From: Bacteroidales bacterium
GTDB lineage: Bacteria; Bacteroidota; Bacteroidia; Bacteroidales; F082
DNA length: 64,000 nt
NCBI GenBank assembly: GCA_041554435.1
Contig: JBFFLX010000001.1
Location: forward strand, 377-64,376
Direction of reading: 5' to 3'
In this document: one piece after another, positions 1 to 64,000 of the stretch
Position numbering within the stretch: position 1 is the first letter of the stretch
Layout of the letters: the number at the start of each line of letters is the position of its first letter
The notes under the pieces: model-generated
What the model was told of the DNA's origin: nothing
Seen by the model: the letters and a program-made list of their open reading frames with translations, nothing else
The model's database searches: none
Made by a program: the position numbers and the translations under genes

Positions 1-914
1 ATGGCTGCTCCACGCATAAATCTGTTTTCGTTAACAGAAGTGTTTTTAACCAGCCCTCTGCCATATTTTTTAAGCATGGTAGCATCGGATGATTTTCCAA
101 AACTAAGTCCTGACCAAAGTGTTAAGCCCTGCCCGAACTCCAAATGATAATCGCCGATAATTACCTTTTTTAAAATGCCAATATCAGCCACATAAAAATA
201 TGCAGAAGAGAAATCGAATAGTTTTACTTTATCGCCTATAAGTGATTGTATGCTGTCGTTTAATTTGGAACTAATAAGTAACTCGCCTGCGTCTTTTTCA
301 AGTGTAAAACCCAGCCCAACTTTTTTATCAAAATCAAAGGAATAACGACTATAATATTTTTGAGGTTTACCCAGATAAACACTTCCTCTATGCTGTAAAG
401 CAGAGTCGTTGGGTAAACTATATGCTTCCGATTTTTCAATAATTTGTGAATAACGGCCTATAAGTTGATGCCTTCCATATTTGAAAATATCCTTAAACTT
501 ATAATTGTTTTTCTTCTTTTGAGAAGAGAAACTTATAAAAGGAAGCATCTTTTCAACTTCTGACTTGCTAAACCCATCGATGGCTAATAATTCTGCTTTG
601 CTTCTTATTTGCCCGTAATTACTAAGGTAAGTTTGAATATTATTGTATTGAATTTCATTTATGAGAAGTAGTTCGACTAATTTGCGGGAGTTTTCTCCAT
701 TTATGGAAATTGGATTTTTGTTGTAATATCGATAATCATCCAATAGGTCCGAAAAGTCTAATGTCATGTCCTTGGAGGATGAAATATTCTCTAATTGATT
801 ACTAATGAACTCATTATTGATAATCGTTGATGAATCAACTTCTTGTGCTCTTAGGTTTTGAAACGCAAAAAGCGGAAGGATGATTATTCCATATTTTATA
901 ATAGATGAGTACAT
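1..914 (-). CDS. Helix-hairpin-helix (ComEA-like) domain protein, N-terminal part; the gene runs off the left edge
   Basis: Manual reverse translation from the ATG at 914-912 gives MYSSIIKYGIIILPLFAFQNLRAQE (signal-peptide-like). The frame was hand-checked only at both ends, but it is taken as open to position 3, ending ...VNENRFMRGAA. An HhH-like stretch reads NGENSRKLVELLLINEIQYNNIQTYLSNYGQIRSKAELLAIDGFSKSEVEKMLPFISF. The ORF is absent from the supplied track, probably because it is open-ended. Confidence 0.55.
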   Translation of the reverse strand, partial: MYSSIIKYGIIILPLFAFQNLRAQEVDSSTIINNEFISNQLENISSSKDMTLDFSDLLDDYRYYNKNPISINGENSRKLVELLLINEIQYNNIQTYLSNYGQIRSKAELLAIDGFSKSEVEKMLPFISFSSQKKKNNYKFKDIFKYGRHQLIGRYSQIIEKSEAYSLPNDSALQHRGSVYLGKPQKYYSRYSFDFDKKVGLGFTLEKDAGELLISSKLNDSIQSLIGDKVKLFDFSSAYFYVADIGILKKVIIGDYHLEFGQGLTLWSGLSFGKSSDATMLKKYGRGLVKNTSVNENRFMRGAA

Positions 915-918
915 GATG

Positions 919-1767
919 TCAGAAATTAAAAATTAAACCCATCTGAGGTGAAAAACCTAAAGTTTCATGCATACATGCTGCCATATCAACTCTGAAATGT
1001 TTTAACTTAATTCCAAAACCAAAGGAAAATATTTCATGTCGGCTGGCTATTCCTGCTCTGAAAAAAAACTTTGATTTAAGAGAGTATTCCAAACCGCATC
1101 TCAACAGTATTGGATTTATAAATGAACTTTTTTCCAGTTCTGCTGTGATAATCATATTGTCATTCATGCTGTAGGCCAGTCCGAAACGCAGTATAGCAGG
1201 TAATTTTTCGTTATAAGTATCAGTAAGTTTAACTCTAATTGGATTGAAGACATAAATTCCAATACAAAGATTATCAACTATATCCGACTGTATCCCAATT
1301 TCAAAACTCACATTGTTCTTTTTACCATAATCTTCTCCGATGTTCACGGAGAAGTAGTCGAGTTGAATACCTATACTGATAACTTTTCCAAAATTTCTGG
1401 CATAAGCCAAACCTATTTTTTGTTCATTATAGGCTTTATAACCATAATGATTATAACTAAAACCGATTACGCCCATTTTAAAAGGAGCAATGAACGCAGC
1501 GCTTTTATAGGATGTTTCTTTTAGAGTAAAACGATTTTCGTAATTTATTCCAATGGAATATTTATCGATTGAACTTATAGCCGCCTGATTATTTTGTATT
1601 CCCCAAAATCCTTTAAGAGCCACCGAACATCGACCCATTGCTGCCGAACGACTTCCAATTGGAAATATCTCTCCGGAAGCAAATGATTGATGGGAAATTA
1701 AAAACAGTAGTGAGATGACAATTATTTTGTTAACCAAATTATAAAAACCGGGTTTCATAGGTGACAA
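919..1767 (-). CDS. Putative outer-membrane beta-barrel protein (PorV/PorQ-like fold family), function unknown
   Basis: N-terminal signal peptide (LLFLISHQSFA/SGE), alternating hydrophobic beta-strand pattern and a C-terminal aromatic residue (LIFNF). It lies 4 nt upstream of the HhH-domain gene on the same strand. Confidence 0.5.
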   Translation of the reverse strand: MSPMKPGFYNLVNKIIVISLLFLISHQSFASGEIFPIGSRSAAMGRCSVALKGFWGIQNNQAAISSIDKYSIGINYENRFTLKETSYKSAAFIAPFKMGVIGFSYNHYGYKAYNEQKIGLAYARNFGKVISIGIQLDYFSVNIGEDYGKKNNVSFEIGIQSDIVDNLCIGIYVFNPIRVKLTDTYNEKLPAILRFGLAYSMNDNMIITAELEKSSFINPILLRCGLEYSLKSKFFFRAGIASRHEIFSFGFGIKLKHFRVDMAACMHETLGFSPQMGLIFNF

Positions 1768-1863
1768 GAGTTATTTTTAATTATTTTTAGACTTTAAAAG
1801 TAATAAATTGATTAATGTAATGCAAATATTTACAGCAAAACTTTTTATAAGTCAAATAAAATT

Positions 1864-2517
1864 ATGAATTCATTACCACTAGATTTTTTGAAAGAATTAG
1901 CCTTAAACAATGATAGAGATTGGTTTAATGCCAATAAACCAACTTATGAAAAAGCCAAAAAAGTTGTTGAAGATTTTGTTCAGAGTTTGATATTTGAATT
2001 GTCGGTATTTGATAAAAGTTTAATCGGTTTGGAGGCAAAAAAAACCATGTTCCGGATTTACAGAGATGTGAGATTTTCTAAAAACAAACTACCATATAAA
2101 ACAAATATGGGTTCCTATATCTCAGCTGGAGGAAAGAAGTCGGAGAAGGCGTCGTATTATTTGCATTTGGAACCGGGCTCATCATTTTTAGCAGGTGGTT
2201 CTTACAGGCCCCAATCGGAAAATTTGAAAAAAATAAGGCAGGAGATTTTATATAATACTAAGGAATATAAACACTTACTCGATTCAAACCCAATAAAGAA
2301 GTATTTCGATGGAGTGCGTGGTGAAAAGTTAAAGCGACCACCTATCGGTTTTCCTGCCGACTTCCACGACATTGAACTTTTAAAGAATAAAGATTTTATT
2401 ATGGTTCACGAAATTTCCGATGATATAGTTTTTTCAGATGACTTTTTAAGTTATACAGTTAATGTATTTAAAGCTCTAAAACCATTTAATGATTTTTTGA
2501 ACAGGAGTATTACTTAA
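1864..2517 (+). CDS. DUF2461 / TIGR02453 family protein
   Basis: The N-terminal FLKELALNNDRDWFNANKPTYE and RIYRDVRFSKNKLPYKT motifs are typical of TIGR02453. Confidence 0.7.
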   Translation: MNSLPLDFLKELALNNDRDWFNANKPTYEKAKKVVEDFVQSLIFELSVFDKSLIGLEAKKTMFRIYRDVRFSKNKLPYKTNMGSYISAGGKKSEKASYYLHLEPGSSFLAGGSYRPQSENLKKIRQEILYNTKEYKHLLDSNPIKKYFDGVRGEKLKRPPIGFPADFHDIELLKNKDFIMVHEISDDIVFSDDFLSYTVNVFKALKPFNDFLNRSIT

Positions 2518-2521
2518 ATTA

Positions 2522-3652
2522 TCAGTGCTTGCTTAACTTATAAATAGGGCTGCCAACTTTTATTAAATTTCCAAGTTTTTCAAAGTTAAGGAGTATGGTT
2601 GTGGCACCACGTGAATAGGGAGCAATTTCATAACTGTTGTAAACAAAACCAACACCTTCGCCACTAATAAAAAGGTTTTTGCTAGGTTTCACAGTTTCTA
2701 CAAAAAAACCGGCTTCTTTTAGATTTACTTCATCAGGAACTTTATAATTATGCCTTAATTGTTTAGTTAATAAAACCGATAGCAGAGAATCAGAATTGTT
2801 GTCGAATATGTCTTCATAAGATAATTTTGTTCCACTATCAAGATCTATTATATCGTATGAAAGATTGCTCATTCCATGAGATCCTCCTGCATAGGCATAT
2901 CGTAAATATTCGATACATAATAAATAATTTGAGTTAAATATAACGGACATATTTACTTGCTTCTGATAATTCAAACTATTCTTGGGTGACGGCTGTGGCC
3001 GATTTTCTGCTTGTTTGCGGTAGTTGGTAAAGTATTCATATTCAAAATCTTCCATCATCTGCTGAGGCTTACTTAAAGTAAATCCCTTTCCAAAATAACT
3101 ATCCATTATTATGTTTTCAACCGAATCAATAATAACAGGCCGGTAATACTCACCAGCAGGGAATATTAATGTTAATTCTATTTGTGCTGTAGGTGAATCT
3201 TTTTGTTTTTCAATGAGACGGGTTTCTGAATTTAGATAATATACTTTAAAGGGGAGGCTGCCCTTTGGGTAATACTCTTTCATATTGAAAGTCAGCGCTT
3301 TGCTATTGCTATGATTCCATTCCCCATCATAATGACCATCTCTGATCAGTCCTTTAAATGTATATTCCTTGCTACCGAACTCTCTTAAAAGCAAGCTGTC
3401 GTTTTCTTCGGCTTTACCCATCAATTCAACAGTTTTTCCATAATATAAATCATTTTCTGCTTCCAGATAATAGTAAATATAATTACCACTAACATTATCG
3501 AACAGTTTGACAATGTTTGCAGTAACATTTATATTTTCACCAATCTTGCCTTCAAGGCGCTTATAATAATTGTCGGAAGTTTTATGATCTTGTCCAAAAA
3601 CATTGATACTTAAAATGAGAATGGTGAGTATTGTTAATTGTCTGAATAACAT
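2522..3652 (-). CDS. Secreted DUF3298/DUF4163 (RsiV/PdaC-like) domain protein
   Basis: Signal peptide present. The C-terminal YAYAGGSHGMSNLSYDIIDL...GFVYNSYEIAPYSRG pattern is characteristic of DUF3298. Confidence 0.6.
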   Translation of the reverse strand: MLFRQLTILTILILSINVFGQDHKTSDNYYKRLEGKIGENINVTANIVKLFDNVSGNYIYYYLEAENDLYYGKTVELMGKAEENDSLLLREFGSKEYTFKGLIRDGHYDGEWNHSNSKALTFNMKEYYPKGSLPFKVYYLNSETRLIEKQKDSPTAQIELTLIFPAGEYYRPVIIDSVENIIMDSYFGKGFTLSKPQQMMEDFEYEYFTNYRKQAENRPQPSPKNSLNYQKQVNMSVIFNSNYLLCIEYLRYAYAGGSHGMSNLSYDIIDLDSGTKLSYEDIFDNNSDSLLSVLLTKQLRHNYKVPDEVNLKEAGFFVETVKPSKNLFISGEGVGFVYNSYEIAPYSRGATTILLNFEKLGNLIKVGSPIYKLSKH

Positions 3653-3789
3653 ATAATTGTATTAGTTGTTTATTATTTATCTTTCATTGCAAAAATAAAG
3701 AATAAACACGACATATTATATTAAAATCATATTTTAAAGTATAAATCTAAGCCTTAAGTTTTTACTTTTGTGGGGCGAAATAATCGACC

Positions 3790-4653
3790 ATGATTTTTTT
3801 ATTAATTACAATTATAACATCAGTATTAATAATTATATCCTTTAAGGTTTTTAATATCCTTGATGTTAATGCAAAACAGTTAATTACATTCAATTATTTT
3901 TTTGGGTTTTGTTATGGACTAATATTTCGTGAAGACAATTACACCATTCATCAGGTGTTGGAAAGTGATTGGTTAATACCTTCAATATTCATTGGTTTTG
4001 TTTTTATTCTCGGTTTTTATCTTTTCTCTAAATCTACCGAAAAAGCAGGCGTATCAATAACTGCAGTATCAGCAAAAATGTCGGTTATAATTCCTGTAAT
4101 GGCTGGTTTTATTTTGTTTGGAGACTCCATAAGTACATTAAAAATTATGGGTATTGGTTTGGCATTACTTTCGTTTTATTTTATTTTCAAAAAGGGAGAA
4201 AAGGAAGCCATAAATTATAAATATATTATATTGCCATTATCATTGTTGTTGGTTTCAGGGCTTAACGATTCTCTTGTTAAGGTTATGGAACATAATTATT
4301 TGACAGATAATGTTTTATTGTTTTTAACATTTGTTTTTTTGGCGGCTTTTATTTTTGGAGTTATTTTCAGTTTATCAGATTCAAAAAACCGAAGGCAGTT
4401 AATTTCATTAAAAGGTGTTTTGGGAGGTTTCTTATTGGGTACATTCAATTTTTGGAATGCGTGGGCTTTTATAAGAAGTATGAATATTTTTGATTCAAGT
4501 ATGCTTTTCCCAACAGTTAATGTAAGTGTGGTATCAATTTCGGCACTAGCGGGACTAATATTTTTCAAAGAAAAATTAAAAACTATAAACTGGATAGGGA
4601 TATTAATGGCGGTTATTGCAATATTATTAATAAGTTTGGAAAATGGAAACTGA
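3790..4653 (+). CDS. EamA/DMT-superfamily membrane transporter
   Basis: About 10 predicted TM helices arranged as two repeated halves, 287 aa. Confidence 0.6.
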   Translation: MIFLLITIITSVLIIISFKVFNILDVNAKQLITFNYFFGFCYGLIFREDNYTIHQVLESDWLIPSIFIGFVFILGFYLFSKSTEKAGVSITAVSAKMSVIIPVMAGFILFGDSISTLKIMGIGLALLSFYFIFKKGEKEAINYKYIILPLSLLLVSGLNDSLVKVMEHNYLTDNVLLFLTFVFLAAFIFGVIFSLSDSKNRRQLISLKGVLGGFLLGTFNFWNAWAFIRSMNIFDSSMLFPTVNVSVVSISALAGLIFFKEKLKTINWIGILMAVIAILLISLENGN

Positions 4654-5245
4654 TAGTTATAAAACCATAGTTTCGTCTTCAACAGGCTTGTATAAAGAAA
4701 AAGGAAGTAAGTTTATTGCTATCAGCAAACATATAGAGTCGGAGGAGGATTTTAAGGAGTTTTTGCTGGAGATTAAAAAGGAATATTACGACGCTCGTCA
4801 TCATTGTTATGCCTGGAGACTTGGTCCTGATGATGAGTTATATAGAAGTAATGATGATGGAGAACCATCAGGCTCGGCAGGAAAACCAATACTTAATCAA
4901 ATATTGTCGAAGGAACTTTTTTTTACAGCAATTATAGTAGTCAGATATTTTGGCGGTACCAAGTTGGGGGTTAGTGGATTGATAAGGGCTTATAAAACTT
5001 CAAGTCAGCAGGCTCTTGAAAATTCAAAAATTAAGAAAAAGTTTATTTACAAAACTTTGGAAATAAAATTTAAATACCCTCGATTAAATGATATGATGAG
5101 AATAATAAAAGAAGAAAACTTAAATATTAAGAAACAAGAATTTGAGATAGATTGTTTATTAAGAATTGATGTTAAGCGAAATGATGTAAAATATGTCATA
5201 AATAAATTTACTGTTTTTCATGATATATCATTAATTGTATTGTAA
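4643..5245 (+). CDS. yigZ: YigZ / IMPACT (UPF0029) family protein
   Basis: Motifs HHCYAWRLG, DDGEPSGSAGKPIL and VVRYFGGTKLGVSGLIRAY. The gene overlaps the upstream gene by 11 nt. Confidence 0.85.
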   Translation: METDSYKTIVSSSTGLYKEKGSKFIAISKHIESEEDFKEFLLEIKKEYYDARHHCYAWRLGPDDELYRSNDDGEPSGSAGKPILNQILSKELFFTAIIVVRYFGGTKLGVSGLIRAYKTSSQQALENSKIKKKFIYKTLEIKFKYPRLNDMMRIIKEENLNIKKQEFEIDCLLRIDVKRNDVKYVINKFTVFHDISLIVL

Positions 5246-5461
5246 AACAGTTATTTAAATATTTTGGCTTTGAGTTCCATTTAGTTAAAAAAAACTTAAA
5301 AGTCAATAAAAAAAAGTATTTTTTTTTCACTTTTTTTATATGATATTTGCTCTAGGGTTAAGGTGAAATATATACGTCAAGTGGATGTTATTGAGCCTTA
5401 AAAAGTTAACCGTTTTTATTGAACTAAATTTATTAATTATCGACATAAGTTTTATTAACAC

Positions 5462-6898
5462 ATGAAGAAAAAGCATATTGATGTTTGGGAAAAATGCTTA
5501 AAAGTTATCAGTGATAACATACCAATGCAAGCTTACAAAACATGGTTTGAGCCAATCAGGCCAATTAAATTGGAAAATGACATCTTAACAATTCAAGTGC
5601 CAAGTCAGTTTTTTTATGAATGGTTGGAGGAACACTATATTGGATTGCTGAAAAAAACTATTAAAAAAGAACTTGGTATAAACGGGAGGTTAGAATACAG
5701 CATTATTATTGACAGCGCATTTAAAGATGCAAAGCCATATTCTGTTAATTATCCGACTTCTGACAGGAGAGCTACCAAAAATAAACCAATGAACATGCCA
5801 ATTGATATTAATAAGGGTAAATCCAGGGATATTCCAAACCCCTTTATCATTCCCGGTTTAAAGAAGATTAAAGTAGAGTCACAATTGGTGGAGGCGTATT
5901 CATTTGATAATTTTATTGAAGGCGATTGCAACAGGCTTGCAAGATCTGCAGGATGGGCGATTGCAGAGAATCCAGGAAAAACAGCATTTAATCCCTTGCT
6001 TATTTATAGTAATGTTGGTTTGGGAAAAACACATCTGGCTCATGCCATTGGCTTACAAGTAAAAAGCAATTTTCCAGATAAAACAGTCTTGTTTGTAAAA
6101 ACAGAACAGTTTATAAATCAATATATTGATTCAGTTAGAAATAATAATCAAAACGATTTTGTTCATTTCTATCAAATGATAGATACATTGATAATGGATG
6201 ATGTGCAGTTTATCGCCGGTAAGGATAAAACACAGGATGTTTTCTTCCATATTTTCAACCATCTTCACCAGAACAATAAGCAAATCGTACTTACTTCCGA
6301 CAAGCCTCCTGTAGAGTTGAAAGGAATGGAGCCACGTTTGCTTTCTCGTTTTAAATGGGGATTGGCTGCCGATTTACAGGTGCCGGATTTAGAAACCAGA
6401 ATAGCGATATTGCAAAACAAATTGTATAAAGATGGCATTAACATGCCATATGATGTTATAGAATATTTAGCTTATAGCATAACAACAAATATACGTGAGA
6501 TGGAAGGTGCACTAGTTTCCATTCTTGCACAGTCAACTCTGAATAAGAAAACCATCGATTTGGAACTCGCAAAGAGAATGATTGATAAATTTGTTAAGAA
6601 TACTACACGCGAAATTTCCATAGATTATATTCAAAAGGTAGTCTGCGATTACTTTGACATGCCAATAGAGGCAATAAACTCAAAGACTCGTAAACGTGAA
6701 ATAGTACAAGCCAGGCAATTGGCCATGTTCTTCTCCAAAAAGCATACAAAAAATTCTCTTGCAACCATTGGTCTTCACTGTGGTAATAAAGACCATGCAA
6801 CAGTGCTGCATGCTTGTCGTACAGTGAATAATCTCGTGGAAACTGATAAACAATTCAGGGTTTATGTTGAAGAAATTAATAAGAAATTAAAAATATAA
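5462..6898 (+). CDS. dnaA: Chromosomal replication initiator protein DnaA
   Basis: AAA+ Walker A GLGKTHL, Walker B MDDVQF, and the C-terminal DNA-binding region REIVQARQLAMFFSKKHT...HATVLHA. Confidence 0.97.
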   Translation: MKKKHIDVWEKCLKVISDNIPMQAYKTWFEPIRPIKLENDILTIQVPSQFFYEWLEEHYIGLLKKTIKKELGINGRLEYSIIIDSAFKDAKPYSVNYPTSDRRATKNKPMNMPIDINKGKSRDIPNPFIIPGLKKIKVESQLVEAYSFDNFIEGDCNRLARSAGWAIAENPGKTAFNPLLIYSNVGLGKTHLAHAIGLQVKSNFPDKTVLFVKTEQFINQYIDSVRNNNQNDFVHFYQMIDTLIMDDVQFIAGKDKTQDVFFHIFNHLHQNNKQIVLTSDKPPVELKGMEPRLLSRFKWGLAADLQVPDLETRIAILQNKLYKDGINMPYDVIEYLAYSITTNIREMEGALVSILAQSTLNKKTIDLELAKRMIDKFVKNTTREISIDYIQKVVCDYFDMPIEAINSKTRKREIVQARQLAMFFSKKHTKNSLATIGLHCGNKDHATVLHACRTVNNLVETDKQFRVYVEEINKKLKI

Positions 6899-6968
6899 TT
6901 TTAAGATTTATTAATTTGCAATTTCGCTTTTATTTTAGTAAATTTAGGACTCCAAAAAAATAATAAAT

Positions 6969-7436
6969 ATGAATGTACTTTTTGTATGTCTTGGTAATAT
7001 TTGTCGTTCTCCAATTGCTGAAGCATTGCTAAGAAAGAAATATATTGAGAACGGAATTGAAGGTGAAGTTGATTCAGCAGGTTTCGAACCCTATCACATA
7101 AATAAACCACCTGATGCAAAAGCAATAAAAACTGCTAAGTTTTATGGACTGGAACTGGGAGGAAAAGCAAGAATATTTGTAAAATCGGATTTCGACCGTT
7201 TTGACAGAATATATGTTATGGATACCCAAAACTATAATGATATAAAGGAATTAGCACGTTCGAAAAGCGACATGAAGAAAGTTGATTATGTTCTAAACTT
7301 AATTGAACCAGGTAAGAATCATATTCTTACAGATCCATTTCATACAGGTATTGATAATTGTCATACTATTTATAAAAAACTCGATAAAGCAACCGACATA
7401 CTATTGGAGGAAGTAAAATCAACTACATTGGTTTAA
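6969..7436 (+). CDS. Low-molecular-weight protein-tyrosine phosphatase
   Basis: CX5R(S) P-loop in VLFVCLGNICRSPIAEAL and a DP motif near the C-terminus. Confidence 0.9.
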   Translation: MNVLFVCLGNICRSPIAEALLRKKYIENGIEGEVDSAGFEPYHINKPPDAKAIKTAKFYGLELGGKARIFVKSDFDRFDRIYVMDTQNYNDIKELARSKSDMKKVDYVLNLIEPGKNHILTDPFHTGIDNCHTIYKKLDKATDILLEEVKSTTLV

Positions 7437-7437
7437 A

Positions 7438-8391
7438 GTGTTAAGGTCCATTCCAACTGAAGCAGAGATAATATCTGCCCATACCAGAATTAAAGATTTA
7501 ATAAATCGAACACCAATTCTTAGTTCTACTACCATTAACTCTAAGTTTAACTGCAATATTTTCTTTAAATGTGAGAATTTCCAGAAAGCAGGAGCATTCA
7601 AATCCAGAGGTGCTGTTAATGTAGTTTATTCCCTTAATGAAAGTCAGGCAAAAAATGGAGTTTGCACCCATTCATCGGGTAATCATGCACAGGCTTTAGC
7701 CAGAGCTGCTGCCTCCAGAAATATCCCATCTTATATAGTAATGCCCTCAAATGCACCACAAGTAAAAGTGGAAGCCGTTAAAGAGTATGGCGGTATAATA
7801 ACATTTTGTGAGCCTACTCTGGAGGCGCGTGAATCAACATTACAAAGTGTAATGGAAAAAACCAAAGCATTTGAAGTCCATCCCTACAATAATTATGATA
7901 TAATCGCAGCTCAGGCCACTGCCACAAAGGAGTTGCTGGAAGATGTAAATGCAGAATTAAACTTAATTCTTTGTCCTGTTGGAGGTGGTGGACTTTTAAG
8001 CGGAACAGCACTAAGTAAGAATTATTATAGTAGTAATACAGTACTAATTGCCTGTGAACCTGAGGGAGCTGACGATGCTTACCAATCATTTAAGCAAAAA
8101 AAATTAATACCCAGTATTGAGCCAAATACCATAGCTGATGGTTTACTGACATCACTGGGGGAGAAAAATTTCGAAATTATTATTAAATATGTTGACGACA
8201 TAGTAACAGTTTCTGAAGACTCCATTGTTAATGCCATGAAGATGATTTATGAAAGGATGAAAATTGTTGTAGAACCATCATCTGCAGTCCCTCTTGCAGC
8301 AATTATTGAAAATAAAGTTGATGTAAGAAATAAGAATGTTGGGATAATAATCTCGGGGGGAAATGTAGATCTGGGGAAACTTCCTTTTTAA
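7438..8391 (+). CDS. PLP-dependent threonine/serine dehydratase family enzyme (serine racemase-like)
   Basis: CENFQKAGAFKSRGA (PLP lysine), SSGNHAQALA and GGGGLLSG glycine loop. GTG start sits 1 nt after the upstream stop. Confidence 0.85.
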   Translation: MLRSIPTEAEIISAHTRIKDLINRTPILSSTTINSKFNCNIFFKCENFQKAGAFKSRGAVNVVYSLNESQAKNGVCTHSSGNHAQALARAAASRNIPSYIVMPSNAPQVKVEAVKEYGGIITFCEPTLEARESTLQSVMEKTKAFEVHPYNNYDIIAAQATATKELLEDVNAELNLILCPVGGGGLLSGTALSKNYYSSNTVLIACEPEGADDAYQSFKQKKLIPSIEPNTIADGLLTSLGEKNFEIIIKYVDDIVTVSEDSIVNAMKMIYERMKIVVEPSSAVPLAAIIENKVDVRNKNVGIIISGGNVDLGKLPF

Positions 8392-8430
8392 ATTATTATT
8401 CTTCGTAATTTTACATTTTTAATACTTAAT

Positions 8431-9144
8431 ATGGAAACAGGACTTTATTTAATACCTACTACTTTAGGGGATTTCAACACTGCAGAAAAAGTTTTACCCG
8501 ACTATAATGTTCAGTTAACACATAAAATAAACATATTCATTGTTGAGCAGCTTAGAACTGCAAGAAGGTTTTTGAAAAAGATAAAACATCCCACCGATAT
8601 TGATGATATGACTTTTTTGGAACTCAATAAACATACTGATTACAATAAGGTTTCAAATTATCTTAATCCAATTAAAAATGGTGAATCTATTGGTTTGCTT
8701 TCTGAAGCCGGTACTCCATGCATAGCTGATCCGGGATCTGTTATTGTAAAACTTGCCCACGAAAAATCCATTAAAGTTTTTCCATTAATCGGGCCAAATT
8801 CCATAATTTTATCTCTTATGGCATCTGGCTTTAATGGGCAGAATTTTAGTTTTCATGGATACCTTCCTGTGGAAAAAAACACAAGAGCAAAAAGTTTACA
8901 AAAACTGGAATCTCAATGTGGTATAAATAATCAAACTCAAATATTTATTGAAACTCCATATAGGAATAATGCTATGTTCTCAAGCATTTTAAAAAATTGT
9001 AAAAAACAAACCATGTTATGTGTTGCTTCAAATATAAGTCTTGATAATCAATACATTAAATCCATGAGTGTTTCGCAATGGGCAAAAGAAAAAGTGGACC
9101 TCGATAAGAAGCCCACTATATTTTTATTATCTAAAGGAGATTAA
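8431..9144 (+). CDS. SAM-dependent methyltransferase, tetrapyrrole-methylase (RsmI-like) fold
   Basis: LLSEAGTPCIADPGS...PLIGPNSIILSLMASGFNGQNFSFHGYLP matches the RsmI/TP_methylase signature. Confidence 0.75.
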   Translation: METGLYLIPTTLGDFNTAEKVLPDYNVQLTHKINIFIVEQLRTARRFLKKIKHPTDIDDMTFLELNKHTDYNKVSNYLNPIKNGESIGLLSEAGTPCIADPGSVIVKLAHEKSIKVFPLIGPNSIILSLMASGFNGQNFSFHGYLPVEKNTRAKSLQKLESQCGINNQTQIFIETPYRNNAMFSSILKNCKKQTMLCVASNISLDNQYIKSMSVSQWAKEKVDLDKKPTIFLLSKGD

Positions 9145-9161
9145 GCTTAATCTACTATAAT

Positions 9162-9668
9162 TTAGTGCTGATGTCCCTCTGGTCCATGAACGTGACCATG
9201 TGAAAGTTCTTCTTCCAAGGCATCTCTAACATCCAGAATTTTTCCGGAAAAATATAAATCCTGCCCTGACAATGGATGATTAAAGTCCATAACAACGCCA
9301 TCTTCTTCAATGGCAATTACTTTTCCTTCAATAACATGCCCGTCATTATTTTGCATTGGAATATATTTGCCAACCTGAACAAGTTCTGTATCCATTTCTC
9401 CATTATTCATGAAGATACTTTTATCAAGTTTTACTATATCCTGGTCTGAGCCATCACCGTAGGCATCTTTGGACGCTAGTTCGAATCCAAATTCTTCACC
9501 TTCTGTTAATCCGTTTAAGTTGTTCTCAAATGCTGGTAGCAAGGAGCCTACACCAAATAAATGAACAAATGGTTTGTCTTCTTTAACTTCTTGAATAACT
9601 GCTCCGTCAGCATTTCCGGCTTTAAGAGTGTAAGTAAGTGTTACTACTTTATTTTTTTCAATTTTCAT
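9162..9668 (-). CDS. slyD: FKBP-type peptidyl-prolyl cis-trans isomerase SlyD
   Basis: FKBP core with an IF insert and a His-rich C-terminal tail HGHVHGPEGHQH. Confidence 0.85.
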   Translation of the reverse strand: MKIEKNKVVTLTYTLKAGNADGAVIQEVKEDKPFVHLFGVGSLLPAFENNLNGLTEGEEFGFELASKDAYGDGSDQDIVKLDKSIFMNNGEMDTELVQVGKYIPMQNNDGHVIEGKVIAIEEDGVVMDFNHPLSGQDLYFSGKILDVRDALEEELSHGHVHGPEGHQH

Positions 9669-9855
9669 ATAGAATATATTATTTAAAAATGTTATCCCAA
9701 AGGATAATCTTTATATAATTTCCCGTAAATATTTGTTTAAAAAAGAAATAAAAATTTACAGGCTGCAAAAGTAATAAAAATACAGGATTAGGAAAGTTTA
9801 TCAAATTCTTAATAATACTTGAAGTTTGTTAAAGAAGAATAACTATATTTGGATT

Positions 9856-10866
9856 ATGCGAAAATTTTATACAATTAGTGTTTTTTTTATATTTTTATTG
9901 CTGATTTATTCATGTAATACTTCTAAGCAAATATCTGAATCTAAAGCAGATTCAGAAAATGCGCGCAATTCAAAACTGGTTGAAACTATAAATATAATTT
10001 CTCCATCCATTATAAAGATAGATGTGTTGGGATTTTATAAAACATGGTATTTTGGGGAGGAAAAATTTATGCTCCTTGAAAAAATTGATTATAACAAAAT
10101 TGATGAAGAATGTGTTTTTTCTGAAATTACTTCTGAAACAATAAGTGGCACTGCAATAGTTTTATCCTCAACTAATGAAATAAGCGGTATGATTACCTGC
10201 GCCCATGTTGTGGATTACCCTGATACAGTAGTTACTTACCATAACACAAATAAATCAATAGTAAGGTCTATTTCTATTAAGCAGCAGCAAAACATATATG
10301 TATCGGGCAAATCGATAGACAATAAGATTGAAATTATTGCTATGGATGAGAAAAGTGATTTGGCGTTTCTAAAGAGGACTATTTCAACCAATGAAATGAT
10401 ACCTCCTTCTTTTTCATTAAAAAAGGGTAAAGTTGAGAAATTGGAATGGGGATCAAAAATATATGTTCTGGGATATCCTTTGGGAAAATTTATGATAACA
10501 GAAGGGATAGTTAGTGTTAATAAATCCACAAATAAAAGGTTTATTAGTGATGCTCTATTTAATAGAGGAATTAGTGGCAGCCCGGTATTTGGATTACAAG
10601 ATGAAAGTTCAGATTATGTGTGGTTGGGAATGGCAAGTTCTGCTGCATCTCAAAGTTTTGATTACTTAGAACCAAAGGATAGCAGAGAGGGGTATCAAAA
10701 CTTTAATGAAGATGTATACCAAGGAGCCATAGTTAAAAATAAGCAGTTAATAAATTATGGTGTAACTTATTCTATTTCAATTGAAGAAATAGTTACATTT
10801 GTGGCCAATAATAGGATGGCAATTAGTCGTGCCGGATTTGATGCTGATTTAATCATTTCTAAATAA
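9856..10866 (+). CDS. Trypsin-like (S1) serine protease lipoprotein
   Basis: Lipobox LLIYSC and triad contexts TCAHVV, SDLAFLK and GISGSPVF. I prefer the ATG at 9856 over the track's TTG at 9826. Confidence 0.7.
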   Translation: MRKFYTISVFFIFLLLIYSCNTSKQISESKADSENARNSKLVETINIISPSIIKIDVLGFYKTWYFGEEKFMLLEKIDYNKIDEECVFSEITSETISGTAIVLSSTNEISGMITCAHVVDYPDTVVTYHNTNKSIVRSISIKQQQNIYVSGKSIDNKIEIIAMDEKSDLAFLKRTISTNEMIPPSFSLKKGKVEKLEWGSKIYVLGYPLGKFMITEGIVSVNKSTNKRFISDALFNRGISGSPVFGLQDESSDYVWLGMASSAASQSFDYLEPKDSREGYQNFNEDVYQGAIVKNKQLINYGVTYSISIEEIVTFVANNRMAISRAGFDADLIISK

Positions 10867-10881
10867 ATACTAGAATAAAGA

Positions 10882-11688
10882 GTGACTAAAAAATATAAAA
10901 AAGAGGCAGGATCTTTTGAGGAATTTAGAATTAGGCGAGGCAAAAGAATATTCGATATTGGATTCTCCTTATTAGCCATAATTTTCTTTTTACCAATAAT
11001 GCTCATCATTGCCTTATTAATAAAACTGGAGAGCAAGGGCCCCGTATTTTATATAAGTAAACGTATAGGAACTGGTTACGACATATTTAACTTCTATAAG
11101 TTTAGATCCATGAGGCTGGGAGCTGATATGGAACGCGCCAAATTATCTAAAATGAACGAATATCTTATTAGTTATAAAGACAAAACGGATTTGTTCAAAA
11201 ATATAGAAGAATGCCCCGATTGTGCTATGGTTGAAGGAACTTGTTCCCCGCTGCTTTATATAGATGGTGTAGAAATTTGTGAGAATCTCTACTTAAAAAA
11301 GAAGAGAGAGGTTTTACTTAAGAATACTTTCTTTAAGGTTAAAAACGACCCCAGAGTAACTAAGGTAGGCAAGTTTATAAGAGCAACTAATTTGGATGAA
11401 TTACCTCAGTTTTTCAATGTTCTCAAAGGAGATATGTCGATAGTTGGTAATAGGCCATTACCTATTTACGAAGCAGAAAAACTTACAACCGATGAGTGGG
11501 CTTATAGATTTTTAGCTCCGGCAGGAATTACTGGCTTATGGCAGATAAGCAAAGGCGGATTTAGTCATGCAGAGGAAAGAATACGGATGGACAACCGCTA
11601 CTCTCTTGTTTCAAGCCCTCTTGCCGATTTAAAGATTATACTTAAAACTATTCCAACAATATTTTATTTTCATCGCAACCCATATTAG
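10882..11688 (+). CDS. Polyprenyl-phosphate glycosyl-1-phosphate transferase (bacterial sugar transferase family) with a Cys-rich insertion
   Basis: KRIFDI plus TM helix, YKFRSM, DPRVTKVGKFIRATNLDELPQFFNVLKGDMSIVGNRPLP. GTG start. Confidence 0.8.
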   Translation: MTKKYKKEAGSFEEFRIRRGKRIFDIGFSLLAIIFFLPIMLIIALLIKLESKGPVFYISKRIGTGYDIFNFYKFRSMRLGADMERAKLSKMNEYLISYKDKTDLFKNIEECPDCAMVEGTCSPLLYIDGVEICENLYLKKKREVLLKNTFFKVKNDPRVTKVGKFIRATNLDELPQFFNVLKGDMSIVGNRPLPIYEAEKLTTDEWAYRFLAPAGITGLWQISKGGFSHAEERIRMDNRYSLVSSPLADLKIILKTIPTIFYFHRNPY

Positions 11689-12920
11689 TGCTTCTTTTTT
11701 ATTGCTGCGATACGCTGCAGAAGAGTGGGGTGGGAGTAATGAAAGAAAACATACAATTTGTGCGGTGTAAGGTTACTCAAATTGTTTACCGATAATTTTT
11801 TAAGAGAATTTATCAGATATTCCCCAAATCCATATTCGTTAGCAAATTCATCAGCCTCAAATTCATTCGACCGGGAAAGTTTATTGGTAGAAATCCCTAT
11901 TAAAAATGAAATTGGAGAGTATAAAAGCCCAAATGCTATAATTCCCATATAAAAACTCGGTTCGATAGCCCCAATGGATTTTGATACTTCCGGATATTCG
12001 AGAGCTATAGATAATAGAAAGAGCATTGCAGCACTTTGGAAAATTGAAATTGCCAAGCCTTTGTATATGTGCTTCTTTTTATAATGGCCAATTTCATGAG
12101 CAAGTACAGCAACTATCTCATCATCTGTTAAATCATTGATTAATGTGTCGAACAATACTATCATTTTTTTTGGGCCAAAACCCGAAAAATATGCATTAGC
12201 TTTCGTACTTCTTTTACTGCCATCTATGGTGTAAATATTTTTTAATTTGAAATTACACTTATATGCGAAATCACTAATCTTTTGTTTTAAACTACCATCT
12301 TCCAAAGGCATTAATTTGTTAAAAAGCGGAACTATTAAACTCGAATAAAACATAGCCATGAAAATCATAAAAGCAGTTAAACCACCCAAAACAACAGGAA
12401 CAAAAAGATTGTTTAACGACAACCATGCCCATAAAATAAAACTCATTAAAGCACCACCAATAAGCACTGATACTAACCATGATTTTAATTTATCTCCAAT
12501 AAACGTTTTAGGAGTGGTTTTGTTAAAGCCGTATTTTTCTTCAATAACAAAAGTAGAATATATTTGAAAGGGCAAAGTAATTAAATCAAATGACAAACCT
12601 ATTATTCCAAAAAACGCAAGTGTCCTAAGGTATTCATTATCAGTAATATCTCTCACTAAGCCATCGATAAATGTAAAGCCACCAAAAAACAGCATTCCCA
12701 GAATTATTAATAAACTAAAAATACTGCTTACAAGAGAGAACTTAGAGGTCTCCTTTTCGTAGAGTTGCGACTTTTTGTATTTATCTTCTTCATAAATACC
12801 ATTTAACTCTTTAGGTAATTCTTCTTTTAAACTTTTAATATTGAGGTAGTCGAGATATTTTTCAAAAATAAAATCGAATATAATTATGCCAATAATAAGC
12901 CAAAACAATATGGTTTCCAT
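11685..12920 (-). CDS. M48 family (Ste24/HtpX-like) zinc metallopeptidase
   Basis: Multi-TM N-terminal region and HEIGHYKKKH zinc motif. Its stop overlaps the convergent sugar-transferase stop by 4 nt. Confidence 0.85.
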   Translation of the reverse strand: METILFWLIIGIIIFDFIFEKYLDYLNIKSLKEELPKELNGIYEEDKYKKSQLYEKETSKFSLVSSIFSLLIILGMLFFGGFTFIDGLVRDITDNEYLRTLAFFGIIGLSFDLITLPFQIYSTFVIEEKYGFNKTTPKTFIGDKLKSWLVSVLIGGALMSFILWAWLSLNNLFVPVVLGGLTAFMIFMAMFYSSLIVPLFNKLMPLEDGSLKQKISDFAYKCNFKLKNIYTIDGSKRSTKANAYFSGFGPKKMIVLFDTLINDLTDDEIVAVLAHEIGHYKKKHIYKGLAISIFQSAAMLFLLSIALEYPEVSKSIGAIEPSFYMGIIAFGLLYSPISFLIGISTNKLSRSNEFEADEFANEYGFGEYLINSLKKLSVNNLSNLTPHKLYVFFHYSHPTLLQRIAAIKKKH

Positions 12921-12947
12921 TTCAAATATTATTTAGTTATTTTAGAA

Positions 12948-15029
12948 TTAATACGAACCCATATATTTTCTGATAAACCATTCAGAAATTAAGAGTATTA
13001 AAATTGTTGCAAGCAAAGCAAACAAATTATTTAAGCCTTTGTAAGTATTTGAATAACTTACTCTTTTGCTTGAATTAATATTATTCAAATAAACGTTAAC
13101 ACTATCATAATTACTAAGTTCAACAAAATGTCCCTGGCTTCTTGCAGATAGTTTGTAAAGTTGGCTAAAGTTGGCTTTTAATTGCTGAAATTCTTTTTTA
13201 TTTTTTGTTACCAGAAATGCTCCCTTATCAGAGAATATTTCCTCTTTATACTTAGTTGTGGCATTGAATTTATAACTTCCTGGTTCTAAGTTTTGTATAT
13301 CCAACTTGTAAATGCCATTGTCGGGTGTGTATATAAAGTCGAATTTCTCATTTTTCTCATTTGTAAGTTGCAGATTTATTTCAGCATCTTCTATGGGCTC
13401 AAATGATTTATTGTAGAATTCAGCTTGTAGGCTAATTTTACCGGGTATGTAGTATTCACCACTACTATGAACCCTTAACCTTCTCTTATCTTGTTTTACA
13501 CTAAGGAATTGAACAATTTTTCCCACAATATTATCGAAATCTGAAAACTCTTTCTTTTCAATATATACATGATTTCTCCACTTCCAAATACCGGTACCCA
13601 TAATTAATGCCTTCTTTATGCCTTCGTCCTCAATAAAATATATTAGTGGAAAGTTCGATTTAATATCATTGATTTTCTGCCATGCTAACACCTTCGAATT
13701 ATCGATTCCAGAAAAATTTAAAAGGGGAATTTGCAGAGGGGGAAGCCTTTCAATTAATTCTTTATCAATATTATCAATCTTGAAATAAGAAAAATTTGTA
13801 TTTATAGAAGCAGTGCTGTTATCGTAATTTCTCAATCCGGAACTTATTCCGGAATTCTGGAAATAATATCTCAAAGTATTTATATCAGTTTGCTTCCCAA
13901 CTATGCCAAGGATTGCTAGTTTATGGGTTTTGGCTTCCTTTATAATTTTTGGAATTTTATAGTTGACAGAGGGTAATTGATGTAAAATTAACAAGTTATA
14001 ATTTTCTAAATTTTCTATTTTATTATAGGCAAATTTTATCTCCACACTATAATTTTTAAAACTTTCCAGCGATTGCTTCAGGGCTGATAAATCAGGATGG
14101 GGAGAGTTTGCTATAATCAGTATCTTTTGTTTCGAATCGATAATATCAATGTAAATATCCGATTCATTGTTCTTGGTGTTGTTTTCTTCAATTTCGCTTT
14201 CAAGTTCAAATCTCAAATGCATTTTACCTGCCTCTTTTGTGATAAATGAGAATGGAATAGTTTTGTTAAATGCCTGATTAGTAATGTCTATGCTTTTGCT
14301 TTCGATAAATTTGCCTTGCTGATAGGTTTTAAGTTTTACTTTTTCGTTTTTCATGCCGAAGGCGGAAAAATTAAATTCAACGGCAATATTTTCATTTAAA
14401 TAGTTAATACTATTATAGCTTATGTCGTTAATTTTTAAGTCGGCTAAACTGGAAGTGTCTCCAACTCCAACAGTAAATATTTTATAAGTACTACCAATAT
14501 TTATGTCTCCGGGTCTTCTGCCCTTATTATAAATGCCGTCTCCAATTAAAACCAGTCCTTCTACTTCAGTAGATGAATAGTGTTTGTCGATATAGTTAAG
14601 TAGTTGAGAGTAATCTGAATAGCTGTCTGTAAAATCCGGGTTTTGAAATTTTATTTCTTCTCCAAAAGAAATGTTTTCAATGTCGAAATCATTTTCGAAT
14701 TCACTAACTGTTTTATTAATATTATCACTTAACTTTTTGTTTATATTGATGGAATCTTTTGAAGCCATCATTGACATAGAATTATCCACAGCAATAATTA
14801 GTTTGGGTTTTTGTATTTTCTTTTGAGTTGTTTTTACGAAAGGTTTTAGTAGCAATAAGCATATCAAGCCAACCGACAGAAATCGGAAGAAGAATAAGAG
14901 ATAATTGTAAAATTTGCTGAGTTTGTTCTTTTTGTTATTCCAATACAAAATTCCAGCATAGATTAGGCCAATTAATACTGGAAATATTAAGGCCCACATC
15001 GGATAATCTATGCTAAATTGACTAATCAT
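12948..15029 (-). CDS. Membrane-anchored protein with a vWA-like DxSxS segment, function unknown
   Basis: N-terminal double TM (BatA-N-like), LIIAVDNSMSM MIDAS-like motif, and a C-terminal TM anchor LFALLATILILLISEWF. Confidence 0.5.
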   Translation of the reverse strand: MISQFSIDYPMWALIFPVLIGLIYAGILYWNNKKNKLSKFYNYLLFFFRFLSVGLICLLLLKPFVKTTQKKIQKPKLIIAVDNSMSMMASKDSININKKLSDNINKTVSEFENDFDIENISFGEEIKFQNPDFTDSYSDYSQLLNYIDKHYSSTEVEGLVLIGDGIYNKGRRPGDINIGSTYKIFTVGVGDTSSLADLKINDISYNSINYLNENIAVEFNFSAFGMKNEKVKLKTYQQGKFIESKSIDITNQAFNKTIPFSFITKEAGKMHLRFELESEIEENNTKNNESDIYIDIIDSKQKILIIANSPHPDLSALKQSLESFKNYSVEIKFAYNKIENLENYNLLILHQLPSVNYKIPKIIKEAKTHKLAILGIVGKQTDINTLRYYFQNSGISSGLRNYDNSTASINTNFSYFKIDNIDKELIERLPPLQIPLLNFSGIDNSKVLAWQKINDIKSNFPLIYFIEDEGIKKALIMGTGIWKWRNHVYIEKKEFSDFDNIVGKIVQFLSVKQDKRRLRVHSSGEYYIPGKISLQAEFYNKSFEPIEDAEINLQLTNEKNEKFDFIYTPDNGIYKLDIQNLEPGSYKFNATTKYKEEIFSDKGAFLVTKNKKEFQQLKANFSQLYKLSARSQGHFVELSNYDSVNVYLNNINSSKRVSYSNTYKGLNNLFALLATILILLISEWFIRKYMGSY

Positions 15030-15045
15030 ATTCTAAGTTTAGGAA

Positions 15046-15081
15046 TAAAACAAAAAGCAGACCTTAATAGTTAAGATCTGC
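15046..15081 (-). terminator. Probable rho-independent terminator after fabG
   Basis: On the minus strand this reads gcagatcttaa-cta-ttaaggtctgc (11-bp stem with 1 mismatch) followed by tttttgtttt. Confidence 0.45.
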
Positions 15082-15107
15082 AATTAAATTTAAATTTTGT
15101 TTAAATA

Positions 15108-15863
15108 TTATGTGTCCATACCTCCGCAAACATTAATTACCTGTCCTGATACATAGGATGATAAATCGGAAGCGAGGAATGTTGCTACACTAGCTACGTC
15201 CTCAGGTTTTCCGGAACGACGAAGAGGGATAGTTTTTATCCATGCTTCTCTAACATCTTCCTTAAGTTTATGAGTCATTTCTGTTTCGATAAATCCGGGT
15301 GCTATTGCATTGCAACGAATATTACGTGATCCCAATTCCTGAGCAATGGATTTTGTAAAGCCAATCATTCCAGCTTTTGAAGCAGAATAATTTGATTGCC
15401 CTGCATTTCCGCTAACTCCAACTACCGAACTCATATTTATGATTGTTCCAAATCTTTGTTTCATCATTGGTTTTTGCACGGCTTTTGTAAGATTAAAAAC
15501 CGATTTAAGGTTAACTGTTAAAACCATATCCCAGTCTTTTTCCTGCATACGCATCAAGAGGTTGTCACGAGTAATACCTGCATTATTAACAAGTATGTCT
15601 ATTTTTTCAAAATCTGTTATAACATCTTGTACGAGTTTTTCACTATCTTCAAAAGAAGCAGCATTGGATGCATATCCTTTTGCTTTGATATTTAATGAGT
15701 TAAGTTCTTGTTCGGTCTCTTTCATGAACTCGTCATAATTTAGGTCGGTAAAAGCAATATTTGCTCCTTCTTCAGCAAATTTCATTGCTATTGCTTTGCC
15801 GATACCTCTGGCAGCACCTGTAATTAATGCAGTTTTACCATCAAGTAATTTCATCTGTTTCAA
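15108..15863 (-). CDS. fabG: 3-oxoacyl-[ACP] reductase
   Basis: SDR motifs TGAARGIGKAIA, NNAG and YSASKAG. Confidence 0.92.
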   Translation of the reverse strand: MKQMKLLDGKTALITGAARGIGKAIAMKFAEEGANIAFTDLNYDEFMKETEQELNSLNIKAKGYASNAASFEDSEKLVQDVITDFEKIDILVNNAGITRDNLLMRMQEKDWDMVLTVNLKSVFNLTKAVQKPMMKQRFGTIINMSSVVGVSGNAGQSNYSASKAGMIGFTKSIAQELGSRNIRCNAIAPGFIETEMTHKLKEDVREAWIKTIPLRRSGKPEDVASVATFLASDLSSYVSGQVINVCGGMDT

Positions 15864-16030
15864 TATATTTATTAATAAATCGCTTTTTTAATTTTCTATT
15901 TCTACAATAAAATAATCTAAATTTTAGAAGCGTCAAATATAGTTTAAAAATTTCTACTTAGAATTTGACTATTTATTAAATAAGCATAAAGTAATAATAG
16001 TATAACAATGATACAATGTTGTAGGATCGT

Positions 16031-17203
16031 TTAGTTCATGCTATTTAAGGGGAACTTCATTCTAATTACAGCTCCTGCATCATCACTATTTAGGGCTTCT
16101 ATACTGCCATTATGCATATCTATTATCAACTTAACTGCGGCAAGAGAAAGTCCTGATCCTTCAATGTGTGATACATCTCCGGCACCAAAGAGTTCAAAAA
16201 TTCTATTCAAAGCCAAAGGGGAAAAACCAGGTCCATAATCTTGAATTTCAACACTAAGGTGTTGTTCATTACGTTTTACATTAATATCAATGGGTGAATT
16301 TTTACCTGAATATTTATATGAGTTTTCAAGTATAAGTATAATGCTCTGTCGTATAAGGTCTGAATCAGCGAAAATTAAGGGTTTTTCATCGTTTGAATAA
16401 TAATTAATGTCAATATCAGCATTGTTTTCTTTTAAGAATTTCTTTATGGCCGATTGAATTAGGTGATTAACCGATACTGAAAGGAAATCGGGTTGATATT
16501 TTTTTATTTTTAAACTGGTTATAAGGAGAGCCATATCGGAAAATTGCACTAGTCTTTCTGATACTTTTTTGAGGTGTTCGATATATTCGTTCTGACTAGT
16601 ATCTACTTCAGTTTCGCCTAATAGGTTTGCCAATCCGATTATACCATTTAAAGGTGTCCTTAATTCGTGACTAATTATTGAAAGAAAGTCGCTCTTTGTT
16701 TTATCCAGTTTCTCAAGTAGTGAGTTGGCTTGTTGTAATTGCTTTGTTCTTTCCCTGACTTTATTTTCCAACTCAATATTATTTTTTTCTAATTGTAGTT
16801 TTTGATCCTGTAGTTGTATTTGTGTCTTAACACGGGCAATTAATTCTGAAGAATTAAAAGGCTTTGTTATATAGTCCTGTCCACCGGTTTCGAATCCTTT
16901 AACAATACTTTCCATATCAGCCTTTGCTGTTAAAAAAATTACAGGAACAGAAGCGGTTTGTTCACTCTTTTTGAGATGTTTGCATACTTCATAGCCATCC
17001 ATTTCAGGCATCATAATATCGAGCAATATCAAGTCGAAATTTTGTGTATTAGTAATCTTTAATGCCTGTCGGCCATTTTGAGCATATGCTATTTGATAAC
17101 CATTGCTAGAAAGTATATTTCCCAGGATTTGGATGTTTCTAGCAACATCATCAACAATAAGTATTTTTTTCTTTTCTCCTACTTCAGGTCTGCTATTAGT
17201 CAT
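16031..17203 (-). CDS. Hybrid response regulator-histidine kinase (N-terminal REC, coiled coil, HisKA, HATPase_c)
   Basis: REC features: ILIVDD, DLILLDIMMPEMDG, FLTAKAD. H-box ISHELRTPLNGIIG. G-boxes DYGPGF and GSGLSL. Confidence 0.88.
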   Translation of the reverse strand: MTNSRPEVGEKKKILIVDDVARNIQILGNILSSNGYQIAYAQNGRQALKITNTQNFDLILLDIMMPEMDGYEVCKHLKKSEQTASVPVIFLTAKADMESIVKGFETGGQDYITKPFNSSELIARVKTQIQLQDQKLQLEKNNIELENKVRERTKQLQQANSLLEKLDKTKSDFLSIISHELRTPLNGIIGLANLLGETEVDTSQNEYIEHLKKVSERLVQFSDMALLITSLKIKKYQPDFLSVSVNHLIQSAIKKFLKENNADIDINYYSNDEKPLIFADSDLIRQSIILILENSYKYSGKNSPIDINVKRNEQHLSVEIQDYGPGFSPLALNRIFELFGAGDVSHIEGSGLSLAAVKLIIDMHNGSIEALNSDDAGAVIRMKFPLNSMN

Positions 17204-20200
17204 TGAATATAAATTTTAATTTAGATAATAATATTTCTATATTGTCGATATCAAATTTTGTTAATGCCACTTTCAATTCTTCGCTGAACTGTATTAAGGA
17301 CATCAATTTCTTTTGCTCAGAAAACTGCTTGAGTTTATGGTTAAATACTTCGATATCTGATATTAATTTGCTGTTTGAAATTTTTAAATAGTCTTCCATA
17401 AAGAACTCTTTCATTTCAGACTTAATTTGATTGTCAATTAGGTTTAATTCTAATTCATCCAACAAATTTGATGAATTTTCAAATTGCATTATTTCATTTT
17501 CAGTAATTTCTTTAGTTGTTTCTGCCCTTCTATTTTTATTTAATGTAACAACTTCAATATCATGCAAGTAGATAGTAAACACACTCCCTTGTCCAACTTT
17601 ACTTTCTAATTCCAGTTTACCATCCATCATTTCGGCTAGTTGTTTTGTAATTGCTAAGCCTAATCCACTTCCTTTGTTACTATCCTGTGATAATATGCTT
17701 CCTTGTGTAAAGGCAGTAAATATTAGTTTTTGGTCTTTTTTTGATATTCCCGGCCCAGTATCAGAAATGACTATTTGTAGATCTATATGACCTTCTTTCT
17801 TGCTCTTTCTGAAGATGTTGAAACTTACTTTAATCTCGCCTTCCTTCGTAAATTTGGAAGCATTTCCTACTAAGTTTAGCAACATCTGTCTAAGCCTTAC
17901 TCCATCAATTTTTATATATTCCTTAAATTCATCATTTTGTTCAACTATGAACTTAACACCTTTGTTTCTTAATTGGATATAAAATATTTGCTTTATTTCA
18001 TTTATTATGGTGTTTAATGAAACAGAATTGTAGTTGAGGTTTAGTTTTCCTGCTTGTATTTTAGATAGGTCCAGGATGTCGTTTATAAGAGTAAGCAAAC
18101 TTTTGCTACTTGAATCTATTGCTGAAATATAACTTTGCTTTTTACTGTCTTCTTCAAGTTTTAATAATAATTCAGTAAAACCAATTATAGAGTTCATTGG
18201 AGTTCTTATTTCATGACTAATATTAGCCAGAAAAGTGCTTTTTGCTTCATAAGCCTCTTGAGCCTCTTTTATTGCATTTTCAACCTCTTTGTTCTTTTGG
18301 AGCAGGGCTTTATTACTTAATTTTAACTCAATTTGTGAATTTTTTAAAGCGAGTTCTGCCTTTCTTCGCTTTGTAACATCCTCCACTAAGCCCTCTATAT
18401 ATTTAATTTCTCCATTGTAGTTTCTTACCAGCCAGGCACTTTCCAAAACATACATTTCTTTGCCATTGGCTCCTATCCACTTTTCTTCTCTACCAGTAAT
18501 AACTCCTTTTTCTTTAATTTCTTCAATAAATTTTGGTCGGTTGAAATAGTTATCTGCAATATTGATCTTGTATAATTCCTTTTCATTTTTATAACCAAGA
18601 GTTTTTATGAGATTTTTATTTGCAAACAGTATGTCTCCCTTTTCATTTGTTTGATATATCCCAATGGTAGCATTATCAACTATTCCTTTAAATTGCTCTC
18701 TACTTTCAGCCAAAGAAATGTTTAACTGACTGAGTTTTTCTTTTTGTATGGTAATTTCTTTGTTTTTAAAGGCTAAAATACTATAGTTTTTGCGGCTAAC
18801 TTTAATGCGGGCATTCACAAAAAATATCAAAATAAAAGTGATTAGAATTATTAATGCAGAAAAAATAATAGTAAAGAATCTTGAATTTTTCTCCCTTTCA
18901 AGTTGTAATTTTTGAATTTCGTTTTTTTGTTTTAGTAGTTGATTTTCAGTTTCTTTTTTCTCCGATTCGTATTTTATATCAAGTTCTTCAAGAATCTTAT
19001 TCGTATTCTCTTTAAAAGTGTTTTCTTCAAGGGTTGTATAGTCTTTTAGGTATTTATAAGCCAAATAGTAGTTTTTCTGTCGTGTATAAAAATCAGATAT
19101 TGATTTTAGGGCTTCCAACTCCACATCTGTAAAATTTATTTTTCTACTCGACAAAAGAGCCTTTTTTAAATATATTTCTGATGAATCATCAATAGTTAGT
19201 TTGTTAAATATCTGACCCATAATCAAATAACTAATCGAAATTCGCTTCTCGTCGCCAACTTCATGTTTTATTTGAAGAGAATTTCGCTGATAAAATAATG
19301 CAGAGTCTAAGTTGCCAAATTTATAATAAGCTTCTCCTATATTACTTAGGGCTATTGAATACAGTCTTTTGTTGTTTACCTTTTTATTTAATAATATTGC
19401 TTCACGATTTATTTCAATACATTTCTTAAAATCCTCCTTTTTAGTATATATATCTCCAATATGCATTAAAGCATTCATTTCATTTAAGTAATCATCATTT
19501 AGTTTATAATATTTGTAGGCCTGATGGTAATAATCCATGGCCCTGTCGTATTTTTTCCAGTTTTGCATTACTACGCCTAAACTAATTGATATCCCTGCAA
19601 GCCCATTGTCGTCGCCTATATCTTCATAAATATCTCTGGCATTTTGCATCAAACCTATTGCTTTTTCATAATCGCCCCAGGTTGAAACAACCACAGCAAG
19701 CCCTTTCATCGATTTTGCTATGCCTTGCCTATTACCATTAGTATTGTAAATATCAAGTGCCTTTTGGAAATTTTCTTCTGCAGTTCTATATTGGCTTAAA
19801 TTATAGTAATTCGAAGCAATATTGTAAATTACATCAGCAATATTCGAACTGTCACCTTTTGTTTTCTGGTTTTTAAGAATTAACTGAAGAGTGGTGTCGG
19901 CAGCTTTATAATCACATGCATGACTTTGTTTTTGCCAGATAACAGATAATAATGAATCAACAGCTTCTTTGTTGTTAAGGTTTCTATAAAAAGATAAGCC
20001 CAATTGATCATAAAATATTGATCGGTTTATATTAGTTTTTGCATAAAATAATGACAGTTGTTTTGATGAGTTAATCTTTTCTTGTAAATTTAAACTATCA
20101 CCATTATTAAACTCTCTAAGCAAACTGTCGTACTCTATATTAGATGCACTTATGGTTGAAATAAGTACTAAAAGACAACTTCCCCATATTAACTTAAAAA

Positions 20201-20246
20201 TGTAGTTTTTGGCCTTAAAATAGTATTTGCTGTAAGTAGTGCCCAT
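17196..20246 (-). CDS. TPR-repeat, PAS-containing transmembrane sensor histidine kinase
   Basis: N-terminal anchor, about 8 TPR-like repeats, coiled coil, TM helix FFTIIFSALIILITFILIFFV and a PAS region. H-box ISHEIRTPMNSIIGF and GSGLGLAITK. A C-terminal tail of about 120 aa contains FNHKLKQF. Confidence 0.88.
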   Translation of the reverse strand: MGTTYSKYYFKAKNYIFKLIWGSCLLVLISTISASNIEYDSLLREFNNGDSLNLQEKINSSKQLSLFYAKTNINRSIFYDQLGLSFYRNLNNKEAVDSLLSVIWQKQSHACDYKAADTTLQLILKNQKTKGDSSNIADVIYNIASNYYNLSQYRTAEENFQKALDIYNTNGNRQGIAKSMKGLAVVVSTWGDYEKAIGLMQNARDIYEDIGDDNGLAGISISLGVVMQNWKKYDRAMDYYHQAYKYYKLNDDYLNEMNALMHIGDIYTKKEDFKKCIEINREAILLNKKVNNKRLYSIALSNIGEAYYKFGNLDSALFYQRNSLQIKHEVGDEKRISISYLIMGQIFNKLTIDDSSEIYLKKALLSSRKINFTDVELEALKSISDFYTRQKNYYLAYKYLKDYTTLEENTFKENTNKILEELDIKYESEKKETENQLLKQKNEIQKLQLEREKNSRFFTIIFSALIILITFILIFFVNARIKVSRKNYSILAFKNKEITIQKEKLSQLNISLAESREQFKGIVDNATIGIYQTNEKGDILFANKNLIKTLGYKNEKELYKINIADNYFNRPKFIEEIKEKGVITGREEKWIGANGKEMYVLESAWLVRNYNGEIKYIEGLVEDVTKRRKAELALKNSQIELKLSNKALLQKNKEVENAIKEAQEAYEAKSTFLANISHEIRTPMNSIIGFTELLLKLEEDSKKQSYISAIDSSSKSLLTLINDILDLSKIQAGKLNLNYNSVSLNTIINEIKQIFYIQLRNKGVKFIVEQNDEFKEYIKIDGVRLRQMLLNLVGNASKFTKEGEIKVSFNIFRKSKKEGHIDLQIVISDTGPGISKKDQKLIFTAFTQGSILSQDSNKGSGLGLAITKQLAEMMDGKLELESKVGQGSVFTIYLHDIEVVTLNKNRRAETTKEITENEIMQFENSSNLLDELELNLIDNQIKSEMKEFFMEDYLKISNSKLISDIEVFNHKLKQFSEQKKLMSLIQFSEELKVALTKFDIDNIEILLSKLKFIFND

Positions 20247-20254
20247 TGATAAGT

Positions 20255-22753
20255 TTAAATAATTAGTGTTTTATTTAATTCATCATCAAACGATTTAATG
20301 TAGTTTTCAATTCCTACTATATCAAAATGGTTTATTAAATCTGATAGTTCTTTTGAATAATTTATTAGTTGTTCATTGTTAAATTCATTTGCAATTTTTA
20401 TAAGCAGTTTATTAAAAGAATTAAAATGGTCAAACATATTCGACTCCTTGGCCATTTTAAATTCATTCTTCTGAAGGTCATATAACTTGTTTAATAAATC
20501 TCTGTCAAAAGTTTGAAAGTTCAATTTAAGTTCCGAATTTATTTTCGAATTATTATCGTAAGAGGATTCTCCATTTCCAATAATTTTGATGTGCTCGTTA
20601 GATTCAATTTTATCGGAATGTAGAATTTCAATATCATTGAATTCTAATATGAAAGTACTTCCTTGTCCTATCTTACTTTCCAGTTTAATATTGCCATTCA
20701 GAACTTCAACTAATTTTTTTACAATAGCCAATCCTAATCCCGTACCTTCAGTGTTGCTGGAGGATTCAATCTGATAAAATGATCTGAAGATATTTTTCTG
20801 TTCTTTTTCAGAAATTCCAATTCCATTATCTATTACTTTTATTATTAAATCAGTTGATTCCTTATTCTTGTTTTTTGCGGCAATATCCACTTCAATTAAT
20901 CCATTATCAGTAAACTTTATGGCGTTACTTATAATGTTAAGTAATATTTGTCTAAGTCGTAAATCATTGAAATTTATAGTGTTAGGAGTATTTTTATTAA
21001 TGTTGAATTTTAATTTGTTGTTTTTCTCTTTGGCTCTGTTTTCAAAAATTAAATTTAGTTCATCACATAGGCTTTTAATTTCCAAAGCTTTGTATTTAAC
21101 AAGAATTTTCCCGGCTTCTATTTTCGATAGGTCTAAAATATCATTAATAAGAACCAACAATATTTTTGATGAGACTTTAATATAATTTAAATAATGCTTT
21201 TGAACTTCACTTTTTAGTGTTTTTTCCAGTAATTCGGTAAAACCAATTACACCGTTTAAAGGTGTTCTTATTTCATGGCTCATATTAGCCAGAAATTCAC
21301 TTTTGATATTATTACTTTTTTCTGCCTCTTGCTTTGCCAAATATAAATCGTCGGCTAACTTTTTTAAGTTAAATCTGGCTCTTTCTATTTCTTCATTTTT
21401 CCTTTTCAGAATCCTATTCAACTTATTTTTTGATTCCAGATATATAGCCAGAAATGATATTGCTCCCATTGCAATTAAAAAAGCCGCAAAAATCAACCAT
21501 GAATATACTCTTTGTCTTTTTAATTCTAACTGATTGATTTTGGACTTTTGTTCCAACAATGAAATTAAATTTTCTTTTCTTTCACTTTCAAAACTAATTT
21601 TCAATCTCGCGATTTCCTTTTGCAGTGAGGAATTCATAATAGAGTCTCTATACATATTAAAAGTATCAGAATGCAATAGGGCAAGTTGATAATTTTTCTT
21701 TTGATAGTATGTATTTCGCAAACCTTTATGTGCATCTTTAATAGTTTCTTTTGCTCCTATTTTTTTTGCAATTACAAGACTTTTTTGGATAAAGTTATTT
21801 GCCAAATTTGTTTTGCCAAGTTTATAATTTATTAATCCTAAATGCAAATAATCCTGCGCCTGGAAAATTTTATCTCCATGATTTAGGTTAATGTTTAAGG
21901 CTATTTGATAATATTTTAAAGCTTGCTCGTATTCTCCTTCTTCTTCATAAACAGCCCCTAAATCCGAATAACAAATTCCTTGTCCTTTCAGGGATTTAAT
22001 TTTTTTGTTTAAATCCAGCGAAAGCCGATAGTATTCTTTCGCTTTTTTAAAATCTTTTTTCTGGAAATAAATATTCCCCAGATTATTCAGATTTATTGCT
22101 CTTCCAAGATCATCGCCACGCTCTTCTTCAATAGAATAACTCTGTTGGAAATATTTGAGGGCTTCATCCGGATTGCCAATAATAAGTTGGATATTTCCGA
22201 GGCTATTTATCGCTACAGCCTGACTCTTTTTGTTGTTTGTTAATTCGGCCAGAGTAAGTGCTTTTTGATGGTATTCAATGGCTTTCGTATAATCATCAAT
22301 TCTACGATACACAACTCCCAGATTATTGTTGAAAATAGATCCTAGTTCTTTGTTACCTGTTTTTTCAGATATTTCCAATGCAAACTGATGGAACATAATT
22401 GCCGTGGAGTATTCGCCATTATTTCTTTTTATAACCCCTAAATTGTCGGCGAGTTGAGATAAAAAATCAAGCATGCCTGTTTTTTCCGCCAATTCTCGTG
22501 CCCTATTAAGGTATTTCTGTTTCCTGAGTGTGGAATTAATATCACCGGAATCAATAGAAACAATGTTAATATAATCCAGAATTAATATGCTGTCTTTTGT
22601 CCTGGGATTATTTTCTTCTGTTAATATGCTGTCTGAAGTCGGGTATTCGTTATAAGTTCTCTGGCTTAACACATTAGAAAATGTGAATAAGTTTCCCCAA
22701 AAAATCAATAATACTACAAGTCTTATAATTAGCATATTAGTGGATAAAATCAA
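20255..22753 (-). CDS. TPR-repeat transmembrane sensor histidine kinase
   Basis: TPR repeats, TM helix [24 protein letters not shown]-box [15 protein letters not shown] and [10 protein letters not shown]. The C-terminal tail is homologous to that of the neighbouring kinase. Confidence 0.88.
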
Positions 22754-22819
22754 GCCCGCTTTGTCGGGAAATTTAAATGCTAATTTAAGAAAAATTAAAT
22801 AATATAATAATTTATTTTT

Positions 22820-24103
22820 CTATGCTAATATAGCAATTAATACCGGCTCGTCTCCACTATTGTCAATTTCAGTTATTATTGTTTTATAAAATGTGTTTTT
22901 AATAAATTCTTCGCCTTTAATTCTGATGGGGATGTAATTTTCGCCATGTCCATGAGCAAAACCTTTATCAGTTTTTTCCACCAAAACGGTTTGTTGTTTC
23001 CCTATGAAACTTTTGCGGTATTCGAGTCGGTGTTGCTCTGAGGCATTTCTAATTATTTCACTTCTTGCTGTTTTTATCCTGTCGGGAATATGATCAGGAA
23101 ATCTTTCTGCTCTGGTTCCTTTTCTTAATGAATATTTAAAAGTGTGAATATGACCAAACTTCACTTTTTTTATGAAATTTAAAGTTTCGTTAAATTCCTC
23201 CTCAGTTTCACCGGGAAAGCCCACAATTATATCTGTGGTTACATTAAATTCAGGGTACTTTCTTCTTACTCTTTCTATTAAAGTGCCAAACTCATCGGCT
23301 GTATACATTCGTCTCATGCGTTTTAGAATGTTTTCAGAACCGCTTTGAAGACAAATATGCATATGAGGAGTTAGTTTTGGGTTTTCAAACAAACGGAAAA
23401 AACTTTCGGAATAACCATCGGGTTCAATTGATGAAATTCTTACTCTGAAGTCACCCGGAATGTCTAATATTTTTTCCACTAAGGCTTCAAAATCCACGCC
23501 TTCGTATTCATATCTTCCCAGATTTACACCTGTTAAAACAACTTCTTTAAAGCCATAATCAATAACCTTTTTTATATTGCTAATTACCTCACTTACAGGC
23601 CTGCTTGTTGCTCGCCCCCTTACTTTTGGAATAATACAATATGTGCAAAACTGATTGCAGCCATCCTGTATTTTTATAAAACTTCGTGTGTGAAATGTAT
23701 CTTTTGCGGCTTCATAACCAAATAAATCTTTATCGTAGTTGTCGGGAGCAACAATTTCGCCTTTGGCATGCGCATCAATTATTGAAAATACTGATGTTTT
23801 ATGATCATTATCAATCACATAATCAACACCTTCTTTTTGTTGTAATTTTTCCTTATAATTTGTTGCCATGCATCCGGTTACAACTGTAATGGCATCTTTA
23901 TTTTTTTTGTTGGACCGGCTTATCTCCTGACGGGATTTGTGGTCGCTTTGGTTGGTAACAGTACAAGTATTAATGATATAAACATCAGCTTCATCATTAA
24001 AGTCAACTATATCGTAACCATTGGAAGAAAATTGAGAAACTATCGAATCGGTCTCAAAAATGTTAAGGCGACAACCAAGCGTTTTAAATGCAACTTTTTT
24101 CAT
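22820..24103 (-). CDS. mtaB: Radical-SAM methylthiotransferase, MtaB type (tRNA ms2t6A37)
   Basis: MTTase N-domain (FKTLGCRLNIFETD), radical SAM CNQFCTYC, and no long linker. The MtaB subtype call is from memory. Confidence 0.8.
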   Translation of the reverse strand: MKKVAFKTLGCRLNIFETDSIVSQFSSNGYDIVDFNDEADVYIINTCTVTNQSDHKSRQEISRSNKKNKDAITVVTGCMATNYKEKLQQKEGVDYVIDNDHKTSVFSIIDAHAKGEIVAPDNYDKDLFGYEAAKDTFHTRSFIKIQDGCNQFCTYCIIPKVRGRATSRPVSEVISNIKKVIDYGFKEVVLTGVNLGRYEYEGVDFEALVEKILDIPGDFRVRISSIEPDGYSESFFRLFENPKLTPHMHICLQSGSENILKRMRRMYTADEFGTLIERVRRKYPEFNVTTDIIVGFPGETEEEFNETLNFIKKVKFGHIHTFKYSLRKGTRAERFPDHIPDRIKTARSEIIRNASEQHRLEYRKSFIGKQQTVLVEKTDKGFAHGHGENYIPIRIKGEEFIKNTFYKTIITEIDNSGDEPVLIAILA

Positions 24104-24114
24104 ATGCCTTGTTA

Positions 24115-25536
24115 TTAGTTAAGCAAGATTCCTTCTGTGGAAAAAGGTACTGCCGATTCAACTTTTACTTTAACATATTGTCCAATTAAACCATCATCAT
24201 CCGATTTAAATCGAATAATTATTTTACCTTCGGTAAGAGCCGATAAATATTCCTGATTTCTGTCGCGTCCCCTAACTAAAACCTTATATGTATTTCCAAT
24301 CATTTTTTTATTGTAATCGTAGGAAGTTTTTACTAATTCCTCTGTTAATTCATGGAATCTTTCTTTTTTTATTTCTTTACTCACAGTGTCTTCCCATTTT
24401 GAACTTACTGCACCGGGTCGAGGTGAATACTGGGCAATATAGGCCATATTATATTTAAACTCACTCATTATACTTTTAGTGTTTTCAAATTGTTCATCAG
24501 TTTCGCCCGTGAAGCCAACAATTATGTCAGTAAAAATTGTTGCAGTTGGTAACATTCTTCTGATACTGTGAATAATTTGTCGGTATTTTTCCATCGAATG
24601 CTTACGGTTCATATTCTCTAGAACCTGATCATCGCCTGATTGAACAGGGATGTGGATTTGCTTTGCAAGACATTTATACTTTGCTATTACTTCCAAAACA
24701 TCATCATTCATATCCCGGGGGTGAGGGGAGGTGAAATATACCCAAAAATCTTTGCTGCTTTCTTCTCCGTATTTACCTATCTCCTCTAATAACTGAGCAA
24801 AATTTATTTCTTCGCCCTTCTTGTCGAGACCATAGGAATTAACATTCTGACCTAAAAGTGTAATCGATTTATAATCATTATCAACAAGTCGTTTTAGTTC
24901 TTTAATTATTTCCGATGAGGGACGCGATACTTCTCTTCCTCTGGTATAGGGTACTGCACAATAAGTACAAAATTTATCACATCCGTTTTGTATGGGAATA
25001 AAGGCTTCAAAGCCGGAACTATATTTGGGTGTAATACTCCAAAAATCTTCTATATTTTCGTTTTTAATTACTTTAGAAGGTTTGGGATTATTAATTTGAA
25101 CATCATTCAATTTGAATTCAGCAGGATTAACCGATTTGTTATTCTTCTCCAGATCCTGAAATCCTGCATCCAACGATTGTGTGCTTGCAGGGCTTACAAT
25201 ACCATACTGACTAATCATTTGTGGTAGTTCAGGCAAGTCGCTCATTTTGAAAACTAAATCAAATGTTTTTAAAAAGTTTTCCTTGTCGGCAGGTAAAACA
25301 CAACCGGATACAAATGTTAAGAGGTTCTTTTTCTTTTTCCATTTGTTCCATTTGCTAATTCTGGAATATACTTTATTAATACCCTTCTGTCGAACTGAAC
25401 ATGCAATTATTCCCAGCAAACTGGCCTCTTCTTCTACATCAGTCTCTTCAAAACCCATCTTATCAAGGATTTTTTGAACTCGTTCGCCATCAGAAATGTT
25501 CATCTGGCAACCTAACTGAATTATATGATATTTCAT
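24115..25536 (-). CDS. miaB: Radical-SAM methylthiotransferase, MiaB type (tRNA ms2i6A37)
   Basis: QLGCQMNISDGE, ACSVRQKGINKVYS, radical SAM CDKFCTYC and a C-terminal TRAM-like end YVKVKVESA. Confidence 0.78.
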   Translation of the reverse strand: MKYHIIQLGCQMNISDGERVQKILDKMGFEETDVEEEASLLGIIACSVRQKGINKVYSRISKWNKWKKKKNLLTFVSGCVLPADKENFLKTFDLVFKMSDLPELPQMISQYGIVSPASTQSLDAGFQDLEKNNKSVNPAEFKLNDVQINNPKPSKVIKNENIEDFWSITPKYSSGFEAFIPIQNGCDKFCTYCAVPYTRGREVSRPSSEIIKELKRLVDNDYKSITLLGQNVNSYGLDKKGEEINFAQLLEEIGKYGEESSKDFWVYFTSPHPRDMNDDVLEVIAKYKCLAKQIHIPVQSGDDQVLENMNRKHSMEKYRQIIHSIRRMLPTATIFTDIIVGFTGETDEQFENTKSIMSEFKYNMAYIAQYSPRPGAVSSKWEDTVSKEIKKERFHELTEELVKTSYDYNKKMIGNTYKVLVRGRDRNQEYLSALTEGKIIIRFKSDDDGLIGQYVKVKVESAVPFSTEGILLN

Positions 25537-25701
25537 TCTTACCTACTTTTTTATAATGTAAACGCCTGATTAAAAGATATTTGACTATTTACATATCCGG
25601 GTGGGCAAAAGTACATATTTTTATTTATAACCATTACAAATAATCTAATCAAAATGTTAAAAAAAGTGTTATTTTTATAATTATTTTTCAATGAGAAAAT
25701 T

Positions 25702-26199
25702 ATGGCAGAAAAAGGTAATGAAACAGAAAATCTTTCGAGGATTAAAGAAATTCTTTTTGGAGAGGATTTGACCAGTATAGATGAGAGATTAGAAAATTTT
25801 AAAAAAGAAAATGCAGTTGCTTTTCAGGATATTAAGGATTATTTCAATAAGCAAGCGGAAGGGCTTGAGAAACTAATAAATGAGAATCAAAAACATTTTG
25901 AAACCAATGTATTAAAAACCGAAAAACTTCAGGATAATTTTAAAGAAAAAGTTGAGCAGGATATTGCCAATATGCATCTTGAAATTAATAAGGAAAAGAC
26001 TGAGGTTCAAAAGATGATCCAAAATCTTGAGATCCAAAACGAAGAAAAATTTGAAGGCCTGATAAAAAATATAAATAATTCTGTAACTGAATTAAAAGAT
26101 CTCCTAAATAGTAAGTTTGATGAACTAAATGATAAAAAAACTGACTCTGCGGTAATAGCCGAATTATTCCAAACCATGGCTGATAAACTTAAAGCTTAA
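25702..26199 (+). CDS. Small coiled-coil protein, first gene of the GTPase operon
   Basis: 165 aa, K/E/N/Q-rich with heptad-like periodicity, and no TM helix or signal peptide. Confidence 0.6.
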   Translation: MAEKGNETENLSRIKEILFGEDLTSIDERLENFKKENAVAFQDIKDYFNKQAEGLEKLINENQKHFETNVLKTEKLQDNFKEKVEQDIANMHLEINKEKTEVQKMIQNLEIQNEEKFEGLIKNINNSVTELKDLLNSKFDELNDKKTDSAVIAELFQTMADKLKA

Positions 26200-26213
26200 C
26201 CAAAATAATTATA

Positions 26214-27950
26214 ATGACTTCTAAAGGTGATAATAAGGGAATATTTTCAGGTTTATCAGACATAAAGATGAATGAGTTACGCAAGATGATTATTGGCCTC
26301 GATAATGAGGACCTAAAGCGTCTTGCCTTATTTGTTAATGATCCGGAAGCATTTTCTGCAGAAATTAGTGAACTTCTGCCCAACAGCATAAAATTAATGC
26401 TTGAGAGCGGCAAAATTTCATACGATGAACTTGTTCCTGTTTTTGAGACAGTTCTTCAGGATAGTATTAAAAAAGATCCACAGAGTCTGGCAAAAATTCT
26501 ATTTCCAATTATGATGCCCGCAATTAGAAAGGCCGTTTCTGAGGATTTAAAGAAAATGCTTGACTCAATCAATTCAACACTGGAGCACAGTTTTTCACCA
26601 AAAAGGATAGGCTGGAGATTCCAGGCAATGTTTAGCGGTAAGTCCTATGCCGAAATTGTATTGTCCAATGCGTTTATATTCAGGGTAAAACAAGTTTTTC
26701 TTATACATAAAAAAAGTGGACTTCTCCTAAACGATGCCTTCGATAATTCTTTGTCGGTTACCAAAGATTCCGATATGGTATCTTCAATGCTAAGTGCCAT
26801 TAAAGATTTTGTTCAGGACTCTTTTGATGTGGACCAGAGTAATGAGTTGAATACTATTAATGTAGGTAAGTTTAATATTTGGATAGAACAAGGCCCTGAA
26901 GCAATTATTGCAACCATTGTTGAAGGTGATGCTCCAGCATATTTGAGAGAACAAATGAAAGATGCCATCGAAAAAATACATCTTAGATATTCTCTCGAAT
27001 TGAACAAATTTGAAGGAGATACTGCCGTGTTTGAAAAAACAAAGCCCTATCTCGAGGCTTGCTTACTTAGTGAACATAAAGAAAGTAAAAAACGAAAACC
27101 AATTACCATAATTGTAATCTTTATATTAATTATTCTGGGCCTGGGCTATTTATCCTACATTAGTATTGATAGATATTTAAGGATAAGTGATATGGAAGAT
27201 GCATTAAATAGTCAGCCGGGCATATTAATTACTGATGATGAAACTAATAATGGTAAACGGGTATTTATAGGTTTGCAGGATCCTCTGTCGGTTAACCCAT
27301 ATACGATTGCAAGTCAATATGGTTTTGATACTTCTAATGTGAGTTTTAACTTTAAAGGCTTTATATCACTTGATAATTCATTAGTATTAAAACGAGCTTA
27401 TTCCATTTTGAATCCTCCTGAAAAAGTTATATTGCGTATTGAAAACCAGACTCTATTTGTAAGTGGTGAGGCTGAAGAGGACTGGGTAAATATGGCAAAG
27501 TCAAAATATTACTCAATTCCAGGGATTGATAAACTCGATTTGTTGGAGTTAAATATATTAACCAGTAATACCATTATCGAAAAAAGAGAGTTTTCCTTAG
27601 AGGAATATTATTTTGAGTTTAAGTATTTGAAAGTAGAACTAACGGATAATCAAAAGATTAAGTTCGCAAATTTAATAAATGAGGTTAATCAGGTATTAGA
27701 CTTTAATTTCTCACAGGATTCAATACCTGTTATTGTGGTAATAGGACATACCAGTTACGAAGGTAATCCTGAAGCAAACAAAAAAGTAGCCTTTGATAGA
27801 GCTCAGGAATTTATAAACCTAATGATTAATGCAGATATTCCAATGGAAGTTCTGGTTCCGAAAACTGATTATGTGGAAGATATAGATTATAAGTATCCGG
27901 TTAGATCCGTATCATTTAAAGTTATTTATTCAAAACCTGAAGACTTATGA
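26214..27950 (+). CDS. Single-pass membrane protein with a cytoplasmic Roadblock/LC7-like segment and periplasmic BON-like and OmpA-like domains
   Basis: TM helix at residues ~296-316 after a KKRK stop-transfer. Residues ~152-257 (FIFRVKQVFLIHKKSGLLL...MVSSMLSAIKDFVQDSF...NIWIEQGPEAIIATIVEG) look Roadblock-like. C-terminal VVIGHTSYEGNPEANKKVAFDRAQEF is a degenerate OmpA-family motif. Confidence 0.65.
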   Translation: MTSKGDNKGIFSGLSDIKMNELRKMIIGLDNEDLKRLALFVNDPEAFSAEISELLPNSIKLMLESGKISYDELVPVFETVLQDSIKKDPQSLAKILFPIMMPAIRKAVSEDLKKMLDSINSTLEHSFSPKRIGWRFQAMFSGKSYAEIVLSNAFIFRVKQVFLIHKKSGLLLNDAFDNSLSVTKDSDMVSSMLSAIKDFVQDSFDVDQSNELNTINVGKFNIWIEQGPEAIIATIVEGDAPAYLREQMKDAIEKIHLRYSLELNKFEGDTAVFEKTKPYLEACLLSEHKESKKRKPITIIVIFILIILGLGYLSYISIDRYLRISDMEDALNSQPGILITDDETNNGKRVFIGLQDPLSVNPYTIASQYGFDTSNVSFNFKGFISLDNSLVLKRAYSILNPPEKVILRIENQTLFVSGEAEEDWVNMAKSKYYSIPGIDKLDLLELNILTSNTIIEKREFSLEEYYFEFKYLKVELTDNQKIKFANLINEVNQVLDFNFSQDSIPVIVVIGHTSYEGNPEANKKVAFDRAQEFINLMINADIPMEVLVPKTDYVEDIDYKYPVRSVSFKVIYSKPEDL

Positions 27951-28441
27951 TAAAAAAGAAAGTAGTAATGTTGGGTTCATTTGCTGTTGGTAAAACCAGT
28001 TTGGTACAGCAGTTTGTGAACAGTATTTTCTCAGAGAAATATCAAACTACTATTGGAGTTAAAATAGATCAGAAAACTGTGAATATTGATGGACAGGATA
28101 TAAATCTTCTTTTATGGGATATTCATGGAAACGATGATTATCAGAAAGTTAAGCCTGCTTATTTGATGGGATCATCGGGTTGTTTTATTGTTATTGATGG
28201 TACCCGCAGGGCAAGCCTGGATGTGGCAAACGAACTTATTGAAACAGTGAATAAAACTGTTCCTAAGGCTTCAGTAGTAGTATTGATAAATAAACTGGAC
28301 CTGAAGGATGATTGGGATATTAATGCCGATGATATTAGCGACTTTAAATCCAGAGGTTTTACGGTGATAGAAACAAGCGCAAAAACAAATAATGCAGTTG
28401 ATGAAGCATTTGATACTATTACTAAATTAATGATGAATTAA
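27947..28441 (+). CDS. Ras-superfamily (Rab/Rup-like) small GTPase
   Basis: G1 GSFAVGKT, G2 YQTTIGV, G3 WDIHG, G4 NKLD, G5 ETSAK. 164 aa. An ATGA start/stop overlap joins it to the upstream gene. Confidence 0.88.
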   Translation: MIKKKVVMLGSFAVGKTSLVQQFVNSIFSEKYQTTIGVKIDQKTVNIDGQDINLLLWDIHGNDDYQKVKPAYLMGSSGCFIVIDGTRRASLDVANELIETVNKTVPKASVVVLINKLDLKDDWDINADDISDFKSRGFTVIETSAKTNNAVDEAFDTITKLMMN

Positions 28442-28443
28442 GT

Positions 28444-29949
28444 ATGCTGAAAAATCTCCCCAAGGAAATAGTTAAATATTTAGTAGAAGAACTACCTCCG
28501 TTTACAGGTTTGTTACTTGTTAAAACAGATGAGAACGGAATCATAGAAGGTTATTATGGTCAGTATATAGATTATTTTACTGAAGAGCCCAAAGCCGGAA
28601 AAAATATTCATGATTATAGTCCGGCACTTTTTTCAATGATACCCCCTTTGGTTTCTCCTATGGTATTGAATAATATTAAATCTACAACTCAAAATTATGC
28701 GGATATTCATATTATTGAAACTTCAGCCGAGGCTTATTGGGTGATTTTCATGGATCAAACAAATGAAGTTGAAAAAATAAGAGATATATTACAACAAATA
28801 AATTCAAAGAAACTAAAAATTGAATCAGGAAATATAAGCGAAGAAAAGAGTTTGTTTAATGTTTTTGAATATCTTCAACTCAGGGTTATAGGAGATAAAA
28901 TTGCCATTATTGAAAGTCCTGTACCTCTATGGTACAAAAGGTTAAATCACGATTATATTTCTGATGATAATATAGTTTATACTGAACTATTTCCTTATTT
29001 AGAAGTATTTGAGTACGAAGCCAACGATTTTTGGTCAACTATGATTAATGGAAGACTTAAGTCAGGAATATGGACCGAGTCGACTGCCGATGGCAATGAT
29101 ATTACCCTAAATGCTACTGCTATTTATTATAATGGTGAAAAATATCTTTTTATACAAGAAGTTGAAGAGGGTTTAGACGGAACTCAGATGGCATTGCAAA
29201 TGGCAAGAGATCAGAAACTTGCCTATGAAAAACTGGAAAAAGCCGAGAGGAAATTAAAAACTCTTTTAGAATATAAGGATAAGTTTGTGTCGATAGTATC
29301 ACATGATTTGCGCTCTCCGGTAGCAGCAGTTTTAGGCATTGCAGAACTTTTATTAAATGATAAAGAAGAAATAGAAAAACTTTCAGATTTCAATAAGGAT
29401 ATGCTTGTGAGCATCAAAGAAGAAATGCTTCGCTTGCTCGACTATAATGATAAACTCTATCATTGGTCGAACCTTGAATTGGGAAATTTCGAGATTGTTA
29501 AAACTAAGTCTGATTTGCTAAAAATTATTGAAACTGCCAAACGAACGGCTAATCAGAAAATGCAGGCTAAAAATATCAGCTTCTCAACAAATCTGAAGAA
29601 GCCCCTTCACGTAAATGTTGATACAACTTTATTCCTTCAGCTAGTTAATAACCTTATGGCAAATGCCATAAAATTTACACCAGTAAATGGAAATATTTCA
29701 ATTGATGTTAAACATACAAAGAACAATATAGAATTTGCAGTTATTGATTCAGGCGTTGGAATGCCCCAGGAAATATGCAAAAATATTTTCAAAGGCTTTG
29801 CCCGAAACAGTACTGTAGGTACAGGAGGTGAGAAGGGTACCGGATTAGGCTTGGGAATTGTAAAGAAAATAATTGATGCCCATGGATTTCAAATAAAAGT
29901 TGAATCTAAAATAAATGAAGGGAGCCAGTTTATTATATCAATTTCATAA
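28444..29949 (+). CDS. Soluble sensor histidine kinase with an uncharacterised ~250-aa N-terminal region
   Basis: H-box VSHDLRSPVAAVLG, N-box NLMANAIKFT, G-boxes DSGVGM and GTGLGLGIVKK. No TM helices. Starts 2 nt after the GTPase stop. Confidence 0.88.
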   Translation: MLKNLPKEIVKYLVEELPPFTGLLLVKTDENGIIEGYYGQYIDYFTEEPKAGKNIHDYSPALFSMIPPLVSPMVLNNIKSTTQNYADIHIIETSAEAYWVIFMDQTNEVEKIRDILQQINSKKLKIESGNISEEKSLFNVFEYLQLRVIGDKIAIIESPVPLWYKRLNHDYISDDNIVYTELFPYLEVFEYEANDFWSTMINGRLKSGIWTESTADGNDITLNATAIYYNGEKYLFIQEVEEGLDGTQMALQMARDQKLAYEKLEKAERKLKTLLEYKDKFVSIVSHDLRSPVAAVLGIAELLLNDKEEIEKLSDFNKDMLVSIKEEMLRLLDYNDKLYHWSNLELGNFEIVKTKSDLLKIIETAKRTANQKMQAKNISFSTNLKKPLHVNVDTTLFLQLVNNLMANAIKFTPVNGNISIDVKHTKNNIEFAVIDSGVGMPQEICKNIFKGFARNSTVGTGGEKGTGLGLGIVKKIIDAHGFQIKVESKINEGSQFIISIS

Positions 29950-30270
29950 TTCATTAAAATAATAAATCGAACCCATAAAACTTACTTATTAATTATTAAT
30001 ATCAATATTAGGATTTTTTAGGTTAATTAATCATTTTTACTACTTCTAAAGTTTTTTTTTCACAATCAAATTTATTAATTTTGCACCCCTCAAAAACAGG
30101 AATTGTTGTTAATAATTTCACTAATTTTGAGGCTGATACAAAAATTATTTTGGATTTAGAATTTGATATTCAAAATTGTGCTGAGGCAAATTCTGAATAT
30201 AAACTAAATATTCCTTTTAAAGGATTTCCGAAATAATAAAATAGGATTATTAATAAAGAAAAAATACGAT

Positions 30271-32538
30271 ATGGCTTTTGATATTGAAATGATTAAGGCG
30301 CATTATAAGAGAATGCCTGAAAGAGTGGAAGCAGCAAGAAAATTGTTGGCTCGTCCATTAACTTTAACTGAAAAGATTTTATACTCCCACCTTGATGAGG
30401 GAATTGTAAAGCAAGCATATGAGCGTGCAAAGGATTATGTTAACTTTAATCCTGATCGTGTTGCTATGCAGGATGCAACAGCTCAGATGGCACTCCTTCA
30501 GTTTATGCAAGCAGGAAAATCTAAAGTTGCAGTTCCTTCTACTGCTCATGCCGATCATTTAATTCAAGCCAAAGACGGAGCAAAAGCCGACCTGAACAAT
30601 GCAAATATGACCAATAAGGAAGTTTTCGACTTTCTTGCTTCCGTTTCAAGTAAATATGGAATCGGATTTTGGAAACCGGGTGCAGGTATAATTCATCAGG
30701 TGGTACTTGAAAATTATGCGTTTCCTGGTGGAATGATGATAGGTACCGATTCTCATACTGTTAATGCGGGAGGACTGGGTATGATAGCTGTTGGCGTTGG
30801 TGGTGCTGACGCTGTTGATGTTATGGCCGGAATGCCATGGGAATTAAAAATGCCAAAACTTATTGGTGTTAAACTTACCGGTAAACTTAACGGATGGACC
30901 GCTCCCAAAGATATCATTTTAAAAGTGGCCGGAATATTAACAGTTAAAGGAGGTACTGGTGCTGTGGTTGAGTATTTTGGCGATGGTGCTTTAAGCCTAT
31001 CGGCAACAGGTAAAGGAACTATATGTAATATGGGTGCTGAAATAGGTGCTACAACTTCTACTTTCGGTTACGATGAAAGTATGGAACGTTATCTTAATGC
31101 CACCGACAGGCATGACGTTGCTGAGTTGGCAAATGGTGTTGCTGAACATCTTACCGGAGACTCTGAGGTTTATGCAAATCCGGAAAAATATTTTGATGAG
31201 TTAATAGAAATTGATCTTAACACATTAAGTCCTCACCTGAACGGACCTTTTACTCCTGATCGTGCCACAGAAGTTGCTGATATGAAAAAACAAGCAAAAG
31301 AAAATGGATGGCCAATTGACATTGAATGGGCATTAATTGGATCATGTACTAATTCATCCTACGAAGATTTAACCCGTGCTGCGAGTATAGTTAAGGATGC
31401 AAAAGATAAAGGTCTTACTATTAAATCAAACCTTGGAATTAACCCCGGTTCAGAACAAGTTAGATATACTGCTGAACGCGATGGATTAATTGATATCTTC
31501 GATTCTGCGGGAGCAAGAATTTTTACAAATGCCTGTGGACCATGTATAGGGCAATGGGCAAGACCCGGTGCAGAAAAAGAAGAAGTAAACTCAATCGTTC
31601 ACTCCTTCAATCGTAACTTTGCAAAGCGTGCCGACGGTAATCCTAATACCAATGCATTTGTAACTTCCCCTGAAATGGTTGCTGCAATTGCTATAGCCGG
31701 TCGTCTTGATTTTAATCCATTGACTGATAAGTTGGTGAACGATAAAGGTGAAGAAGTAATGCTGGCCGAACCAAAAGGTATTGAACTTCCTCCTTTGGGC
31801 TTCGATGTAAAAGATAATGGATATCAACCACCTGCTGAAGATGGATCTGATATTGAAGTTGTTGTAAAGCCAGACTCAAACAGGCTCCAACTGCTCGAAC
31901 CATTTAAACCCTGGGATGGTAATGATATTAAAGGCATGAAGTTGCTTATTAAAGCAAAAGGAAAATGTACTACCGACCATATTTCCATGGCAGGACCATG
32001 GCTGAGGTTCAGAGGTCATCTCGAAAATATAAGTCAGAATTTACTAATTGGAGCCATTAATTACTTTAATGATGAGTCAAATTCTGTAAAGAACCAACTT
32101 ACAGGTGAATATATTGAAGTTCCTGCCGCTGCCGCTGCTTATAAGCAAGCTGGTATGGGTTCAATAATTGTGGGTGATGAAAATTATGGTGAAGGTTCTT
32201 CAAGAGAACATGCGGCCATGGAACCTCGTTTCCTTGGTGTTAAGGCAGTTATTGTTAGATCTTATGCTCGTATTCATGAAACCAACCTTAAAAAACAAGG
32301 TGTGCTGGCATTAACTTTTGCCAACAAAGAAGATTATGATAAAGTATTGGAAGACGATTCTATCGATATAGTAGGTTTAGAAAACTTTGCTCCGGGCGAA
32401 TCTTTGAAACTTGTTCTGAATCATAAAGATGGAAGCAAAGACGAGATAATGGCAAACCATACTTATAATGCCAGTCAGGTTGATTGGTATAAGGCCGGTA
32501 GTGCTCTTAATTTGATAAAAATAAATAACGCTGTTTGA
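30271..32538 (+). CDS. acn: Aconitate hydratase (mitochondrial-type, 755 aa)
   Basis: Fe-S ligand contexts [14 protein letters not shown] and [10 protein letters not shown], plus the swivel domain [14 protein letters not shown]. Confidence 0.95.
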
Positions 32539-32554
32539 TAAAATAGTCACTAAA

Positions 32555-32597
32555 GCAAACTTCTTATTGTATGATTTATAAGGAGTTTGCTTTTTTT
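32555..32597 (+). terminator. Rho-independent terminator after the aconitase gene
   Basis: gcaaacttctta ... taaggagtttgc (12-bp stem with one mismatch) followed by ttttttt. Confidence 0.65.
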
Positions 32598-32692
32598 ATG
32601 TCTATATTTTTTTAAAAAACCCCTCTTGTTTGTGTATGAATTGATAAAAACAAACTAAGTTTGTTGTTTATTTCAAACGAAATTAAATTGTT

Positions 32693-33409
32693 ATGAAAAG
32701 ATTCATATACTTTTTTGCTGTAATTATTTCAACTTCCATATTGTTTTCTTCATGCCAACCATGTATCGATGGAATGGGTCCTGTTACCAAAGAAACAATT
32801 GAATTTAAAAAGTTTAGTAAACTGGATTTGCGGATACCAGCGAAACTAACCATAAAACTTGGAAATGATCATGTAGCAACTATTTCTTCCAACGATAATA
32901 TTTTGAAAAATATAAGAGCAAAAGTGAAAGGAAAAACTCTTGTTATTGGTTCAAAAAATTGTATTTCCAGCGCTGATGAACTGAAAATTGAATTGATAGT
33001 TAATAGTTTAGATGAAATAACTCTAAATGGTTCAGGCAGTATTAAATCGGTTTCTCAGCTTAATGCTGATGATATGGAATTGCAAATAAATGGTTCAGGT
33101 AATATTCTTACTGAAGTTTTTGCAACTGATTTGAAAGCAACAATAAATGGCTCAGGAAACATAATAATCAATGGAACTGTGAAAGACGCCGATATAGAAA
33201 TAAACGGTTCCGGCGATTTTAAAGGGATTGCTTTAGATGCATTTACATCCGATATTGAAGTTAATGGATCCGGTGATGTACGTCTTAATGTAAAAAATGA
33301 TTTATCAGTTAAAATCAAGGGTAGCGGCTCAGTTTACTATCTTGGTGAACCAAAAATAAGAACAAAAATTGACGGGAGCGGAGAGGTTAAAAAATTAAAC
33401 AGCAAGTGA
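32693..33409 (+). CDS. DUF2807 (head GIN domain) lipoprotein
   Basis: Lipobox LFSSC and seven (I/L)xGSG(D/N/S) beta-helix-type repeats. Confidence 0.75.
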   Translation: MKRFIYFFAVIISTSILFSSCQPCIDGMGPVTKETIEFKKFSKLDLRIPAKLTIKLGNDHVATISSNDNILKNIRAKVKGKTLVIGSKNCISSADELKIELIVNSLDEITLNGSGSIKSVSQLNADDMELQINGSGNILTEVFATDLKATINGSGNIIINGTVKDADIEINGSGDFKGIALDAFTSDIEVNGSGDVRLNVKNDLSVKIKGSGSVYYLGEPKIRTKIDGSGEVKKLNSK

Positions 33410-33505
33410 TTTTATTATTTTTGTGAATTATTTATTAAAAACTAAATTCAAAATAATAAATGTCGATGGGCTGCGTTATTTGGGAAACTTATTAAAAATC
33501 AACAA

Positions 33506-34552
33506 GTGAATAAACGACCACTACTTTTAGTTTACATCATATTATTATTAGTTGGCAACGTTTCTGCTCAAATAGGCGGTAATTATGCATATCCTTTTTT
33601 GGAAAAACCGGTTTCGGCCCGTGTAGCGGCTTTGGGAACAAATTTCTCTTCAATAGATGATAATGATATAAATCTTGGCTTTGTAAATCCATCTCTTATA
33701 AATAGCAATATGAATAATGCTATTTCTTTGGCTTATGTGAATTTCTTTTCCGAGATAAATTATGGTTTTGCCCAATATGGAAGAAGCTTTAAAAAGGCCG
33801 GAAACTTTATTGGTACATTACAATATTACGATTATGGTACTTTCGATTATGCCGACGAAGGAGGAACTCAGGGAGGTACTTTTGGGGCACAGGACTTTGC
33901 CTTTAATCTGGGATGGGGAAGACAACTGGATTCTAACTTTTCCATAGGTGCCACCGCAAAAATTATTTACTCATATTACGAATCCTATAATTCGTTCGGA
34001 CTTGCCGTTGATGTTGCAGGTAGTTATAGATCCAATAATGACTGGATGATGTCGTTGATTGCCAGTAATATAGGTATGCAGATGAAAACCTATGTTCCCG
34101 GAAGCAGAGATCCATTACCATTTAATATGCAGTTTGCTATCGCTAAAAGATTAGAACATGTACCTTTTATGTTCACATTAGTTTATGATCATATTGAGAA
34201 ATGGGACCTTACTTACGAAGATCCGAATAATCCTTCAGGTACTGTGGATCCAATTACCGGGGAAGTAACACCCAAATCAGGGTTCACAAAATTTGGTGAC
34301 CAGTTATTGCGACATTTTATTGTTGGCGGTGAAATTTATATTGGAAAAAATATAGTTCTGAGAGGTAGTTATAATTATCGTCGTCGTGCCGAACTTAAAG
34401 TGGAAGATAAGTTGGGTATGGTTGGCTTTAGCTGGGGAGTGGGGATTAGAATTTCAAAATTCAAAATTAATTACTCACGATCTACTTACCACCTGGTTGG
34501 ATCACCAAACTATTTGACTTTGGCTTTTAACCTGGATTCATTCCGAAAATAA
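33506..34552 (+). CDS. porQ: Type IX secretion system outer-membrane protein PorQ
   Basis: Signal peptide, then GGNYAYPFLEKPVSARVAALG...DDNDINLGFVNPSLIN, which I recognise as the PorQ family N-terminus. 348-aa beta-barrel. Confidence 0.7.
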   Translation: MNKRPLLLVYIILLLVGNVSAQIGGNYAYPFLEKPVSARVAALGTNFSSIDDNDINLGFVNPSLINSNMNNAISLAYVNFFSEINYGFAQYGRSFKKAGNFIGTLQYYDYGTFDYADEGGTQGGTFGAQDFAFNLGWGRQLDSNFSIGATAKIIYSYYESYNSFGLAVDVAGSYRSNNDWMMSLIASNIGMQMKTYVPGSRDPLPFNMQFAIAKRLEHVPFMFTLVYDHIEKWDLTYEDPNNPSGTVDPITGEVTPKSGFTKFGDQLLRHFIVGGEIYIGKNIVLRGSYNYRRRAELKVEDKLGMVGFSWGVGIRISKFKINYSRSTYHLVGSPNYLTLAFNLDSFRK

Positions 34553-34642
34553 TATCAAAATTTAATTGAATTATATTGCATTTATAAAAATGTAATGTGT
34601 GCGTATTATATCTTTAGTAATTTTACATTTCAATTTCAGAAA

Positions 34643-35509
34643 ATGAATATTACCATTGATACTGATGCAGGTTTTTGTTTTGGAGTTAGAAATTCTATTT
34701 CTACTGCCGAAGAACTGGTGTCTGGTGGTAAAAGCATAAAATGTTTGGGCAATTTGGTGCATAATGAAAAAGAAATATCACGTCTTGAGTCACTTGGCCT
34801 GGAGGTTATCGACTTTGAGCAGTTTAAAAAACTGAAAAATGAAACCGTACTATTACGAGCACATGGTGAAATTCCTGAAACTTATGAAATAGCAAAACAT
34901 AATAATATAAAACTCATCGATACTACATGTCCCATCGTTTCATCTTTGCAGAAAAAGGTATTTTGCTCATGGGAAGAGGTTGCGGAAAAAGGTGGACAAA
35001 TAGTTATTTTTGGTAAAGAAAATCATCCCGAGGTAAAAGGTCTTAATGGCCAAACAGGCAAAACTGCTATTATTATTGAAGATAAAAATGATCTTTCAAA
35101 AATTGATTTCTCAAGGTCAATTCATCTTTTTTCTCAAACAACTAACAATAGGAACGCATTCGACGAAATAAAAGATATAATTCGTGCAAGGGCTGAGAAA
35201 AATTCTGTTAAACTCTTTATAAACAGTAGTATCTGCAAACAGGTTTTAAATCGTGAAGATTCAATAATAAATCTGGCTAAAACCAATGATGTTGTTATTT
35301 TTGTTGCCGGTAAACATAGTTCCAACGGTAAAACTTTGTTTGAAATTTGTAAGAAAAATAATACAAACTCACATTACATAAGTTCTGTAAATGAACTTGA
35401 AGAAGGATGGTTTGAAAATTATAAAAGCGTTGCCATAAGTGGAAGTACATCCAGCCCGCTTTGGCTGTTGGAAGAGGTGAAAGAAGAGATTTTAAAAATA
35501 TGTATTTAA
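34643..35509 (+). CDS. ispH: 4-hydroxy-3-methylbut-2-enyl diphosphate reductase
   Basis: GFCFGV, TTCPIV and HSSNGKTL motifs. I prefer the ATG at 34643 over the track's GTG at 34595. Confidence 0.9.
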   Translation: MNITIDTDAGFCFGVRNSISTAEELVSGGKSIKCLGNLVHNEKEISRLESLGLEVIDFEQFKKLKNETVLLRAHGEIPETYEIAKHNNIKLIDTTCPIVSSLQKKVFCSWEEVAEKGGQIVIFGKENHPEVKGLNGQTGKTAIIIEDKNDLSKIDFSRSIHLFSQTTNNRNAFDEIKDIIRARAEKNSVKLFINSSICKQVLNREDSIINLAKTNDVVIFVAGKHSSNGKTLFEICKKNNTNSHYISSVNELEEGWFENYKSVAISGSTSSPLWLLEEVKEEILKICI

Positions 35510-36609
35510 AGAAATTAAAATTAACTAATTTTAAAAATTGTAGTTCGGCTGACATTGATTTCAGTGCCAAAATCAACTGTTTCATAGGTGATAACGGCGC
35601 CGGAAAAACAAATATACTGGATGCAATTTATTATCTCTCTTTTTGCAAAAGTTATTTCAATTCTATTGATAATCAGAATATTAAACATGAAGAGGATTTC
35701 TTTGCCATACATGGAGAATATTTTAATGAGGATGAAACAAACGACCTTATAAGTTGTGTTCAGAAAAGGTCAAAAAAGAAATCTTTTAAAAAGAATAAAA
35801 AGGAGTACGATCGACTGGCCGACCACATTGGATTACTGCCACTGGTAATGATTTCACCTTACGACAGAGATTTAATAAATGATGGTAGTGAGTTGAGACG
35901 AAAATATATTGATGGTGTAATTTCTCAGTTTGATAATATTTATCTGAAAAGTCTGTTGGCATATAATAAAACTCTTCTTCAAAGAAATACTCTTTTAAAG
36001 CAGTTTGCTGAGAGACATTTTTTCGACAAAACTTCTCTTCAGATTTGGGATGAGAAATTATGTGAATTGGGAATTATTATTCATGAAAAAAGGCGAGACT
36101 TTTTGAAGGAATTTAATCCTCTATTTGAGTCGTATTATCAATATTTATCGCAAGGCAGTGAAAATGTGGAAATAGCATACGACTCTCAACTGCTGGAAAA
36201 ACCCATGAAAATTCTCCTTGAAGAAAATATAGAAAAAGACAGAATTGTAAAATATACCACACAGGGCATTCATAAGGATGATTTAATACTGAATATCAAC
36301 GGATTCCCCGTAAAAAAATATGGTTCACAAGGGCAGCAAAAGTCATTTGTAATTGCCATAAAACTGGCTCAGTTCGAATATACCCGATTAAAGAAAAAGT
36401 TTAAACCCATTCTTCTGTTCGATGATATTTTTGATAAACTTGATGATAAAAGAGTGCAACAAATAATCCATCTGGTGAATGAAAATAATTTCGGACAAGT
36501 GTTTATTACCGATACACAAAAACAAAGAATAGCGCATTTATTTCAAGAAGCTGATATCGATCATTTAATATTTTCTGTTAATTCGGGAGATGTAGAAAAG
36601 GAAGAATAA
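35500..36609 (+). CDS. recF: DNA replication and repair protein RecF
   Basis: MYLKKLKLTNFKN, Walker A GDNGAGKTNILDAIYYL, signature SQGQQKS and LLFDDIFDKLD. The ATG at 35500 overlaps the ispH end by 10 nt. Confidence 0.92.
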   Translation: MYLKKLKLTNFKNCSSADIDFSAKINCFIGDNGAGKTNILDAIYYLSFCKSYFNSIDNQNIKHEEDFFAIHGEYFNEDETNDLISCVQKRSKKKSFKKNKKEYDRLADHIGLLPLVMISPYDRDLINDGSELRRKYIDGVISQFDNIYLKSLLAYNKTLLQRNTLLKQFAERHFFDKTSLQIWDEKLCELGIIIHEKRRDFLKEFNPLFESYYQYLSQGSENVEIAYDSQLLEKPMKILLEENIEKDRIVKYTTQGIHKDDLILNINGFPVKKYGSQGQQKSFVIAIKLAQFEYTRLKKKFKPILLFDDIFDKLDDKRVQQIIHLVNENNFGQVFITDTQKQRIAHLFQEADIDHLIFSVNSGDVEKEE

Positions 36610-36899
36610 TGAAGAAGGAAAATACTTACGAACTGAAGGAACTACTTGAAAAATTAGTAAAAGCTTATCGATGGAGTGGTAAGATGGATGAAATGAAGGT
36701 AAGAGATTCATGGGAGAAAGTTGTGGGGAAAATGATAGACAGGCATACAACAGAAGTACATCTCAAAGGGACAACACTTTTCGTTAGACTTGATTCCTCG
36801 GCACTTAGAAATGAATTAATGATGGCTCGTTCGAAAATTGCAGAATCCATAAACAAAGAGATTGGCAAAAAAGTTATTGACGATATTATTTTTAGATAA
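36609..36899 (+). CDS. DUF721 (DciA-like) domain protein
   Basis: 96 aa, with WEKVVG...GTTLFVRLDSSALRNELMM typical of DUF721. A TAATG overlap joins it to recF. Confidence 0.75.
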   Translation: MKKENTYELKELLEKLVKAYRWSGKMDEMKVRDSWEKVVGKMIDRHTTEVHLKGTTLFVRLDSSALRNELMMARSKIAESINKEIGKKVIDDIIFR

Positions 36900-36989
36900 T
36901 TCACTTTACTCAAATTGGTGTTAATAAATTATTTCTCTTTTGTTGTCATATTAATTAAATTTGCCTGAAAGGGAAAGTACAAAAACTAT

Positions 36990-38642
36990 ATGTTAAAGTC
37001 TTTATATATAAAGAATTATGCTCTGATAGAAAGTCTGGAAATTAATTTCCAAAGTGGATTTTCTGCTATCACTGGAGAAACTGGTGCAGGTAAATCGATT
37101 CTGTTAGGCGCTCTTTCATTAATTTTGGGAAAGCGGGCTGATAGTTCTAATTTATTTGATGAATCCACAAAATGTATAGTTGAAGGCTCCTTCGATCTGA
37201 GTCATCTGAACTTGAATGATTTTTTCCCCCGGAATGATATTGATTATGAAGATTTAAGTATTTTAAGAAGAGAAATTCTTCCCAACGGAAAATCCCGGGC
37301 TTTTATTAATGATACTCCCGTAAACCTGAACCTGATGAGGGACCTGGCAAGTCAGTTGGTTGATATACACTCACAACACGAAACTTTGAAAATGGGATTG
37401 TCGGAGTTTCAAATGGAAGTAGTTGATAAATATGGAACTGATGAGAAACTGTTAAATAATTATAGGGAAAATTATACAAAGTTTAAAGTAGACACTAAAA
37501 AACTCGAAAGTCTTAAACAAGCCAATGAAAAGGCTAAACGCGATGAAGATTATTTTCGCTTTCAGTTAAATGAGTTGGATGCTATCAATATTAATGAAGC
37601 CGAGTTTGAGGAATTAATAGAGCGAGCCAATTATTTAGCTCATGCTGAAGAGGTTCAGCAAATAACCGAAAAGTCGGCTCACCTGTTAATCGAAAATGAC
37701 GAATCCCTCTTCGATAAAATTTCAGAAATAACTGATGATTTTTCCAGTATATCAGAATTTCATAAACAGTTTAAAGATATTTATGAGAGACTTAAGTCTT
37801 TAAAAATTGAAGTAAAAGATATTGCTGAGGAGATAGAAGGTCTGAATGTTGAGTCTGACAACGAAAATTCAAGTCTCGAACAAATAAATGAAAAGTTAAG
37901 TATTATTTACAGCCTGCAGCAAAAGCACAATGCTAAAACCATTGGAGGATTAATTGAGTTAAGGAATGATTTTGAAGCCAAACTTGAAAATATATCGGGA
38001 CTGGAAGATCAAATTGCAGAACTTGAAGGGAGTTTAACAAAACAGAAAAGTGAGTTATTGAAATTGGCCAATGAACTGACATCTGTCCGGAAAAAAAGTT
38101 CTCTTGAATTAACAAACTCTATTCGAAAAAAACTAAGCAAACTGGGTATGCCCGATGCTGAATTTGAGGTGAGTTTTTCTAAATTAAACGATTTTGCTGC
38201 CTCCGGTCTTGACAAAATCGACTTTTTGTTCAGTGCTAATAAGGGAAGTAAATTGGCAGAGATTTCTAAAATTGCATCGGGGGGTGAACTTTCGCGTTTG
38301 ATGCTGGCCGTCAAGTCATTAATTACCAGCAGAAAACTTTTGCCAACCATAATCTTCGATGAAATTGATAACGGAGTTTCTGGTGACATAGCAGGTAAAG
38401 TTGGTAATATGCTAAGACAGATGTCTGAAAATCACCAGATTATTGCAATAACCCATCTCCCGCAAATCGCTTCAAAAGCAAACTCACATTATTTTGTTTT
38501 TAAAGAAAATAAAAATGGCAGAACTACCTCATCGATAAATTTACTCACCACAGAGCAAAGGGTAGAAGAGGTTGCAAAAATGCTTAGCGATGAGAAAGTT
38601 AGTGATGCTGCGAGGGAGGCGGCAGTGGATTTGCTTTCATAA
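36990..38642 (+). CDS. recN: DNA repair protein RecN
   Basis: Walker A GETGAGKSILLGAL, long coiled coil, signature ASGGELSRLMLA and Walker B IIFDEID. Confidence 0.95.
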   Translation: MLKSLYIKNYALIESLEINFQSGFSAITGETGAGKSILLGALSLILGKRADSSNLFDESTKCIVEGSFDLSHLNLNDFFPRNDIDYEDLSILRREILPNGKSRAFINDTPVNLNLMRDLASQLVDIHSQHETLKMGLSEFQMEVVDKYGTDEKLLNNYRENYTKFKVDTKKLESLKQANEKAKRDEDYFRFQLNELDAININEAEFEELIERANYLAHAEEVQQITEKSAHLLIENDESLFDKISEITDDFSSISEFHKQFKDIYERLKSLKIEVKDIAEEIEGLNVESDNENSSLEQINEKLSIIYSLQQKHNAKTIGGLIELRNDFEAKLENISGLEDQIAELEGSLTKQKSELLKLANELTSVRKKSSLELTNSIRKKLSKLGMPDAEFEVSFSKLNDFAASGLDKIDFLFSANKGSKLAEISKIASGGELSRLMLAVKSLITSRKLLPTIIFDEIDNGVSGDIAGKVGNMLRQMSENHQIIAITHLPQIASKANSHYFVFKENKNGRTTSSINLLTTEQRVEEVAKMLSDEKVSDAAREAAVDLLS

Positions 38643-38725
38643 TTGCCATTATTTAATGCATGCATAATACAAACTTATAAAATAGTTTATCTTTGTCTCT
38701 TTAAAATGAATCTAAATAGAGCAAA

Positions 38726-39571
38726 ATGGCTTATAATTTATTAAAAGGAAAAAAAGGAATTATATTCGGTGCCCTCGACAGCAAATCAATTGCCTGGAAG
38801 GTGGCTGAAAAAGCCCATGAAGAAGGTGCAATATTTACATTGAGTAATACACCAACCGCATTACGTTTCGGGCAAATTGACGAATTAGCAGAAAAAACCG
38901 GTGCCACCGTTATTGCTGCTGATGCAACCAGCGTAAAAGATTTACAGGAAGTAATGGAAAAGTCGATGGAAGTTTTAGGGGGTAAGGTTGACTTTATTCT
39001 GCACTCCATAGGTATGTCATTAAACGTTAGAAAAAAGCGTGTTTATAACGATCTGGATTATAATTATTTAAATAAAACACTTGATATATCTGCGATTTCA
39101 TTCCATAAGGTTTTGCAAATTGCCTTTAAATTAGACGCCATAAACGATTGGGGGTCGGTTGTTGCTCTTTCATATATAGCTGCTCAACGAACTCTCTATG
39201 GCTATAACGATATGGCAGATGCCAAATCATTGCTGGAATCTATTGCACGAAGCTTCGGGTATATTTACGGCCGTGAAAGAAAGATAAGAGTAAATACAAT
39301 TTCACAATCACCCACACGTACAACTGCCGGAGAAGGAGTTAAAGGTATCGACGGACTACTGGATTTTACCAATAGAATGTCTCCTTTGGGAAATGCAGAT
39401 GCGGAAGAATGTGCTGATTATTGTATTACTTTGTTCTCCGATCTCACAAGAAAAGTAACCATGCAAAACCTGTTTCACGATGGGGGTTTTTCAAACATGG
39501 GTATGAGTTTAAAAGCCATGACAATGTATAATAAAAGCCTTGAAGGAATGGATCCTGAGGATATTTTATAA
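38726..39571 (+). CDS. fabI: Enoyl-[ACP] reductase (NADH), FabI type
   Basis: LKGKKGIIFGALDSKSIAW, SYIAAQR...Y...MADAKSLLES (Tyr/Lys pair) and NTISQSP. Confidence 0.9.
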   Translation: MAYNLLKGKKGIIFGALDSKSIAWKVAEKAHEEGAIFTLSNTPTALRFGQIDELAEKTGATVIAADATSVKDLQEVMEKSMEVLGGKVDFILHSIGMSLNVRKKRVYNDLDYNYLNKTLDISAISFHKVLQIAFKLDAINDWGSVVALSYIAAQRTLYGYNDMADAKSLLESIARSFGYIYGRERKIRVNTISQSPTRTTAGEGVKGIDGLLDFTNRMSPLGNADAEECADYCITLFSDLTRKVTMQNLFHDGGFSNMGMSLKAMTMYNKSLEGMDPEDIL

Positions 39572-39791
39572 TATGTTTTTTCATTCAATACTTATATAGA
39601 ATTATTAAAAACCTTAAAACTTTTTGTGTTTAGGGATATTTTTTATATTCTTGTAATGTTTATAAAGAATGAGAAAAATCATTATGGTTCAAAATTTCAT
39701 TTCAAAAACTAATTACTTCTCTATTCCGGGAATTAAAAATACTATCTCTTTACCACACTTCAACTGTTTAATGGATTATGGCGGAATCCGG

Positions 39792-39813
39792 CTTGATTAA
39801 TTAATTAATCAAG
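39792..39813. repeat. Perfect 22-bp palindrome cttgattaattaattaatcaag in the fabI-symporter intergenic region
   Basis: Verified by hand as its own reverse complement. The core ttaattaattaa carries stop codons in all six frames. It is followed by tggattttt. Confidence 0.8.
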
Positions 39814-39889
39814 TGGATTTTTACACTTTACATTCTGGCAAAACCTTGTTTGTCAGGCTTGTACATTTTATTCATTAAAAATATTTGCT

Positions 39890-41335
39890 TTGGAAATTAT
39901 AGATATTATTATTTTTATTCTCTACTTTTTTGTAATGCTTGGTGTTGGTATTTATTTTTATAGGAAGAATACCAATATTGAAGATTATTATGTAGGAGGA
40001 CGTACTCTCGGAAGTTGGCATATTGGACTTTCTGTTGTGGCAACAGATGTAGGAGGTGGGTTCTCAATTGGTTTGGGAGGTTTGGGATTTCTTCTGGGAA
40101 TTGCAGGATCGTGGATGTTGTTTACCGGACTGATAGGTGCCTGGCTTAGCGCTGTTGTATTAATACCAAAAATCACTCATTTATCAGCTAAACATAAGTT
40201 TTTTACCTTCCCACAGATATTCAATCATTTTTATAATAAAAAAGTCGCTCTGGCCGCAGGAATAATTTCTGCTATCGGTTATATAGGATTTACAAGTTCT
40301 CAACTTTTGGCCGGAGCTAAACTGGCATCTGCAACATTTGTGGAAATCGACCTTGAGTTAGCATTGATATTCATGGGGATATTAGTAGTTGTTTATACCG
40401 GGATTGGTGGTATTAAGGCAGTAATTTATACCGATACTGTGCAATGGATAATCCTTATGTCGGGACTGATTTTTATAGGTATACCCATATCATATTTTGC
40501 AATTGGAGGTATCGATACCATTAAAGCTACTTTAGGTCCTGAGTTTCTTTCCATGGGTAATGTATCATGGCAGCAAATTGTTAATTGGAGTGTAACAATA
40601 ATACCAATTTGGTTTGTAGGTATGACATTATACCAAAGAATTTATGCCTCAAAAGGGGTGAAACAAGCAAAAAAAGCCTGGTTTATCGCCGGACTGTTTG
40701 AATGGCCACTAATGGCTTTTATGGGAGTTATATTGGGATTATTTTCAAGAGTGGCTTTCGAAACAGGAATGTTTGCAGAATTAGGTTATACTGTTGAGTC
40801 AGCATTCGATGCAGAAATGGGCTTGCCGGTATTGCTAAATACTGTTTTGCCAACAGGTTTGATGGGATTAATGCTATCAGCTTATTTCTCTGCAATTTTA
40901 TCTACAGCCGATAGTTGTTTAATGGCCGCTTCAGGAAATATGCAGACAGATATTCTGAGTAAATTTTTCAAATTTAATCAGGGTATGAAATCTCAATTGC
41001 GTGTATCACAGATTGTTACAATTGCGATTGGTATTCTCGCCATATTGTTGGCCTCCACAATGACGAATGTATTAGAGTTGATGTTATATTCTTATGCATT
41101 CATGGTGTCAGGGCTTTTTATACCTATATTATTTGCTTTATACGGAAAAAATCCAAACTCAAATGCGGCCTTAGTTGCTATGATAGTGGGTGGAACAACT
41201 ACTGTTATTCTTACTTATTTTGAGTTTAATTTGCCATTTGGCTTGGATGCTAATATTTTCGGAATTTCTGCTTCAGCAATATTCTATATAATGACACTTT
41301 TCTTAATTAAAAAGATGAAACTTGCCAGAATTTAA
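39890..41335 (+). CDS. Sodium:solute symporter (SSF) family transporter
   Basis: About 13 TM helices and SSF-type N-terminus YYVGGRTLGSW. TTG start. Confidence 0.8.
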   Translation: MEIIDIIIFILYFFVMLGVGIYFYRKNTNIEDYYVGGRTLGSWHIGLSVVATDVGGGFSIGLGGLGFLLGIAGSWMLFTGLIGAWLSAVVLIPKITHLSAKHKFFTFPQIFNHFYNKKVALAAGIISAIGYIGFTSSQLLAGAKLASATFVEIDLELALIFMGILVVVYTGIGGIKAVIYTDTVQWIILMSGLIFIGIPISYFAIGGIDTIKATLGPEFLSMGNVSWQQIVNWSVTIIPIWFVGMTLYQRIYASKGVKQAKKAWFIAGLFEWPLMAFMGVILGLFSRVAFETGMFAELGYTVESAFDAEMGLPVLLNTVLPTGLMGLMLSAYFSAILSTADSCLMAASGNMQTDILSKFFKFNQGMKSQLRVSQIVTIAIGILAILLASTMTNVLELMLYSYAFMVSGLFIPILFALYGKNPNSNAALVAMIVGGTTTVILTYFEFNLPFGLDANIFGISASAIFYIMTLFLIKKMKLARI

Positions 41336-41488
41336 TTAATGAAATATATCCTTAAAGTAGAAAAAAATTAGGTTAATTCTGCACATATACTTAATTTTCT
41401 ATTTCTTATTAAACAAAGCAATGATGCGATAATAGCATTAATTTCTTTGCTATATTTGAGGATATTTATTTACTCAATTGAAAAGTAC

Positions 41489-41968
41489 ATGAAAAATCCC
41501 TATACTAAGAAATCATCTGTATTCGCATTACTGCAATTTAAAATGCTCGGATTCCTTTTATTAATTGTTGGTATTCTATATTCTTTTAGTAATATATTAG
41601 TCGGCTTATCGTTCACAATTATAGGTATAAGTCTGGCCTCTTTATCCGATGGAATTCAAATTGATTTTGAAAATAGAATGAGCAGAGATTATATGTCTGT
41701 ACTCTGGTTAAAATTTGGAAAATGGCATAAATTGTCTGAACCCGATTATATAACTGTTTTTATACAGAACTTATCACAGGGGATGAATATGACTTCAATA
41801 ACTTCTAATAATCCTTCTAGTGATTATAGAGTAAGTATAATAGGAAAAGATGATTCTCAAACAGATGCAGGATTATATAAAAAAAAGGATGTTGCCCTGA
41901 AGAATGCTGAAATGCTTGCCGGGAAATTTGGAATTAAATATATAGATAAAACCAATCCTAAAAATTAA
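41489..41968 (+). CDS. Hypothetical membrane protein
   Basis: Two TM helices followed by a soluble tail, with no recognisable family. I prefer the ATG at 41489. Confidence 0.4.
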   Translation: MKNPYTKKSSVFALLQFKMLGFLLLIVGILYSFSNILVGLSFTIIGISLASLSDGIQIDFENRMSRDYMSVLWLKFGKWHKLSEPDYITVFIQNLSQGMNMTSITSNNPSSDYRVSIIGKDDSQTDAGLYKKKDVALKNAEMLAGKFGIKYIDKTNPKN

Positions 41969-42011
41969 TTTTAAATTAAATGTATAATAATGCAAGTATA
42001 AAACATTACCT

Positions 42012-42857
42012 ATGAACGAAATAAATGAGATACTAAATTTTGAATTATTTAAACTTGGTGAATACGCTTTCAAAGTTTATACTTCAGGAATTTTTGTATT
42101 AACAATTATTGTGGCTCGTGTATTACTATGGGGAATAAAGAAATTACTCTTTAGGAAAACTAGTGATAATGCAGTTGACCATGGTAGTTTAATGGCTATA
42201 TATCAGATAATTAAATATGTTATTTGGGTTGTTGCCATTGCCTATGTGATGGATGTTATTGGAATTAAAATAACTGTATTAATAGCCGGCTCTGCAGCAT
42301 TATTAGTTGGTGTGGGACTGGGTTTACAACAAACTTTTAACGATATTATTTCGGGTATAATTTTACTCTCTGAGCGTTCTATTAAATATGGTGATGTACT
42401 GGAAATTGATGGAGAAGTTGTTCGAATTGAGCAAATAGGATTGAGAACCAGCCAGGGAATAAACAGGGACAGTATTACTATGATTATTCCAAATTCACTT
42501 ATAACTACCTCCAAAGTTATAAACTGGAGTCATCAGTCATTAAAAACAAGATTCAGAATTGATGTTGGAGTTGCTTACGGCAGTGATGTGGACTTGGTTT
42601 TGAAACTTCTTAAAGAAAGTGCACTTGAACATCAAGATATTAAAGATCGTGAGCAACTTGAAGCCCGGCTGGTAAATTTCGGTAATTCTTCATTAGACTT
42701 TCAGGTTTTATTTTATAGTACCAATGTCTTCCGCATAGAGCGGATAAAAAGTGATATACGAAGAATTATTGACAGGAAATTTAGAGAGAATAATATTACT
42801 ATTCCATTCCCACAAATGGATCTCCATCTTAAATCGGACATCACCAAGAATAAGTAG
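42012..42857 (+). CDS. Mechanosensitive ion channel (MscS family)
   Basis: Three TM helices, pore helix LLVGVGLGLQQTFNDIISGI, and beta-domain GDVLEIDGEVVRIEQIGLRTS. Confidence 0.88.
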   Translation: MNEINEILNFELFKLGEYAFKVYTSGIFVLTIIVARVLLWGIKKLLFRKTSDNAVDHGSLMAIYQIIKYVIWVVAIAYVMDVIGIKITVLIAGSAALLVGVGLGLQQTFNDIISGIILLSERSIKYGDVLEIDGEVVRIEQIGLRTSQGINRDSITMIIPNSLITTSKVINWSHQSLKTRFRIDVGVAYGSDVDLVLKLLKESALEHQDIKDREQLEARLVNFGNSSLDFQVLFYSTNVFRIERIKSDIRRIIDRKFRENNITIPFPQMDLHLKSDITKNK

Positions 42858-42861
42858 TTAT

Positions 42862-45597
42862 TTATTCTATTAAAGCAACTGCCTTTGATGAATCCGAATT
42901 CATATAAATAGAAAGCGAACTCTGTTTAAATTCACTTTTGATTTCTATGAGTTTAACAACGTTTTCAAGATTTTTTCTTTCAGGTACAACTTCATGAAGC
43001 TTATTCTTTGAGTGCAATAAAAAGTTATCATTAAATATATTATCCTTCTCGTCTGGATAAAGTGGAATATACTTTATATCTGCTTCTACCAAATCCTGAA
43101 AGAAATGTGTTCCAAACGAAAGGTCAGGAACATAGTTGTTTTTCTTTCTGGCTATCTCAATTAAGGCTGCTGTATTATTAATTTCGGAATATGTAACATT
43201 AACACCCAGTTTAATATCGCCTCTCGATCCCCATCTTCCGGGTCCCATAAGGATGAATTTTCTCTTTTCCAGAATCTGGTTTAACTGCCCAATAGTTCTT
43301 CCTACTTCCAGCAAATCCTCATGATTTTCTAGTTTGGAATATTCTTCAGGGTCAACGTAAACAATATGAGAGATGTTTTTAATGATACCATTAGTAATAT
43401 ATTTTCGGGCACTGAAAATCACTTTTTCTTTGACAATATTTTCCGGAATATTTACAATTGAAGTGTCATCGCTATGACTTTGTGAACGGCATTGAAGTAA
43501 ATAGAAGTCATTACCATCGTGAGCGAACTCAATATCCACCGGATGACCGTAGATTTCTTCAAGGCTATTTAAAATCTCTTTTGTTTGATTCATGAAATCA
43601 GTTCTTTTAACCAAACCTTCGAAGTTAACTACAAAATCATCCTTATTGAAATCGGTTCCCAAAGGACGTGCAGGTTGAATATAATCCTGTTTTATTACCG
43701 AGATAACCCGGCTAAACATTGGGTATTGTTTGCCGTATCTTTTAAGTAATGAGTCTATTGCGATTGTTTCAAACTCGCCGGTTTCCAAATTTATAAGGTC
43801 GATAAATTTAGGCGAGTATTTTAATATTTCGGCTATGCTAACATTAACTCTCAAATTGGGTTGTCCCGGAGAAAGTAGCACGGGATAATCATCTTTCAGC
43901 CTGTCGACGGCTCGAGTTCCGAGTCCCGGAACTATTCTTACTAAGCCATCTTCTGCCTTAATTCTCTCCGACCATCGATATTGATTTCTGCTGAAAGCAA
44001 GTCCTGCAAAAGCAGGAAAATAATATGGACCTACCTTGGTTCCTACAACCTCTTGTATTAAAATACCCATCTCCTCATGGAAATCCAAAAGATTGTGTGC
44101 AGAGCGATATTCAATGGGGTCGGGACTAAAAGTAGAGGCATAAACCTCTGAAATAGCCTCGCTTAATTGCTTCAGTCTTTCCTCTTTTGTACCCTGATTG
44201 GCAACAAAAAGGCTTTTGTATTTTCCGGCAAAAACTGCTCCAATTCTGTCTTCAAGCAAACTCGAACTTCTCACAATAAGTGGTTTGTCGCCAAAATCTT
44301 CTAGAGCCATTAGCAGACCTTTTACAATGTGCGGTGGCTGTAGCGAATTTTTAAAAACATGAACCACATATGGGTATTCCTGATGTACCTGTTTTATATC
44401 TTTATATTTCTGCTCAAGAATCTCATCAAGACTGTTATAACTCATAAAATTTAACAGTCCGTCGGAAGTAATATACCAGGTTTTAGGAGTTTTTATGTTG
44501 GCAAGAATTTCCTTGGATTTCGATGCCTGATTTAAAATTTTTTCTGCTAAAAATAAACCGGCACTTTTGCCGCCAAGTTTACCGTAACTAATAGTAGGAG
44601 AGATTGTTTTATGAAACAGAGTGCTAAAGTCCTCTATATTAATATGTGATTTTGCAATCTTTATAAACTCAAACTGATCGGTTAATATTCTTCTTATCAG
44701 GGCTATGGAAAAACTTTTCCTTCTTGCTTCGGTGAGTTCCATCATACCCGGAGCCATATGGTGATATCTTTCCACGGCAGAACTTATATCAGATAGTGAA
44801 GACCCCGGATTTTCCAATACCTCAGATAAAAAGCCCGATCTGTCTTCTTTTGTCCATTTTTGTATGTGACTAATAATTTCTTTTTGCTCTATATTTTTGC
44901 TGGCCAGTTCGAAAATATCGTATGACAATTTTATTATATCAGTTCCTTCCTGGTTATGATAGGGCTTATTAACTTCGCCTGAAAAAATTTCTGTGCTTTT
45001 AAACAAAGGGCTAAATTCATAAAGCAGATTATCAGCTTCGCTTACTCCTGACCAGCATAAATAATTTATCATTTTACGGGATAATCTTACCAGTAGTTTA
45101 GGGTCGGTTTGTGCCAGCATATCCAAAACTATTGTCCACTCCGATTTACTGTCGGCCCCCTGATTAGTTTCGAAAACAATTTTAAGTTGTTCGTGAAGTA
45201 GTTGTAAGCCAATCCTTTCTGCTATGCTTTCCATTAACCTTATTTCCTCTTTTAAAAAAGGTCCGAAGAAGGATTCTGGCATTTCTTTTTCATAGAAAAC
45301 ACTAATTGTTCCAACTTTTTCATCCTGCACTTTTATATCAACTTCTAAAACCCATGGAGAAACGTTAAAATTCTTAGAAAGGAATTCGCCTTTTCTGCAC
45401 GCTATCTTAGCATGAGTTATTTCAGGATATTGAAAGCCCGGAGGAATTTTATTTACAATTTCGGTGAAGGATTCGTCACTTAAATTTGTAGTTCTGTTAA
45501 GTATTTCCTGAATGCTATAAATACAGTTAAGTTCTTTTGCTCTTTCCTTTAACTCAGCAATAATCTTTTCTACGGGCTTATCTTTTTTCATGGTCAT
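42862..45597 (-). CDS. PEP/pyruvate-binding (PPDK_N ATP-grasp) domain protein, 911 aa, with an N-terminal sensor-like domain
   Basis: KLGGKSAGL and LIVRSSSLLEDRIGAVFAGKYKS are PPDK_N motifs. The N-terminal KELNCIYSI...YPEIT...FLKEEIRLMESIAERIG domain is seen in sensor proteins. The C-terminus carries GPGRWGS...FGTHFF. Confidence 0.75.
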   Translation of the reverse strand: MTMKKDKPVEKIIAELKERAKELNCIYSIQEILNRTTNLSDESFTEIVNKIPPGFQYPEITHAKIACRKGEFLSKNFNVSPWVLEVDIKVQDEKVGTISVFYEKEMPESFFGPFLKEEIRLMESIAERIGLQLLHEQLKIVFETNQGADSKSEWTIVLDMLAQTDPKLLVRLSRKMINYLCWSGVSEADNLLYEFSPLFKSTEIFSGEVNKPYHNQEGTDIIKLSYDIFELASKNIEQKEIISHIQKWTKEDRSGFLSEVLENPGSSLSDISSAVERYHHMAPGMMELTEARRKSFSIALIRRILTDQFEFIKIAKSHINIEDFSTLFHKTISPTISYGKLGGKSAGLFLAEKILNQASKSKEILANIKTPKTWYITSDGLLNFMSYNSLDEILEQKYKDIKQVHQEYPYVVHVFKNSLQPPHIVKGLLMALEDFGDKPLIVRSSSLLEDRIGAVFAGKYKSLFVANQGTKEERLKQLSEAISEVYASTFSPDPIEYRSAHNLLDFHEEMGILIQEVVGTKVGPYYFPAFAGLAFSRNQYRWSERIKAEDGLVRIVPGLGTRAVDRLKDDYPVLLSPGQPNLRVNVSIAEILKYSPKFIDLINLETGEFETIAIDSLLKRYGKQYPMFSRVISVIKQDYIQPARPLGTDFNKDDFVVNFEGLVKRTDFMNQTKEILNSLEEIYGHPVDIEFAHDGNDFYLLQCRSQSHSDDTSIVNIPENIVKEKVIFSARKYITNGIIKNISHIVYVDPEEYSKLENHEDLLEVGRTIGQLNQILEKRKFILMGPGRWGSRGDIKLGVNVTYSEINNTAALIEIARKKNNYVPDLSFGTHFFQDLVEADIKYIPLYPDEKDNIFNDNFLLHSKNKLHEVVPERKNLENVVKLIEIKSEFKQSSLSIYMNSDSSKAVALIE

Positions 45598-47336
45598 GAT
45601 TTTTGTTTTTCAATAAGTCCGAGTCCTTTATGCCCATCAACTTTTATTCTGATATTGTTTTCCAGTTTCAAATGGACCAGATTTTCAGTTTCAAAAAATG
45701 GCTTTGTTTCTTCCAGCCATTTCCAATCGAAAGGGTAATTTCCCGAGTAGGGGATTGAAAAATAAATCGTTTTAAAGGCGCTCAAATTATGGAAAAAATG
45801 TGAGCCCTGACTAAGTTCCGAATTCATTCCTTCCAAAGGTGCTTCAATGATAACTTTTGCATTAGAAATTTGTCCGAAAGTTACAGGTATTCCTGCCCAT
45901 GGGTCAGATGTTCCCCAACGCCCAAAGCCTATCAACACATATTGTTTTTCTTCCTGTGCAAAATTACTGTTTAAATTATCGATTTCCATTGCAATTTTAG
46001 CAGAAGTTTTAGCGTCTAATTTATTCTTTTTCAGGAATATAATATCGTTAATGGTATTTACATCGCCATTGCCCAGAACATTAGGGGAGGAGCAGAGTAG
46101 ATTTTCTGCATGAAGTTCTTCAGGCTCCACACTTACTTCCTCATCATACATATTCATGGGGCGCAACTGAAGGAAACCGAATTTATGGTTTTTATTAAGT
46201 TCATCGATTTCCAGTGTAAACTCAATTTCAACGGGATTTCCTAGTTCTTCCTGGCATTTTTTTCCAAGTTTTTCACATAAATCTGCTAATTGAACTTCTC
46301 CTAAACGGAGCAAAGGAGCAAAATTTAAAAGTCTTGGCCCTTTTTTTCCTGTTCCCATAACCACTCTGCCGGAAGATGAATCTAGTGTGGATGCTATCTG
46401 CTTTAGAGTTCCATGCTCCTCCGCTGTTTCCAAATCTTTCGATTCCAGGAACTCAGTTTCTTTTAAAGGGTCGTATTTATAATTCCCCGACATATTTACA
46501 GCCCAGAATTTATTCTGAGTGTTTTTCATCATCTCACTAAGATTATAAAATGGAGGATCGGTTTTTGGAAAAGCAGGAGAAAAAAACCAGGTGGGCTCGT
46601 TTTCAACGATAGTTTTTCCTAGTCCCAGGGCCAGATTTACAACACCATGCTCTGGTTTTCCATTTCCAAAAGAGTAAAAATTAAACGACCTTATTACCCC
46701 TGAAACCTGTGGATAAAACAAACTATCTCTCTTCTTTCCTGCAACCTCCTGAATAATGATTGCCATTCTTTCATCTTCAGTTTTATACTTGGTAGCCCTC
46801 ATATAATCGGATGCGTTCTTAAAGAATGTTGACGCATAAACAAATTTTATAGCTTCCACCAGTTTATTAAATCGTGAACTCACATCTGCCTGATTATTAG
46901 GGGTCATCTTAGTTTCGTAAATGCCGGCAAATGGTTCGTTTTTTGCATCTTCCAGCATACTTGACGATCTGATGGCTATAGGTGTTTTGAGTTCCGAAAT
47001 CAATTTTCTTAAATCTCCCAGAATTTCAAAGGGTAGTTCTGCCTTTTGAAATGCATAGGCTTTTCTGTCGTCGGGAAGTTTTGATAAGGCAATTTTGTAG
47101 AGGTTATTTCTCTTCATAAACTGCTCGAAAATTCCGGTTCTTATTACACAAAGAGCAGGTACAGTGATTTCAAATTCACTAAAATTATTTTCGTTTCTAA
47201 AATCTTGTAATATATTTTTTACTCTTAATAGTCCGCTTGCTTTACCGCCTATGGCTCCATCCCCAATAAAGGTAATTTTATTCTCTTTATTGAAAAAAGA
47301 ACTTTCCTTGAAGGCAACTAAATTATTATTTTCCAT
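45594..47336 (-). CDS. PEP/pyruvate-binding (PPDK_N ATP-grasp) domain protein, 580 aa
   Basis: GAIGGKASGL and IAIRSSSMLEDAKNEPFAGIYET motifs. The C-terminus carries GFGRWGT...QGSHFF. A 4-nt ATGA overlap joins it to the downstream paralog. Confidence 0.75.
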   Translation of the reverse strand: MENNNLVAFKESSFFNKENKITFIGDGAIGGKASGLLRVKNILQDFRNENNFSEFEITVPALCVIRTGIFEQFMKRNNLYKIALSKLPDDRKAYAFQKAELPFEILGDLRKLISELKTPIAIRSSSMLEDAKNEPFAGIYETKMTPNNQADVSSRFNKLVEAIKFVYASTFFKNASDYMRATKYKTEDERMAIIIQEVAGKKRDSLFYPQVSGVIRSFNFYSFGNGKPEHGVVNLALGLGKTIVENEPTWFFSPAFPKTDPPFYNLSEMMKNTQNKFWAVNMSGNYKYDPLKETEFLESKDLETAEEHGTLKQIASTLDSSSGRVVMGTGKKGPRLLNFAPLLRLGEVQLADLCEKLGKKCQEELGNPVEIEFTLEIDELNKNHKFGFLQLRPMNMYDEEVSVEPEELHAENLLCSSPNVLGNGDVNTINDIIFLKKNKLDAKTSAKIAMEIDNLNSNFAQEEKQYVLIGFGRWGTSDPWAGIPVTFGQISNAKVIIEAPLEGMNSELSQGSHFFHNLSAFKTIYFSIPYSGNYPFDWKWLEETKPFFETENLVHLKLENNIRIKVDGHKGLGLIEKQKS

Positions 47337-47369
47337 AATATTAATAATTAAAGATTATCAAAAAATACT

Positions 47370-48656
47370 TTATACCCAACCTCTGTCGTGACAGGCTCTT
47401 GCGACTCTGTCAACGGCTATTGCGTAGGCGGCATCTCGTAAATTAAGATCGTTTTCCATGGCAAAATTACTTACAGATATATATGCTGATGTGATTTTTG
47501 TATCCAGTTTGCTCAATACTTCTTCTTTTTCCCAATAATAATTCATATTGCTTTGAACCTGTTCGAAGTAACTACAAATTACCCCTCCCGAATTAGCCAG
47601 AAAATCGGGTATGGTAAAAATACCTCTTTCATCAAGATAAGCTGCAGCCTCGGTACTGGTGGGGCCGTTTGCTGCTTCTGCCACCATCTTTACGTTTTTA
47701 GAGATATTGTGCATATTGTCAGCTGTAATGGAGTTGTCGAGTGCAGCAGGTATTAAAATATCAACATCTTGTTCTAACCACTTTTCTCCTTCCAGTATTT
47801 CATAACCTAAACTAATGGCTCTGTCTTTATTAATTCCGCCGAAAATATCTGCTATTGACTGAAGTTCTTCCAAAATAACCCCATCCTTTTTTCTGTAGGC
47901 AAGTGCTTTTTGTTCCTTTTGATCCCAGGCAGAAACGCAAATTACTTTGCCTCCCATTTGTTGGTATAACTCAATAGCATATTGTGCCACATTACCGAAT
48001 CCCTGTATGCTTGCCGTGGTTTTATCAATTTCGAGGCCTAACTCTTTGAGGGCTTCTCTAACATTTATAATAACTCCATATCCTGTTGCCTCTTTTCTTC
48101 CCAGAGAGCCTCCCATTCCCACTGGTTTGCCGGTTAAAGTCCCCGGAAGTCGCTCACCCTTAATGGTTTCGTATTCGTCGAGCATCCAGAGCATATGTTG
48201 AGCATTGGTCATAATTTCGGGAGAAGGAATGTCCATATTCGGACCTAAGTTAGCCGAAAGATGCCTTACATAAGCGCGGCAAATTCTCTCTTGTTCAAAA
48301 GCGCTCAAATCGTGAGGGTCGCAAATAACACCTCCTTTAGCACCCCCCAAAGGTATGTCAGCAACAGCAGTTTTCCAGGTCATCCACATGGCCAGTGCTC
48401 TGATGGTGTCGGCAGTCTCCTGAGGATGAAATCTTATTCCTCCCTTTGCCGGACCCCTTGCATCATTATGTTGTATGCGATAGGCTTTAAAAACTTTTAC
48501 ACTGCCATCATCCATTTGTATTGGAAACTGAAAGTGAAACTCCTTCATAGGATACCTTAATAAATCGCTGGTGGCTTTGTCCAAATCAAGCATCTCAGCA
48601 GTTTTGTCAAATTGCTTTTGTGCACTGGCAAAGGGATTATATACAGTAGTGGCCAT
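47370..48656 (-). CDS. gdhA: Glutamate dehydrogenase (Glu/Leu/Phe/Val dehydrogenase family)
   Basis: Catalytic region IPLGGAKGGVICDP and Rossmann motif IQGFGNVAQ. 428 aa. Confidence 0.92.
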   Translation of the reverse strand: MATTVYNPFASAQKQFDKTAEMLDLDKATSDLLRYPMKEFHFQFPIQMDDGSVKVFKAYRIQHNDARGPAKGGIRFHPQETADTIRALAMWMTWKTAVADIPLGGAKGGVICDPHDLSAFEQERICRAYVRHLSANLGPNMDIPSPEIMTNAQHMLWMLDEYETIKGERLPGTLTGKPVGMGGSLGRKEATGYGVIINVREALKELGLEIDKTTASIQGFGNVAQYAIELYQQMGGKVICVSAWDQKEQKALAYRKKDGVILEELQSIADIFGGINKDRAISLGYEILEGEKWLEQDVDILIPAALDNSITADNMHNISKNVKMVAEAANGPTSTEAAAYLDERGIFTIPDFLANSGGVICSYFEQVQSNMNYYWEKEEVLSKLDTKITSAYISVSNFAMENDLNLRDAAYAIAVDRVARACHDRGWV

Positions 48657-48762
48657 TTTTTGTCTTATTAATGTTTAAATATACGGAACATCAAAATTAC
48701 GAAAAACTTGGATTGGAATGGCCTTTAATTTAATTATTGTTAAATAATTAACAAATATTGAA

Positions 48763-49572
48763 TTATAGTTTTTCGCCACACTTTTTACAATATTTTGCAT
48801 CAATATCATGATCCTCAAACATACAGTTTTGGCATACCTGGGCTGTTTTACCTTTCTTATTTGATCCGATAATCATTTCACTGGAAATAATTCCTGTGGG
48901 AACAGCAATAATAGCATAACCAATAATCATTAATACCGATGCCAACGACTGACCCAATACCGTTTGAGGAGCAATATCACCATAACCAACAGTAGTAATT
49001 GTTACTATCGACCAATAGATGGCAACAGGAATACTTGTAAAACCATTTTCCGGTCCTTCAATTAAATACATTACCGATCCAATGATAATCACAATACTTA
49101 TTACAACTTCCAGAAAAACTATAATTTTTGCCCTTGAGTTATTAAGAGCAGTTCCGAGGCTTCTTGCGGCTGTTACATAACGTGCCAGTTTCAATACTCT
49201 AAAAACTCTTAGTAATCTTAATATCCTGATTATCATAAGGTAATGGCCACCGACTAAAAACAAACCAATATAGGTTGGGAGTATTGATAGCAAGTCGATT
49301 ATACCGTAAAAACTGAAGATGTATTTTGAAGGTTTTTTTACACTATAAATACGGAGTAGATATTCTATGGTAAACAGAATGGTCAGTATCCATTCAATAA
49401 TGCTGAAGAAACTCCCATATTTAATCGCCATTTCATTTACACTATCCAGCATTACTATAACCACGCTTAGAATAATTGCTATCAGCAGTGTAATATCAAA
49501 CACTTTGCCGACGGGTGTGTCAGCCTCAAAAATTATTTCATAAATATTTTGCTTCAGTGTTTTTTTTGTCAT
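48763..49572 (-). CDS. Voltage-gated-type K+ channel with a C-terminal zinc ribbon
   Basis: S4 RILRLLRVFRVLKLARY, selectivity filter TTVGYGD, and C-terminal CQNC...CKKC. Confidence 0.85.
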   Translation of the reverse strand: MTKKTLKQNIYEIIFEADTPVGKVFDITLLIAIILSVVIVMLDSVNEMAIKYGSFFSIIEWILTILFTIEYLLRIYSVKKPSKYIFSFYGIIDLLSILPTYIGLFLVGGHYLMIIRILRLLRVFRVLKLARYVTAARSLGTALNNSRAKIIVFLEVVISIVIIIGSVMYLIEGPENGFTSIPVAIYWSIVTITTVGYGDIAPQTVLGQSLASVLMIIGYAIIAVPTGIISSEMIIGSNKKGKTAQVCQNCMFEDHDIDAKYCKKCGEKL

Positions 49573-49648
49573 GGCGAAATAAAAAATCTAAAATAGGCAA
49601 TATTATAATATATCCTTAGTATATCAGGAATGATTATTAATTTAAGCA

Positions 49649-50413
49649 CTAAATGAGTTTGTTATCGAAAACGCCAATTCCAAATAAAGCAAAATCATAT
49701 TTAACAGGATCCTTAGGGTCGAATTTTCTTAGTTGGACAGTAAGTTCTTCAACTGATTTCCAGTCGTTTTGCTTCCTGACTAAAAGGCCCAGGTCGCGTG
49801 CGGTGTTACCTGAATGAACATCAAGTGGGATCATTAAAGCCGAAGGAGGAATAGATTTCCAAAGTCCGAAATCAACACCATTATTATCATGCCTTACCAT
49901 CCATCTTAAGAACATATTTGTGCGCTTTGCTGCTGAACCACTCAATGGATTTGCAAAATGTTTTTCGCTTCGCTTTAAATGATGAGTTTTAAGTATTTCA
50001 CTTCTTATTCCTCCAATTACATCGAATATTCTTTCGCCTTTTTTAAAGTACTTGAGTGCGCAGTCTTCCATACTTTCGAAATTTGAATATAATCCCTTTA
50101 AACCTTCAATGGCGAATAGGCAGTCGTCGTAATTGAAAGTACGATAAACAAATTTTTCCAATTGAATTAGCTCCTTTTTGCCGGCATTCATGATGAAGTT
50201 ATATGGCTCTAAACCCATGATGTTCATAAGTTTATTGGCACTTTTTAAAATTGCCGGCCTTCTTCCCCAACTGATAATTGAAGTTAAATAAGCGGCTATT
50301 TCGATGTCAGTTTTTTTACTGAACTTATGAGGGATACTAATGGGATCGTATGCAATAAACTCAGGTCTGTTATATTGTTTTACTTTCTCTTCCAGGAGTT
50401 GTTTTAGTTCCAT
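49649..50413 (-). CDS. TIGR02757 (DUF2400) family protein
   Basis: DPISIPHKF...DIEIAAYLTSIISWGRR and PLDVH patterns recalled for this family. This is memory-based only. Confidence 0.55.
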   Translation of the reverse strand: MELKQLLEEKVKQYNRPEFIAYDPISIPHKFSKKTDIEIAAYLTSIISWGRRPAILKSANKLMNIMGLEPYNFIMNAGKKELIQLEKFVYRTFNYDDCLFAIEGLKGLYSNFESMEDCALKYFKKGERIFDVIGGIRSEILKTHHLKRSEKHFANPLSGSAAKRTNMFLRWMVRHDNNGVDFGLWKSIPPSALMIPLDVHSGNTARDLGLLVRKQNDWKSVEELTVQLRKFDPKDPVKYDFALFGIGVFDNKLI

Positions 50414-50483
50414 TCACTTTTTGTTTAAAATCTCGTTGTGGAATAATCTGAGGCAAAAATAAATTTCTTATTGAGATTATCTC

Positions 50484-51257
50484 TTATTTATTAAACATAA
50501 GTGCTATTCCAAATTCCACCCAGGATAATTTCATATTTATTTCTTTATCTGTTTTATTGCTGGTCCAATAATAATTAAAAAACCGTTCCTGATATCTTAT
50601 TGTTGGGTTACTATAAGTATAAGAAGCAGAAATTTTCATATTCGTATTTTTCCCTACAGAGTAGTAAACTGCAATTTCTGGTTTGAAAATTAAGGATGTC
50701 CCTTCTCCTTCAAAAACTTTGTAAGTTGCAGGAGAGGATTCATTTTGAGTCTTGTAAAACCTATGTTCTATAGAAGGTCGACGCGAAAAAGAAATACCAG
50801 TTAATAAAGTAAAGTCAAATACCAGATCTTCTGTTTTAATTTGATAGTTTGGTCCAATATAAAAGTTTGTAAACCACCATCTCCCATAGTCCACCTCATG
50901 AATATAACCCGTTGGAATATTAACATAATCAAATATTGTGTCACTCGACTTATCGTAGCCAAATATGTTAATCCCCAGGCCTATTTTCATGCCAATATTT
51001 TTCTTTCCATGACAACCGTAAAAAGCATTCAAACTTAAACCTGTATTTCCGTACCCTGATTTTTTTGAACTTAAATCCTTGGAGGAGAGATCTCCAAGAG
51101 GGAATGCAATATTGCTTCCAATTTCAAGAAAAAACTGCGAAGAATCGATTTTAGTCTTTGTTTGGGAAATTGATGTGGAAGAATTAAACAGCATTAATAA
51201 AAATATCAAAATCAAATAATTCGGGTTAAATCTGTTAAGGTTTCCTAAAAATTTCAT
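50484..51257 (-). CDS. Putative outer-membrane beta-barrel protein
   Basis: Signal peptide, alternating beta-strand pattern, Gly/aromatic-rich. Confidence 0.45.
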   Translation of the reverse strand: MKFLGNLNRFNPNYLILIFLLMLFNSSTSISQTKTKIDSSQFFLEIGSNIAFPLGDLSSKDLSSKKSGYGNTGLSLNAFYGCHGKKNIGMKIGLGINIFGYDKSSDTIFDYVNIPTGYIHEVDYGRWWFTNFYIGPNYQIKTEDLVFDFTLLTGISFSRRPSIEHRFYKTQNESSPATYKVFEGEGTSLIFKPEIAVYYSVGKNTNMKISASYTYSNPTIRYQERFFNYYWTSNKTDKEINMKLSWVEFGIALMFNK

Positions 51258-51352
51258 TAAGTGGAATGGATTTAAATAATTAATTTATTTTTGTTTCAAA
51301 ATTACGTATATTAGACAATAAATCAAATTATTAAATTAAATTTCTTTCGAAT

Positions 51353-51754
51353 ATGAGAAAACTATTTTTTACACTTTTAATGGCAGTAGGTACTCTGCTT
51401 TTCTTTAACTTTACTACTTCTGGAGGAAAAGTTATAGCCAATGATTCAAACGATAAAACTATCGAAATTCCTGAGAATGTTCAAACAATTCTTGATAACT
51501 CCTGTTATGGTTGTCATAACTCTGACTCAAAAAACCAAAAATCAAGAGATAAATTAAATTTTGATAAGCTTAATAGTATTAAAACCTATAAGGCAATTGG
51601 TAAACTTACCGATATTGCTGATGTTATAAATGAGGGAGAAATGCCTCCAAAAAAGTTTTTGGCAAAATATCCTGAGCGTGCATTATCTGATGATGACAAG
51701 GAAGTACTAAAAAATTGGGCAACTGATGCTGCAGCAAATTTGGCCGGAAAATAA
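51353..51754 (+). CDS. Haem-binding domain protein (CxxCH)
   Basis: Signal/anchor sequence, CYGCH motif and GEMPPKKF. Confidence 0.65.
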   Translation: MRKLFFTLLMAVGTLLFFNFTTSGGKVIANDSNDKTIEIPENVQTILDNSCYGCHNSDSKNQKSRDKLNFDKLNSIKTYKAIGKLTDIADVINEGEMPPKKFLAKYPERALSDDDKEVLKNWATDAAANLAGK

Positions 51755-51759
51755 TAACT

Positions 51760-52212
51760 ATGAAAAAAGCAATTTGGCTATTACTAATTGGGGTTGTTGT
51801 ATTAATTCAATTCATCCCCACCGGGCGACCAGAATCAAAGGATAATAATCCTAATGATTTGATTGTAAATAATAATTTACCTGATAGTGTTGTTACCATA
51901 TTACAAACATCTTGTTACGACTGTCATTCAAATCAATCAGTTTATCCGTGGTATTCTTATGTGGCACCTGTTTCGTGGCTTGTGGCCAGAGACGTTCGCA
52001 ATGGAAAAAGCGAGTTGAATTTTAGTGAGTGGGAGAGTTTGGATAAAATGGATAAGGCCAAATTATTGGATGATTTAATAGATGAGGTTTCCAATGGGGG
52101 AATGCCACTTCAAATTTATCCACTTATGCATCCGGAAGCCAAACTTACTAAAGCACAGAGACAAAAGATTGTCGATTGGGCTGAAAGTTATGGTGAGAGT
52201 TTGTTTGAGTAG
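51760..52212 (+). CDS. Haem-binding domain protein (CxxCH), paralog of the upstream gene
   Basis: CYDCHSNQSVYPWYSYVAPVSWLVARDVRNGKSELNFSEW and GGMP. Confidence 0.7.
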   Translation: MKKAIWLLLIGVVVLIQFIPTGRPESKDNNPNDLIVNNNLPDSVVTILQTSCYDCHSNQSVYPWYSYVAPVSWLVARDVRNGKSELNFSEWESLDKMDKAKLLDDLIDEVSNGGMPLQIYPLMHPEAKLTKAQRQKIVDWAESYGESLFE

Positions 52213-52230
52213 TTTCTAGAAGACAAATAA

Positions 52231-52263
52231 AAAAGGCATGATCCTGCGATCATGCCTTTTTTT
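52231..52263. terminator. Bidirectional rho-independent terminator between convergent genes
   Basis: Perfect 9-bp stem ggcatgatc / gatcatgcc with a ctgc loop, flanked by an A-run upstream and ttttttt downstream. Confidence 0.8.
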
Positions 52264-52285
52264 ATTTTATAGAAATAAGAACTTA

Positions 52286-52828
52286 TTATGCTTTAATAAC
52301 ATTTTTCATTCCCATGGTAATGGCATCTTCATTCAAAGGAATGAGTTTATGATACCTTTCGGGAAGTGATTTTTTAAGTCCCTTGATAACATTTTCAAGT
52401 TTTACTATCGGCTTAACCTTAAGGTAACCGCCAAGAACAACCATATTAAATATTTTGGTATTGCCCATTTCTGCAGCAAGTTTGGCGCCTTCAATTTTAT
52501 AGATAGTGATATCTTTACGTGAAGGATGTTTTGAAATTCCGTTAGGATCGTAGAGCAAAACTCCACCCGGTTTAACAGTTTCTTCAAATTTATCCATCGA
52601 TTGCTGGTTGAGGATGATAGCAGTATCGTAAAATGTAAGAGTTGGAGAACTAATTCTCTCATCGCTTACGATTACGGTTACGTTTGCAGTACCACCTCTC
52701 ATTTCTGGTCCGTACGATGGCATCCAGCTAACTTCCTGGTCTTGCATAATTCCTGAGTAAGCAAGTATTTTACCCATCGAAAGCACGCCTTGTCCGCCAA
52801 ATCCGGCTATAATAATTTCTTCAGTCAT
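52286..52828 (-). CDS. 2-oxoacid:ferredoxin oxidoreductase, gamma subunit
   Basis: IIIAGFGGQGVLSMGKILA N-terminus, 180 aa, last gene of the OFOR operon. Confidence 0.88.
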   Translation of the reverse strand: MTEEIIIAGFGGQGVLSMGKILAYSGIMQDQEVSWMPSYGPEMRGGTANVTVIVSDERISSPTLTFYDTAIILNQQSMDKFEETVKPGGVLLYDPNGISKHPSRKDITIYKIEGAKLAAEMGNTKIFNMVVLGGYLKVKPIVKLENVIKGLKKSLPERYHKLIPLNEDAITMGMKNVIKA

Positions 52829-52851
52829 TTTTCCAATTTTTAAAATATTAC

Positions 52852-53643
52852 TTACTTTTCAATTAATTTACCATCAACTTTGATGTCGCCAAGTGGATAG
52901 AAAGGAAACATATTTTCTACCATCCAGTCGTTGGCATCATTAGGAGTCATTTTCCAACCTGAATTACAGTTTGAAACTATTTCAATAAATGTTGTTCCCG
53001 GAACTCCATTAATTTGATTTTCAAATGCTTTCTTTACTGCCCTTTTTGCTTTACGAACAGCAGCAGGTGTGTGAACTGCCTGACGTGTAACATAAGTTGT
53101 ACCAGGTAGTTGTGCTACCAATTCGGTGATTTTTAAAGGATGACCATTCAATGCGGCATCTCTTCCATAAGGAGAAGTAGAGGTTTTCATTCCTATCATG
53201 GTTGTAGGAGCCATCTGGCCGCCTGTCATACCATAAATACCATTATTAATGAATATCATAACAATGTTTTCACCTCTGTTACAAGCATGTATGGTTTCTG
53301 CTGTACCAATTGCTGCCAGGTCGCCATCACCCTGATAGGTAAACACAAGTTTACCGGGCCATAAGCGTTTTATTGCTGTGGCCAAAGCGGGTGCTCTACC
53401 GTGAGCGGCTTCCTGCATGTCAATATTCATAAATTCGTAGGCAAGTACCGAACAACCAACAGGAGCAATTCCTATAGTATCACCTTCTTTACCTAATTCT
53501 TCAATAACCTCCATGGTTAACCTGTGTGCAGTTCCATGACCGCATCCCGGACAATAACTGAGTGTTTTGTCAGTCATTAACTTGGTTTTCTCATAAACCA
53601 GGTTTTCCGGCTTAATTATTTCTTGTACTGAAAGTTCTGCCAT
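52852..53643 (-). CDS. 2-oxoacid:ferredoxin oxidoreductase, beta (TPP-binding) subunit
   Basis: CPGCGHG and the TPP motif GDGDLAAIG...NNGIYGMTGGQ. Confidence 0.9.
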   Translation of the reverse strand: MAELSVQEIIKPENLVYEKTKLMTDKTLSYCPGCGHGTAHRLTMEVIEELGKEGDTIGIAPVGCSVLAYEFMNIDMQEAAHGRAPALATAIKRLWPGKLVFTYQGDGDLAAIGTAETIHACNRGENIVMIFINNGIYGMTGGQMAPTTMIGMKTSTSPYGRDAALNGHPLKITELVAQLPGTTYVTRQAVHTPAAVRKAKRAVKKAFENQINGVPGTTFIEIVSNCNSGWKMTPNDANDWMVENMFPFYPLGDIKVDGKLIEK

Positions 53644-53646
53644 GGT

Positions 53647-54732
53647 TTATCCTCCTATTATTTTTTGTTCCAGGGCTTCTACTACTTCTTCAGGTGAGTG
53701 AATTACTCCACCTACGCGCCCAAAATGTTCTACTTTAGTTTTTCCTTGTACAGCAAGTTGAATATCTTCAACCATTTGTCCCATGCTCATTTCAACAGAA
53801 AGGAATCCTTTAATACCTTTTGCTGTAAAATCTTTGATTACATCAGATACGAAGGGCCAAAGGCTAATAACTCTCAATAAACCCACTTTAATACCTTTTT
53901 CACGAGCTAGTTTAACAGATTTTTGACAAATACGTGCACTGGATCCATAAGCCACAAATAAATAATCAGCATCTTCAGTATCAATTAGTTCGTAACGAAC
54001 TTCATTTTTTGTGATTTCTGCATATTTATCCTGTAGTTTATAATTATGTTTTTCCAACTTATAAGGATCCAAATCCAAGGAAGTTATAAACCTTCTCTCA
54101 CCGCCTTTTGGCCTGCCATTGGTTGCCCAGGGATATTTTTCTATAATTTCCTCATCTGACATACGTGGGATAGGGTCAAATAATTCAACCTTTTCCATCA
54201 TCTGTCCTATTAATCCGTCGGAAACAATTAAAACAGGAGTTCTGTATTTAAAAGCCAAATCGAAAGCAACAGGAACAAAGTCCGACATTTCCTGAACCGA
54301 AGAAGGTGCTAGTGTAGGTAAACGGTAATCACCGTGTCCTCCACCCTTAACCGACTGGAAATAGTCTGATTGCGCAGGCTGAATATCACCAAGGCCCGGG
54401 CCTCCGCGAACAACATTTGCTATTACACATGGGATTTCTGCTCCTGCAAGATAAGAAATACCTTCCTGCATTAAACTTATACCAGGGCTGGAAGAGGAAG
54501 TCATAACCTTCTTTCCTGTTCCGCCGCCGCCATATAACATGTTTATTGATGCGACTTCACTCTCGGCTTGTAAAACAACCATCCCTGTTCTTTCGTATGG
54601 TTTTTCAGCCATTAAATATTCTATAACCTCACTCTGAGGCGTGATGGGATACCCGAAGTAACCGTCGGCGCCTGCCCTGATAGCCGCTTCCGCCAAGGCC
54701 TCGTTTCCCTTCATTAATTTTAATTCACCCAT
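53647..54732 (-). CDS. 2-oxoacid:ferredoxin oxidoreductase, alpha subunit (VorB/KorA-like)
   Basis: MKGNEALAEAAIRAGADGYFGYPITPQSE N-terminus, 361 aa. Confidence 0.9.
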   Translation of the reverse strand: MGELKLMKGNEALAEAAIRAGADGYFGYPITPQSEVIEYLMAEKPYERTGMVVLQAESEVASINMLYGGGGTGKKVMTSSSSPGISLMQEGISYLAGAEIPCVIANVVRGGPGLGDIQPAQSDYFQSVKGGGHGDYRLPTLAPSSVQEMSDFVPVAFDLAFKYRTPVLIVSDGLIGQMMEKVELFDPIPRMSDEEIIEKYPWATNGRPKGGERRFITSLDLDPYKLEKHNYKLQDKYAEITKNEVRYELIDTEDADYLFVAYGSSARICQKSVKLAREKGIKVGLLRVISLWPFVSDVIKDFTAKGIKGFLSVEMSMGQMVEDIQLAVQGKTKVEHFGRVGGVIHSPEEVVEALEQKIIGG

Positions 54733-54744
54733 ATTGTTATTTTT

Positions 54745-54975
54745 TTAAGCAGTTTTTTTTACACGATAAACCGTGATTACGCCATCAGGGCATACAACTG
54801 CACAGTTAGTACATCCGGTACATGCCTCAGGGCTAGCCATATATGCATAATGGTAACCCTTTCCATTAACTTCTGATGCAAGTTCGATAACGTCAGTTGG
54901 ACAAGCAGGGACACATACTCCGCAACCTTTGCAACCTTCCTCGTTAACTACTATTGCTCCTCTGACTTTTGCCAT
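54745..54975 (-). CDS. 4Fe-4S dicluster ferredoxin (OFOR delta subunit)
   Basis: CKGCGVCVPACP and CTGCTNCAVVCP. I prefer the ATG at 54975 (MAKVRG) over the track's GTG at 55011. Confidence 0.88.
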   Translation of the reverse strand: MAKVRGAIVVNEEGCKGCGVCVPACPTDVIELASEVNGKGYHYAYMASPEACTGCTNCAVVCPDGVITVYRVKKTA

Positions 54976-55297
54976 AATATCTAGAAAGTTTAATTCAAAA
55001 TTTATTGGCACGAAATTACAGAATATAATTGAGTTTTTAGACTCTATTGCCTAATTTAAAACCGATTTAAAGAACAGTAAAAACTAAGTTTTTGAGAAGT
55101 TTGCTTTTTTTCTTGAATTATTGAAAATAATTTTGTTATAAGAGGGTGAAGTGTTTGTAAATCAGTTTTATATAGTGGCGCGCAAGTGTTTTTATTTTTG
55201 CGAATAATTACAAAAATCAATTTTATTTTTCTATTTATTTCATACCTGGAAGCATCAATAACGTATGGAAATGTTTTGGCTTAAGAAAATTTGTTAT

Positions 55298-57217
55298 TTA
55301 TTTAACAATTATTGTTGTCCTCCTGTTTAATGATCTTCCTTTTTCTGAAGAATTATCTGACACCGGATATTTTGAACCTCTCCCAATATGAGATAATCGG
55401 TTTGCGGAAATACCATTTTTTATTAGAAAGTCTTCAACTGATTTTGCTCTTTTATGTGATAACTCCAGATTATAATCGTCATTTCCAACATTATCAGTAT
55501 GTCCTTCTATAATTATACTTATTTCGGGCTTACTTTTTAGTAAGTTTATTAATTTGTTTAGTTCGGGGAAAGACTCATCCATTAATTTCCATTTATCCGT
55601 GTCAAAATAAATATTGTTTAAATCTACGCTGAGTCCCTTTTCTATCTTCACCAATTCAAAAATATTTTCTTTCTCTAAATCTTGTTCAATTTCGTATAAA
55701 GTTGAGGAATAAAAGAAATATCCATCCTTGGAAATATTAAAAGCATATGCTCTGTGTGGGAAAAGTACCGACATAAAACTACCGTCTCCGTTGTCAGACT
55801 CACTTTTGCTAAAAAGTTTAACTGTTTTTAAATCAGTAATTTCTATAGTAGATTGTAATGGTTTTTTACTTTTTTTATCTATAACTTTGCCTTTGAAAAC
55901 AACAACCTTTTCGGGCATAATGTCTATACTCAATCTCAATGAATAAATGTCGTAACGTGTTGAATCAGCATTTCTATTGGAAGAAATCCATGCTTTATTA
56001 CCCTTTAAAGAAGGGAAAATACTTATTTCATCGTATTTTGTATTTATGGGGTAACCCAAATTTTTTCCTTTTTCCCACCTATTGGTGAAGTCTTTTCGGG
56101 AAATTAATAAATCGTAGCCTCCCATACCTATGGTTCCATCAGAAGAATAGTAAAGAGTTCTTCCGTCGGGATGGATATATGGCGACATTTCATTTCCCGC
56201 GGTATTTATGCTGTCGCCAAGATTGATTGCCGGACTCCATTTACCGTTATCTAGTAATTCGCTTTTCCAAATGTCGGAACCTCCCTTTCCACCCTTTCTT
56301 CTGGAAGCAAAATAAATGGTGTTGCCATCGGCAGAAATTGATGCCTGTGAATCCCATGAAACTGAGTTTATTGATGAAGAAACTGGAGTAGCCTCACTCC
56401 ATTTGCCCGACTGCTTTCTGCTCAAATAAATATCACAACTTCCCATTCCTTCAGGCCAGTTACAGCCGGTAAAATACATATCTTTTCCATCAAAAGATAG
56501 CGACATGCCTCCTGTATTGCCCTGACTATTAGGGATTTTTAATTCTTTTGGGGTTTGCCATTTGCCATCAATTTTATTGCTTTCCATAAAATATTCACGA
56601 AAATAACTGCTGGCTAAGCCTAAATCGCCATAATCCTTTCTGGTGAAAACCAGATAATTTTCATCATCATTTACAAAGTTTATATACTCTTCGTTATTTG
56701 AGTTAAAATTTGAACCAAGCCTTAGGATATTTACATCAACAGGATTATTAATTGCATTTTTGGCAAACACTGCTTTTTCATAACCAAACTCAGCCAGCAT
56801 AGCCCTTTCAGGATTATTGCCTTCTAGTTTTAAATAGTATTTGTAAGCATTAATCGATTTATTGAATTCTTCTTTTTCCAGATATAAATCGCCTAGAAAA
56901 TAGTATACAGCGGGAAAAAAGCTTGAATCTTGTGATAGTAATTTCTCATAAATGCCTATGGCTTCATCAAATTTATATTGATCTCTGTAAACATCGCCAA
57001 GAAGCAAAATACATTCCTTAAAACTTTCATCTTTTTTGAGAGCCTTTTTTAAAATAATTTCTGCCTCAGAATAATTTCGTTGCCTTATAAAACTTTCAGC
57101 TTGTTTGAAATATTTTACAGCCTTTTTGTTTTTGCTTGAAAGCGAAGTTTGGGAGATGCCTTGATGTAGTTGGAACATCAAAATCACAAAAATTATATTT
57201 CTTAATATTTTCCTCAT
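55298..57217 (-). CDS. OmpA-family protein with N-terminal TPR and TolB-like (PD40) beta-propeller repeats
   Basis: Signal peptide, TPR repeats, and repeated S.DG..(L/I)YF.S pattern. The C-terminal OmpA motif is IIIEGHTDNVGNDDYNLELSHKRAKSV. Confidence 0.85.
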   Translation of the reverse strand: MRKILRNIIFVILMFQLHQGISQTSLSSKNKKAVKYFKQAESFIRQRNYSEAEIILKKALKKDESFKECILLLGDVYRDQYKFDEAIGIYEKLLSQDSSFFPAVYYFLGDLYLEKEEFNKSINAYKYYLKLEGNNPERAMLAEFGYEKAVFAKNAINNPVDVNILRLGSNFNSNNEEYINFVNDDENYLVFTRKDYGDLGLASSYFREYFMESNKIDGKWQTPKELKIPNSQGNTGGMSLSFDGKDMYFTGCNWPEGMGSCDIYLSRKQSGKWSEATPVSSSINSVSWDSQASISADGNTIYFASRRKGGKGGSDIWKSELLDNGKWSPAINLGDSINTAGNEMSPYIHPDGRTLYYSSDGTIGMGGYDLLISRKDFTNRWEKGKNLGYPINTKYDEISIFPSLKGNKAWISSNRNADSTRYDIYSLRLSIDIMPEKVVVFKGKVIDKKSKKPLQSTIEITDLKTVKLFSKSESDNGDGSFMSVLFPHRAYAFNISKDGYFFYSSTLYEIEQDLEKENIFELVKIEKGLSVDLNNIYFDTDKWKLMDESFPELNKLINLLKSKPEISIIIEGHTDNVGNDDYNLELSHKRAKSVEDFLIKNGISANRLSHIGRGSKYPVSDNSSEKGRSLNRRTTIIVK

Positions 57218-57260
57218 TGAGAAGACAAAATTAATGCTTTTTAGTTAGTAAGTTAACAGC

Positions 57261-57917
57261 TTAATTACCCCACTCTTCATAAAATCTGTCAAGAAACTGA
57301 AGCATAAATTCATGTCTCTCTTCTGCCATTTTAAGTGCTGTTTTAGTATTCATTTTATCTTTTAACAAAAGAAGTTTTTCATAAAAATGATTAATGGTAG
57401 GGGCCTTGGTTTTTTTATATTCTTCTTTGCTCTTAAAGTTAACAGGCTTTATTTCAGGATTATATATCTCTGTTCCTATATGTCCGCCATAGTTAAAAGT
57501 TCGTGCAATACCAATGGCACCAATTGCGTCGAGGCGATCAGCATCCTGTACAACCTCCAGTTCTTTGGAATTGAAACTTAAACCTTCAAAAGAGTTTTTA
57601 AACGATATATTTCTGATGATATTTTCAATATGTTCAATGATGTGTTTTTCCACATTAACAGATTTCAGAAAAGTTGAAGCCATTTCCGGTCCTATTTCTT
57701 CATCTCCTTCATGAAATTTTGGATCTGCAATATCATGCAGAAGCGCTGCCAATTCAACCACAAACTCATCAGCCACTTCTTCTTTGGCGATTTTCAAAGA
57801 TAAATTCCTTACCCTGTGGATATGCCACCAATCATGTCCTCCTTCTGCTTTATAAAGCACTTTTTTTACAAATTTTTCAGTTTCTTCAACTATCGATTTC
57901 TTGTTCTCTGTTAACAT
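57261..57917 (-). CDS. HD-domain phosphohydrolase (YedJ-like)
   Basis: HDWWHIHRV and LLHDIADPKF provide the H...HD...D metal ligands. Confidence 0.8.
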   Translation of the reverse strand: MLTENKKSIVEETEKFVKKVLYKAEGGHDWWHIHRVRNLSLKIAKEEVADEFVVELAALLHDIADPKFHEGDEEIGPEMASTFLKSVNVEKHIIEHIENIIRNISFKNSFEGLSFNSKELEVVQDADRLDAIGAIGIARTFNYGGHIGTEIYNPEIKPVNFKSKEEYKKTKAPTINHFYEKLLLLKDKMNTKTALKMAEERHEFMLQFLDRFYEEWGN

Positions 57918-58051
57918 TAGCTAATCTTATTTTTAATCAATCAAAATTAGCAAAGAAAATCATGTGCTAACTTAAATAGAATGATTATTTTTGCAGCCTT
58001 AAGTTTCATTATCCCGATTTTTCGGGAAAACAACTATTAAAATTACAGAGT

Positions 58052-59443
58052 ATGAAATACGATATAATAGTAATTGGTTCAGGCCCGGGAGGTTATGTTG
58101 CTGCCATAAGAGCATCACAATTAGGAAAGAAAGTTGCAGTTGTGGAGAAAGCCGAAATAGGTGGTATATGCTTAAATTGGGGTTGTATTCCAACCAAAGC
58201 TTTATTAAAAAGTGCACAGGTTTATAACTATGCAAAACATGCAGCCGATTACGGAGTAAAAATTGCCGGTGATGTTACACCTGATTTAACCGATATGGTA
58301 AAACGCAGCCGTCTTGTTGCTGATGGAATGAGTAAAGGGGTTCAGTTTTTATTTAAGAAAAACAAAATTGAACTCATTAATGGTTTCGGAAAACTTGCCA
58401 AAGGCAAAAAAGTTGAAGTTACTGATGATAAAGGTAAATCAACTACCTACGAAGCCGATCATATTATTCTTGCCACAGGAGCAAAATCCAAGCAGTTACC
58501 AAATATGCCACAGGATGGTAAAAAAATTATTGGATATCGTCAGGCAATGACTTTGGATAAAATTCCTGAAAGTATGGTAGTTGTTGGTTCCGGAGCCATA
58601 GGATCGGAATTCGCGTATTTCTATAACAGCCTTGGAGTTGATGTTACTCTGGTAGAATTCTTACCAACAATAGTTCCTTTGGAAGACGAGGAAGTTGGCA
58701 AAACTTTAGCCCGCTCTTTCAAAAAGGAAAAGATGAAAATTATGGTTGGTTCAGCAGTTGAAAGCGTTGATACCAAAGGTAAGAAATGTAAGGTTAACAT
58801 AAAAACCAAGAAAGGTAATGAAGTTGTTGAAGCAGATATAGTTCTTTCAGCAGTTGGAATTGAAACCAATCTTGAAGGTATTGGATTAGAGGAAGTTGGT
58901 GTAAAAACCGAAAATGGTAAAGTAATAATTGATGATTTTTACCGTACCAATGTTGATGGAGTTTATGCCATAGGTGATATTGTTCACGGACCTGCTTTAG
59001 CACATACGGCATCACATGAAGGAATTACCTGTGTTGAGAAAATCAGCGGTCTTGATGTGGAGCCAATCGACTATGGAAATATTCCTGCTTGTACCTATAC
59101 TTCTCCGGAAGTTGCTTCTGTTGGTATGACAGAAGTTCAGGCAAAAGAAGCTGGATATGAGGTTAAAGTTGGAAAATTCCCATTTACTGCTTCTGGAAAA
59201 GCCAGTGCCGGTGGTAAAAAAGATGGTTTTGTAAAAGTTGTTTTCGATGCTAAATACGGTGAGTGGCTAGGCTGTCAGATGATAGGTGATAATGTTACCG
59301 AAATGATTGCCGAAGTAGTTGCAGCCAGAAAGTTGGAAACCACAGGCCACGAAATTATTAAAACTGTTCACCCTCACCCAACAATGTCGGAAGCTGTTAT
59401 GGAAGCAGTTGCCGCAGCTTATGGTGAAGTTATTCATATTTAG
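58052..59443 (+). CDS. lpdA: Dihydrolipoyl dehydrogenase
   Basis: FAD motif GSGPGGYVAA, redox disulfide GGICLNWGCIPTK, GSGAIGSE and HPHPTMSE. Confidence 0.95.
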   Translation: MKYDIIVIGSGPGGYVAAIRASQLGKKVAVVEKAEIGGICLNWGCIPTKALLKSAQVYNYAKHAADYGVKIAGDVTPDLTDMVKRSRLVADGMSKGVQFLFKKNKIELINGFGKLAKGKKVEVTDDKGKSTTYEADHIILATGAKSKQLPNMPQDGKKIIGYRQAMTLDKIPESMVVVGSGAIGSEFAYFYNSLGVDVTLVEFLPTIVPLEDEEVGKTLARSFKKEKMKIMVGSAVESVDTKGKKCKVNIKTKKGNEVVEADIVLSAVGIETNLEGIGLEEVGVKTENGKVIIDDFYRTNVDGVYAIGDIVHGPALAHTASHEGITCVEKISGLDVEPIDYGNIPACTYTSPEVASVGMTEVQAKEAGYEVKVGKFPFTASGKASAGGKKDGFVKVVFDAKYGEWLGCQMIGDNVTEMIAEVVAARKLETTGHEIIKTVHPHPTMSEAVMEAVAAAYGEVIHI

Positions 59444-59455
59444 AAATTTGTATTG

Positions 59456-60544
59456 ATGCCAAATAAACTATTAGAGCCATATTCTTTACAGGATTTGGTA
59501 TTAAATAATCGTGTTGTTATGGCACCTCTTACAAGAGGCCGTTCCGACAATCCTGCGCATATTCCAACACCATTAACAGCCGAGTATTACCGACAGCGGG
59601 CAAGTGCCGGCTTAATAATCAGTGAAGGCTCGCAGATTTCAACTATGGGTGTTGGTTATCCGAATACGCCGGGTATTTACACAAGAGTTCAAACTTTTGC
59701 ATGGCAACAGGTTGCCAATGCTGTTCACAAAGAGGGAGGAAAAATATTCCTTCAGTTATGGCATGTGGGACGATTGTCGCATCCGGATTTTCTAAATGGG
59801 AACCTGCCCTGGGCACCTTCTGCCCTGGAGATTGACTATATGGCTCGTACTGAAGAAGGACAAAAAAAGGCTCCTACTCCGCATGAAATGACTATCGATG
59901 AGGTGAAAATGGTTATTATGGAGTTTAAATGGGCGGCAGCAAATGCAATGAAAGCCGGCTTCGACGGAGTTGAAATCCATGCTTCAAATGGTTATCTTAT
60001 TCATCAGTTTATTGCTCCATGTTCAAATGTAAGAGAAGATGAATATGGTGGAAGTTACGAAAACAGAAGCCGTTTTCTTTTGGAAATTATAGATGAGATG
60101 AAAGAGGTTATGCCTGAAAGCAGAATAGGTGTGCGCTTAAATCCTTCTTATCACGATGTACACGATATGGTGATTACAAAGGATACAATACCAACTTTCG
60201 ATTATCTTATAGATAAGTTGAACGATTACAATCTTGCATACTTACATCTTTCGGAGCCGGGAAGAAGAGCAGCATCTGCAGAATATGCAGAAAAAAATAT
60301 AGCAAAACGCTACAGACCTATTTATAAAGGAAATCTTATGATAAACAGAGGATTTACCTTTGAAACTGCAAACAAGGTTGTTGAAGATGGTGATGCCGAT
60401 TTGGTTGCTTTTGGAGTTCCTTTTATTGCAAATCCCGATTTGGTTAATAGATTTAAAAATAATTTACCACTCGCCGAGGCCGATTCTTCAACTTATTACT
60501 CCACAGGCGCTAAAGGTTATACAGATTATCCCAACGCTGATTGA
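59456..60544 (+). CDS. Old Yellow Enzyme family NAD(P)H:flavin oxidoreductase / alkene reductase (NemA-like)
   Basis: NRVVMAPLTR, QLWHVGR, GVEIHASNGYLIHQF and ADLVAFGVPFIANPDL. Confidence 0.9.
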   Translation: MPNKLLEPYSLQDLVLNNRVVMAPLTRGRSDNPAHIPTPLTAEYYRQRASAGLIISEGSQISTMGVGYPNTPGIYTRVQTFAWQQVANAVHKEGGKIFLQLWHVGRLSHPDFLNGNLPWAPSALEIDYMARTEEGQKKAPTPHEMTIDEVKMVIMEFKWAAANAMKAGFDGVEIHASNGYLIHQFIAPCSNVREDEYGGSYENRSRFLLEIIDEMKEVMPESRIGVRLNPSYHDVHDMVITKDTIPTFDYLIDKLNDYNLAYLHLSEPGRRAASAEYAEKNIAKRYRPIYKGNLMINRGFTFETANKVVEDGDADLVAFGVPFIANPDLVNRFKNNLPLAEADSSTYYSTGAKGYTDYPNAD

Positions 60545-60563
60545 ATTTTGTAACATTCTGATA

Positions 60564-63209
60564 TTAAAGGCTTAACCGATATGACAATTTCAGCAGAAAA
60601 ACATTGCTGGCTTTCGCATCAGCCAGGTTTTTTATTCTGTCGCTAAGGTAAAAACTTCCTTTTTCTGTGTCGCCATTTCGACCCTGCGACCATACGAAGT
60701 ATGCTGTGGAGCCGGGAACGTACTCCCATCTTACAACAAAATTACTTCTGAATTCATAAAAACTGAAATCAGGATTATCAAAACTGTAATCAGTTATACC
60801 ATCCTTGTTTTCATCAATATTATAGAGGTTATCTTCTGCATTATAGGATATTTCATTATCCGTAAAAACATGAAACTGAGAATCAAAATCTTTATTTCCT
60901 GCATCAGTAACTTTTTTAAAGTTGTGATAGTCGCCTGAGAAAAAGAAAGGTTGCCCCCAATATTGTATAGATAAGTCTGGTGTTATGGAATAATTAATTC
61001 TAAAATTAAATTGAAGAGTTTTACGTTTTAAATTAGAAACCACATAAACGTTCTCATTATCAAAAGTTTTTGTGTCGATATAAATATATCCCTCTCTATC
61101 GTAAACATAAACGGGGTCGATTGATAGTTCTAAACTTGGTAAAGGGCGGTATGATATTTCAAATCCAACATCTTCGGCTACACGCCATTTATTTTTACCA
61201 AAACCATTAAAATAAAATGCGCTGAAAACAAACTTTTTACGTGAATCAGTACTAAATGAGTAACTCATTCGGAGCATTGATGGCGTATACAAAGCAGGTC
61301 CGCCTCTTAACTGATGTCTGTCGATATCAAAAAACTGATAATTATAGTTTACGTGGAAAAACCAATAGTTTTTAAGTTGGAAATTTGTTGAAAGTTGTGC
61401 GCCGGAATAGATATATCTTCCGCCAAAATCCCATCCTGCCCAATGAGAGAAGTTTATATGCATATTTCGGAAAACAGAAAACGGTTCCCATAATATGTAG
61501 TTAATCCAAATCGATTCATCAAAATAATCTGCTCGGTGCATAAATCCCATATCACTTACCGACATGCCCGGCGATTTAAATGAACTGCGTATGCCATATC
61601 TCCAGTGGCCTTTTCCGATTTTTGCAAAACGGAATGAGCTTCCCATACCCGAAAGTTGCTGCAAACTACTGTCAACACTGCGATATGTTAAGTCAGGGCG
61701 TTGGTAATATCTTTGCGGTGCCATTTGCCTTTCTATTATCGCCAAACTATCACCTTCAATAAAACTTCCCATCAGGTTTGCCTGAAAATTATATGTCCTG
61801 TCTTTCCAATAATGATTAAAATCAAGACCACCTGTATATGCAGAGTTGGGTAAAAAAAACAAGGCACTGTCTTTAACAGATCTGTTGGTGGCTGTAATCA
61901 TTCCGCCAACTATTGTTTTTCCCTCATTGAAATCCTTTTGTAAACGCGTGTTAAAATAATTAGTCAGAGGTTCAACTATTTGTTTGCGTTCTAAACCACT
62001 ACTGTCGATCAAGGCATATTCATTGTTTGTAACACTTTCCATAATTCCTATGGACCAGCCGCTTTCAGTTTTGCCCGAAAGTTTAAAGGCACCCAATATT
62101 CTTGTGTGGTCGGGTGTATTAATATATTCATCATCAGCAATATCCGCTTCGTATTGTGGCCTGCGTCCGATACGTCTTGAATAGAAAAGTCTTTCGGTAC
62201 TAAAAACATCACCTGCCACCAGAGGGAAATTATAAATATTAGAACCTTCGGTAAAAAATGGTCGTTGCTCTCTAAAATAACTTTCGAAGGCCGATAAATT
62301 AACTTCCGAAGGGTCGGCTTCAACCTGACCAAAATCCGGATTTATTGTAAAGTTTAGAGTAAGGTTATTGCTAACAGCAATTTTTCCATCTAATCCGGCA
62401 TTATTTATCCATTTTGTACCCGTTTCATAGGGATTGCCTTCCTCTTTTACGCTTTTTTCCAGTCCTCCCATTATATAAGGAGTAAGAGCAATTTCTTTTT
62501 TTGGTTTTATATTTTCAATACCATGAAGTTCTCCCCACAAGCTTACCCATCCTGAAGCTTCCTGAGGCACCATCTGCCATACTGAAAACTCTTGTTCACG
62601 AAATAAAGTTCGCATAACTTCCAAGCCCCAAACCTTTTTTGCTTTGGCAGAAAATCGTAACTGATTTAAGGGAATTTTCATTTCGGCAACCCATCCTTCT
62701 CCGTCAACGGTAGTTTTTACTTCATAAACTGGTTTCCAGGTATCATCCCAGTCAACATCGTTGGTAACAATCCCATCGGCTTTTACTCCTGCCGCATTTA
62801 CACCAAAACTAAAGCCAGTTCGTTTATCATTATAACTGCTAAAAGCAATGGCAACCCAGTCGCCGTCTGAGTTTCCTCTTCTGCTTAAGCGACGTTCAAT
62901 TTTCTCGGGTTCTGTATCAAACGCCCTTATTGCAACATATAAATTATTGTCGTCGTAAATAATTTTAAAGGCAGTTTGCTGCGATGGTTTTTGATTTTCA
63001 AAGGGTTCTTTTTGGGTGAAATCGCCCGACCATTCAACGATGTTCCAGATATCTTCAGTTATCAAGCCATCAATTACCGGCGTTTCACCTTCTGTTTTTT
63101 CGGTATTATACACTCTAACCTGAGCCTCAGTGATTAATGCTGACAAGCATAAAATGCATAATATTAGTAAGTTGCGATTCTTTGACATTAAACTATTAAA
63201 TTGCTGCAA
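60564..63209 (-). CDS. DUF5916 / CBM9-like-domain outer-membrane protein
   Basis: Signal peptide. The N-terminal IDGxxxExxWxxxxW pattern is CBM9-like. It has a large beta-rich body and the C-terminal beta-signal LKLSYRLSL. The family call is from memory. Confidence 0.6.
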   Translation of the reverse strand: MQQFNSLMSKNRNLLILCILCLSALITEAQVRVYNTEKTEGETPVIDGLITEDIWNIVEWSGDFTQKEPFENQKPSQQTAFKIIYDDNNLYVAIRAFDTEPEKIERRLSRRGNSDGDWVAIAFSSYNDKRTGFSFGVNAAGVKADGIVTNDVDWDDTWKPVYEVKTTVDGEGWVAEMKIPLNQLRFSAKAKKVWGLEVMRTLFREQEFSVWQMVPQEASGWVSLWGELHGIENIKPKKEIALTPYIMGGLEKSVKEEGNPYETGTKWINNAGLDGKIAVSNNLTLNFTINPDFGQVEADPSEVNLSAFESYFREQRPFFTEGSNIYNFPLVAGDVFSTERLFYSRRIGRRPQYEADIADDEYINTPDHTRILGAFKLSGKTESGWSIGIMESVTNNEYALIDSSGLERKQIVEPLTNYFNTRLQKDFNEGKTIVGGMITATNRSVKDSALFFLPNSAYTGGLDFNHYWKDRTYNFQANLMGSFIEGDSLAIIERQMAPQRYYQRPDLTYRSVDSSLQQLSGMGSSFRFAKIGKGHWRYGIRSSFKSPGMSVSDMGFMHRADYFDESIWINYILWEPFSVFRNMHINFSHWAGWDFGGRYIYSGAQLSTNFQLKNYWFFHVNYNYQFFDIDRHQLRGGPALYTPSMLRMSYSFSTDSRKKFVFSAFYFNGFGKNKWRVAEDVGFEISYRPLPSLELSIDPVYVYDREGYIYIDTKTFDNENVYVVSNLKRKTLQFNFRINYSITPDLSIQYWGQPFFFSGDYHNFKKVTDAGNKDFDSQFHVFTDNEISYNAEDNLYNIDENKDGITDYSFDNPDFSFYEFRSNFVVRWEYVPGSTAYFVWSQGRNGDTEKGSFYLSDRIKNLADAKASNVFLLKLSYRLSL

Positions 63210-63245
63210 ATTAGAAAATATATATATATTATATCATATTTTTAA

Positions 63246-64000
63246 CTAAAAACTGAGTCTATAGGAGAATTTAATTAGGAATGTATTTGAAGCCTTCAGC
63301 ATGGATAATCTTTCTATATTTTTGTTGAGACTAAATCTTCCATCAGGATGGTCTCCCGTTCGTCCTTGCGACCAAACCAAATATGCCGTTGACCCGGGAA
63401 TATACTCCCATCGTAGTACAAGGTTACTTCGAAATTCATAAAAACTAAAGTCAGGGTTCTCAAATGAATAGTTAGTTTGGCCATTTTCATTCTCATCAAC
63501 ATGATAAATGTCGAAATCGCTGTCGTAACTTATTTCATTTAATGAAAACTGATAATATTGTTTCATTATATCATTATTACCGGCATCTATTACTTTTTTG
63601 AAATCAGAATAATCTCCTGAAAATAAAAAGGGTTGTCCCCAAAACTGAATTGACAAATCTGGTGTAATAGAAAAGTTAATACGGAGGTCCATACTGGTAA
63701 ATTCTTGCTTAATGCCGGATATTAAATATCTACTTTGACCGTTGTCAAGATCGATATTTTCGATATAAATGGCAGAAGTATTTTCAAGATAGTAGTTTGG
63801 TGAAAGAGAAATTTGTAAAAAGTCCAGTGGGCGATATTCAATTTCTAGGCCTAGGTTTATTGAATTGGCAAAATTATTATCGTTTCTTCTCCTCGACATA
63901 AAAATACTGAAACTAACCTTCTTACGATTGTCAGAGCCAATATTTATCCATTGATTTACATATCCCGGGTATATTAAGGCTGGTCCTCCTCTTAATTCAC
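63246..64000 (-). CDS. Second DUF5916-family protein, C-terminal part; the gene runs off the right edge
   Basis: Hand translation upstream of the track's Met stays open to 64000 (ELRGGPALIYPGYVNQWINIGSDNRKKVSFSIF-MSRRR). It aligns with QLRGGPALYTPS...DSRKKFVFSAF of the 881-aa neighbour, and the C-terminal ~215 aa are clearly homologous. Confidence 0.65.
   Translation of the reverse strand, partial: ELRGGPALIYPGYVNQWINIGSDNRKKVSFSIFMSRRRNDNNFANSINLGLEIEYRPLDFLQISLSPNYYLENTSAIYIENIDLDNGQSRYLISGIKQEFTSMDLRINFSITPDLSIQFWGQPFLFSGDYSDFKKVIDAGNNDIMKQYYQFSLNEISYDSDFDIYHVDENENGQTNYSFENPDFSFYEFRSNLVLRWEYIPGSTAYLVWSQGRTGDHPDGRFSLNKNIERLSMLKASNTFLIKFSYRLSF

Follow-up and report, generated by a model that had tools for sequence, protein, structure and literature searches.

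A Bacteroidales four-gene operon with the composition of the Group 1 Rup small-GTPase system

Within a window of 64,000 nucleotides of a Bacteroidales genome (assembly GCA_041554435.1, contig JBFFLX010000001.1, positions 377 to 64,376), four consecutive genes encode a coiled-coil protein, a single-pass membrane protein, a Ras-like small GTPase and a soluble histidine kinase, a combination that raises the question of whether they constitute an undescribed signalling system, as an earlier note on this DNA had supposed, and in which direction a signal would pass through it. The four open reading frames span positions 25702-29949 of the plus strand (Table 1), and the tight spacing claimed for them was borne out by the list of open reading frames, with spacers of 14 nt, -4 nt (an overlap) and 2 nt. 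The ATGA at 27947-27950, read directly from the sequence, is the 4 nt overlap of the gene 2 stop with the gene 3 start; genes 2 and 3, as well as genes 3 and 4, are translationally coupled. The locus is equal in GC content to its flanks, which consist of housekeeping genes (radical-SAM methylthiotransferases, aconitase), and the gene divergent from gene 1 across the intergenic region is one of these methylthiotransferases. Sites found upstream of gene 1 in a scan with the sigma-70 consensus were no commoner than in shuffled sequence, and for this reason no promoter was mapped. About 3.5 kb downstream, at 33506-34552, lies a possible type IX secretion/gliding-type gene, a guess from the sequence only, with no Pfam match.

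Table 1. Features of the locus, in positions of the window.
Feature	Position	Strand	Basis
AT-rich intergenic region 5' of gene 1 (165 nt), presumed promoter region	25537..25701	+	
Gene 1 (DUFY), 165-aa soluble coiled-coil protein	25702..26199	+	Composition, weak coiled-coil matches, conservation
Gene 2 (DUFX:OmpA-like), 578-aa single-pass inner-membrane protein	26214..27950	+	Hydrophobicity, predicted structure
Gene 2 residues 1-144, conserved cytoplasmic helical region	26214..26645	+	Invariant columns; pLDDT 36-67
Gene 2 residues 145-285, alpha/beta domain, DUFX core	26646..27068	+	Predicted longin/Roadblock topology
Gene 2 residues 297-318, transmembrane helix	27102..27167	+	Kyte-Doolittle 2.57; N-flank +3, C-flank -2
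Gene 2 residues 337-449, two periplasmic BON-like alpha/beta units	27222..27560	+	pLDDT above 90; fold matches
Gene 2 residues 466-573, OmpA-like domain, divergent peptidoglycan-binding motif	27609..27932	+	Pfam, folds, motif
Gene 3, 164-aa Group 1 Rup small GTPase	27947..28441	+	Pfam, G motifs, ATGA overlap with gene 2
Gene 4, 501-aa soluble histidine kinase, output protein	28444..29949	+	Pfam; no hydrophobic segment
Gene 4 residues 1-127, PAS-like module A	28444..28824	+	Model, Foldseek, alignment
Gene 4 residues 137-261, PAS-like module B	28852..29226	+	Model, Foldseek, alignment
Gene 4 residues 278-500, HisKA (dimerisation/phospho-acceptor; H287 in SHDLRSP) and HATPase_c (catalytic)	29275..29943	+	Pfam, alignment

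The supposition that the architecture is undescribed was refuted, since it is that of a neighbourhood known from comparative genomics as Group 1 Rup, in which DUFY>DUFX(:OmpA)>Rup> is accompanied by an output protein (Wuichet & Søgaard-Andersen, 2014; PMC4316618). This neighbourhood comprises a coiled-coil protein, a protein in which an unknown domain is joined to a transmembrane segment and OmpA, a GTPase without the catalytic glutamine and an output protein whose N-terminus carries a glutamine; the same authors proposed this glutamine as a GAP acting in trans, and had already drawn the analogy with conservons (Wuichet & Søgaard-Andersen, 2014). The gene order of the present locus matches their text and Table S2, its 164-aa GTPase has Ras-like G1-G5 motifs and no glutamine at the Q61 position, and the N-terminus of its output protein carries a strictly conserved glutamine; every Group 1 feature testable in this analysis was found in it. 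In the searchable literature, no experimental characterization of Rup systems, biochemical or genetic, was found.

The assignments that the earlier note had made for the GTPase, the kinase and the coiled coil were all upheld. Gene 3 matches the Pfam families Ras (E 1e-35) and Roc (E 8e-25) and carries the motifs GSFAVGKT (G1), DIHG (G3, within WDIHGN), NKLD (G4) and SAK (G5). Ras residues G12 and A59 are replaced by Phe and His, respectively, and Q61 by Asn, as a consequence of which the catalytic glutamine is missing, a point that the earlier note had overlooked. Gene 4 matches HisKA (E 4e-10) and HATPase_c (E 2e-23) and has no hydrophobic segment, in keeping with a soluble kinase; no variation occurs at H287, in the N-box or in the G-boxes across the homologue alignment. 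Gene 1 gave no family match in the Pfam search other than weak matches to coiled-coil families, which, together with its composition (36% Glu+Lys+Asp, zero Pro), support the coiled coil. Its homologues share an N-terminal motif, I-[KR]-[ED]-[IL]-L-F-G, and a C-terminal helix, K.DR..LA.L...A..L.

Residues 1-260 of the kinase have no Pfam match. The earlier note had proposed comparing them with MglB, LC7 and longin folds; their predicted structure consists instead of two divergent PAS-like modules in tandem, with Foldseek matches to LOV-PAS-HK (E 1e-6), FixL and phytochromes, and a Roadblock fold is thus not supported for this region. On the terminal helix of module A, Q117 and N120 are invariant in 52 Bacteroidota homologues and conserved in at least 85% of 13 sequences aligned across phyla, the exception being one divergent Bacteroidales homologue. 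The terminal helix of module B bears a Q252-x-A-R255 motif, of which Q252 alone is invariant in all 21 cross-phylum sequences. The His at the Ras-A59 switch II position of the GTPase occurs in 42 of 43 loci with module A and in none of the 12 with module B only, a correlation confounded by phylogeny, since it reflects approximately four independent lineages versus six.

Gene 2 has one hydrophobic helix (residues ~297-318), as expected of the single-pass membrane protein claimed for it, and the positively charged N-flank of this helix predicts a cytoplasmic N-terminus. The first 144 residues include an invariant P-x-M-x-P-A-x-R-K-A-V motif and have no confidently predicted fold, while residues ~145-285 are predicted to follow the order alpha-beta-beta-alpha-beta-beta-beta-alpha-alpha. 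In Foldseek, longin domains headed the PDB matches of the whole gene 2 model (AP-1 sigma3, with E 1e-4 and TM 0.66, AP-2 sigma, Sec22b and zeta-COP); these were given to residues 145-285 by topology, because the output carries no query coordinates for the 578-aa model, and model confidence across this region is moderate (pLDDT 46-84). The Roadblock-like cytoplasmic domain of the earlier note therefore stands as a predicted longin/Roadblock-type topology, with qualifications: MglB and LC7 structures are absent from the top 50 fold matches, profile searches of PDB sequences and hhalign comparisons with AP2 sigma2 and DYNLRB1 returned no match, and in sequence the DUFX domain shows no significant resemblance to the Roadblock or longin families. 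Among 70 members scanned, five faint sub-threshold Pfam matches were obtained (Robl_LC7, E 0.004; Intu_longin_1, E 0.002; and Fuz_longin_1 three times). By fold comparison alone, the cytoplasmic domain of gene 2 is thus predicted, with moderate confidence, to be of longin/Roadblock type.

Longin, Roadblock, PAS and GAF domains are all similar alpha/beta sandwiches, and for this reason the fold cannot by itself establish GEF or GAP activity. It is conceivable, if rather doubtful, that the cytoplasmic domain is a ligand-binding or scaffolding sandwich, with nucleotide exchange being intrinsic to the GTPase and the PAS-like modules acting as its GAP through the trans glutamine. The lack of significant Roadblock/longin sequence similarity, the moderate model confidence, the strict conservation of the glutamine on both modules and the previous proposal of a trans-acting GAP (Wuichet & Søgaard-Andersen, 2014) all accord with such a division of roles, which has to be set against the translational coupling of gene 2 to the GTPase gene here and their adjacency in most phyla. 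The DUFX domain, a family of 4969 clusters at E<=1e-3, is moreover very strongly conserved (54% mean column identity across phyla), its top fold matches are GTPase-associated longin domains and the sole recurrent faint Pfam theme is Roadblock/longin, which argues for a role at the GTPase.

On the other side of the membrane, the BON-like segment that had been noticed, VILRIENQTLFVSGEA, falls within a confidently modelled beta-hairpin (pLDDT above 90). Pfam BON does not match gene 2, but its model matches the BON proteins DolP (7a2d), BonA (6v4v), OsmY (8rjx) and Rv0899 (2l26), which supports the predicted assignment. Pfam OmpA aligns to residues 475-543 with 18.8 bits, below the 27.2 cut-off, and the fold matches of this part are Pal, OmpA, MotB-C and TagL (TM 0.6-0.7). 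Its motif, HTS...N...RA, has Ser in place of Asp, whereas most homologues outside Bacteroidota retain G[HY][TSA]D (HTD, HSD or HAD), so that it had accurately been called degenerate. In canonical OmpA-like domains this Asp contacts diaminopimelate. Since the Bacteroidota motif lacks it and some gene 2 homologues have no OmpA part, peptidoglycan binding is not a universal input and, judged from the motif, is uncertain for gene 2 itself.

The co-conservation of the four genes, on which the earlier proposal depended, was confirmed by a neighbourhood survey: the order gene 1-gene 2-gene 3-output occurs in approximately 55 of 80 species genomes and in at least eight phyla, being found in Bacteroidota, Cyanobacteria, Planctomycetota, Acidobacteriota, Nitrospirota and Zeta-, Alpha- and Gammaproteobacteria, a recurrence that is not attributable to chance. 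A gene 1 homologue lies directly 5' of gene 2 in approximately 75 of 80 loci, and in one locus (L060) the two are naturally fused. PADLOC matched gene 1 weakly to ZorA tails (E 5e-5) and gene 2, also weakly, to ZorB (E 5e-4), which could suggest an anti-phage defence island, but these matches span the coiled-coil and OmpA-like segments only, with neither a MotA/ExbB channel nor an effector present; given the cross-phylum order, the natural fusions and the unexceptional GC content, such an island, or fortuitous adjacency, is unlikely in the extreme. A Bacteroidota MglA/MglB-like polarity or gliding-motility module, rather than a general signalling system, is very improbable. With its Ras-like G motifs, the GTPase belongs to the Rup type and not to the MglA type, a stand-alone MglB is missing from the Pfam search, as had been stated, the flanking genes are housekeeping, and in Cyanobacteria, Planctomycetota, Nitrospira, Zetaproteobacteria and others the same core comes with outputs of the second-messenger and transcriptional kinds; these observations outweigh the pairing of a small Ras-like GTPase with a Roadblock-like fold, the MotB-like peptidoglycan anchors of motility machines and the gliding-type gene guessed downstream.

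In other phyla, module A occurs alone, fused to an adenylate/guanylate cyclase or a hybrid kinase, and lone module B is fused to HisKA_3 kinases, hybrid kinases, a PAS-sigma54 activator or GGDEF-EAL proteins. The GTPase is naturally fused to module B, with no enzymatic domain, in Nitrospira (L069), and is followed by a sigma-54 activator in Desulfobacterales. In Planctomycetota the gene after the kinase encodes a response regulator, implying ordinary downstream phosphotransfer; in Bacteroidota none lies inside the operon, as had been claimed, and none consistently adjoins it. A constant core with varying attached domains is what a common input serving interchangeable outputs usually looks like, and the constancy of genes 1-3 against the varying C-terminal domains that follow the family-specific modules A and B therefore suggests that the signal runs from core to output. 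The reverse, in which the PAS-like modules would sense a cytoplasmic cue and the GTPase, as output, would remodel the envelope-anchored gene 1/gene 2 complex, draws on PAS folds being classical sensor domains and on OmpA-, MotB- and TagL-like anchors belonging to envelope machines. It also follows the logic by which the GTPase was regarded as the output of the conservon, where no response regulator is present (Wuichet & Søgaard-Andersen, 2014), as is the case in this operon. Set beside the wide variation of enzymatic and DNA-binding domains behind a constant core, the Nitrospira fusion and the kinase-response regulator order of Planctomycetota, this reversal is improbable.

The preferred reading, to which a probability of roughly 0.5 is given, is that of a Group 1 Rup member in which an envelope-anchored sensor would set the state of the GTPase and the GTPase would control the output through the PAS-like modules. 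The periplasmic part of gene 2, probably with the coiled coil of gene 1, would read a cell-envelope or peptidoglycan-linked state. For Rab, Rag and MglA GTPases the nucleotide state is set by longin and Roadblock domains, and the longin/Roadblock-like domain of gene 2 may do likewise as an exchange factor or GAP. The GTP-bound GTPase would then dock on the PAS-like modules and alter autophosphorylation of the kinase, the phosphoryl group passing to a response regulator whose gene lies outside the operon. Contact between the parts is supported by the two natural fusions, by the association of the switch II His with module A and by the translational coupling. Each module ends in a helix with a conserved Gln, accompanied by Asn or Arg, and this Gln may act in trans to complete the active site of the GTPase, in which case the effector would also time the signal; alternatively, since this is a linker helix into the output domain, the Gln could serve signal transmission.

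The combination of genes is therefore one already known, the Group 1 Rup system, to which the locus, as read from its sequence, adds a Bacteroidota member. What structure prediction would add to the description of the family is a longin/Roadblock-type cytoplasmic domain, a BON-BON-OmpA-like periplasmic part and the PAS-like modules of the kinase.

The operon belongs, with a probability of about 95%, to the Group 1 Rup system, the small-GTPase signalling neighbourhood described when the prokaryotic small Ras-superfamily GTPases were split into the MglA and Rup families (Wuichet & Søgaard-Andersen, 2014; Genome Biol Evol 7:57; PMC4316618). In that description, the neighbourhood has the order DUFY>DUFX(:OmpA)>Rup> (Table S2) and comprises a coiled-coil cytoplasmic neighbour, a DUFX protein in which a conserved domain is joined to a membrane helix and, in many cases, to OmpA at the C-terminus, a GTPase of 158–181 aa whose G3 motif has no catalytic glutamine, and an output protein, typically a GGDEF/EAL protein or a histidine kinase, with an invariant N-terminal glutamine; Rup proteins were not predicted to work with MglB homologues, and none had been characterized at that time (PMC4316618). 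The assignment is made because each testable defining feature recurs here. Gene 1, upstream of the DUFX gene, is a coiled-coil DUFY protein as judged by composition; gene 2 combines DUFX with a membrane helix and an OmpA-like part; gene 3 is a single-domain GTPase (<=240 aa) with eukaryote-like G1–G5 motifs and an asparagine in place of Ras Q61; gene 4 is an output protein in which Q117 and Q252 are both candidates for the glutamine of the published logo; and no coupled MglB is present, the four proteins having no Robl_LC7 match at E<=1, though DUFX is predicted to adopt a related fold. The taxonomic spread of homologous loci also overlaps the published list. The parts and their order are thus the same and nothing essential differs; the Flavobacteriia entries of Table S2, with GTPases of 161–165 aa and no Pfam-level OmpA call (PMC4316618), resemble the locus in both respects. 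The architecture, which the earlier note had taken to be undescribed, was therefore already published in 2014. Literature searches on Rup systems, Group 1 locus tags and the domain combination returned that paper and passing citations only. What appears to be new is the predicted folds of DUFX, two separable PAS-like output modules, further outputs (class III cyclase, sigma-54 activator, hybrid and HisKA_3 kinases), two natural fusions and a covariation between a switch II histidine and one of the modules.

Features of the operon and of its surroundings in the window
Feature	Position	Strand	Size	Remarks
REC-domain protein	16031-17203	-	390 aa	REC-HisKA-HATPase
TPR kinase	20255-22753	-	832 aa	TPR repeats, HisKA, HATPase_c
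Tandem radical-SAM methylthiotransferase pair	22820-25536	-		UPF0004, Radical_SAM; TRAM in one; divergent from operon
Gene 1 (DUFY, coiled-coil)	25702-26199	+	165 aa	ORF list
Opening motif of gene 1	25732-25770			LSRIKEILFGEDL
Gene 2 (DUFX:OmpA-like)	26214-27950	+	578 aa	ORF list
Opening motif of gene 2	26268-26309			ELRKMIIGLDNEDL
Divergent OmpA-like motif	27750-27815			gene 2 residues 513-534; LS..RA becomes (V/I)A..RA in Bacteroidota
Gene 2/gene 3 overlap	27947-27950		4 nt	ATGA, sequence inspected directly
Gene 3 (Rup GTPase)	27947-28441	+	164 aa	ORF list
GTPase G3 motif	28118-28132			WDIHG, carries the switch II His
Gene 4 (histidine kinase)	28444-29949	+	501 aa	ORF list
DUF2807 (GIN-domain) protein gene	32693-33409			upstream of the next ORF
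ORF	33506-34552	+	348 aa	signal-peptide-like N-terminus; no Pfam match at E<=1e-5

The four plus-strand ORFs of the earlier note are reproduced by the ORF list with exactly the same coordinates, and its account of the ORFs, their spacing and their domains proved accurate overall. A 14-nt gap separates genes 1 and 2 and a 2-nt gap genes 3 and 4; genes 2 and 3, which overlap, and genes 3 and 4 are translationally coupled. On the 5′ side, an AT-rich spacer of 165 nt separates the operon from the divergent methylthiotransferase genes, and on the 3′ side a spacer of 321 nt is followed by an aconitase gene; the GC content of the operon is that of its flanks. Scans for sigma-70 promoters and intrinsic terminators, which are ill-suited to Bacteroidota promoters, gave counts not above those of shuffled sequence. 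The TPR kinase, about 3 kb upstream, has no adjoining response regulator. The sole REC-domain ORF detected across the window, about 8.5 kb from the operon, encodes the REC-HisKA-HATPase protein, which is not a DNA-binding response regulator.

A survey of one genome per GTDB species with the gene 2 profile retrieved 80 homologous loci, in which ORFs were called and compared with iterated HMMs seeded with the window proteins. The same-strand order of gene 1, gene 2, gene 3 and a protein with the N-terminal region of gene 4 is kept in about 55 of these, and most of the others are interrupted by contig ends. The earlier note had made its reading depend on co-conservation of the four genes, and co-conserved they are; since gene order persists across the loci of different species, the four-gene unit is real, and chance adjacency can be rejected. 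Membership of a defence island can likewise be rejected: PADLOC returned weak ZorA-tail and ZorB OmpA-like matches alone, which were judged to be generic. The loci are found in Bacteroidota, Cyanobacteria, Planctomycetota, Acidobacteriota, Nitrospirota and others, and among proteobacteria in Zetaproteobacteria (Mariprofundus), Alphaproteobacteria and Gammaproteobacteria. When the cytoplasmic domain of gene 2 was searched against 1.84 billion representatives of clusters at 50% identity, 4969 clusters matched at E<=1e-3 and 1179 at E<=1e-30. One 2171-aa protein (P0246) contains three stretches that match this domain, the usual form being about 580 aa in length.

Gene 3 is, by its sequence, a clear Ras-family GTPase (Pfam Ras, E 1e-35 over residues 5–162 of its 164; Roc, E 8e-25), with the eukaryote-like motifs GSFAVGKT, a switch I threonine, DIHG, NKLD and SAK. 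Phe and His take the places of Ras G12 and A59, respectively. The cis-glutamine has been lost: the position of Ras Q61, Asn in the window, is mostly Glu among the homologues and Gln in two of 65 loci (L005 and L072), and is hence not conserved. MglA has its own variants of the G motifs and an intrinsic arginine, whereas the window GTPase is Ras/Rab-like.

The gene 2 protein contains a single membrane helix (about residues 297–318) with a positively charged N-terminal flank, and was modelled with a mean pLDDT of 73 over its 578 residues. The cytoplasmic part starts with an ill-defined helical stretch (residues 16–141), followed by an alpha/beta unit (residues 145–285; pLDDT 46–84) with the succession H145-153, E154-165, E171-176, H186-203, E214-217, E220-226, E230-238, H242-264 and H271-281. 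Its predicted topology, a beta-beta-alpha-beta-beta-beta core, fits both the Roadblock and the longin folds, to which it is common; the helix added at the N-terminus is as in typical Roadblock domains, and a pair of helices at the C-terminus is characteristic of longin. A Foldseek search of the PDB with the whole model retrieved a group of longin structures (E 1e-4 to 3e-3, TM 0.6–0.67), including AP-1 sigma3 (9ddt_B; E 1e-4, TM 0.66), AP-2 sigma, Sec22b (TM 0.60–0.67) and zeta-COP; the output carries no query coordinates, and these matches were assigned to residues 145–285 by topology. No MglB or LC7 structure is among the top 50 PDB fold matches of the model.

Sequence comparisons of this unit gave fainter signals. 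Five of 70 individual DUFX members yielded faint Pfam matches (Intu_longin_1, E 0.002; Robl_LC7, E 0.004; Fuz_longin_1 in three), Roadblock/longin being the sole recurring theme among such matches; the longin ones concern the Mon1/Fuz and Ccz1/Intu families, in each case the first longin domain. DUFX profile HMMs built from 41 cross-phylum sequences (A2) or 29 diverse representatives (A6) found nothing meaningful among PDB sequences, and when A2 was aligned by hhalign with two single sequences, human AP2 sigma2 and DYNLRB1, the probabilities stayed below 1%. Residues 145–285 probably adopt a Roadblock/longin fold in the broad sense, with longin favoured. The fold proposed in the earlier note is thus probably right, while the significant Pfam Robl_LC7 or longin similarity sought by sequence and profile searches for this segment was not found. 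The same lack of similarity favours a less likely rival reading, against which the longin fold matches weigh, in which DUFX is a sensor or scaffold and the PAS-like modules of gene 4 are the sole regulators of the GTPase. Eukaryotic longin and Roadblock regulators of small GTPases include Mon1–Ccz1 for Rab7, Ragulator and GATOR1 for Rag, and AP sigma and zeta-COP with Arf1. The window domain resembles the eukaryotic longin domains of AP sigma, zeta-COP and Sec22b at the fold level, but has no significant sequence homology to them and is tethered to a bacterial envelope-spanning protein.

The periplasmic part of gene 2 is modelled as two BON-like alpha-beta-beta-alpha-beta units, of high confidence (pLDDT >90), followed by an OmpA-like domain. 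Its fold matches include the BON proteins Rv0899, DolP, BonA and OsmY, and many OmpA-like domains, among them Pal, OmpA-C, MotB-C, TagL and YfiB (TM 0.6–0.7 for Pal, OmpA and MotB-C). The predicted succession of BON and OmpA-like parts is that found combined in Rv0899/ArfA (2l26), and YfiB (4zhw) shows that an OmpA-like protein can govern a diguanylate cyclase pathway; unlike gene 2, however, none of Rv0899, DolP, OsmY, Pal, OmpA-C, MotB-C, TagL and YfiB has a cytoplasmic GTPase-linked domain. The Pfam OmpA match of gene 2 scores 18.8 bits, below threshold, whereas homologues from other phyla pass it (50 bits for the protein of locus L053). Most of the latter retain the canonical motif with its aspartate, G[HY][TSA]D..G..N..LS..RA, while the Bacteroidota clade displays HTS...N...RA, in which Ser514 replaces throughout the Asp that, along with an Arg, binds diaminopimelate in canonical OmpA-like domains, and Asn522 and Arg529 are retained; the motif had been rightly described as degenerate. 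Because of this divergence, binding of peptidoglycan by the window protein is uncertain. Some gene 2 homologues of Planctomycetota and Desulfobacterota have no OmpA-like part at all.

Gene 1 has no family match and is Pro-free, rich in Glu and Lys, and coiled-coil-like in composition. Its homologues lie directly 5′ of gene 2 in about 75 of the 80 loci. Genes 1 and 2 share a similar opening motif (hydrophobic-basic-x-hydrophobic-hydrophobic-x-G-x-D), which in gene 1 is the best-conserved part of the protein across phyla.

Gene 4 encodes a kinase with Pfam HisKA and HATPase_c domains, no hydrophobic segment and a C-terminus (...QFIISIS) without LPxR; H287, the N-box and the G-boxes are invariant among 52 Bacteroidota homologues. 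Residues 1–262 were modelled (mean pLDDT 80.8) as a pair of PAS-like units with a helix after each. Of the 123 matches that Foldseek gave in the PDB at E<=1e-3, those to Brucella LOV-PAS-HK, FixL PAS-PAS and phytochromes rank first, and bHLH-PAS proteins also occur among them. Residues 1–127 (module A) and 137–261 (module B) would thus belong to the PAS superfamily at the fold level only, there being no Pfam PAS match; a Roadblock/longin fold, which had been raised for this region, gives way to the predicted tandem PAS-like arrangement. Across phyla, Q252 of module B is the sole strictly invariant exit-helix residue of either module, A254 and R255 of the same QxAR motif are conserved in at least 85% of sequences, and Q117 and N120 of the QQxxN motif of module A are conserved except in one divergent Bacteroidales homologue; all five are invariant within the 52 Bacteroidota homologues. 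Alignment of module A with module B by hhalign had a probability of 1.2%, though collinear over 92 columns with the conserved Gln residues aligned, and no claim of paralogy is made.

Modules A and B are, on the evidence of the HMM coordinates, independent units, since each is placed alone in other proteins. Module A alone precedes class III nucleotide cyclases in Cyanobacteria and Mariprofundus and a hybrid kinase, while module B alone precedes the HisKA_3 kinases of Planctomycetota (followed there by the gene of a response regulator), hybrid kinases, a PAS-sigma54 activator and (PAS-)GGDEF-EAL proteins. The two are fused within one kinase in Bacteroidota and distributed over two consecutive genes in Cyanobacteria. 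In the cyanobacterial loci L041 (6010-8135) and L070 (8063-11114), two successive effector genes follow the GTPase gene, the first encoding module A with an adenylate/guanylate cyclase and the second joining module B to a HATPase kinase or GGDEF-EAL, so that two outputs may depend there on a single GTPase. A variant in Desulfobacterales (L042, L046, L048, L049, L053 and L073–L075) has the GTPase and a 458-aa sigma-54 activator divergent from genes 1 and 2; the 146-aa N-terminus of these activators has no match to the module A and B HMMs, and so would represent a third input module.

The output is thus modular, with a constant core of genes 1–3 set against interchangeable domains, catalytic or DNA-binding, that follow modules A and B. 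As interchangeable domains are the usual signature of outputs, signal flow most likely runs from the core to the output, which argues against the reverse direction, with the GTPase itself as the output. Two natural fusions are Rosetta-stone pointers that hint at physical contacts. In a Nitrospira sp. RBC069 MAG (L069:7791-8888), the GTPase (residues 9–175) is fused to module B (residues 223–361) in a 365-aa protein with no enzymatic output domain, hinting at contact between the two; in a Methylococcaceae MAG (L060:3719-5827), the gene 2 homologue (702 aa) carries, fused in frame, the conserved gene 1 motif with a shorter coil, hinting at contact between genes 1 and 2.

The GTPase also appears to vary with its partner. 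At Ras position 59, in switch II, a His occurs in 42 of the 43 loci that carry module A and in none of the 12 with module B only, figures that reduce to about three of four and none of six when counted by lineage and are confounded by phylogeny; the tracking of module A by His59 is suggestive. The GTPase of L060 is the sole one accompanying module A without His at this position, where it has Ala. Some GAPs provide catalytic residues in trans, as do the Arg/Gln dual finger of TBC RabGAPs and the Asn thumb of RapGAPs. These offer a lead, in that the window GTPase has no cis-glutamine and its partner modules bear a conserved Gln together with Asn (QQxxN) or Arg (QxAR); TBC and RapGAP domains, on the other hand, are related neither in fold nor in sequence to the modules, whose residues sit on the PAS-exit helix. 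A trans-acting glutamine from an unknown GAP was proposed, and the analogy to conservons drawn, already in PMC4316618.

Like the operon, actinobacterial conservons (CvnA–D; Mfp) bring together a histidine kinase, a Roadblock-type fold and a small GTPase of the Ras superfamily, and they too have no response regulator (PMC13015309). Their GTPase, however, is of the MglA family (Group 2), their CvnB is a stand-alone Pfam Robl_LC7 protein accompanied by DUF742 (CvnC), and their kinase sits in the membrane and has HAMP and, at its C-terminus, LPxR, whereas the window has a Rup GTPase with Ras-like motifs, no significant match to Robl_LC7 or DUF742 and a kinase without hydrophobic segment, HAMP or LPxR. 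Indeed, Pfam and NCBIfam searches with the four proteins gave no match to Robl_LC7, BON, PAS, HAMP or DUF742. The operon, in turn, has a coiled-coil partner and a BON/OmpA-like periplasmic part that conservons lack. Membership of the conservons is rejected on these grounds. In MglA/MglB, with RomR–RomX, a bacterial small GTPase likewise has a regulator of the Roadblock fold, and there are ties to two-component-type proteins, but MglB is a soluble Roadblock dimer, while the window alpha/beta domain lies within a membrane protein and best matches longin. An MglA-like motility module was rejected in view of both the motif and the domain tests.

Within the Group 1 Rup assignment, gene 2, together with the coiled-coil gene 1 protein, would sense an envelope-linked state through its BON/OmpA-like periplasmic part, and its longin/Roadblock-like domain would control the nucleotide state of the GTPase. 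The GTP-bound GTPase would then engage modules A and B and switch the kinase, while the Gln conserved in the modules, aided by Asn or Arg, may provide in trans what the GTPase active site lacks, so that the effector would also end the signal. The kinase would phosphorylate a response regulator encoded elsewhere; no REC gene was found within the operon or consistently near it in Bacteroidota loci. As a whole, this mechanism has about an even chance of being correct. The further-reaching proposition that DUFX is a true bacterial longin/Roadblock GEF or GAP for a Rab/Ras-like GTPase within an envelope-spanning BON/OmpA-like sensor, and that the PAS-like modules are a new class of GTPase effector domain giving the catalytic Gln, with Asn or Arg, in trans, is rather unlikely.

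For the window itself, the outcome is mostly correct annotation rather than discovery. For the family, the gene-neighbourhood description of 2014 is converted into residue-level hypotheses on a longin-like regulator, two Gln-bearing modules and a switch II His, which, if they hold, would imply modular GTPase control of kinases, cyclases, c-di-GMP enzymes and sigma-54 activators, and would give the longin–GTPase pairing that organizes eukaryotic membrane traffic a prokaryotic precedent. DUFX alone accounts for about 5000 sequence clusters at 50% identity. The eukaryotic Ras-superfamily GTPases have been proposed to descend from ancestral Rup GTPases (PMC4316618). If the further-reaching proposition were true, bacteria would widely possess a counterpart of the eukaryotic pathways that lead from receptor to GEF, small GTPase and effector kinase, and the longin–GTPase partnership would be older than eukaryotes.

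Follow-up and report, generated by a model that had tools for sequence, protein, structure and literature searches.

The gene at 26214..27950 (+) of the window, by which we mean the whole stretch of 64,000 nucleotides that was analysed, can be assumed with somewhat better than even probability to encode the transmembrane input subunit of a signalling module with a Group 1 Rup small GTPase. According to the ORF list, homology and AlphaFold it is a genuine ORF with an ATG start, and its product of 578 amino acids is a single-pass membrane protein. It consists of a helical cytoplasmic N-region, an alpha/beta domain predicted to belong to the longin/Roadblock superfold, one transmembrane (TM) helix and a periplasmic half that is BON-BON-OmpA-like. 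A modular architecture of this kind had been proposed in an initial annotation, nearly every described feature of which is borne out by the ORF, the structure models, Foldseek and the relatives. Since the cytoplasmic half is matched by 6,272 representative clusters at E<=1e-3, the family is not a chance finding; its size is counted in clusters at 50% identity, of which there are more than 6,000 from at least 10 phyla. In a cross-phylum comparison the cytoplasmic half is conserved far above the ectodomain and is the best-conserved part of the family. Pfam and NCBIfam searches with the whole protein gave a weak OmpA match and nothing else, and sequence searches of the PDB, both with the whole protein and with the isolated alpha/beta domain, returned no match for the cytoplasmic half. 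In the databases the relatives are labelled “OmpA family protein”, “porin”, “MotB” or “flagellar motor protein MotB”. A scan for promoters and terminators gave counts equal to the shuffled expectation, with a consensus of the sigma70 type whose coverage does not extend to Bacteroidota promoters. Structural statements refer to two AlphaFold models that were made from different alignments, one of them rebuilt from the proteins of a second homology search.

The cytoplasmic part begins with helices at residues 16-153 in both models, at moderate confidence (pLDDT 50-80), which agrees with the long helical N-region over residues 1-150 that had been read from the sequence before. AlphaFold helices and conservation delimit a cytoplasmic helical region of residues 16-141 (26259..26636, (+)), for which structural and sequence searches found no match. 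Inside this region lies the most invariant linear motif of the family, LFPIMMPAIRKAV, with P98, P102, A103, I104 and R105. Arg105 and Arg135 are invariant in the family, and Gln160 is near-invariant. The adjoining alpha/beta domain (residues 145-281; 26646..27056, (+)) is defined by its DSSP topology, Foldseek and cross-phylum conservation. A short helix at 145-153 is followed in residues 154-281 by the order beta-beta-alpha-beta-beta-beta-alpha-alpha, on which both models agree (E154-165, E171-176, H186-205, E214-217, E220-226, E230-238, H242-264, H271-281), and the predicted structure thus displays the longin topology with two C-terminal helices. Helix 186-205, with the conserved sequence DSDMVSSMLSAIKDFVQDSF, is the counterpart of longin alpha1 (alpha2 of Roadblock) and, across phyla, better conserved than any other segment; over residues 181-200 the identity of distant members to the window protein is 59%. 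The confidence of the models is moderate here as well, with a pLDDT of 53-92 for the domain and of only 55-66 for the conserved helix.

When the cytoplasmic half alone was submitted to Foldseek, almost all of the best 50 matches were recognisable members of the longin/Roadblock superfold. The longin proteins among them (AP sigma, zeta-COP, Sec22b, Mon1-Ccz1, TRAPP) have E-values from 8.6e-5 to 2e-3 and TM scores up to 0.69, led by AP sigma (8.6e-5, TM 0.69) and with Mon1-Ccz1 at 5.9e-4. Rag CRD, LC7, MglB and MglC rank below them (2e-3 to 5e-3); the Roadblock structures in this range have TM scores of 0.41-0.57. With the short helix 145-153 before beta1 and a fitting strand order, the alpha-beta-beta-alpha-beta-beta-beta sandwich of Roadblock is conceivable, but longin proteins match better. 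Many of the best 50 matches are GTPase platforms or GEFs, namely Mon1-Ccz1 with Ypt7, TRAPP, CPLANE, Rag-Ragulator and MglB. Robl_LC7 (PF03259) gave no Pfam match with the full window protein, nor at E<=10 with the isolated domain of 35 family members. A comparison with an MglB profile by hhalign yielded a probability of 1.4%, a weak negative, as the profile was shallow (Neff 1.7) and its search had given no sequence below 76% identity to the MglB query. No longin sequence family was matched significantly either, in Pfam with the 35 members or among PDB sequences; sub-threshold Pfam matches in three of the 35 (Intu_longin_1 0.002, Fuz_longin_1 0.076) concern the first longin domains of the Mon1/Ccz1/Fuzzy/Inturned GEFs. 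On the basis of the models, the domain is therefore predicted to have the longin/Roadblock superfold and appears structurally nearer to longin proteins such as AP sigma, Mon1-Ccz1 and TRAPP than to MglB or LC7. Of the Roadblock/LC7 domain that had been suggested before, the superfold placement stands by AlphaFold and Foldseek, but the family membership does not; likewise, the domain assignment by HMM and structure that had been proposed as a check succeeded for the superfold by structure, but not with sequence models of Roadblock or longin.

The cytoplasmic half ends with the KKRK patch (residues 292-295), which together with the TM helix occupies residues 292-317 (27087..27164, (+); Kyte-Doolittle and flank charges). 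The sole hydrophobic segment by Kyte-Doolittle is 296-317 (nt 27099-27164), in agreement with the coordinates in the initial annotation. The TM helix, ITIIVIFILIILGLGYLSYISI, contains no Asp or Glu, and relatives across phyla have one TM segment at the identical position. Five K/R on the N-terminal side against two on the C-terminal side of the helix favour a single-pass topology with the N-terminus inside, as had been proposed. The periplasmic part comprises about 261 residues (AlphaFold pLDDT around 90), close to the 260 expected. It starts with two BON-like alpha-beta-beta-alpha-beta modules at residues ~318-385 and 388-449 (27165..27560, (+)), recognised by the model, Foldseek and the Pfam matches of relatives. 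Foldseek places these modules next to BonA, DolP and Rv0899 (BON + OmpA-like) with E-values from 2.6e-5 to 2e-4 and low whole-chain TM scores. Pfam BON (PF04972) gave no match in the window protein or its close relatives, but exceeds its cutoff of 27 at the equivalent position in the longer relatives P0398 (35.8 bits) and P0440 (38.9 bits), which together with the structural matches lends support to the two BON-like segments noticed earlier. All phyla share G336, G347, G353, D356, R394 and G418.

The C-terminus, which contains the string VVIGHTSYEGNPEANKKVAFDRAQEF, forms an OmpA-like domain (residues 460-575; 27591..27938, (+)) according to Pfam, a PDB profile, Foldseek and motif comparison. 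Pfam OmpA (PF00691) matches the window protein with E=0.002 and 18.8 bits, below the gathering score of 27.2, but 49 of 52 relatives match it as well (best 8.6e-8), and distant relatives lie above the threshold. The family profile matches solved OmpA C-domains at 1.5e-3, and Foldseek returns PAL, OmpA, MotB-C and TagL with TM scores of 0.6-0.72, so that the OmpA/MotB-like character assumed for this end holds. The motif reads GHTS..N..VA..RA, with Ser514 where the DAP-binding Asp is expected, and the Arg is retained as R529, which is conserved across phyla. The Asp and Arg of GHTD...RA are what we take to be the diaminopimelate-binding pair, as in the complexes of A. baumannii OmpA and of Pal. 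At the Asp position each of the 37 close relatives has Ser or Asn, and about 20 distant ones have Asp; GHTD is retained, for instance, in cyanobacterial or Desulfobacterales orthologues. The OmpA domain as a whole is dispensable, as many members of about 450 amino acids do without it. Because Asp is replaced by Ser in this Bacteroidota clade, a wall tether is putative, and wall binding may, to judge by the motif, be weak or altered. The peptidoglycan anchor that had been suggested thus keeps its OmpA-like domain but loses the canonical Asp, which leaves the tether uncertain.

The genes around the target make up a four-gene unit. The first, at 25702..26199 (+), encodes a cytoplasmic protein of 165 amino acids with weak coiled-coil-type Pfam matches in which no hydrophobic segment was found; most loci from Bacteroidota, and some from planctomycetes, have a coiled-coil gene 5' of the target. 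Downstream, at 27947..28441 (+), follows a Rup-type Ras-family small GTPase of 164 amino acids (Pfam Ras 1.1e-35), whose start shares 4 nt with the target's stop. Its motifs are G1 GSFAVGKT, G3 DIHGN without Gln, G4 NKLD and G5 SAK, and a Phe stands in the P-loop at the position of Ras Gly12. Across 66 loci the G3 Asp is always present (66/66), and a Gln at the catalytic position occurs in two. The linkage is seen in Bacteroidota, Cyanobacteria, Planctomycetota, Acidobacteriota, Zetaproteobacteria, Gammaproteobacteria and Nitrospira: of the 76 loci whose flanks are long enough, 68 contain a GTPase gene and the other eight have none within ~5 kb, and in 58 of 80 loci from many phyla this gene lies directly 3' of the target. 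In 41 of these 58 the stop of the one gene shares 1-8 nt with the start of the next, hence the two genes are apparently translationally coupled, and the tie to a small GTPase, already supposed in the initial annotation, is substantiated. The last gene of the unit, at 28444..29949 (+), encodes a histidine kinase output of 501 amino acids, assigned by Pfam and considered soluble, as a scan for TM segments found none. It is composed of module A (1-132), module B (137-268), HisKA (278-345) and HATPase_c (394-500). The catalytic part of the output varies between phyla (cyclase, HisKA_3 kinase, hybrid kinase, sigma54 activator, GGDEF-EAL) and the N-terminal module is conserved: modules A and B are common to the cyclase, sigma54-activator, GGDEF-EAL and hybrid-kinase outputs of other phyla. 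A conserved Gln-containing helix ends both module A (LQQIN) and module B (LQMAR); for a possible duplication of one module from the other, hhalign of A against B gave P=0.0012 but a probability of only 20%.

This arrangement corresponds to the Group 1 Rup neighbourhood, which has been described as comprising a coiled-coil protein, a protein with an N-terminal domain, a TM helix and an OmpA domain, a Rup GTPase and an output, which is a kinase or c-di-GMP enzyme with a conserved Gln in its conserved N-terminal region (Wuichet and Sogaard-Andersen, 2014; PMC4316618). The window shows the same four components in the same order, coiled-coil protein, membrane protein, GTPase lacking the G3 Gln and output. 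The GTPase neighbour has the G3 Asp and lacks the catalytic Gln, the membrane protein combines a conserved N-terminal domain with a TM helix and, as often in the family, OmpA, and a coiled-coil protein is present together with an output bearing Gln in its N-region, whose equivalence to the Gln of PMC4316618 is putative. That study left the N-terminal domain of the membrane component as “Unc”, predicted no MglB-homologous partner for the Rup GTPases, proposed the conserved Gln of the output proteins as a residue supplied in trans and saw in the Group 1 Rup GTPases the nearest relatives that eukaryotic Rab, Ras, Rho and Ran have among bacteria; Nostoc punctiforme and Sorangium are carriers of the module that it names (PMC4316618). 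The architecture is therefore already known, and the fold assignment is the new detail. The initial annotation, which knew of no characterised example, was right in that the system is experimentally uncharacterised, but the architecture itself had been described. Compared with other Group 1 Rup systems, the window represents a Bacteroidota instance with a histidine kinase as output. Beyond the published description, a longin/Roadblock-type fold is predicted, two BON-like modules are recognised, adenylate/guanylate cyclases and a sigma54 activator are added to the outputs, and the N-region of the kinase resolves into two modules. In the literature searched, we found no relevant later studies of Rup systems or of a GTPase linked to BON/OmpA, and no publication on the regulation of Group 1 Rup GTPases.

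Several known systems resemble parts of this unit. In MglA-MglB of Myxococcus and Thermus, too, a small GTPase gene is coupled to that of a protein, the Roadblock/LC7 GAP MglB, with the superfold predicted for the target (MglB structure 6izw_C matches the target domain with E=4.8e-3). However, MglB is a small soluble dimer without sequence similarity, whereas in the target a TM helix and envelope domains are joined to the domain, and the GTPase is a Rup (Ras/Rab-like) protein with the G3 Asp, which the MglA family lacks (PMC4316618). The actinobacterial conservon (CvnA-D, Mfp), to which an analogy was drawn in PMC4316618 itself, is likewise a four-gene unit with a small GTPase, a Roadblock-type fold and a histidine kinase. 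It consists of a membrane histidine kinase, a Roadblock protein, a DUF742 protein and an MglA-type GTPase; there the kinase is in the membrane and the Roadblock protein is soluble, whereas here the longin/Roadblock-like protein is in the membrane and the kinase is soluble, and the GTPase families differ. The best structural matches are the eukaryotic longin platforms (Mon1-Ccz1, TRAPP Bet5/Trs23, CPLANE Fuzzy-Inturned, AP sigma, COPI zeta; E 8.6e-5 to 4e-3), whose partner GTPases belong to the Ras/Rab-like clade as well, but these are soluble complexes recruited to membranes and not, as predicted for the target, integral proteins with cell-wall domains. Rv0899/ArfA of M. tuberculosis, the top structural match of the whole protein (E=2.6e-5, 260 aligned columns), has TM helix, BON and OmpA-like domain in the same order. 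Yet Rv0899/ArfA, DolP and BonA have neither a large cytoplasmic domain nor a GTPase partner.

As input subunit of the Group 1 Rup module, the protein would work as follows. Probably dimeric, like those of MglB, Ragulator and Mon1-Ccz1, the longin-like domain would form a docking platform for the GTPase at the inner face of the membrane and would control its nucleotide state. Exchange-factor or recruitment activity is favoured, because most longin platforms are GEFs and the conserved-Gln module of the output is the better GAP candidate. Arg105, Arg135 and Gln160 could serve GAP chemistry, an observation that counts against the preference for an exchange factor. We infer GAP or GEF activity of the protein from fold and synteny only, and the choice between them is a guess. 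The BON/OmpA-like ectodomain may report or fix the state of the envelope, that is membrane or cell-wall contact, via the TM helix, and the GTP-bound Rup would engage modules A and B of the soluble kinase and thereby switch its autophosphorylation.

A rather unlikely alternative is that the protein passively holds the GTPase and the coiled-coil partner at the envelope, as Ragulator does, with neither an effect on the nucleotide nor sensing. Roadblock/longin dimers are often pure platforms, Rag CRD and the Ragulator-type subunit Ego3 are among the Foldseek matches, and BON and OmpA-like domains typically serve as anchors. However, with the OmpA domain dispensable in many members of about 450 amino acids and the canonical Asp lost in this clade, anchoring is hard to reconcile as the main role, and the far better conservation of the cytoplasmic half than of the ectodomain speaks against it as well.

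Slightly less probable still is an activity in the manner of MglB, in which the longin/Roadblock-like domain supplies or positions catalytic residues as a GAP and the output is a plain effector. A GTPase without its own catalytic Gln needs some partner to complete its active site; MglB and MglC are among the Foldseek matches, and the near-invariant Gln160 and the invariant Arg105 and Arg135 could be such residues. But Pfam and hhalign, the latter with its shallow profile, detect no sequence relation to MglB, and longin outscores Roadblock. Judging by Ras biochemistry, the Phe at the Gly12 position should hinder a classical Arg finger. Moreover, the outputs have a conserved Gln helix of their own, proposed as the source of the trans-supplied residue (PMC4316618).

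It is improbable that the domain is a PAS/profilin-like sensor of a ligand or protein that is unrelated to the GTPase and signals in parallel, the linkage reflecting a common pathway. Longin and Roadblock domains are part of a wider PAS-like fold class (PMC3521125), and the interaction between target and GTPase is putative; yet PAS, GAF and profilin structures are absent from the best 50 Foldseek matches, and the overlap of stop and start codons with the GTPase gene, seen across phyla, speaks for binding partners that are made in stoichiometric amounts. A stator subunit like MotB, TolR or ExbD, linking ion flow to the cell wall, a comparison drawn in the initial annotation together with Tol-Pal, would agree with one TM helix that has an OmpA-like domain behind it, with the MotB C-domain among the Foldseek matches and with relatives named “flagellar motor protein MotB”, but is effectively refuted by the missing acidic residue in the TM helix, by the lack of a MotA/TolQ/ExbB-type gene next to the target, where the neighbours are the coiled-coil protein, GTPase, kinase, methylthiotransferases and aconitase, and by a large conserved cytoplasmic domain for which stators have no counterpart.

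With this protein, a large family of predicted transmembrane signalling proteins with more than 6,000 sequence clusters is delineated, and its predicted longin/Roadblock platform is a concrete candidate for the regulator of Group 1 Rup GTPases, with helix 186-205, H165, Q160, R105 and R135 as candidate functional residues. The fold assignment also bears on the origin of eukaryotic longin-type Rab GEFs, for which the current proposal is descent from archaeal MglB-type Roadblock proteins (PMC3521125, PMC10933270). We regard it as doubtful, although conceivable, that the “Unc” domain of the Group 1 Rup membrane protein acts as a genuine exchange factor of the longin type on the bacterial relatives of Rab, Ras, Rho and Ran. 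In that case, bacteria would have combined a longin platform with a GTPase of the Ras/Rab clade before there were eukaryotes, and this pairing could have passed into the eukaryotic line along with a Rup-like GTPase, rather than descending only from the archaeal proteins. It would also represent a new kind of bacterial transmembrane signalling, in which an envelope receptor acts via a small GTPase on an interchangeable kinase, cyclase, c-di-GMP enzyme or sigma54 activator.

The open reading frame 26214-27950 on the forward strand, the coordinates of which the initial annotation had given exactly, is ATG-initiated, encodes a protein of 578 aa and lies second in a compact run of four genes with the same orientation. 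It is preceded by the gene of a coiled-coil protein (165 aa; 25702-26199, +), which ends 14 nt before it, and followed by a Ras-family (Rup) GTPase gene (164 aa; 27947-28441, +), the ATG of which overlaps the stop codon of the target (ATGA), and a histidine kinase gene (501 aa; 28444-29949, +), which starts 2 nt past the GTPase stop. A neighborhood of this kind has been named the Group 1 Rup system, the parts of which include a coiled-coil protein, a Rup GTPase without the G3 Gln, and an output protein (in most cases a kinase or c-di-GMP enzyme) with an invariant Gln in its N-terminal region that the authors speculated to work in trans (Wuichet and Sogaard-Andersen, 2014; PMC4316618). The unit in the window is similar in its coiled-coil gene, membrane protein, Gln-less GTPase and output, and it is very likely that the target represents the Group 1 Rup membrane component. 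A literature search found no later publications on the Group 1 Rup system. The target is a further member of a system that was described before but is experimentally untouched. Four points go beyond the prior description: a pair of BON-like modules, an OmpA Asp lost in this clade, the division of the kinase N-terminus into two modules and, as suggested by the structure models, the longin/Roadblock-type fold of a previously unassigned domain.

The genes flanking the unit are unrelated to it, with two divergently transcribed radical-SAM methylthiotransferases upstream and an aconitase downstream. G+C content is about 33% with uniform composition, and the nearest named genome is a Marinilabiliales MAG, the target homolog of which is 81% identical at the protein level. 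The methylthiotransferases are tandem paralogs of the MiaB/RimO/MtaB type (22820-25536, -; UPF0004 and Radical_SAM, with TRAM in the second), and stand between the Rup unit and two neighboring paralogs that encode sensor kinases (1016 and 832 aa; 17196-22753, -). Both kinases have an N-terminal TPR array, HisKA and HATPase_c with a hydrophobic stretch between array and kinase domains, and the first also contains PAS.

The predicted KKRK and single TM helix of the target were recovered by a Kyte-Doolittle scan, which gave one hydrophobic segment at residues 296-317 (27099-27164) preceded by KKRK and none of this kind in the other three proteins of the unit. Since five K/R residues flank the helix on the N-side and two on the C-side, the positive-inside rule predicts a cytoplasmic N-terminus. 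An AlphaFold model of the full-length target, based on an alignment of 52 relatives (mean pLDDT 74, about 90 in the periplasmic part), agrees with the proposed helical N-region, which spans residues 16-153, and continues with an alpha/beta domain consisting of strands 154-165 and 171-176, helix 186-205, strands 214-217, 220-226 and 230-238, and helices 242-264 and 271-281. The long TM helix, two helix-preceded beta-beta-alpha-beta units and a C-terminal alpha/beta domain complete the model. No linear motif of the family is more invariant than LFPIMMPAIRKAV (26490-26534, residues 93-107), in which P98, P102, A103, I104 and R105 are kept across phyla. It is part of the helical N-region, for which Foldseek gave no structural match and pLDDT is only 50-77.

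The alpha/beta domain had been called Roadblock-like, which stands at the level of the superfold, but not for membership in the Roadblock/LC7 family. Robl_LC7 was not matched in Pfam by the full target, nor, even with E up to 10, by the isolated domain of 35 members spread over many phyla, and a profile search with the isolated domain found no Roadblock protein among PDB sequences. Aligned by hhalign to a shallow MglB profile, the seed of which was verified against PDB 6h5b, the domain gave a probability of 1.4%. A second model of the cytoplasmic half alone, built from a more diverse alignment (31 sequences down to 31% identity), reproduced the topology, reaching pLDDT 85-92 in strands beta4-beta5 and in the C-terminal helices, and its best 50 Foldseek matches are almost entirely recognizable members of the longin/Roadblock superfold. 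Longin proteins rank first (AP sigma subunits, E=8.6e-5, TM 0.69; zeta-COP; Mon1-Ccz1 with Ypt7, 5.9e-4; also Sec22b, TRAPP Bet5/Trs23 and CPLANE Fuzzy-Inturned), followed by Roadblock proteins at 2e-3 to 5e-3 and TM 0.41-0.57 (Rag C-terminal domains, Ego3, an Asgard Roadblock, dynein LC7, MglB and MglC). AP sigma and COPI zeta also match the full model at 1e-4, and three of the 35 members showed weak Pfam matches to the first longin domains of the Mon1, Ccz1, Fuzzy and Inturned GEFs. From the models, the domain likely belongs to the longin/Roadblock fold class, and it is more longin-like because of its two C-terminal helices. Longin domains have been derived from archaeal or MglB-type Roadblock proteins in evolutionary studies that do not mention a bacterial Rup GTPase partner (PMC3521125, PMC10933270). 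Helix 186-205 (26769-26828) is the most conserved helix of the domain and has its lowest pLDDT in both models (53-66), which would fit, but is no evidence of, an interface ordered only by a partner.

The cytoplasmic half defines a family of 6,272 clusters (50% identity) at E<=1e-3 and 2,470 at <=1e-30, where the domain nearly always sits at the N-terminus of proteins 375 to 975 aa long. Eighty loci, sampled from named genomes only, cover Bacteroidota, Cyanobacteria, Desulfobacterales, Planctomycetota, Acidobacteriota, Zetaproteobacteria, Gammaproteobacteria, Nitrospira, Spirochaetes, Entotheonella and an alphaproteobacterium. One TM helix near residue ~300 is conserved among relatives; the cytoplasmic residues 81-280 are best conserved, with helix 181-200 up to 59% identical between distant members and the target, and the OmpA end is least conserved and missing in a subset of about 450 aa.

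In the periplasmic half, the OmpA-like C-terminus proposed initially proved correct. Pfam detected OmpA alone in the target, below the gathering score (E=0.002), and homology is established since 49 of 52 relatives match OmpA, distant relatives do so above threshold, and the family profile matches solved OmpA C-domains. The best Foldseek match of the full model is Rv0899, which combines BON and OmpA-like domains (E=2.6e-5, 260 aligned columns), and PAL, OmpA, OprF, MotB-C and TagL follow at 1e-4 to 1e-3 (TM 0.6-0.72). The two segments described as BON-like go undetected by Pfam in the target, but resemble BonA and DolP (2e-4) as well as Rv0899 in Foldseek, and longer relatives have a BON match above threshold where the target has its second module. 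The target and all 37 close Bacteroidota relatives carry the OmpA motif as (G/A/S)(H/F/Y)T(S/N)...N..(V/I)A..RA (27744-27803, residues 511-530), in which the Asp position is Ser (Asn in one of 37), VA or IA stands in place of LS, and the Arg is kept. In a comparison of L001-L039 with L040-L080, the canonical GHTD...N..LS..RA is retained by about 20 distant relatives, which belong to Cyanobacteria, Desulfobacterales, Acidobacteriota and Gammaproteobacteria and include one divergent Bacteroidales member. In canonical OmpA-like domains the motif Asp binds diaminopimelate. The change to Ser may therefore have altered or abolished peptidoglycan binding in this Bacteroidota clade.

The GTPase gene is tightly coupled to the target: it is present in 68 of 76 loci with enough flanking sequence, comes next after the target homolog in 58, and overlaps the stop of that homolog with its start by 1-8 nt in 41. 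In one Desulfobacterales locus (L053, 2014-6845) the unit falls into two divergent gene pairs, one for the coiled-coil and membrane proteins and the other for the GTPase and a sigma54 activator. Desulfosarcina alkanivorans (L058, 2609-6845) has the activator, lacks the GTPase within the 11 kb fetched, and carries an MscS-type channel gene and a VWA-OmpA gene downstream. The G3 Asp occurs in 66 of 66 GTPase loci, and the catalytic Gln is largely missing: its position holds Glu in 47, Leu in 8, Asn in 3 (including the window; G3 motif at 28118-28132, Asn at the Gln61 position), Arg in 3 and Gln in only 2. Where Ras has Gly12, the P-loop (GSFAVGKT, 27974-27997) carries Phe or, rarely, Tyr; a residue of this bulk would be expected to keep out a classical Arg finger, a hint that the GAP mechanism is unusual.

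The outputs are swappable, as the catalytic part encoded behind the GTPase varies (class III cyclase, HisKA_3 kinase, hybrid kinase, sigma54 activator, GGDEF-EAL) and always follows a common N-terminal module not recognized by Pfam. Two of these types are unnamed in the text of the 2014 paper (PMC4316618): class III adenylate/guanylate cyclases, present in Cyanobacteria and Mariprofundus, and sigma54 enhancer-binding proteins, which occur in Gammaproteobacteria and Desulfobacterales (L040 7213-8226, L061 6555-7571, L068 7704-9494). In the window, residues 1-268 of the kinase (28444-29247) form a tandem of module A (1-132) and module B (137-268). Compared with L040, L041, L047, L060-L068, L070, L077 and L080, module A is the sole N-domain of cyanobacterial, Mariprofundus and Methylococcaceae outputs, module B that of planctomycete, acidobacterial and gammaproteobacterial ones, and Bacteroidota kinases have both. 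A conserved Gln sits in the last helix of each, within LQQIN in module A and LQMAR in module B. Both align colinearly in hhalign over 106 columns (P=0.0012, but just 20% probability), so that an origin by duplication is possible but unproven.

We propose that Rup would be docked to the membrane on its inner side by the longin-like domain, which would also set the nucleotide state of Rup, that the BON/OmpA-like ectodomain would provide input or a fixed position, and that Rup, once GTP-bound, would act through modules A and B to switch the soluble kinase. We consider this full chain, from envelope ectodomain over longin-like domain and Rup to the kinase, somewhat probable. Most longin platforms are GEFs (Mon1-Ccz1, TRAPP, DENN). 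This is also described in PMC10933270. An MglB-like GAP, in line with the presence of MglB among the Foldseek matches, would be one rival; an exchange or recruitment factor is favored because of the prevalence of GEFs among longin platforms and because the conserved-Gln helix of the output protein is the more natural GAP element. Alternatively, the target could be a passive scaffold or, less probably, a ligand sensor. A role as stator was rejected. Altogether, the initially proposed envelope-anchored GTPase regulator is partly supported, namely in architecture, topology, predicted superfold and GTPase coupling, but not in Roadblock/LC7 family membership. The architecture itself is unsurprising; it is the fold assignment of the longin-like domain that makes the regulation of bacterial Ras/Rab-like GTPases directly testable.

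Follow-up and report, generated by a model that had tools for sequence, protein, structure and literature searches.

A glutamate dehydrogenase gene (gdh) and the genes for two paralogous proteins of 580 and 911 aa form a three-gene unit conserved in many phyla of bacteria, and both paralogs join a PPDK_N ATP-grasp module to a C-terminal domain that constitutes a previously undescribed family. The unit was analyzed in a 64,000-nucleotide stretch of a Bacteroidales contig (the window), and its recurrence suggests that glutamate dehydrogenase (GDH) is coupled to a regulatory or catalytic step not yet described. We tentatively favor the reading that the paralogs carry out phosphotransfer through their ATP-grasp modules under the control of a sensor, with GDH as target or partner, a concept similar to that of VadK of Mycobacterium tuberculosis. 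No prior description of the gdh-linked pair was found.

A conserved unit of gdh and two paralogs

In the ORF list of the window, the three genes run head-to-tail on the minus strand in the order gdh (47370..48656), 580-aa gene (45594..47336) and 911-aa gene (42862..45597), with 33 nt between gdh and the 580-aa gene and an ATGA overlap at the junction of the paralogs (AAA TCA TGA / ATG ACC ATG); the ORF list and a reading of the junction reproduce the coordinates, gap and overlap given in the first-pass annotation. The first gene of the unit, gdh, encodes a hexameric-type GDH of 428 aa which contains both ELFV_dehydrog_N and ELFV_dehydrog (Pfam) and matches the Thermococcus GDH (PDB 1euz, E 2e-115). 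The known −7 consensus of Bacteroidota promoters is TAnnTTTG, and TAATTTTG, located 36 nt 5′ of the gdh ATG (48692..48699, minus strand), fits it and is taken here as a candidate promoter box.

The linkage to gdh turned out to be far stronger than first guessed: gdh is the adjoining gene in 66 of the 69 species loci with enough upstream DNA (ortholog identity 59-86%), and the second paralog, the 911-type gene, adjoins in 62 of 65. These loci originate from Bacteroidota, Calditrichota, Ignavibacteriota, Planctomycetota, Acidobacteriota, Gemmatimonadota, Chloroflexota, Zixibacteria, Eisenbacteria and others, and the family combining PPDK_N with the new domain comprises 1703 representative clusters and is present in at least 583 species genomes. 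The pair occurs without an adjacent gdh at three loci (L003, L005, L084), and a few loci (L012, L034 and L050) retain the 580-type gene but lack the 911-type one. A second class of gdh in the same loci has its own family gene directly downstream in five of seven cases. Beyond the trio, the only recurring neighbor is a metallophosphoesterase gene, and no further pathway genes are conserved. Because the paralog genes overlap by ATGA, co-diverge (r=0.78 between their pairwise distances, mean divergence being equal) and occur as in-frame fusions of 1484-1654 aa, the two proteins appear to work together, possibly as a heteromer. Additionally, other paralogs of the family carry response-regulator receiver domains.

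Domain architecture of the pair

Judged by sequence, the two proteins are paralogs, with 26% identity over ~530 aa (E 2e-37) in an alignment reaching through the C-terminal domain. Pfam matched only PPDK_N in both, at residues 28-409 of the 580-aa protein (46110..47255, minus strand; E 8e-36) and residues 340-719 of the 911-aa protein (43441..44580, minus strand; E 4.9e-54), and found no PEP-utilizers or PEP-utilizers_C domain in either (whole proteins at E<=1, isolated C-terminal pieces at E<=10). This agrees with the earlier claim of a PPDK_N signature without the PEP/pyruvate barrel, and the ATP-grasp and C-terminal motifs quoted with that claim are present in the translations. Since they have neither a swivel signature nor the PEP-utilizers_C TIM barrel, the 580-aa and 911-aa proteins cannot make PEP. 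Matches to the NCBIfam models of PEP synthase, RPH and PigC/RedH are confined to the ATP-grasp and score far under the cut-offs (23-30 bits against 999 for the RPH models), and hhalign to E. coli PpsA (E 3.5e-5) aligned the RSS..ED..FAG, DIEF/W and QxRP motifs.

In RPH, Lys22, Arg117 and Thr136 were shown by mutagenesis to be required for transfer to the histidine (PMC4844700). The equivalents of these residues, along with the Mg/ATP motifs, do not vary within either paralog family: K32, R123, T142, E370/E372, Q390 and R392, together with H513, in the 59-sequence alignment of the 580-aa family, and K344, R443, S462, D688/E690, Q702 and R704, together with H831, in the 57-sequence alignment of the 911-aa family. 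By this residue set, and given confident AF2 models of both proteins, the ATP-grasp of each paralog is predicted to be catalytically intact, and with such conserved families the paralogs are intact proteins, as had been supposed, rather than pseudogene remnants.

The 580-aa protein, which has no sensor domain, consists of the ATP-grasp and the new domain; its AF2 model (pLDDT 87, pTM 0.86) has the ATP-grasps of RPH, HpeI and PPDK as best Foldseek matches. The 911-aa protein begins with a GAF-fold domain at about residues 8-144 (45166..45576, minus strand), assigned from AF2 secondary structure and from Foldseek matches to the GAF domains of Nlh1, NifA, CodY and PDE5A (probability 0.99-1.00, TM about 0.5), with 3p01, 4g3k and 8jrc among the matching structures, which bears out the earlier suggestion of a sensory-type N-terminus. 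Pfam gave no match for this domain in the window protein and a weak GAF match at the N-terminus of one ortholog (P0181). An all-helical region at about residues 153-335 (44593..45141, minus strand; AF2), also without a Pfam match, precedes the ATP-grasp.

In every architecture examined, the new domain stands directly after PPDK_N, where it occupies the place of the phosphohistidine swivel domain of PEP synthase and PPDK. As delimited by alignments and AF2, it is an alpha/beta domain of ~170 aa, at residues 410-580 of the 580-aa protein (45597..46109, minus strand; GFGRWGTSD...E498...SQGSH513FF) and residues 726-911 of the 911-aa protein (42865..43422, minus strand; GPGRWGSRGD...E814...SFGTH831FF), and it has no Pfam or PDB match. 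The motifs GxGRWG...E...SxG[ST]HFF, His included, do not vary between phyla, and the invariance of this His in 49 sequences, drawn from the two paralog families and from branches farther away, upholds the initial notion of a novel domain common to both paralogs. In both AF2 models a helix starts with the His and follows the loop of lowest confidence: His513 (codon 45798..45800, minus strand) opens helix 513-520 directly after loop 507-512, the sole loop with pLDDT<50, and His831 (codon 43105..43107, minus strand) lies at the start of helix 830-839 after the low-confidence loop 828-831. The predicted order of elements in the 580-aa protein is hairpin, helix, strand, loop, strand, loop-His-helix, strand, hairpin.

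Additional modules and closest known systems

The unit in the window is a reduced version of a larger system, a point that the first-pass annotation missed. A C-terminal nucleotidyltransferase (NTase) tail with an intact G-S...D-x-D motif is present in 51 of the 56 complete 911-type orthologs, and a convergent metallophosphoesterase gene co-occurs with it; the window has neither, its 911-aa protein being a short form. The nearest named relative of the tail is MntA, a type VII toxin-antitoxin adenylyltransferase, at 27.8 bits, under the family cut-off of 60. MntA is likewise a minimal NTase and AMPylates protein, but it partners with a HEPN toxin, whereas the ortholog tail is fused to a 900-aa enzyme. 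In most lineages the tail and the metallophosphoesterase probably represent a writer/eraser pair that adds a second layer.

The best structural match of the ATP-grasp is RPH-Lm (5hv1, 5fbs; PMC4844700; Foldseek E 1e-11 to 1e-12), a barrel-less dikinase with a non-pyruvate acceptor whose Lys22, Arg117 and Thr136 are conserved in the pair, but which differs in its large RIF-binding domain, canonical C-terminal swivel and domain order. The first-pass description of the pair as RPH-like is apt for the ATP-grasp only. PpsA and PPDK also have a homologous ATP-grasp with a His-bearing domain directly after it, but that domain is a PEP-utilizers swivel and is accompanied by the PEP-utilizers_C TIM barrel, both missing in the pair. 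HpeHI/AcvAB and phenylphosphate synthase are dikinases spread over two polypeptides and operon-encoded with their pathway, and the ATP-grasp subunit HpeI (9goj) matches strongly in structure; these systems, however, place the ATP-grasp and a canonical swivel on separate subunits and use phenolic small-molecule substrates, whereas both proteins of the pair carry a full ATP-grasp and the new domain.

VadK (Rv1127c) of M. tuberculosis is a barrel-less PPDK derivative and regulatory histidine (di)kinase which autophosphorylates on His and binds the methylcitrate-cycle enzymes that it is proposed to regulate (PMC13400623). The pair resembles VadK in its PPDK_N ATP-grasp without the PEP/pyruvate barrel, in the His domain after the ATP-grasp and in its proposed regulation of an enzyme. 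VadK differs in being a single protein with a canonical swivel, methylcitrate-cycle targets and no GAF, NTase or phosphoesterase partners, whereas the gdh-linked system has two paralogs, a new-family domain at the carrier position and GDH as the linked enzyme, with autophosphorylation as a proposal. GlnE and GlnD act on glutamine synthetase and PII, and AceK acts on isocitrate dehydrogenase; these offer a conceptual analogy only, that of a sensor-controlled modifier dedicated to one enzyme, and have no sequence relationship to the pair. The analogy extends to the nucleotidyltransferase and potentially reversing hydrolase that many orthologs add, with modification of GDH being hypothetical.

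Possible modes of action

In the tentatively favored phosphotransfer mechanism, the ATP-grasp would attack the beta-phosphate of ATP, as PPDK, PEP synthase and RPH do, and the invariant His513 and His831 would be loaded with phosphate, each capping a helix behind a flexible Gly-containing loop in a predicted domain that also holds the invariant GxGRWG loop with its Arg and the Glu. In response to a metabolite, the 911-aa protein would gate this loading through its GAF domain, and the phosphorylated pair would act on GDH, either by phosphoryl transfer or by phosphorylation-dependent binding as reported for VadK, so that glutamate/2-oxoglutarate flux may be tuned. The GAF fold, the receiver domains, the MntA-near NTase tail and the co-occurring metallophosphoesterase favor such a regulatory character, and a phospho-carrier role of the His is plausible by position and local predicted structure only. 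Against the favored mechanism, every comparison of the new domain with known phosphohistidine domains was negative, the His could instead serve as catalytic base or metal ligand or have a structural role, the loci named above keep the pair apart from gdh or the 580-type gene on its own, and two complete catalytic modules are not readily explained for a simple kinase.

The synteny would fit a small-molecule reaction on a substrate or product of GDH just as well. The pair would then be a heteromeric "X, water dikinase" phosphorylating a small acceptor that GDH produces or consumes (a glutamate or 2-oxoglutarate derivative or another), in the manner of RPH, HpeHI/AcvAB, phenylphosphate synthase and PigC/RedH with their own substrates, while the metallophosphoesterase would later strip the phosphate in the pathway and the sensors would merely regulate activity. 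We regard this as possible, if rather unlikely. The structural matches to RPH and HpeI and the weak NCBIfam matches to PigC/RedH and PEP synthase are consistent with it, close operon linkage to a metabolic enzyme is typical of pathways, and the invariant Gly-rich/Arg loop and Glu of the new domain could form an acceptor site; moreover, the Hpe/Acv pathways have two-subunit dikinases and a kinase-then-phosphatase logic. However, the surroundings of the trio contain no conserved pathway genes except the metallophosphoesterase, the GAF and receiver domains and a fused protein-AMPylase-like NTase suit signaling outputs more than catabolic enzymes, and the sole candidate substrate-binding domain of the 580-aa protein is the shared C-terminal domain. 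We also know of no phosphorylated glutamate or 2-oxoglutarate derivative that needs a dikinase. The first-pass annotation had instead proposed a highly divergent PEP-utilizers swivel in which G-(S/T)-H is a degenerate form of GGxTSH, which would make the proteins RPH-like canonical dikinases, and this we consider unlikely. The resemblance to a swivel is confined to position (behind the QxRP motif and a ~20-aa linker), the loop-His-helix context and the strand/helix order, which presumably fits that of swivel domains. In an anchored hhalign, the full-length family stays co-linear with PpsA across the linker and into the first hairpin of the swivel (VLGNG..I.DI vs RIGAGPVKVIHDI), and the Foldseek alignments to PPDK exceed those to RPH by ~250 columns and so may extend into the central domain of PPDK. 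Yet, besides the negative Pfam result, the new-domain profile against all PDB sequences gave noise only, hhalign returned probabilities of <=1% against E. coli PpsA and PtsI and 0.3% against a profile built from seven diverse, genuine swivel sequences, and a column-shuffle test yielded z=0.37 and left the His residues unaligned. Similarly, swivel chains without an ATP-grasp, which exist in the PDB (1zym, 3eza, 2fm4, 5woy), were absent from both Foldseek top 50 lists, whereas GAF-only chains were recovered in the top 50 from the 911-aa model.

There is a small chance that no phospho-carrier is involved, with the ATP-grasps being ligases, ATP pyrophosphatases or nucleotide sensors and the C-terminal domain oligomerizing or effector-binding, its His structural or metal-binding; such a complex could scaffold or allosterically control GDH with no covalent chemistry. 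This would accord with a C-terminal domain for which no relation to a phosphotransfer domain could be detected, with RPH mutants that keep ATP pyrophosphatase activity uncoupled from transfer (PMC4844700) and with the proposal that VadK acts through binding (PMC13400623), but the strict invariance of S-x-G-[ST]-H-F-F, GxGRWG and the full ATP-grasp set in the two paralogs over very large distances argues for chemistry, and both motifs lie in flexible loops (AF2), typical of catalytic or mobile elements. That the proteins are degenerate ppsA/ppdK remnants, or an anti-phage defense module adjoining gdh by chance, is hardly credible. Two of the three canonical PPDK domains are indeed missing, and the NTase tail and phosphoesterase of orthologs have weak PADLOC matches to the candidate systems PDC-S09 and PDC-S10, but the window proteins have no PADLOC match, and linkage to the housekeeping gdh, rather than to mobile or defense islands, is fixed across phyla. 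Both versions are effectively refuted by the conservation of full-length, high-confidence, residue-conserved proteins over the species genomes and clusters counted above.

Gene organization and distribution of the gdh-linked paralog pair

In the window, the three ORFs reported by the first-pass annotation were recovered at the positions it had assigned, all on the minus strand: gdh (47370-48656), encoding an ELFV-family glutamate dehydrogenase (GDH) of the hexameric ~420-aa class, followed by two PPDK_N-containing ORFs of 580 aa (45594-47336) and 911 aa (42862-45597). Re-reading the junctions gave the same 33-nt spacing between gdh and the 580-aa gene and the same ATGA stop/start overlap between the 580-aa and 911-aa genes. 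Both ELFV domains of GDH are present (Pfam PF02812, E 4e-53; PF00208, E 2e-66), residues 7-428 match the Thermococcus GDH 1euz (E 2e-115), and the match to NCBIfam GdhA_Arch, at 445 bits, falls under the equivalog cut-off of 750. There are no terminator-like sites at the gene junctions inside the trio, and a candidate promoter, TAATTTTG at 48692-48699 (-), 36 nt upstream of the gdh start, fits TAnnTTTG, the -7 promoter consensus of Bacteroidota. A scan for sigma-70 promoters and terminators gave counts at the level of shuffled sequence; Bacteroidota-type promoters are probably the ones used by this organism.

Among the neighboring genes, one for an MscS-type channel faces the 911-aa gene in convergent orientation, 4 nt from its end, and genes for POR gamma-type and TPP-binding 2-oxoacid:ferredoxin oxidoreductase subunits (52286-53643, -) share the strand of gdh and are found ~3.6 kb upstream of it, a possible 2-oxoglutarate-related context. 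The flanking ORFs at 41447-41968 (+), 173 aa, and 50484-51257 (-), 257 aa, have no Pfam match at E<=0.001. An 881-aa ORF at 60564-63209 (-), suspected from its length to be PPDK, is a DUF5916/CBM9 protein unrelated to the trio, and no genuine PpsA, PPDK or PtsI genes occur in the window or in 80 loci fetched from other genomes.

Relatives are encoded in at least 583 genomes in a scan of one genome per species, and gene context was counted in the best 80 of these loci, almost all from MAGs, which span Bacteroidota, Calditrichota, Ignavibacteriota (including Melioribacter), Planctomycetota, Acidobacteriota, Gemmatimonadota, Chloroflexota, Zixibacteria, Eisenbacteria and others. Within these best 80 loci, a gdh ortholog (59-86% identity) adjoins the ortholog of the 580-aa gene (580-type) in 66 of the 69 with enough flanking DNA (the exceptions being L003, L005 and L016), nearly always co-oriented and immediately upstream, though divergent in a few Planctomycetota, while the ortholog of the 911-aa gene (911-type) comes next in 62/65 (exceptions L012, L034 and L050). 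The linkage to gdh noted in the window holds in many phyla. At one further Bacteroidales locus, on a ~4.8-Mb contig (L084:4372-10174), a Gp49/HigB-like toxin and HTH antitoxin pair splits the two paralogs, and the upstream gene is a C25 peptidase, with no gdh. Several MAGs with MFD-prefixed isolate names (L032:11659-14867; L055 and L057 around 11700-14950) have a 911-type gene broken into two or three overlapping ORFs, which are probably assembly indels and not real pseudogenes.

The two paralogs co-evolve, their pairwise distances being correlated (r=0.78) with equal mean divergence; distances of GDH against the paralogs are more loosely correlated (r about 0.55-0.59). Several clusters contain 580-type and 911-type proteins fused in frame, 1484-1654 aa in length, with two PPDK_N and two C-terminal domains (P0241, of 1639 aa, P0242, P0243, P0292 and P0329) and with the KELNCIY start of the GAF region immediately behind the first module. 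In addition, seven loci encode a second, E. coli-like GDH class (31-33% identity to the window gdh product), and in five of the seven a dedicated paralog with PPDK_N and the C-terminal domain stands directly behind this gene in the same orientation (L067:16461-20747; L051:6957-11040; L058:15903-20006; L068:14381-18512; L036:4963-8118, -). Some of these second-module paralogs (~1000 aa) begin with a response-regulator receiver and a DUF5752-like segment.

ATP-grasp domains and the new domain that follows them

The sole Pfam domain in either protein is PPDK_N (PF01326), at residues 28-409 of the 580-aa protein (E 8e-36) and 340-719 of the 911-aa protein (E 4.9e-54), and both chains stop ~170 aa past this ATP-grasp. 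The TIM barrel, PEP-utilizers_C (PF02896), had no Pfam match in either protein, even with the C-terminal pieces alone scanned to E<=10, in agreement with the earlier description of both as PPDK_N proteins that lack the PEP/pyruvate barrel. They are paralogs with 26% identity over ~530 aa (E 2e-37), C-terminal domain included. AlphaFold2 gave a good model of the 580-aa protein (pLDDT 87, pTM 0.86) and an acceptable one of the 911-aa protein (pLDDT 78, pTM 0.67), and the nearest PDB structures to the ATP-grasp by Foldseek were rifampin phosphotransferase (RPH; E 1e-11 to 1e-12), HpeI, PEP synthase and PPDK. Alignment of the 580-aa family with E. coli PpsA by hhalign (E 3.5e-5) pairs the catalytic motifs AIRSSSMLED..FAG with AVRSSATAED..FAG, VEIEF with MDIEW, and LQLRP with VQARP. 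In RPH, mutagenesis has shown Lys22, Arg117 and Thr136 to be required for placing ATP so that transfer to His can occur (PMC4844700). The equivalents, K32/R123/T142 in the 580-aa protein and K344/R443/S462 in the 911-aa protein, show no variation in the alignments of the two families (59 and 57 sequences), so that both paralogs look catalytically competent on grounds of conservation, and not like decayed copies.

Of the domains of PEP synthase and PPDK, PPDK_N is present here, but neither their GGxTSH swivel (the PEP-utilizers phosphohistidine domain) nor their PEP-utilizers_C barrel was matched. The NCBIfam models for PEP synthase, PigC/RedH and RPH match the ATP-grasp only, with scores far under their cut-offs; for the RPH equivalog NF041857, whose cut-off is 999 bits, they are 30.4 and 22.9, and neither the RIF-binding domain nor the canonical C-terminal swivel of RPH has a counterpart recognized in these proteins. 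VadK-like kinases combine an ATP-grasp with a canonical phosphohistidine domain, while the domain that follows here is not recognizable as PEP-utilizers, and HpeI, a structural neighbor, is the ATP-grasp subunit of a two-component dikinase.

The ~170-aa C-terminal domain is, as the first reading had it, common to both paralogs. In an alignment of 49 sequences, drawn from the two paralog families and also from more distant branches across many phyla, 12 positions are invariant and form two motifs, GxGRWG..G..E and SxG[ST]HFF, the histidine of the latter (His513 in the 580-aa protein, His831 in the 911-aa protein) being invariant throughout. In both AlphaFold2 models this histidine starts a helix right after the least confident, flexible loop; the GRWG loop is also flexible in the 911-aa model. 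When a two-sequence profile was run exhaustively against 1.84 billion representatives, the domain turned up in 1703 clusters at E<=1e-3 (1218 when E<=1e-10 was required), and it directly follows PPDK_N in every architecture examined.

The first-pass annotation had suggested that this could be a divergent swivel domain, a view that every direct sequence test and Foldseek failed to bear out. PEP-utilizers (PF00391) had no Pfam match in the C-terminal pieces even at E<=10, and a domain HMM searched against all PDB sequences returned noise only. By hhalign, the probability was <=1% against E. coli PpsA and PtsI and 0.3% against a seven-member divergent swivel profile (bacterial and archaeal PEP synthases, the pyruvate kinase C-terminal domain, RPH and enzyme I), and our own profile Smith-Waterman comparison with column shuffles gave z=0.37 with the histidines not aligned. 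Foldseek was run with whole chains and its lists are dominated by ATP-grasp hits; the PDB does contain swivel chains that have no ATP-grasp, yet none was among the top 50 for either model, while the retrieval of GAF-only chains with the 911-aa model serves as an internal positive control for the search. For the 580-aa protein, thioredoxin-fold, USP and Mre11 chains appeared only at probability <0.3, and no fold was assigned.

Support for swivel homology is circumstantial: the domain occupies the swivel position, the ATP-grasp-anchored hhalign alignment to PpsA runs on through the linker into the first swivel hairpin, the histidine sits in a loop-to-helix cap, and the predicted order of strands and helices resembles what we take to be that of swivel domains. 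Against this stand the negative Pfam, PDB-profile, hhalign, shuffle and Foldseek results, and the motif here reads SxG[ST]HFF, unlike the GGxTSH of the dikinases. We regard a true divergent swivel domain, a question that cuts across the functional readings, as distinctly unlikely. The C-terminal domain is a new domain family at the carrier position that could plausibly act as a phospho-carrier; a role other than that of a carrier seems to us very unlikely.

Sensory and accessory components

The first-pass annotation had also recognized a sensory-type N-terminus in the 911-aa protein, and Foldseek assigns residues 1 to ~145 to the GAF fold (probability 0.99-1.00, TM about 0.5), with neighbors that include Nlh1/Nlh2, NifA, CodY and PDE5A (PDB 3p01, 4g3k, 4g3v and 8jrc among them); residues ~153-335 are all-helical. 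The window protein has no match to Pfam GAF, and ortholog P0181 scores 19.5 bits (E 1.5e-3), under the cut-off of 22.4. The GAF domain of NifA binds 2-oxoglutarate and that of CodY branched-chain amino acids, and by analogy with these neighbors a carbon/nitrogen metabolite is an attractive candidate for the signal sensed here.

Most complete 911-type orthologs (51/56) carry an extra ~150-aa minimal nucleotidyltransferase at the C-terminus (for example residues ~930-1059 of P0126, P0148, P0154 and P0181), with Pfam NTP_transf_2 and Polbeta matches and an intact G-S...D-x-D motif; the protein-AMPylating MntA is the named relative closest to it, and among PDB entries 1wot matches best. Directly after the 911-type gene, tail-to-tail, 41/55 loci have a gene for a calcineurin-like metallophosphoesterase of ~290 aa (L035:14891-15790, -, with 44 further loci, among them L008:14937-15818). 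It accompanies 41 of 50 long-form loci, those with the nucleotidyltransferase tail, versus none of five short-form loci (Fisher p 6e-4, kinship ignored). The window protein is of the minority short form, without tail or metallophosphoesterase gene, as is its closest relative, from a Marinilabiliales MAG (L002, 86-88% identity); the window thus holds a reduced version of a larger system.

Candidate functions and their significance

Full-text literature searches found no description of the trio, the C-terminal domain or the architecture, and the proteins appear in databases as 'hypothetical', 'PEP/pyruvate-binding domain-containing protein', 'pyruvate, phosphate dikinase' or 'nucleotidyltransferase domain-containing protein'. 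The ATP-grasp superfamily with its barrel-less members RPH, PigC, HpeHI and VadK is already known; the carrier-position domain, the obligate paralog pair, the linkage to GDH and the accessory nucleotidyltransferase and phosphoesterase are new, and the whole system would be so if GDH modification were confirmed.

We tentatively read the pair, at a likelihood somewhat short of probable, as a sensor-gated, ATP-dependent phosphotransfer device of two paralogs, functionally tied to GDH and regulatory in nature. By analogy with PPDK, PEP synthase and RPH, the ATP-grasp would transfer the beta-phosphoryl group, via a pyrophosphoryl-His intermediate, to the invariant histidine of the C-terminal domain, the GAF domain would gate this loading, and, as output, GDH would be modified or else bound in a manner that depends on phosphorylation. 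VadK of M. tuberculosis, a barrel-less PPDK derivative that autophosphorylates on His422, has methylcitrate synthase and dehydratase as binding partners (PMC13400623), and this binding of metabolic enzymes provides a direct precedent for such an output step on GDH. A fuller version, which we consider rather doubtful, makes the trio the core of an undescribed, phylum-spanning post-translational control of GDH, in which the GAF/receiver-sensing ATP-grasp pair would modify or clamp GDH through a new, non-swivel phosphohistidine carrier and, in most lineages, the fused protein nucleotidyltransferase would act as writer and the convergent metallophosphoesterase as eraser; such a system would be to GDH what GlnE/GlnD control is to glutamine synthetase.

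The GAF and receiver domains, the tail resembling a protein AMPylase and the phosphoesterase that accompanies it all favor regulation over catabolism. The main rival, a small-molecule dikinase acting on a GDH-related metabolite, is in our judgment unlikely. Remnants of PEP synthase or PPDK, or a defense function, are exceedingly improbable: sequence conservation and model confidence contradict the pseudogene idea, and neither window protein matched a defense-protein family in PADLOC. Lack of synteny elsewhere, a histidine not conserved in orthologs and pseudogene decay, which the first-pass annotation had named as findings that would speak against its proposal, were not encountered.

GDH stands at the junction of carbon and nitrogen metabolism and, to our knowledge, its post-translational control in bacteria is poorly understood, a few lineage-specific cases aside. 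The unit described here lies beside gdh in at least several hundred species, mostly uncultured heterotrophs of sediment, subsurface and soil, and is a concrete candidate either for GDH control or for an undescribed ATP-dependent reaction linked to GDH. With it, the place taken in dikinases by the phosphohistidine domain would gain a new domain family, the repertoire of the PPDK/PEP synthase superfamily would reach past RPH, PigC, HpeHI and VadK, and a function would be assigned to thousands of proteins now named 'PEP/pyruvate-binding domain-containing protein', 'pyruvate, phosphate dikinase' or 'hypothetical'. Across 50 system-linked GDHs, 16 Ser/Thr/Tyr/His positions do not vary, and Thermococcus 1euz departs from them at two only: His115, in the motif DPHDLS, and Tyr285, in a surface segment ~9 aa longer; with this single outgroup, the two residues are possible target-site leads.
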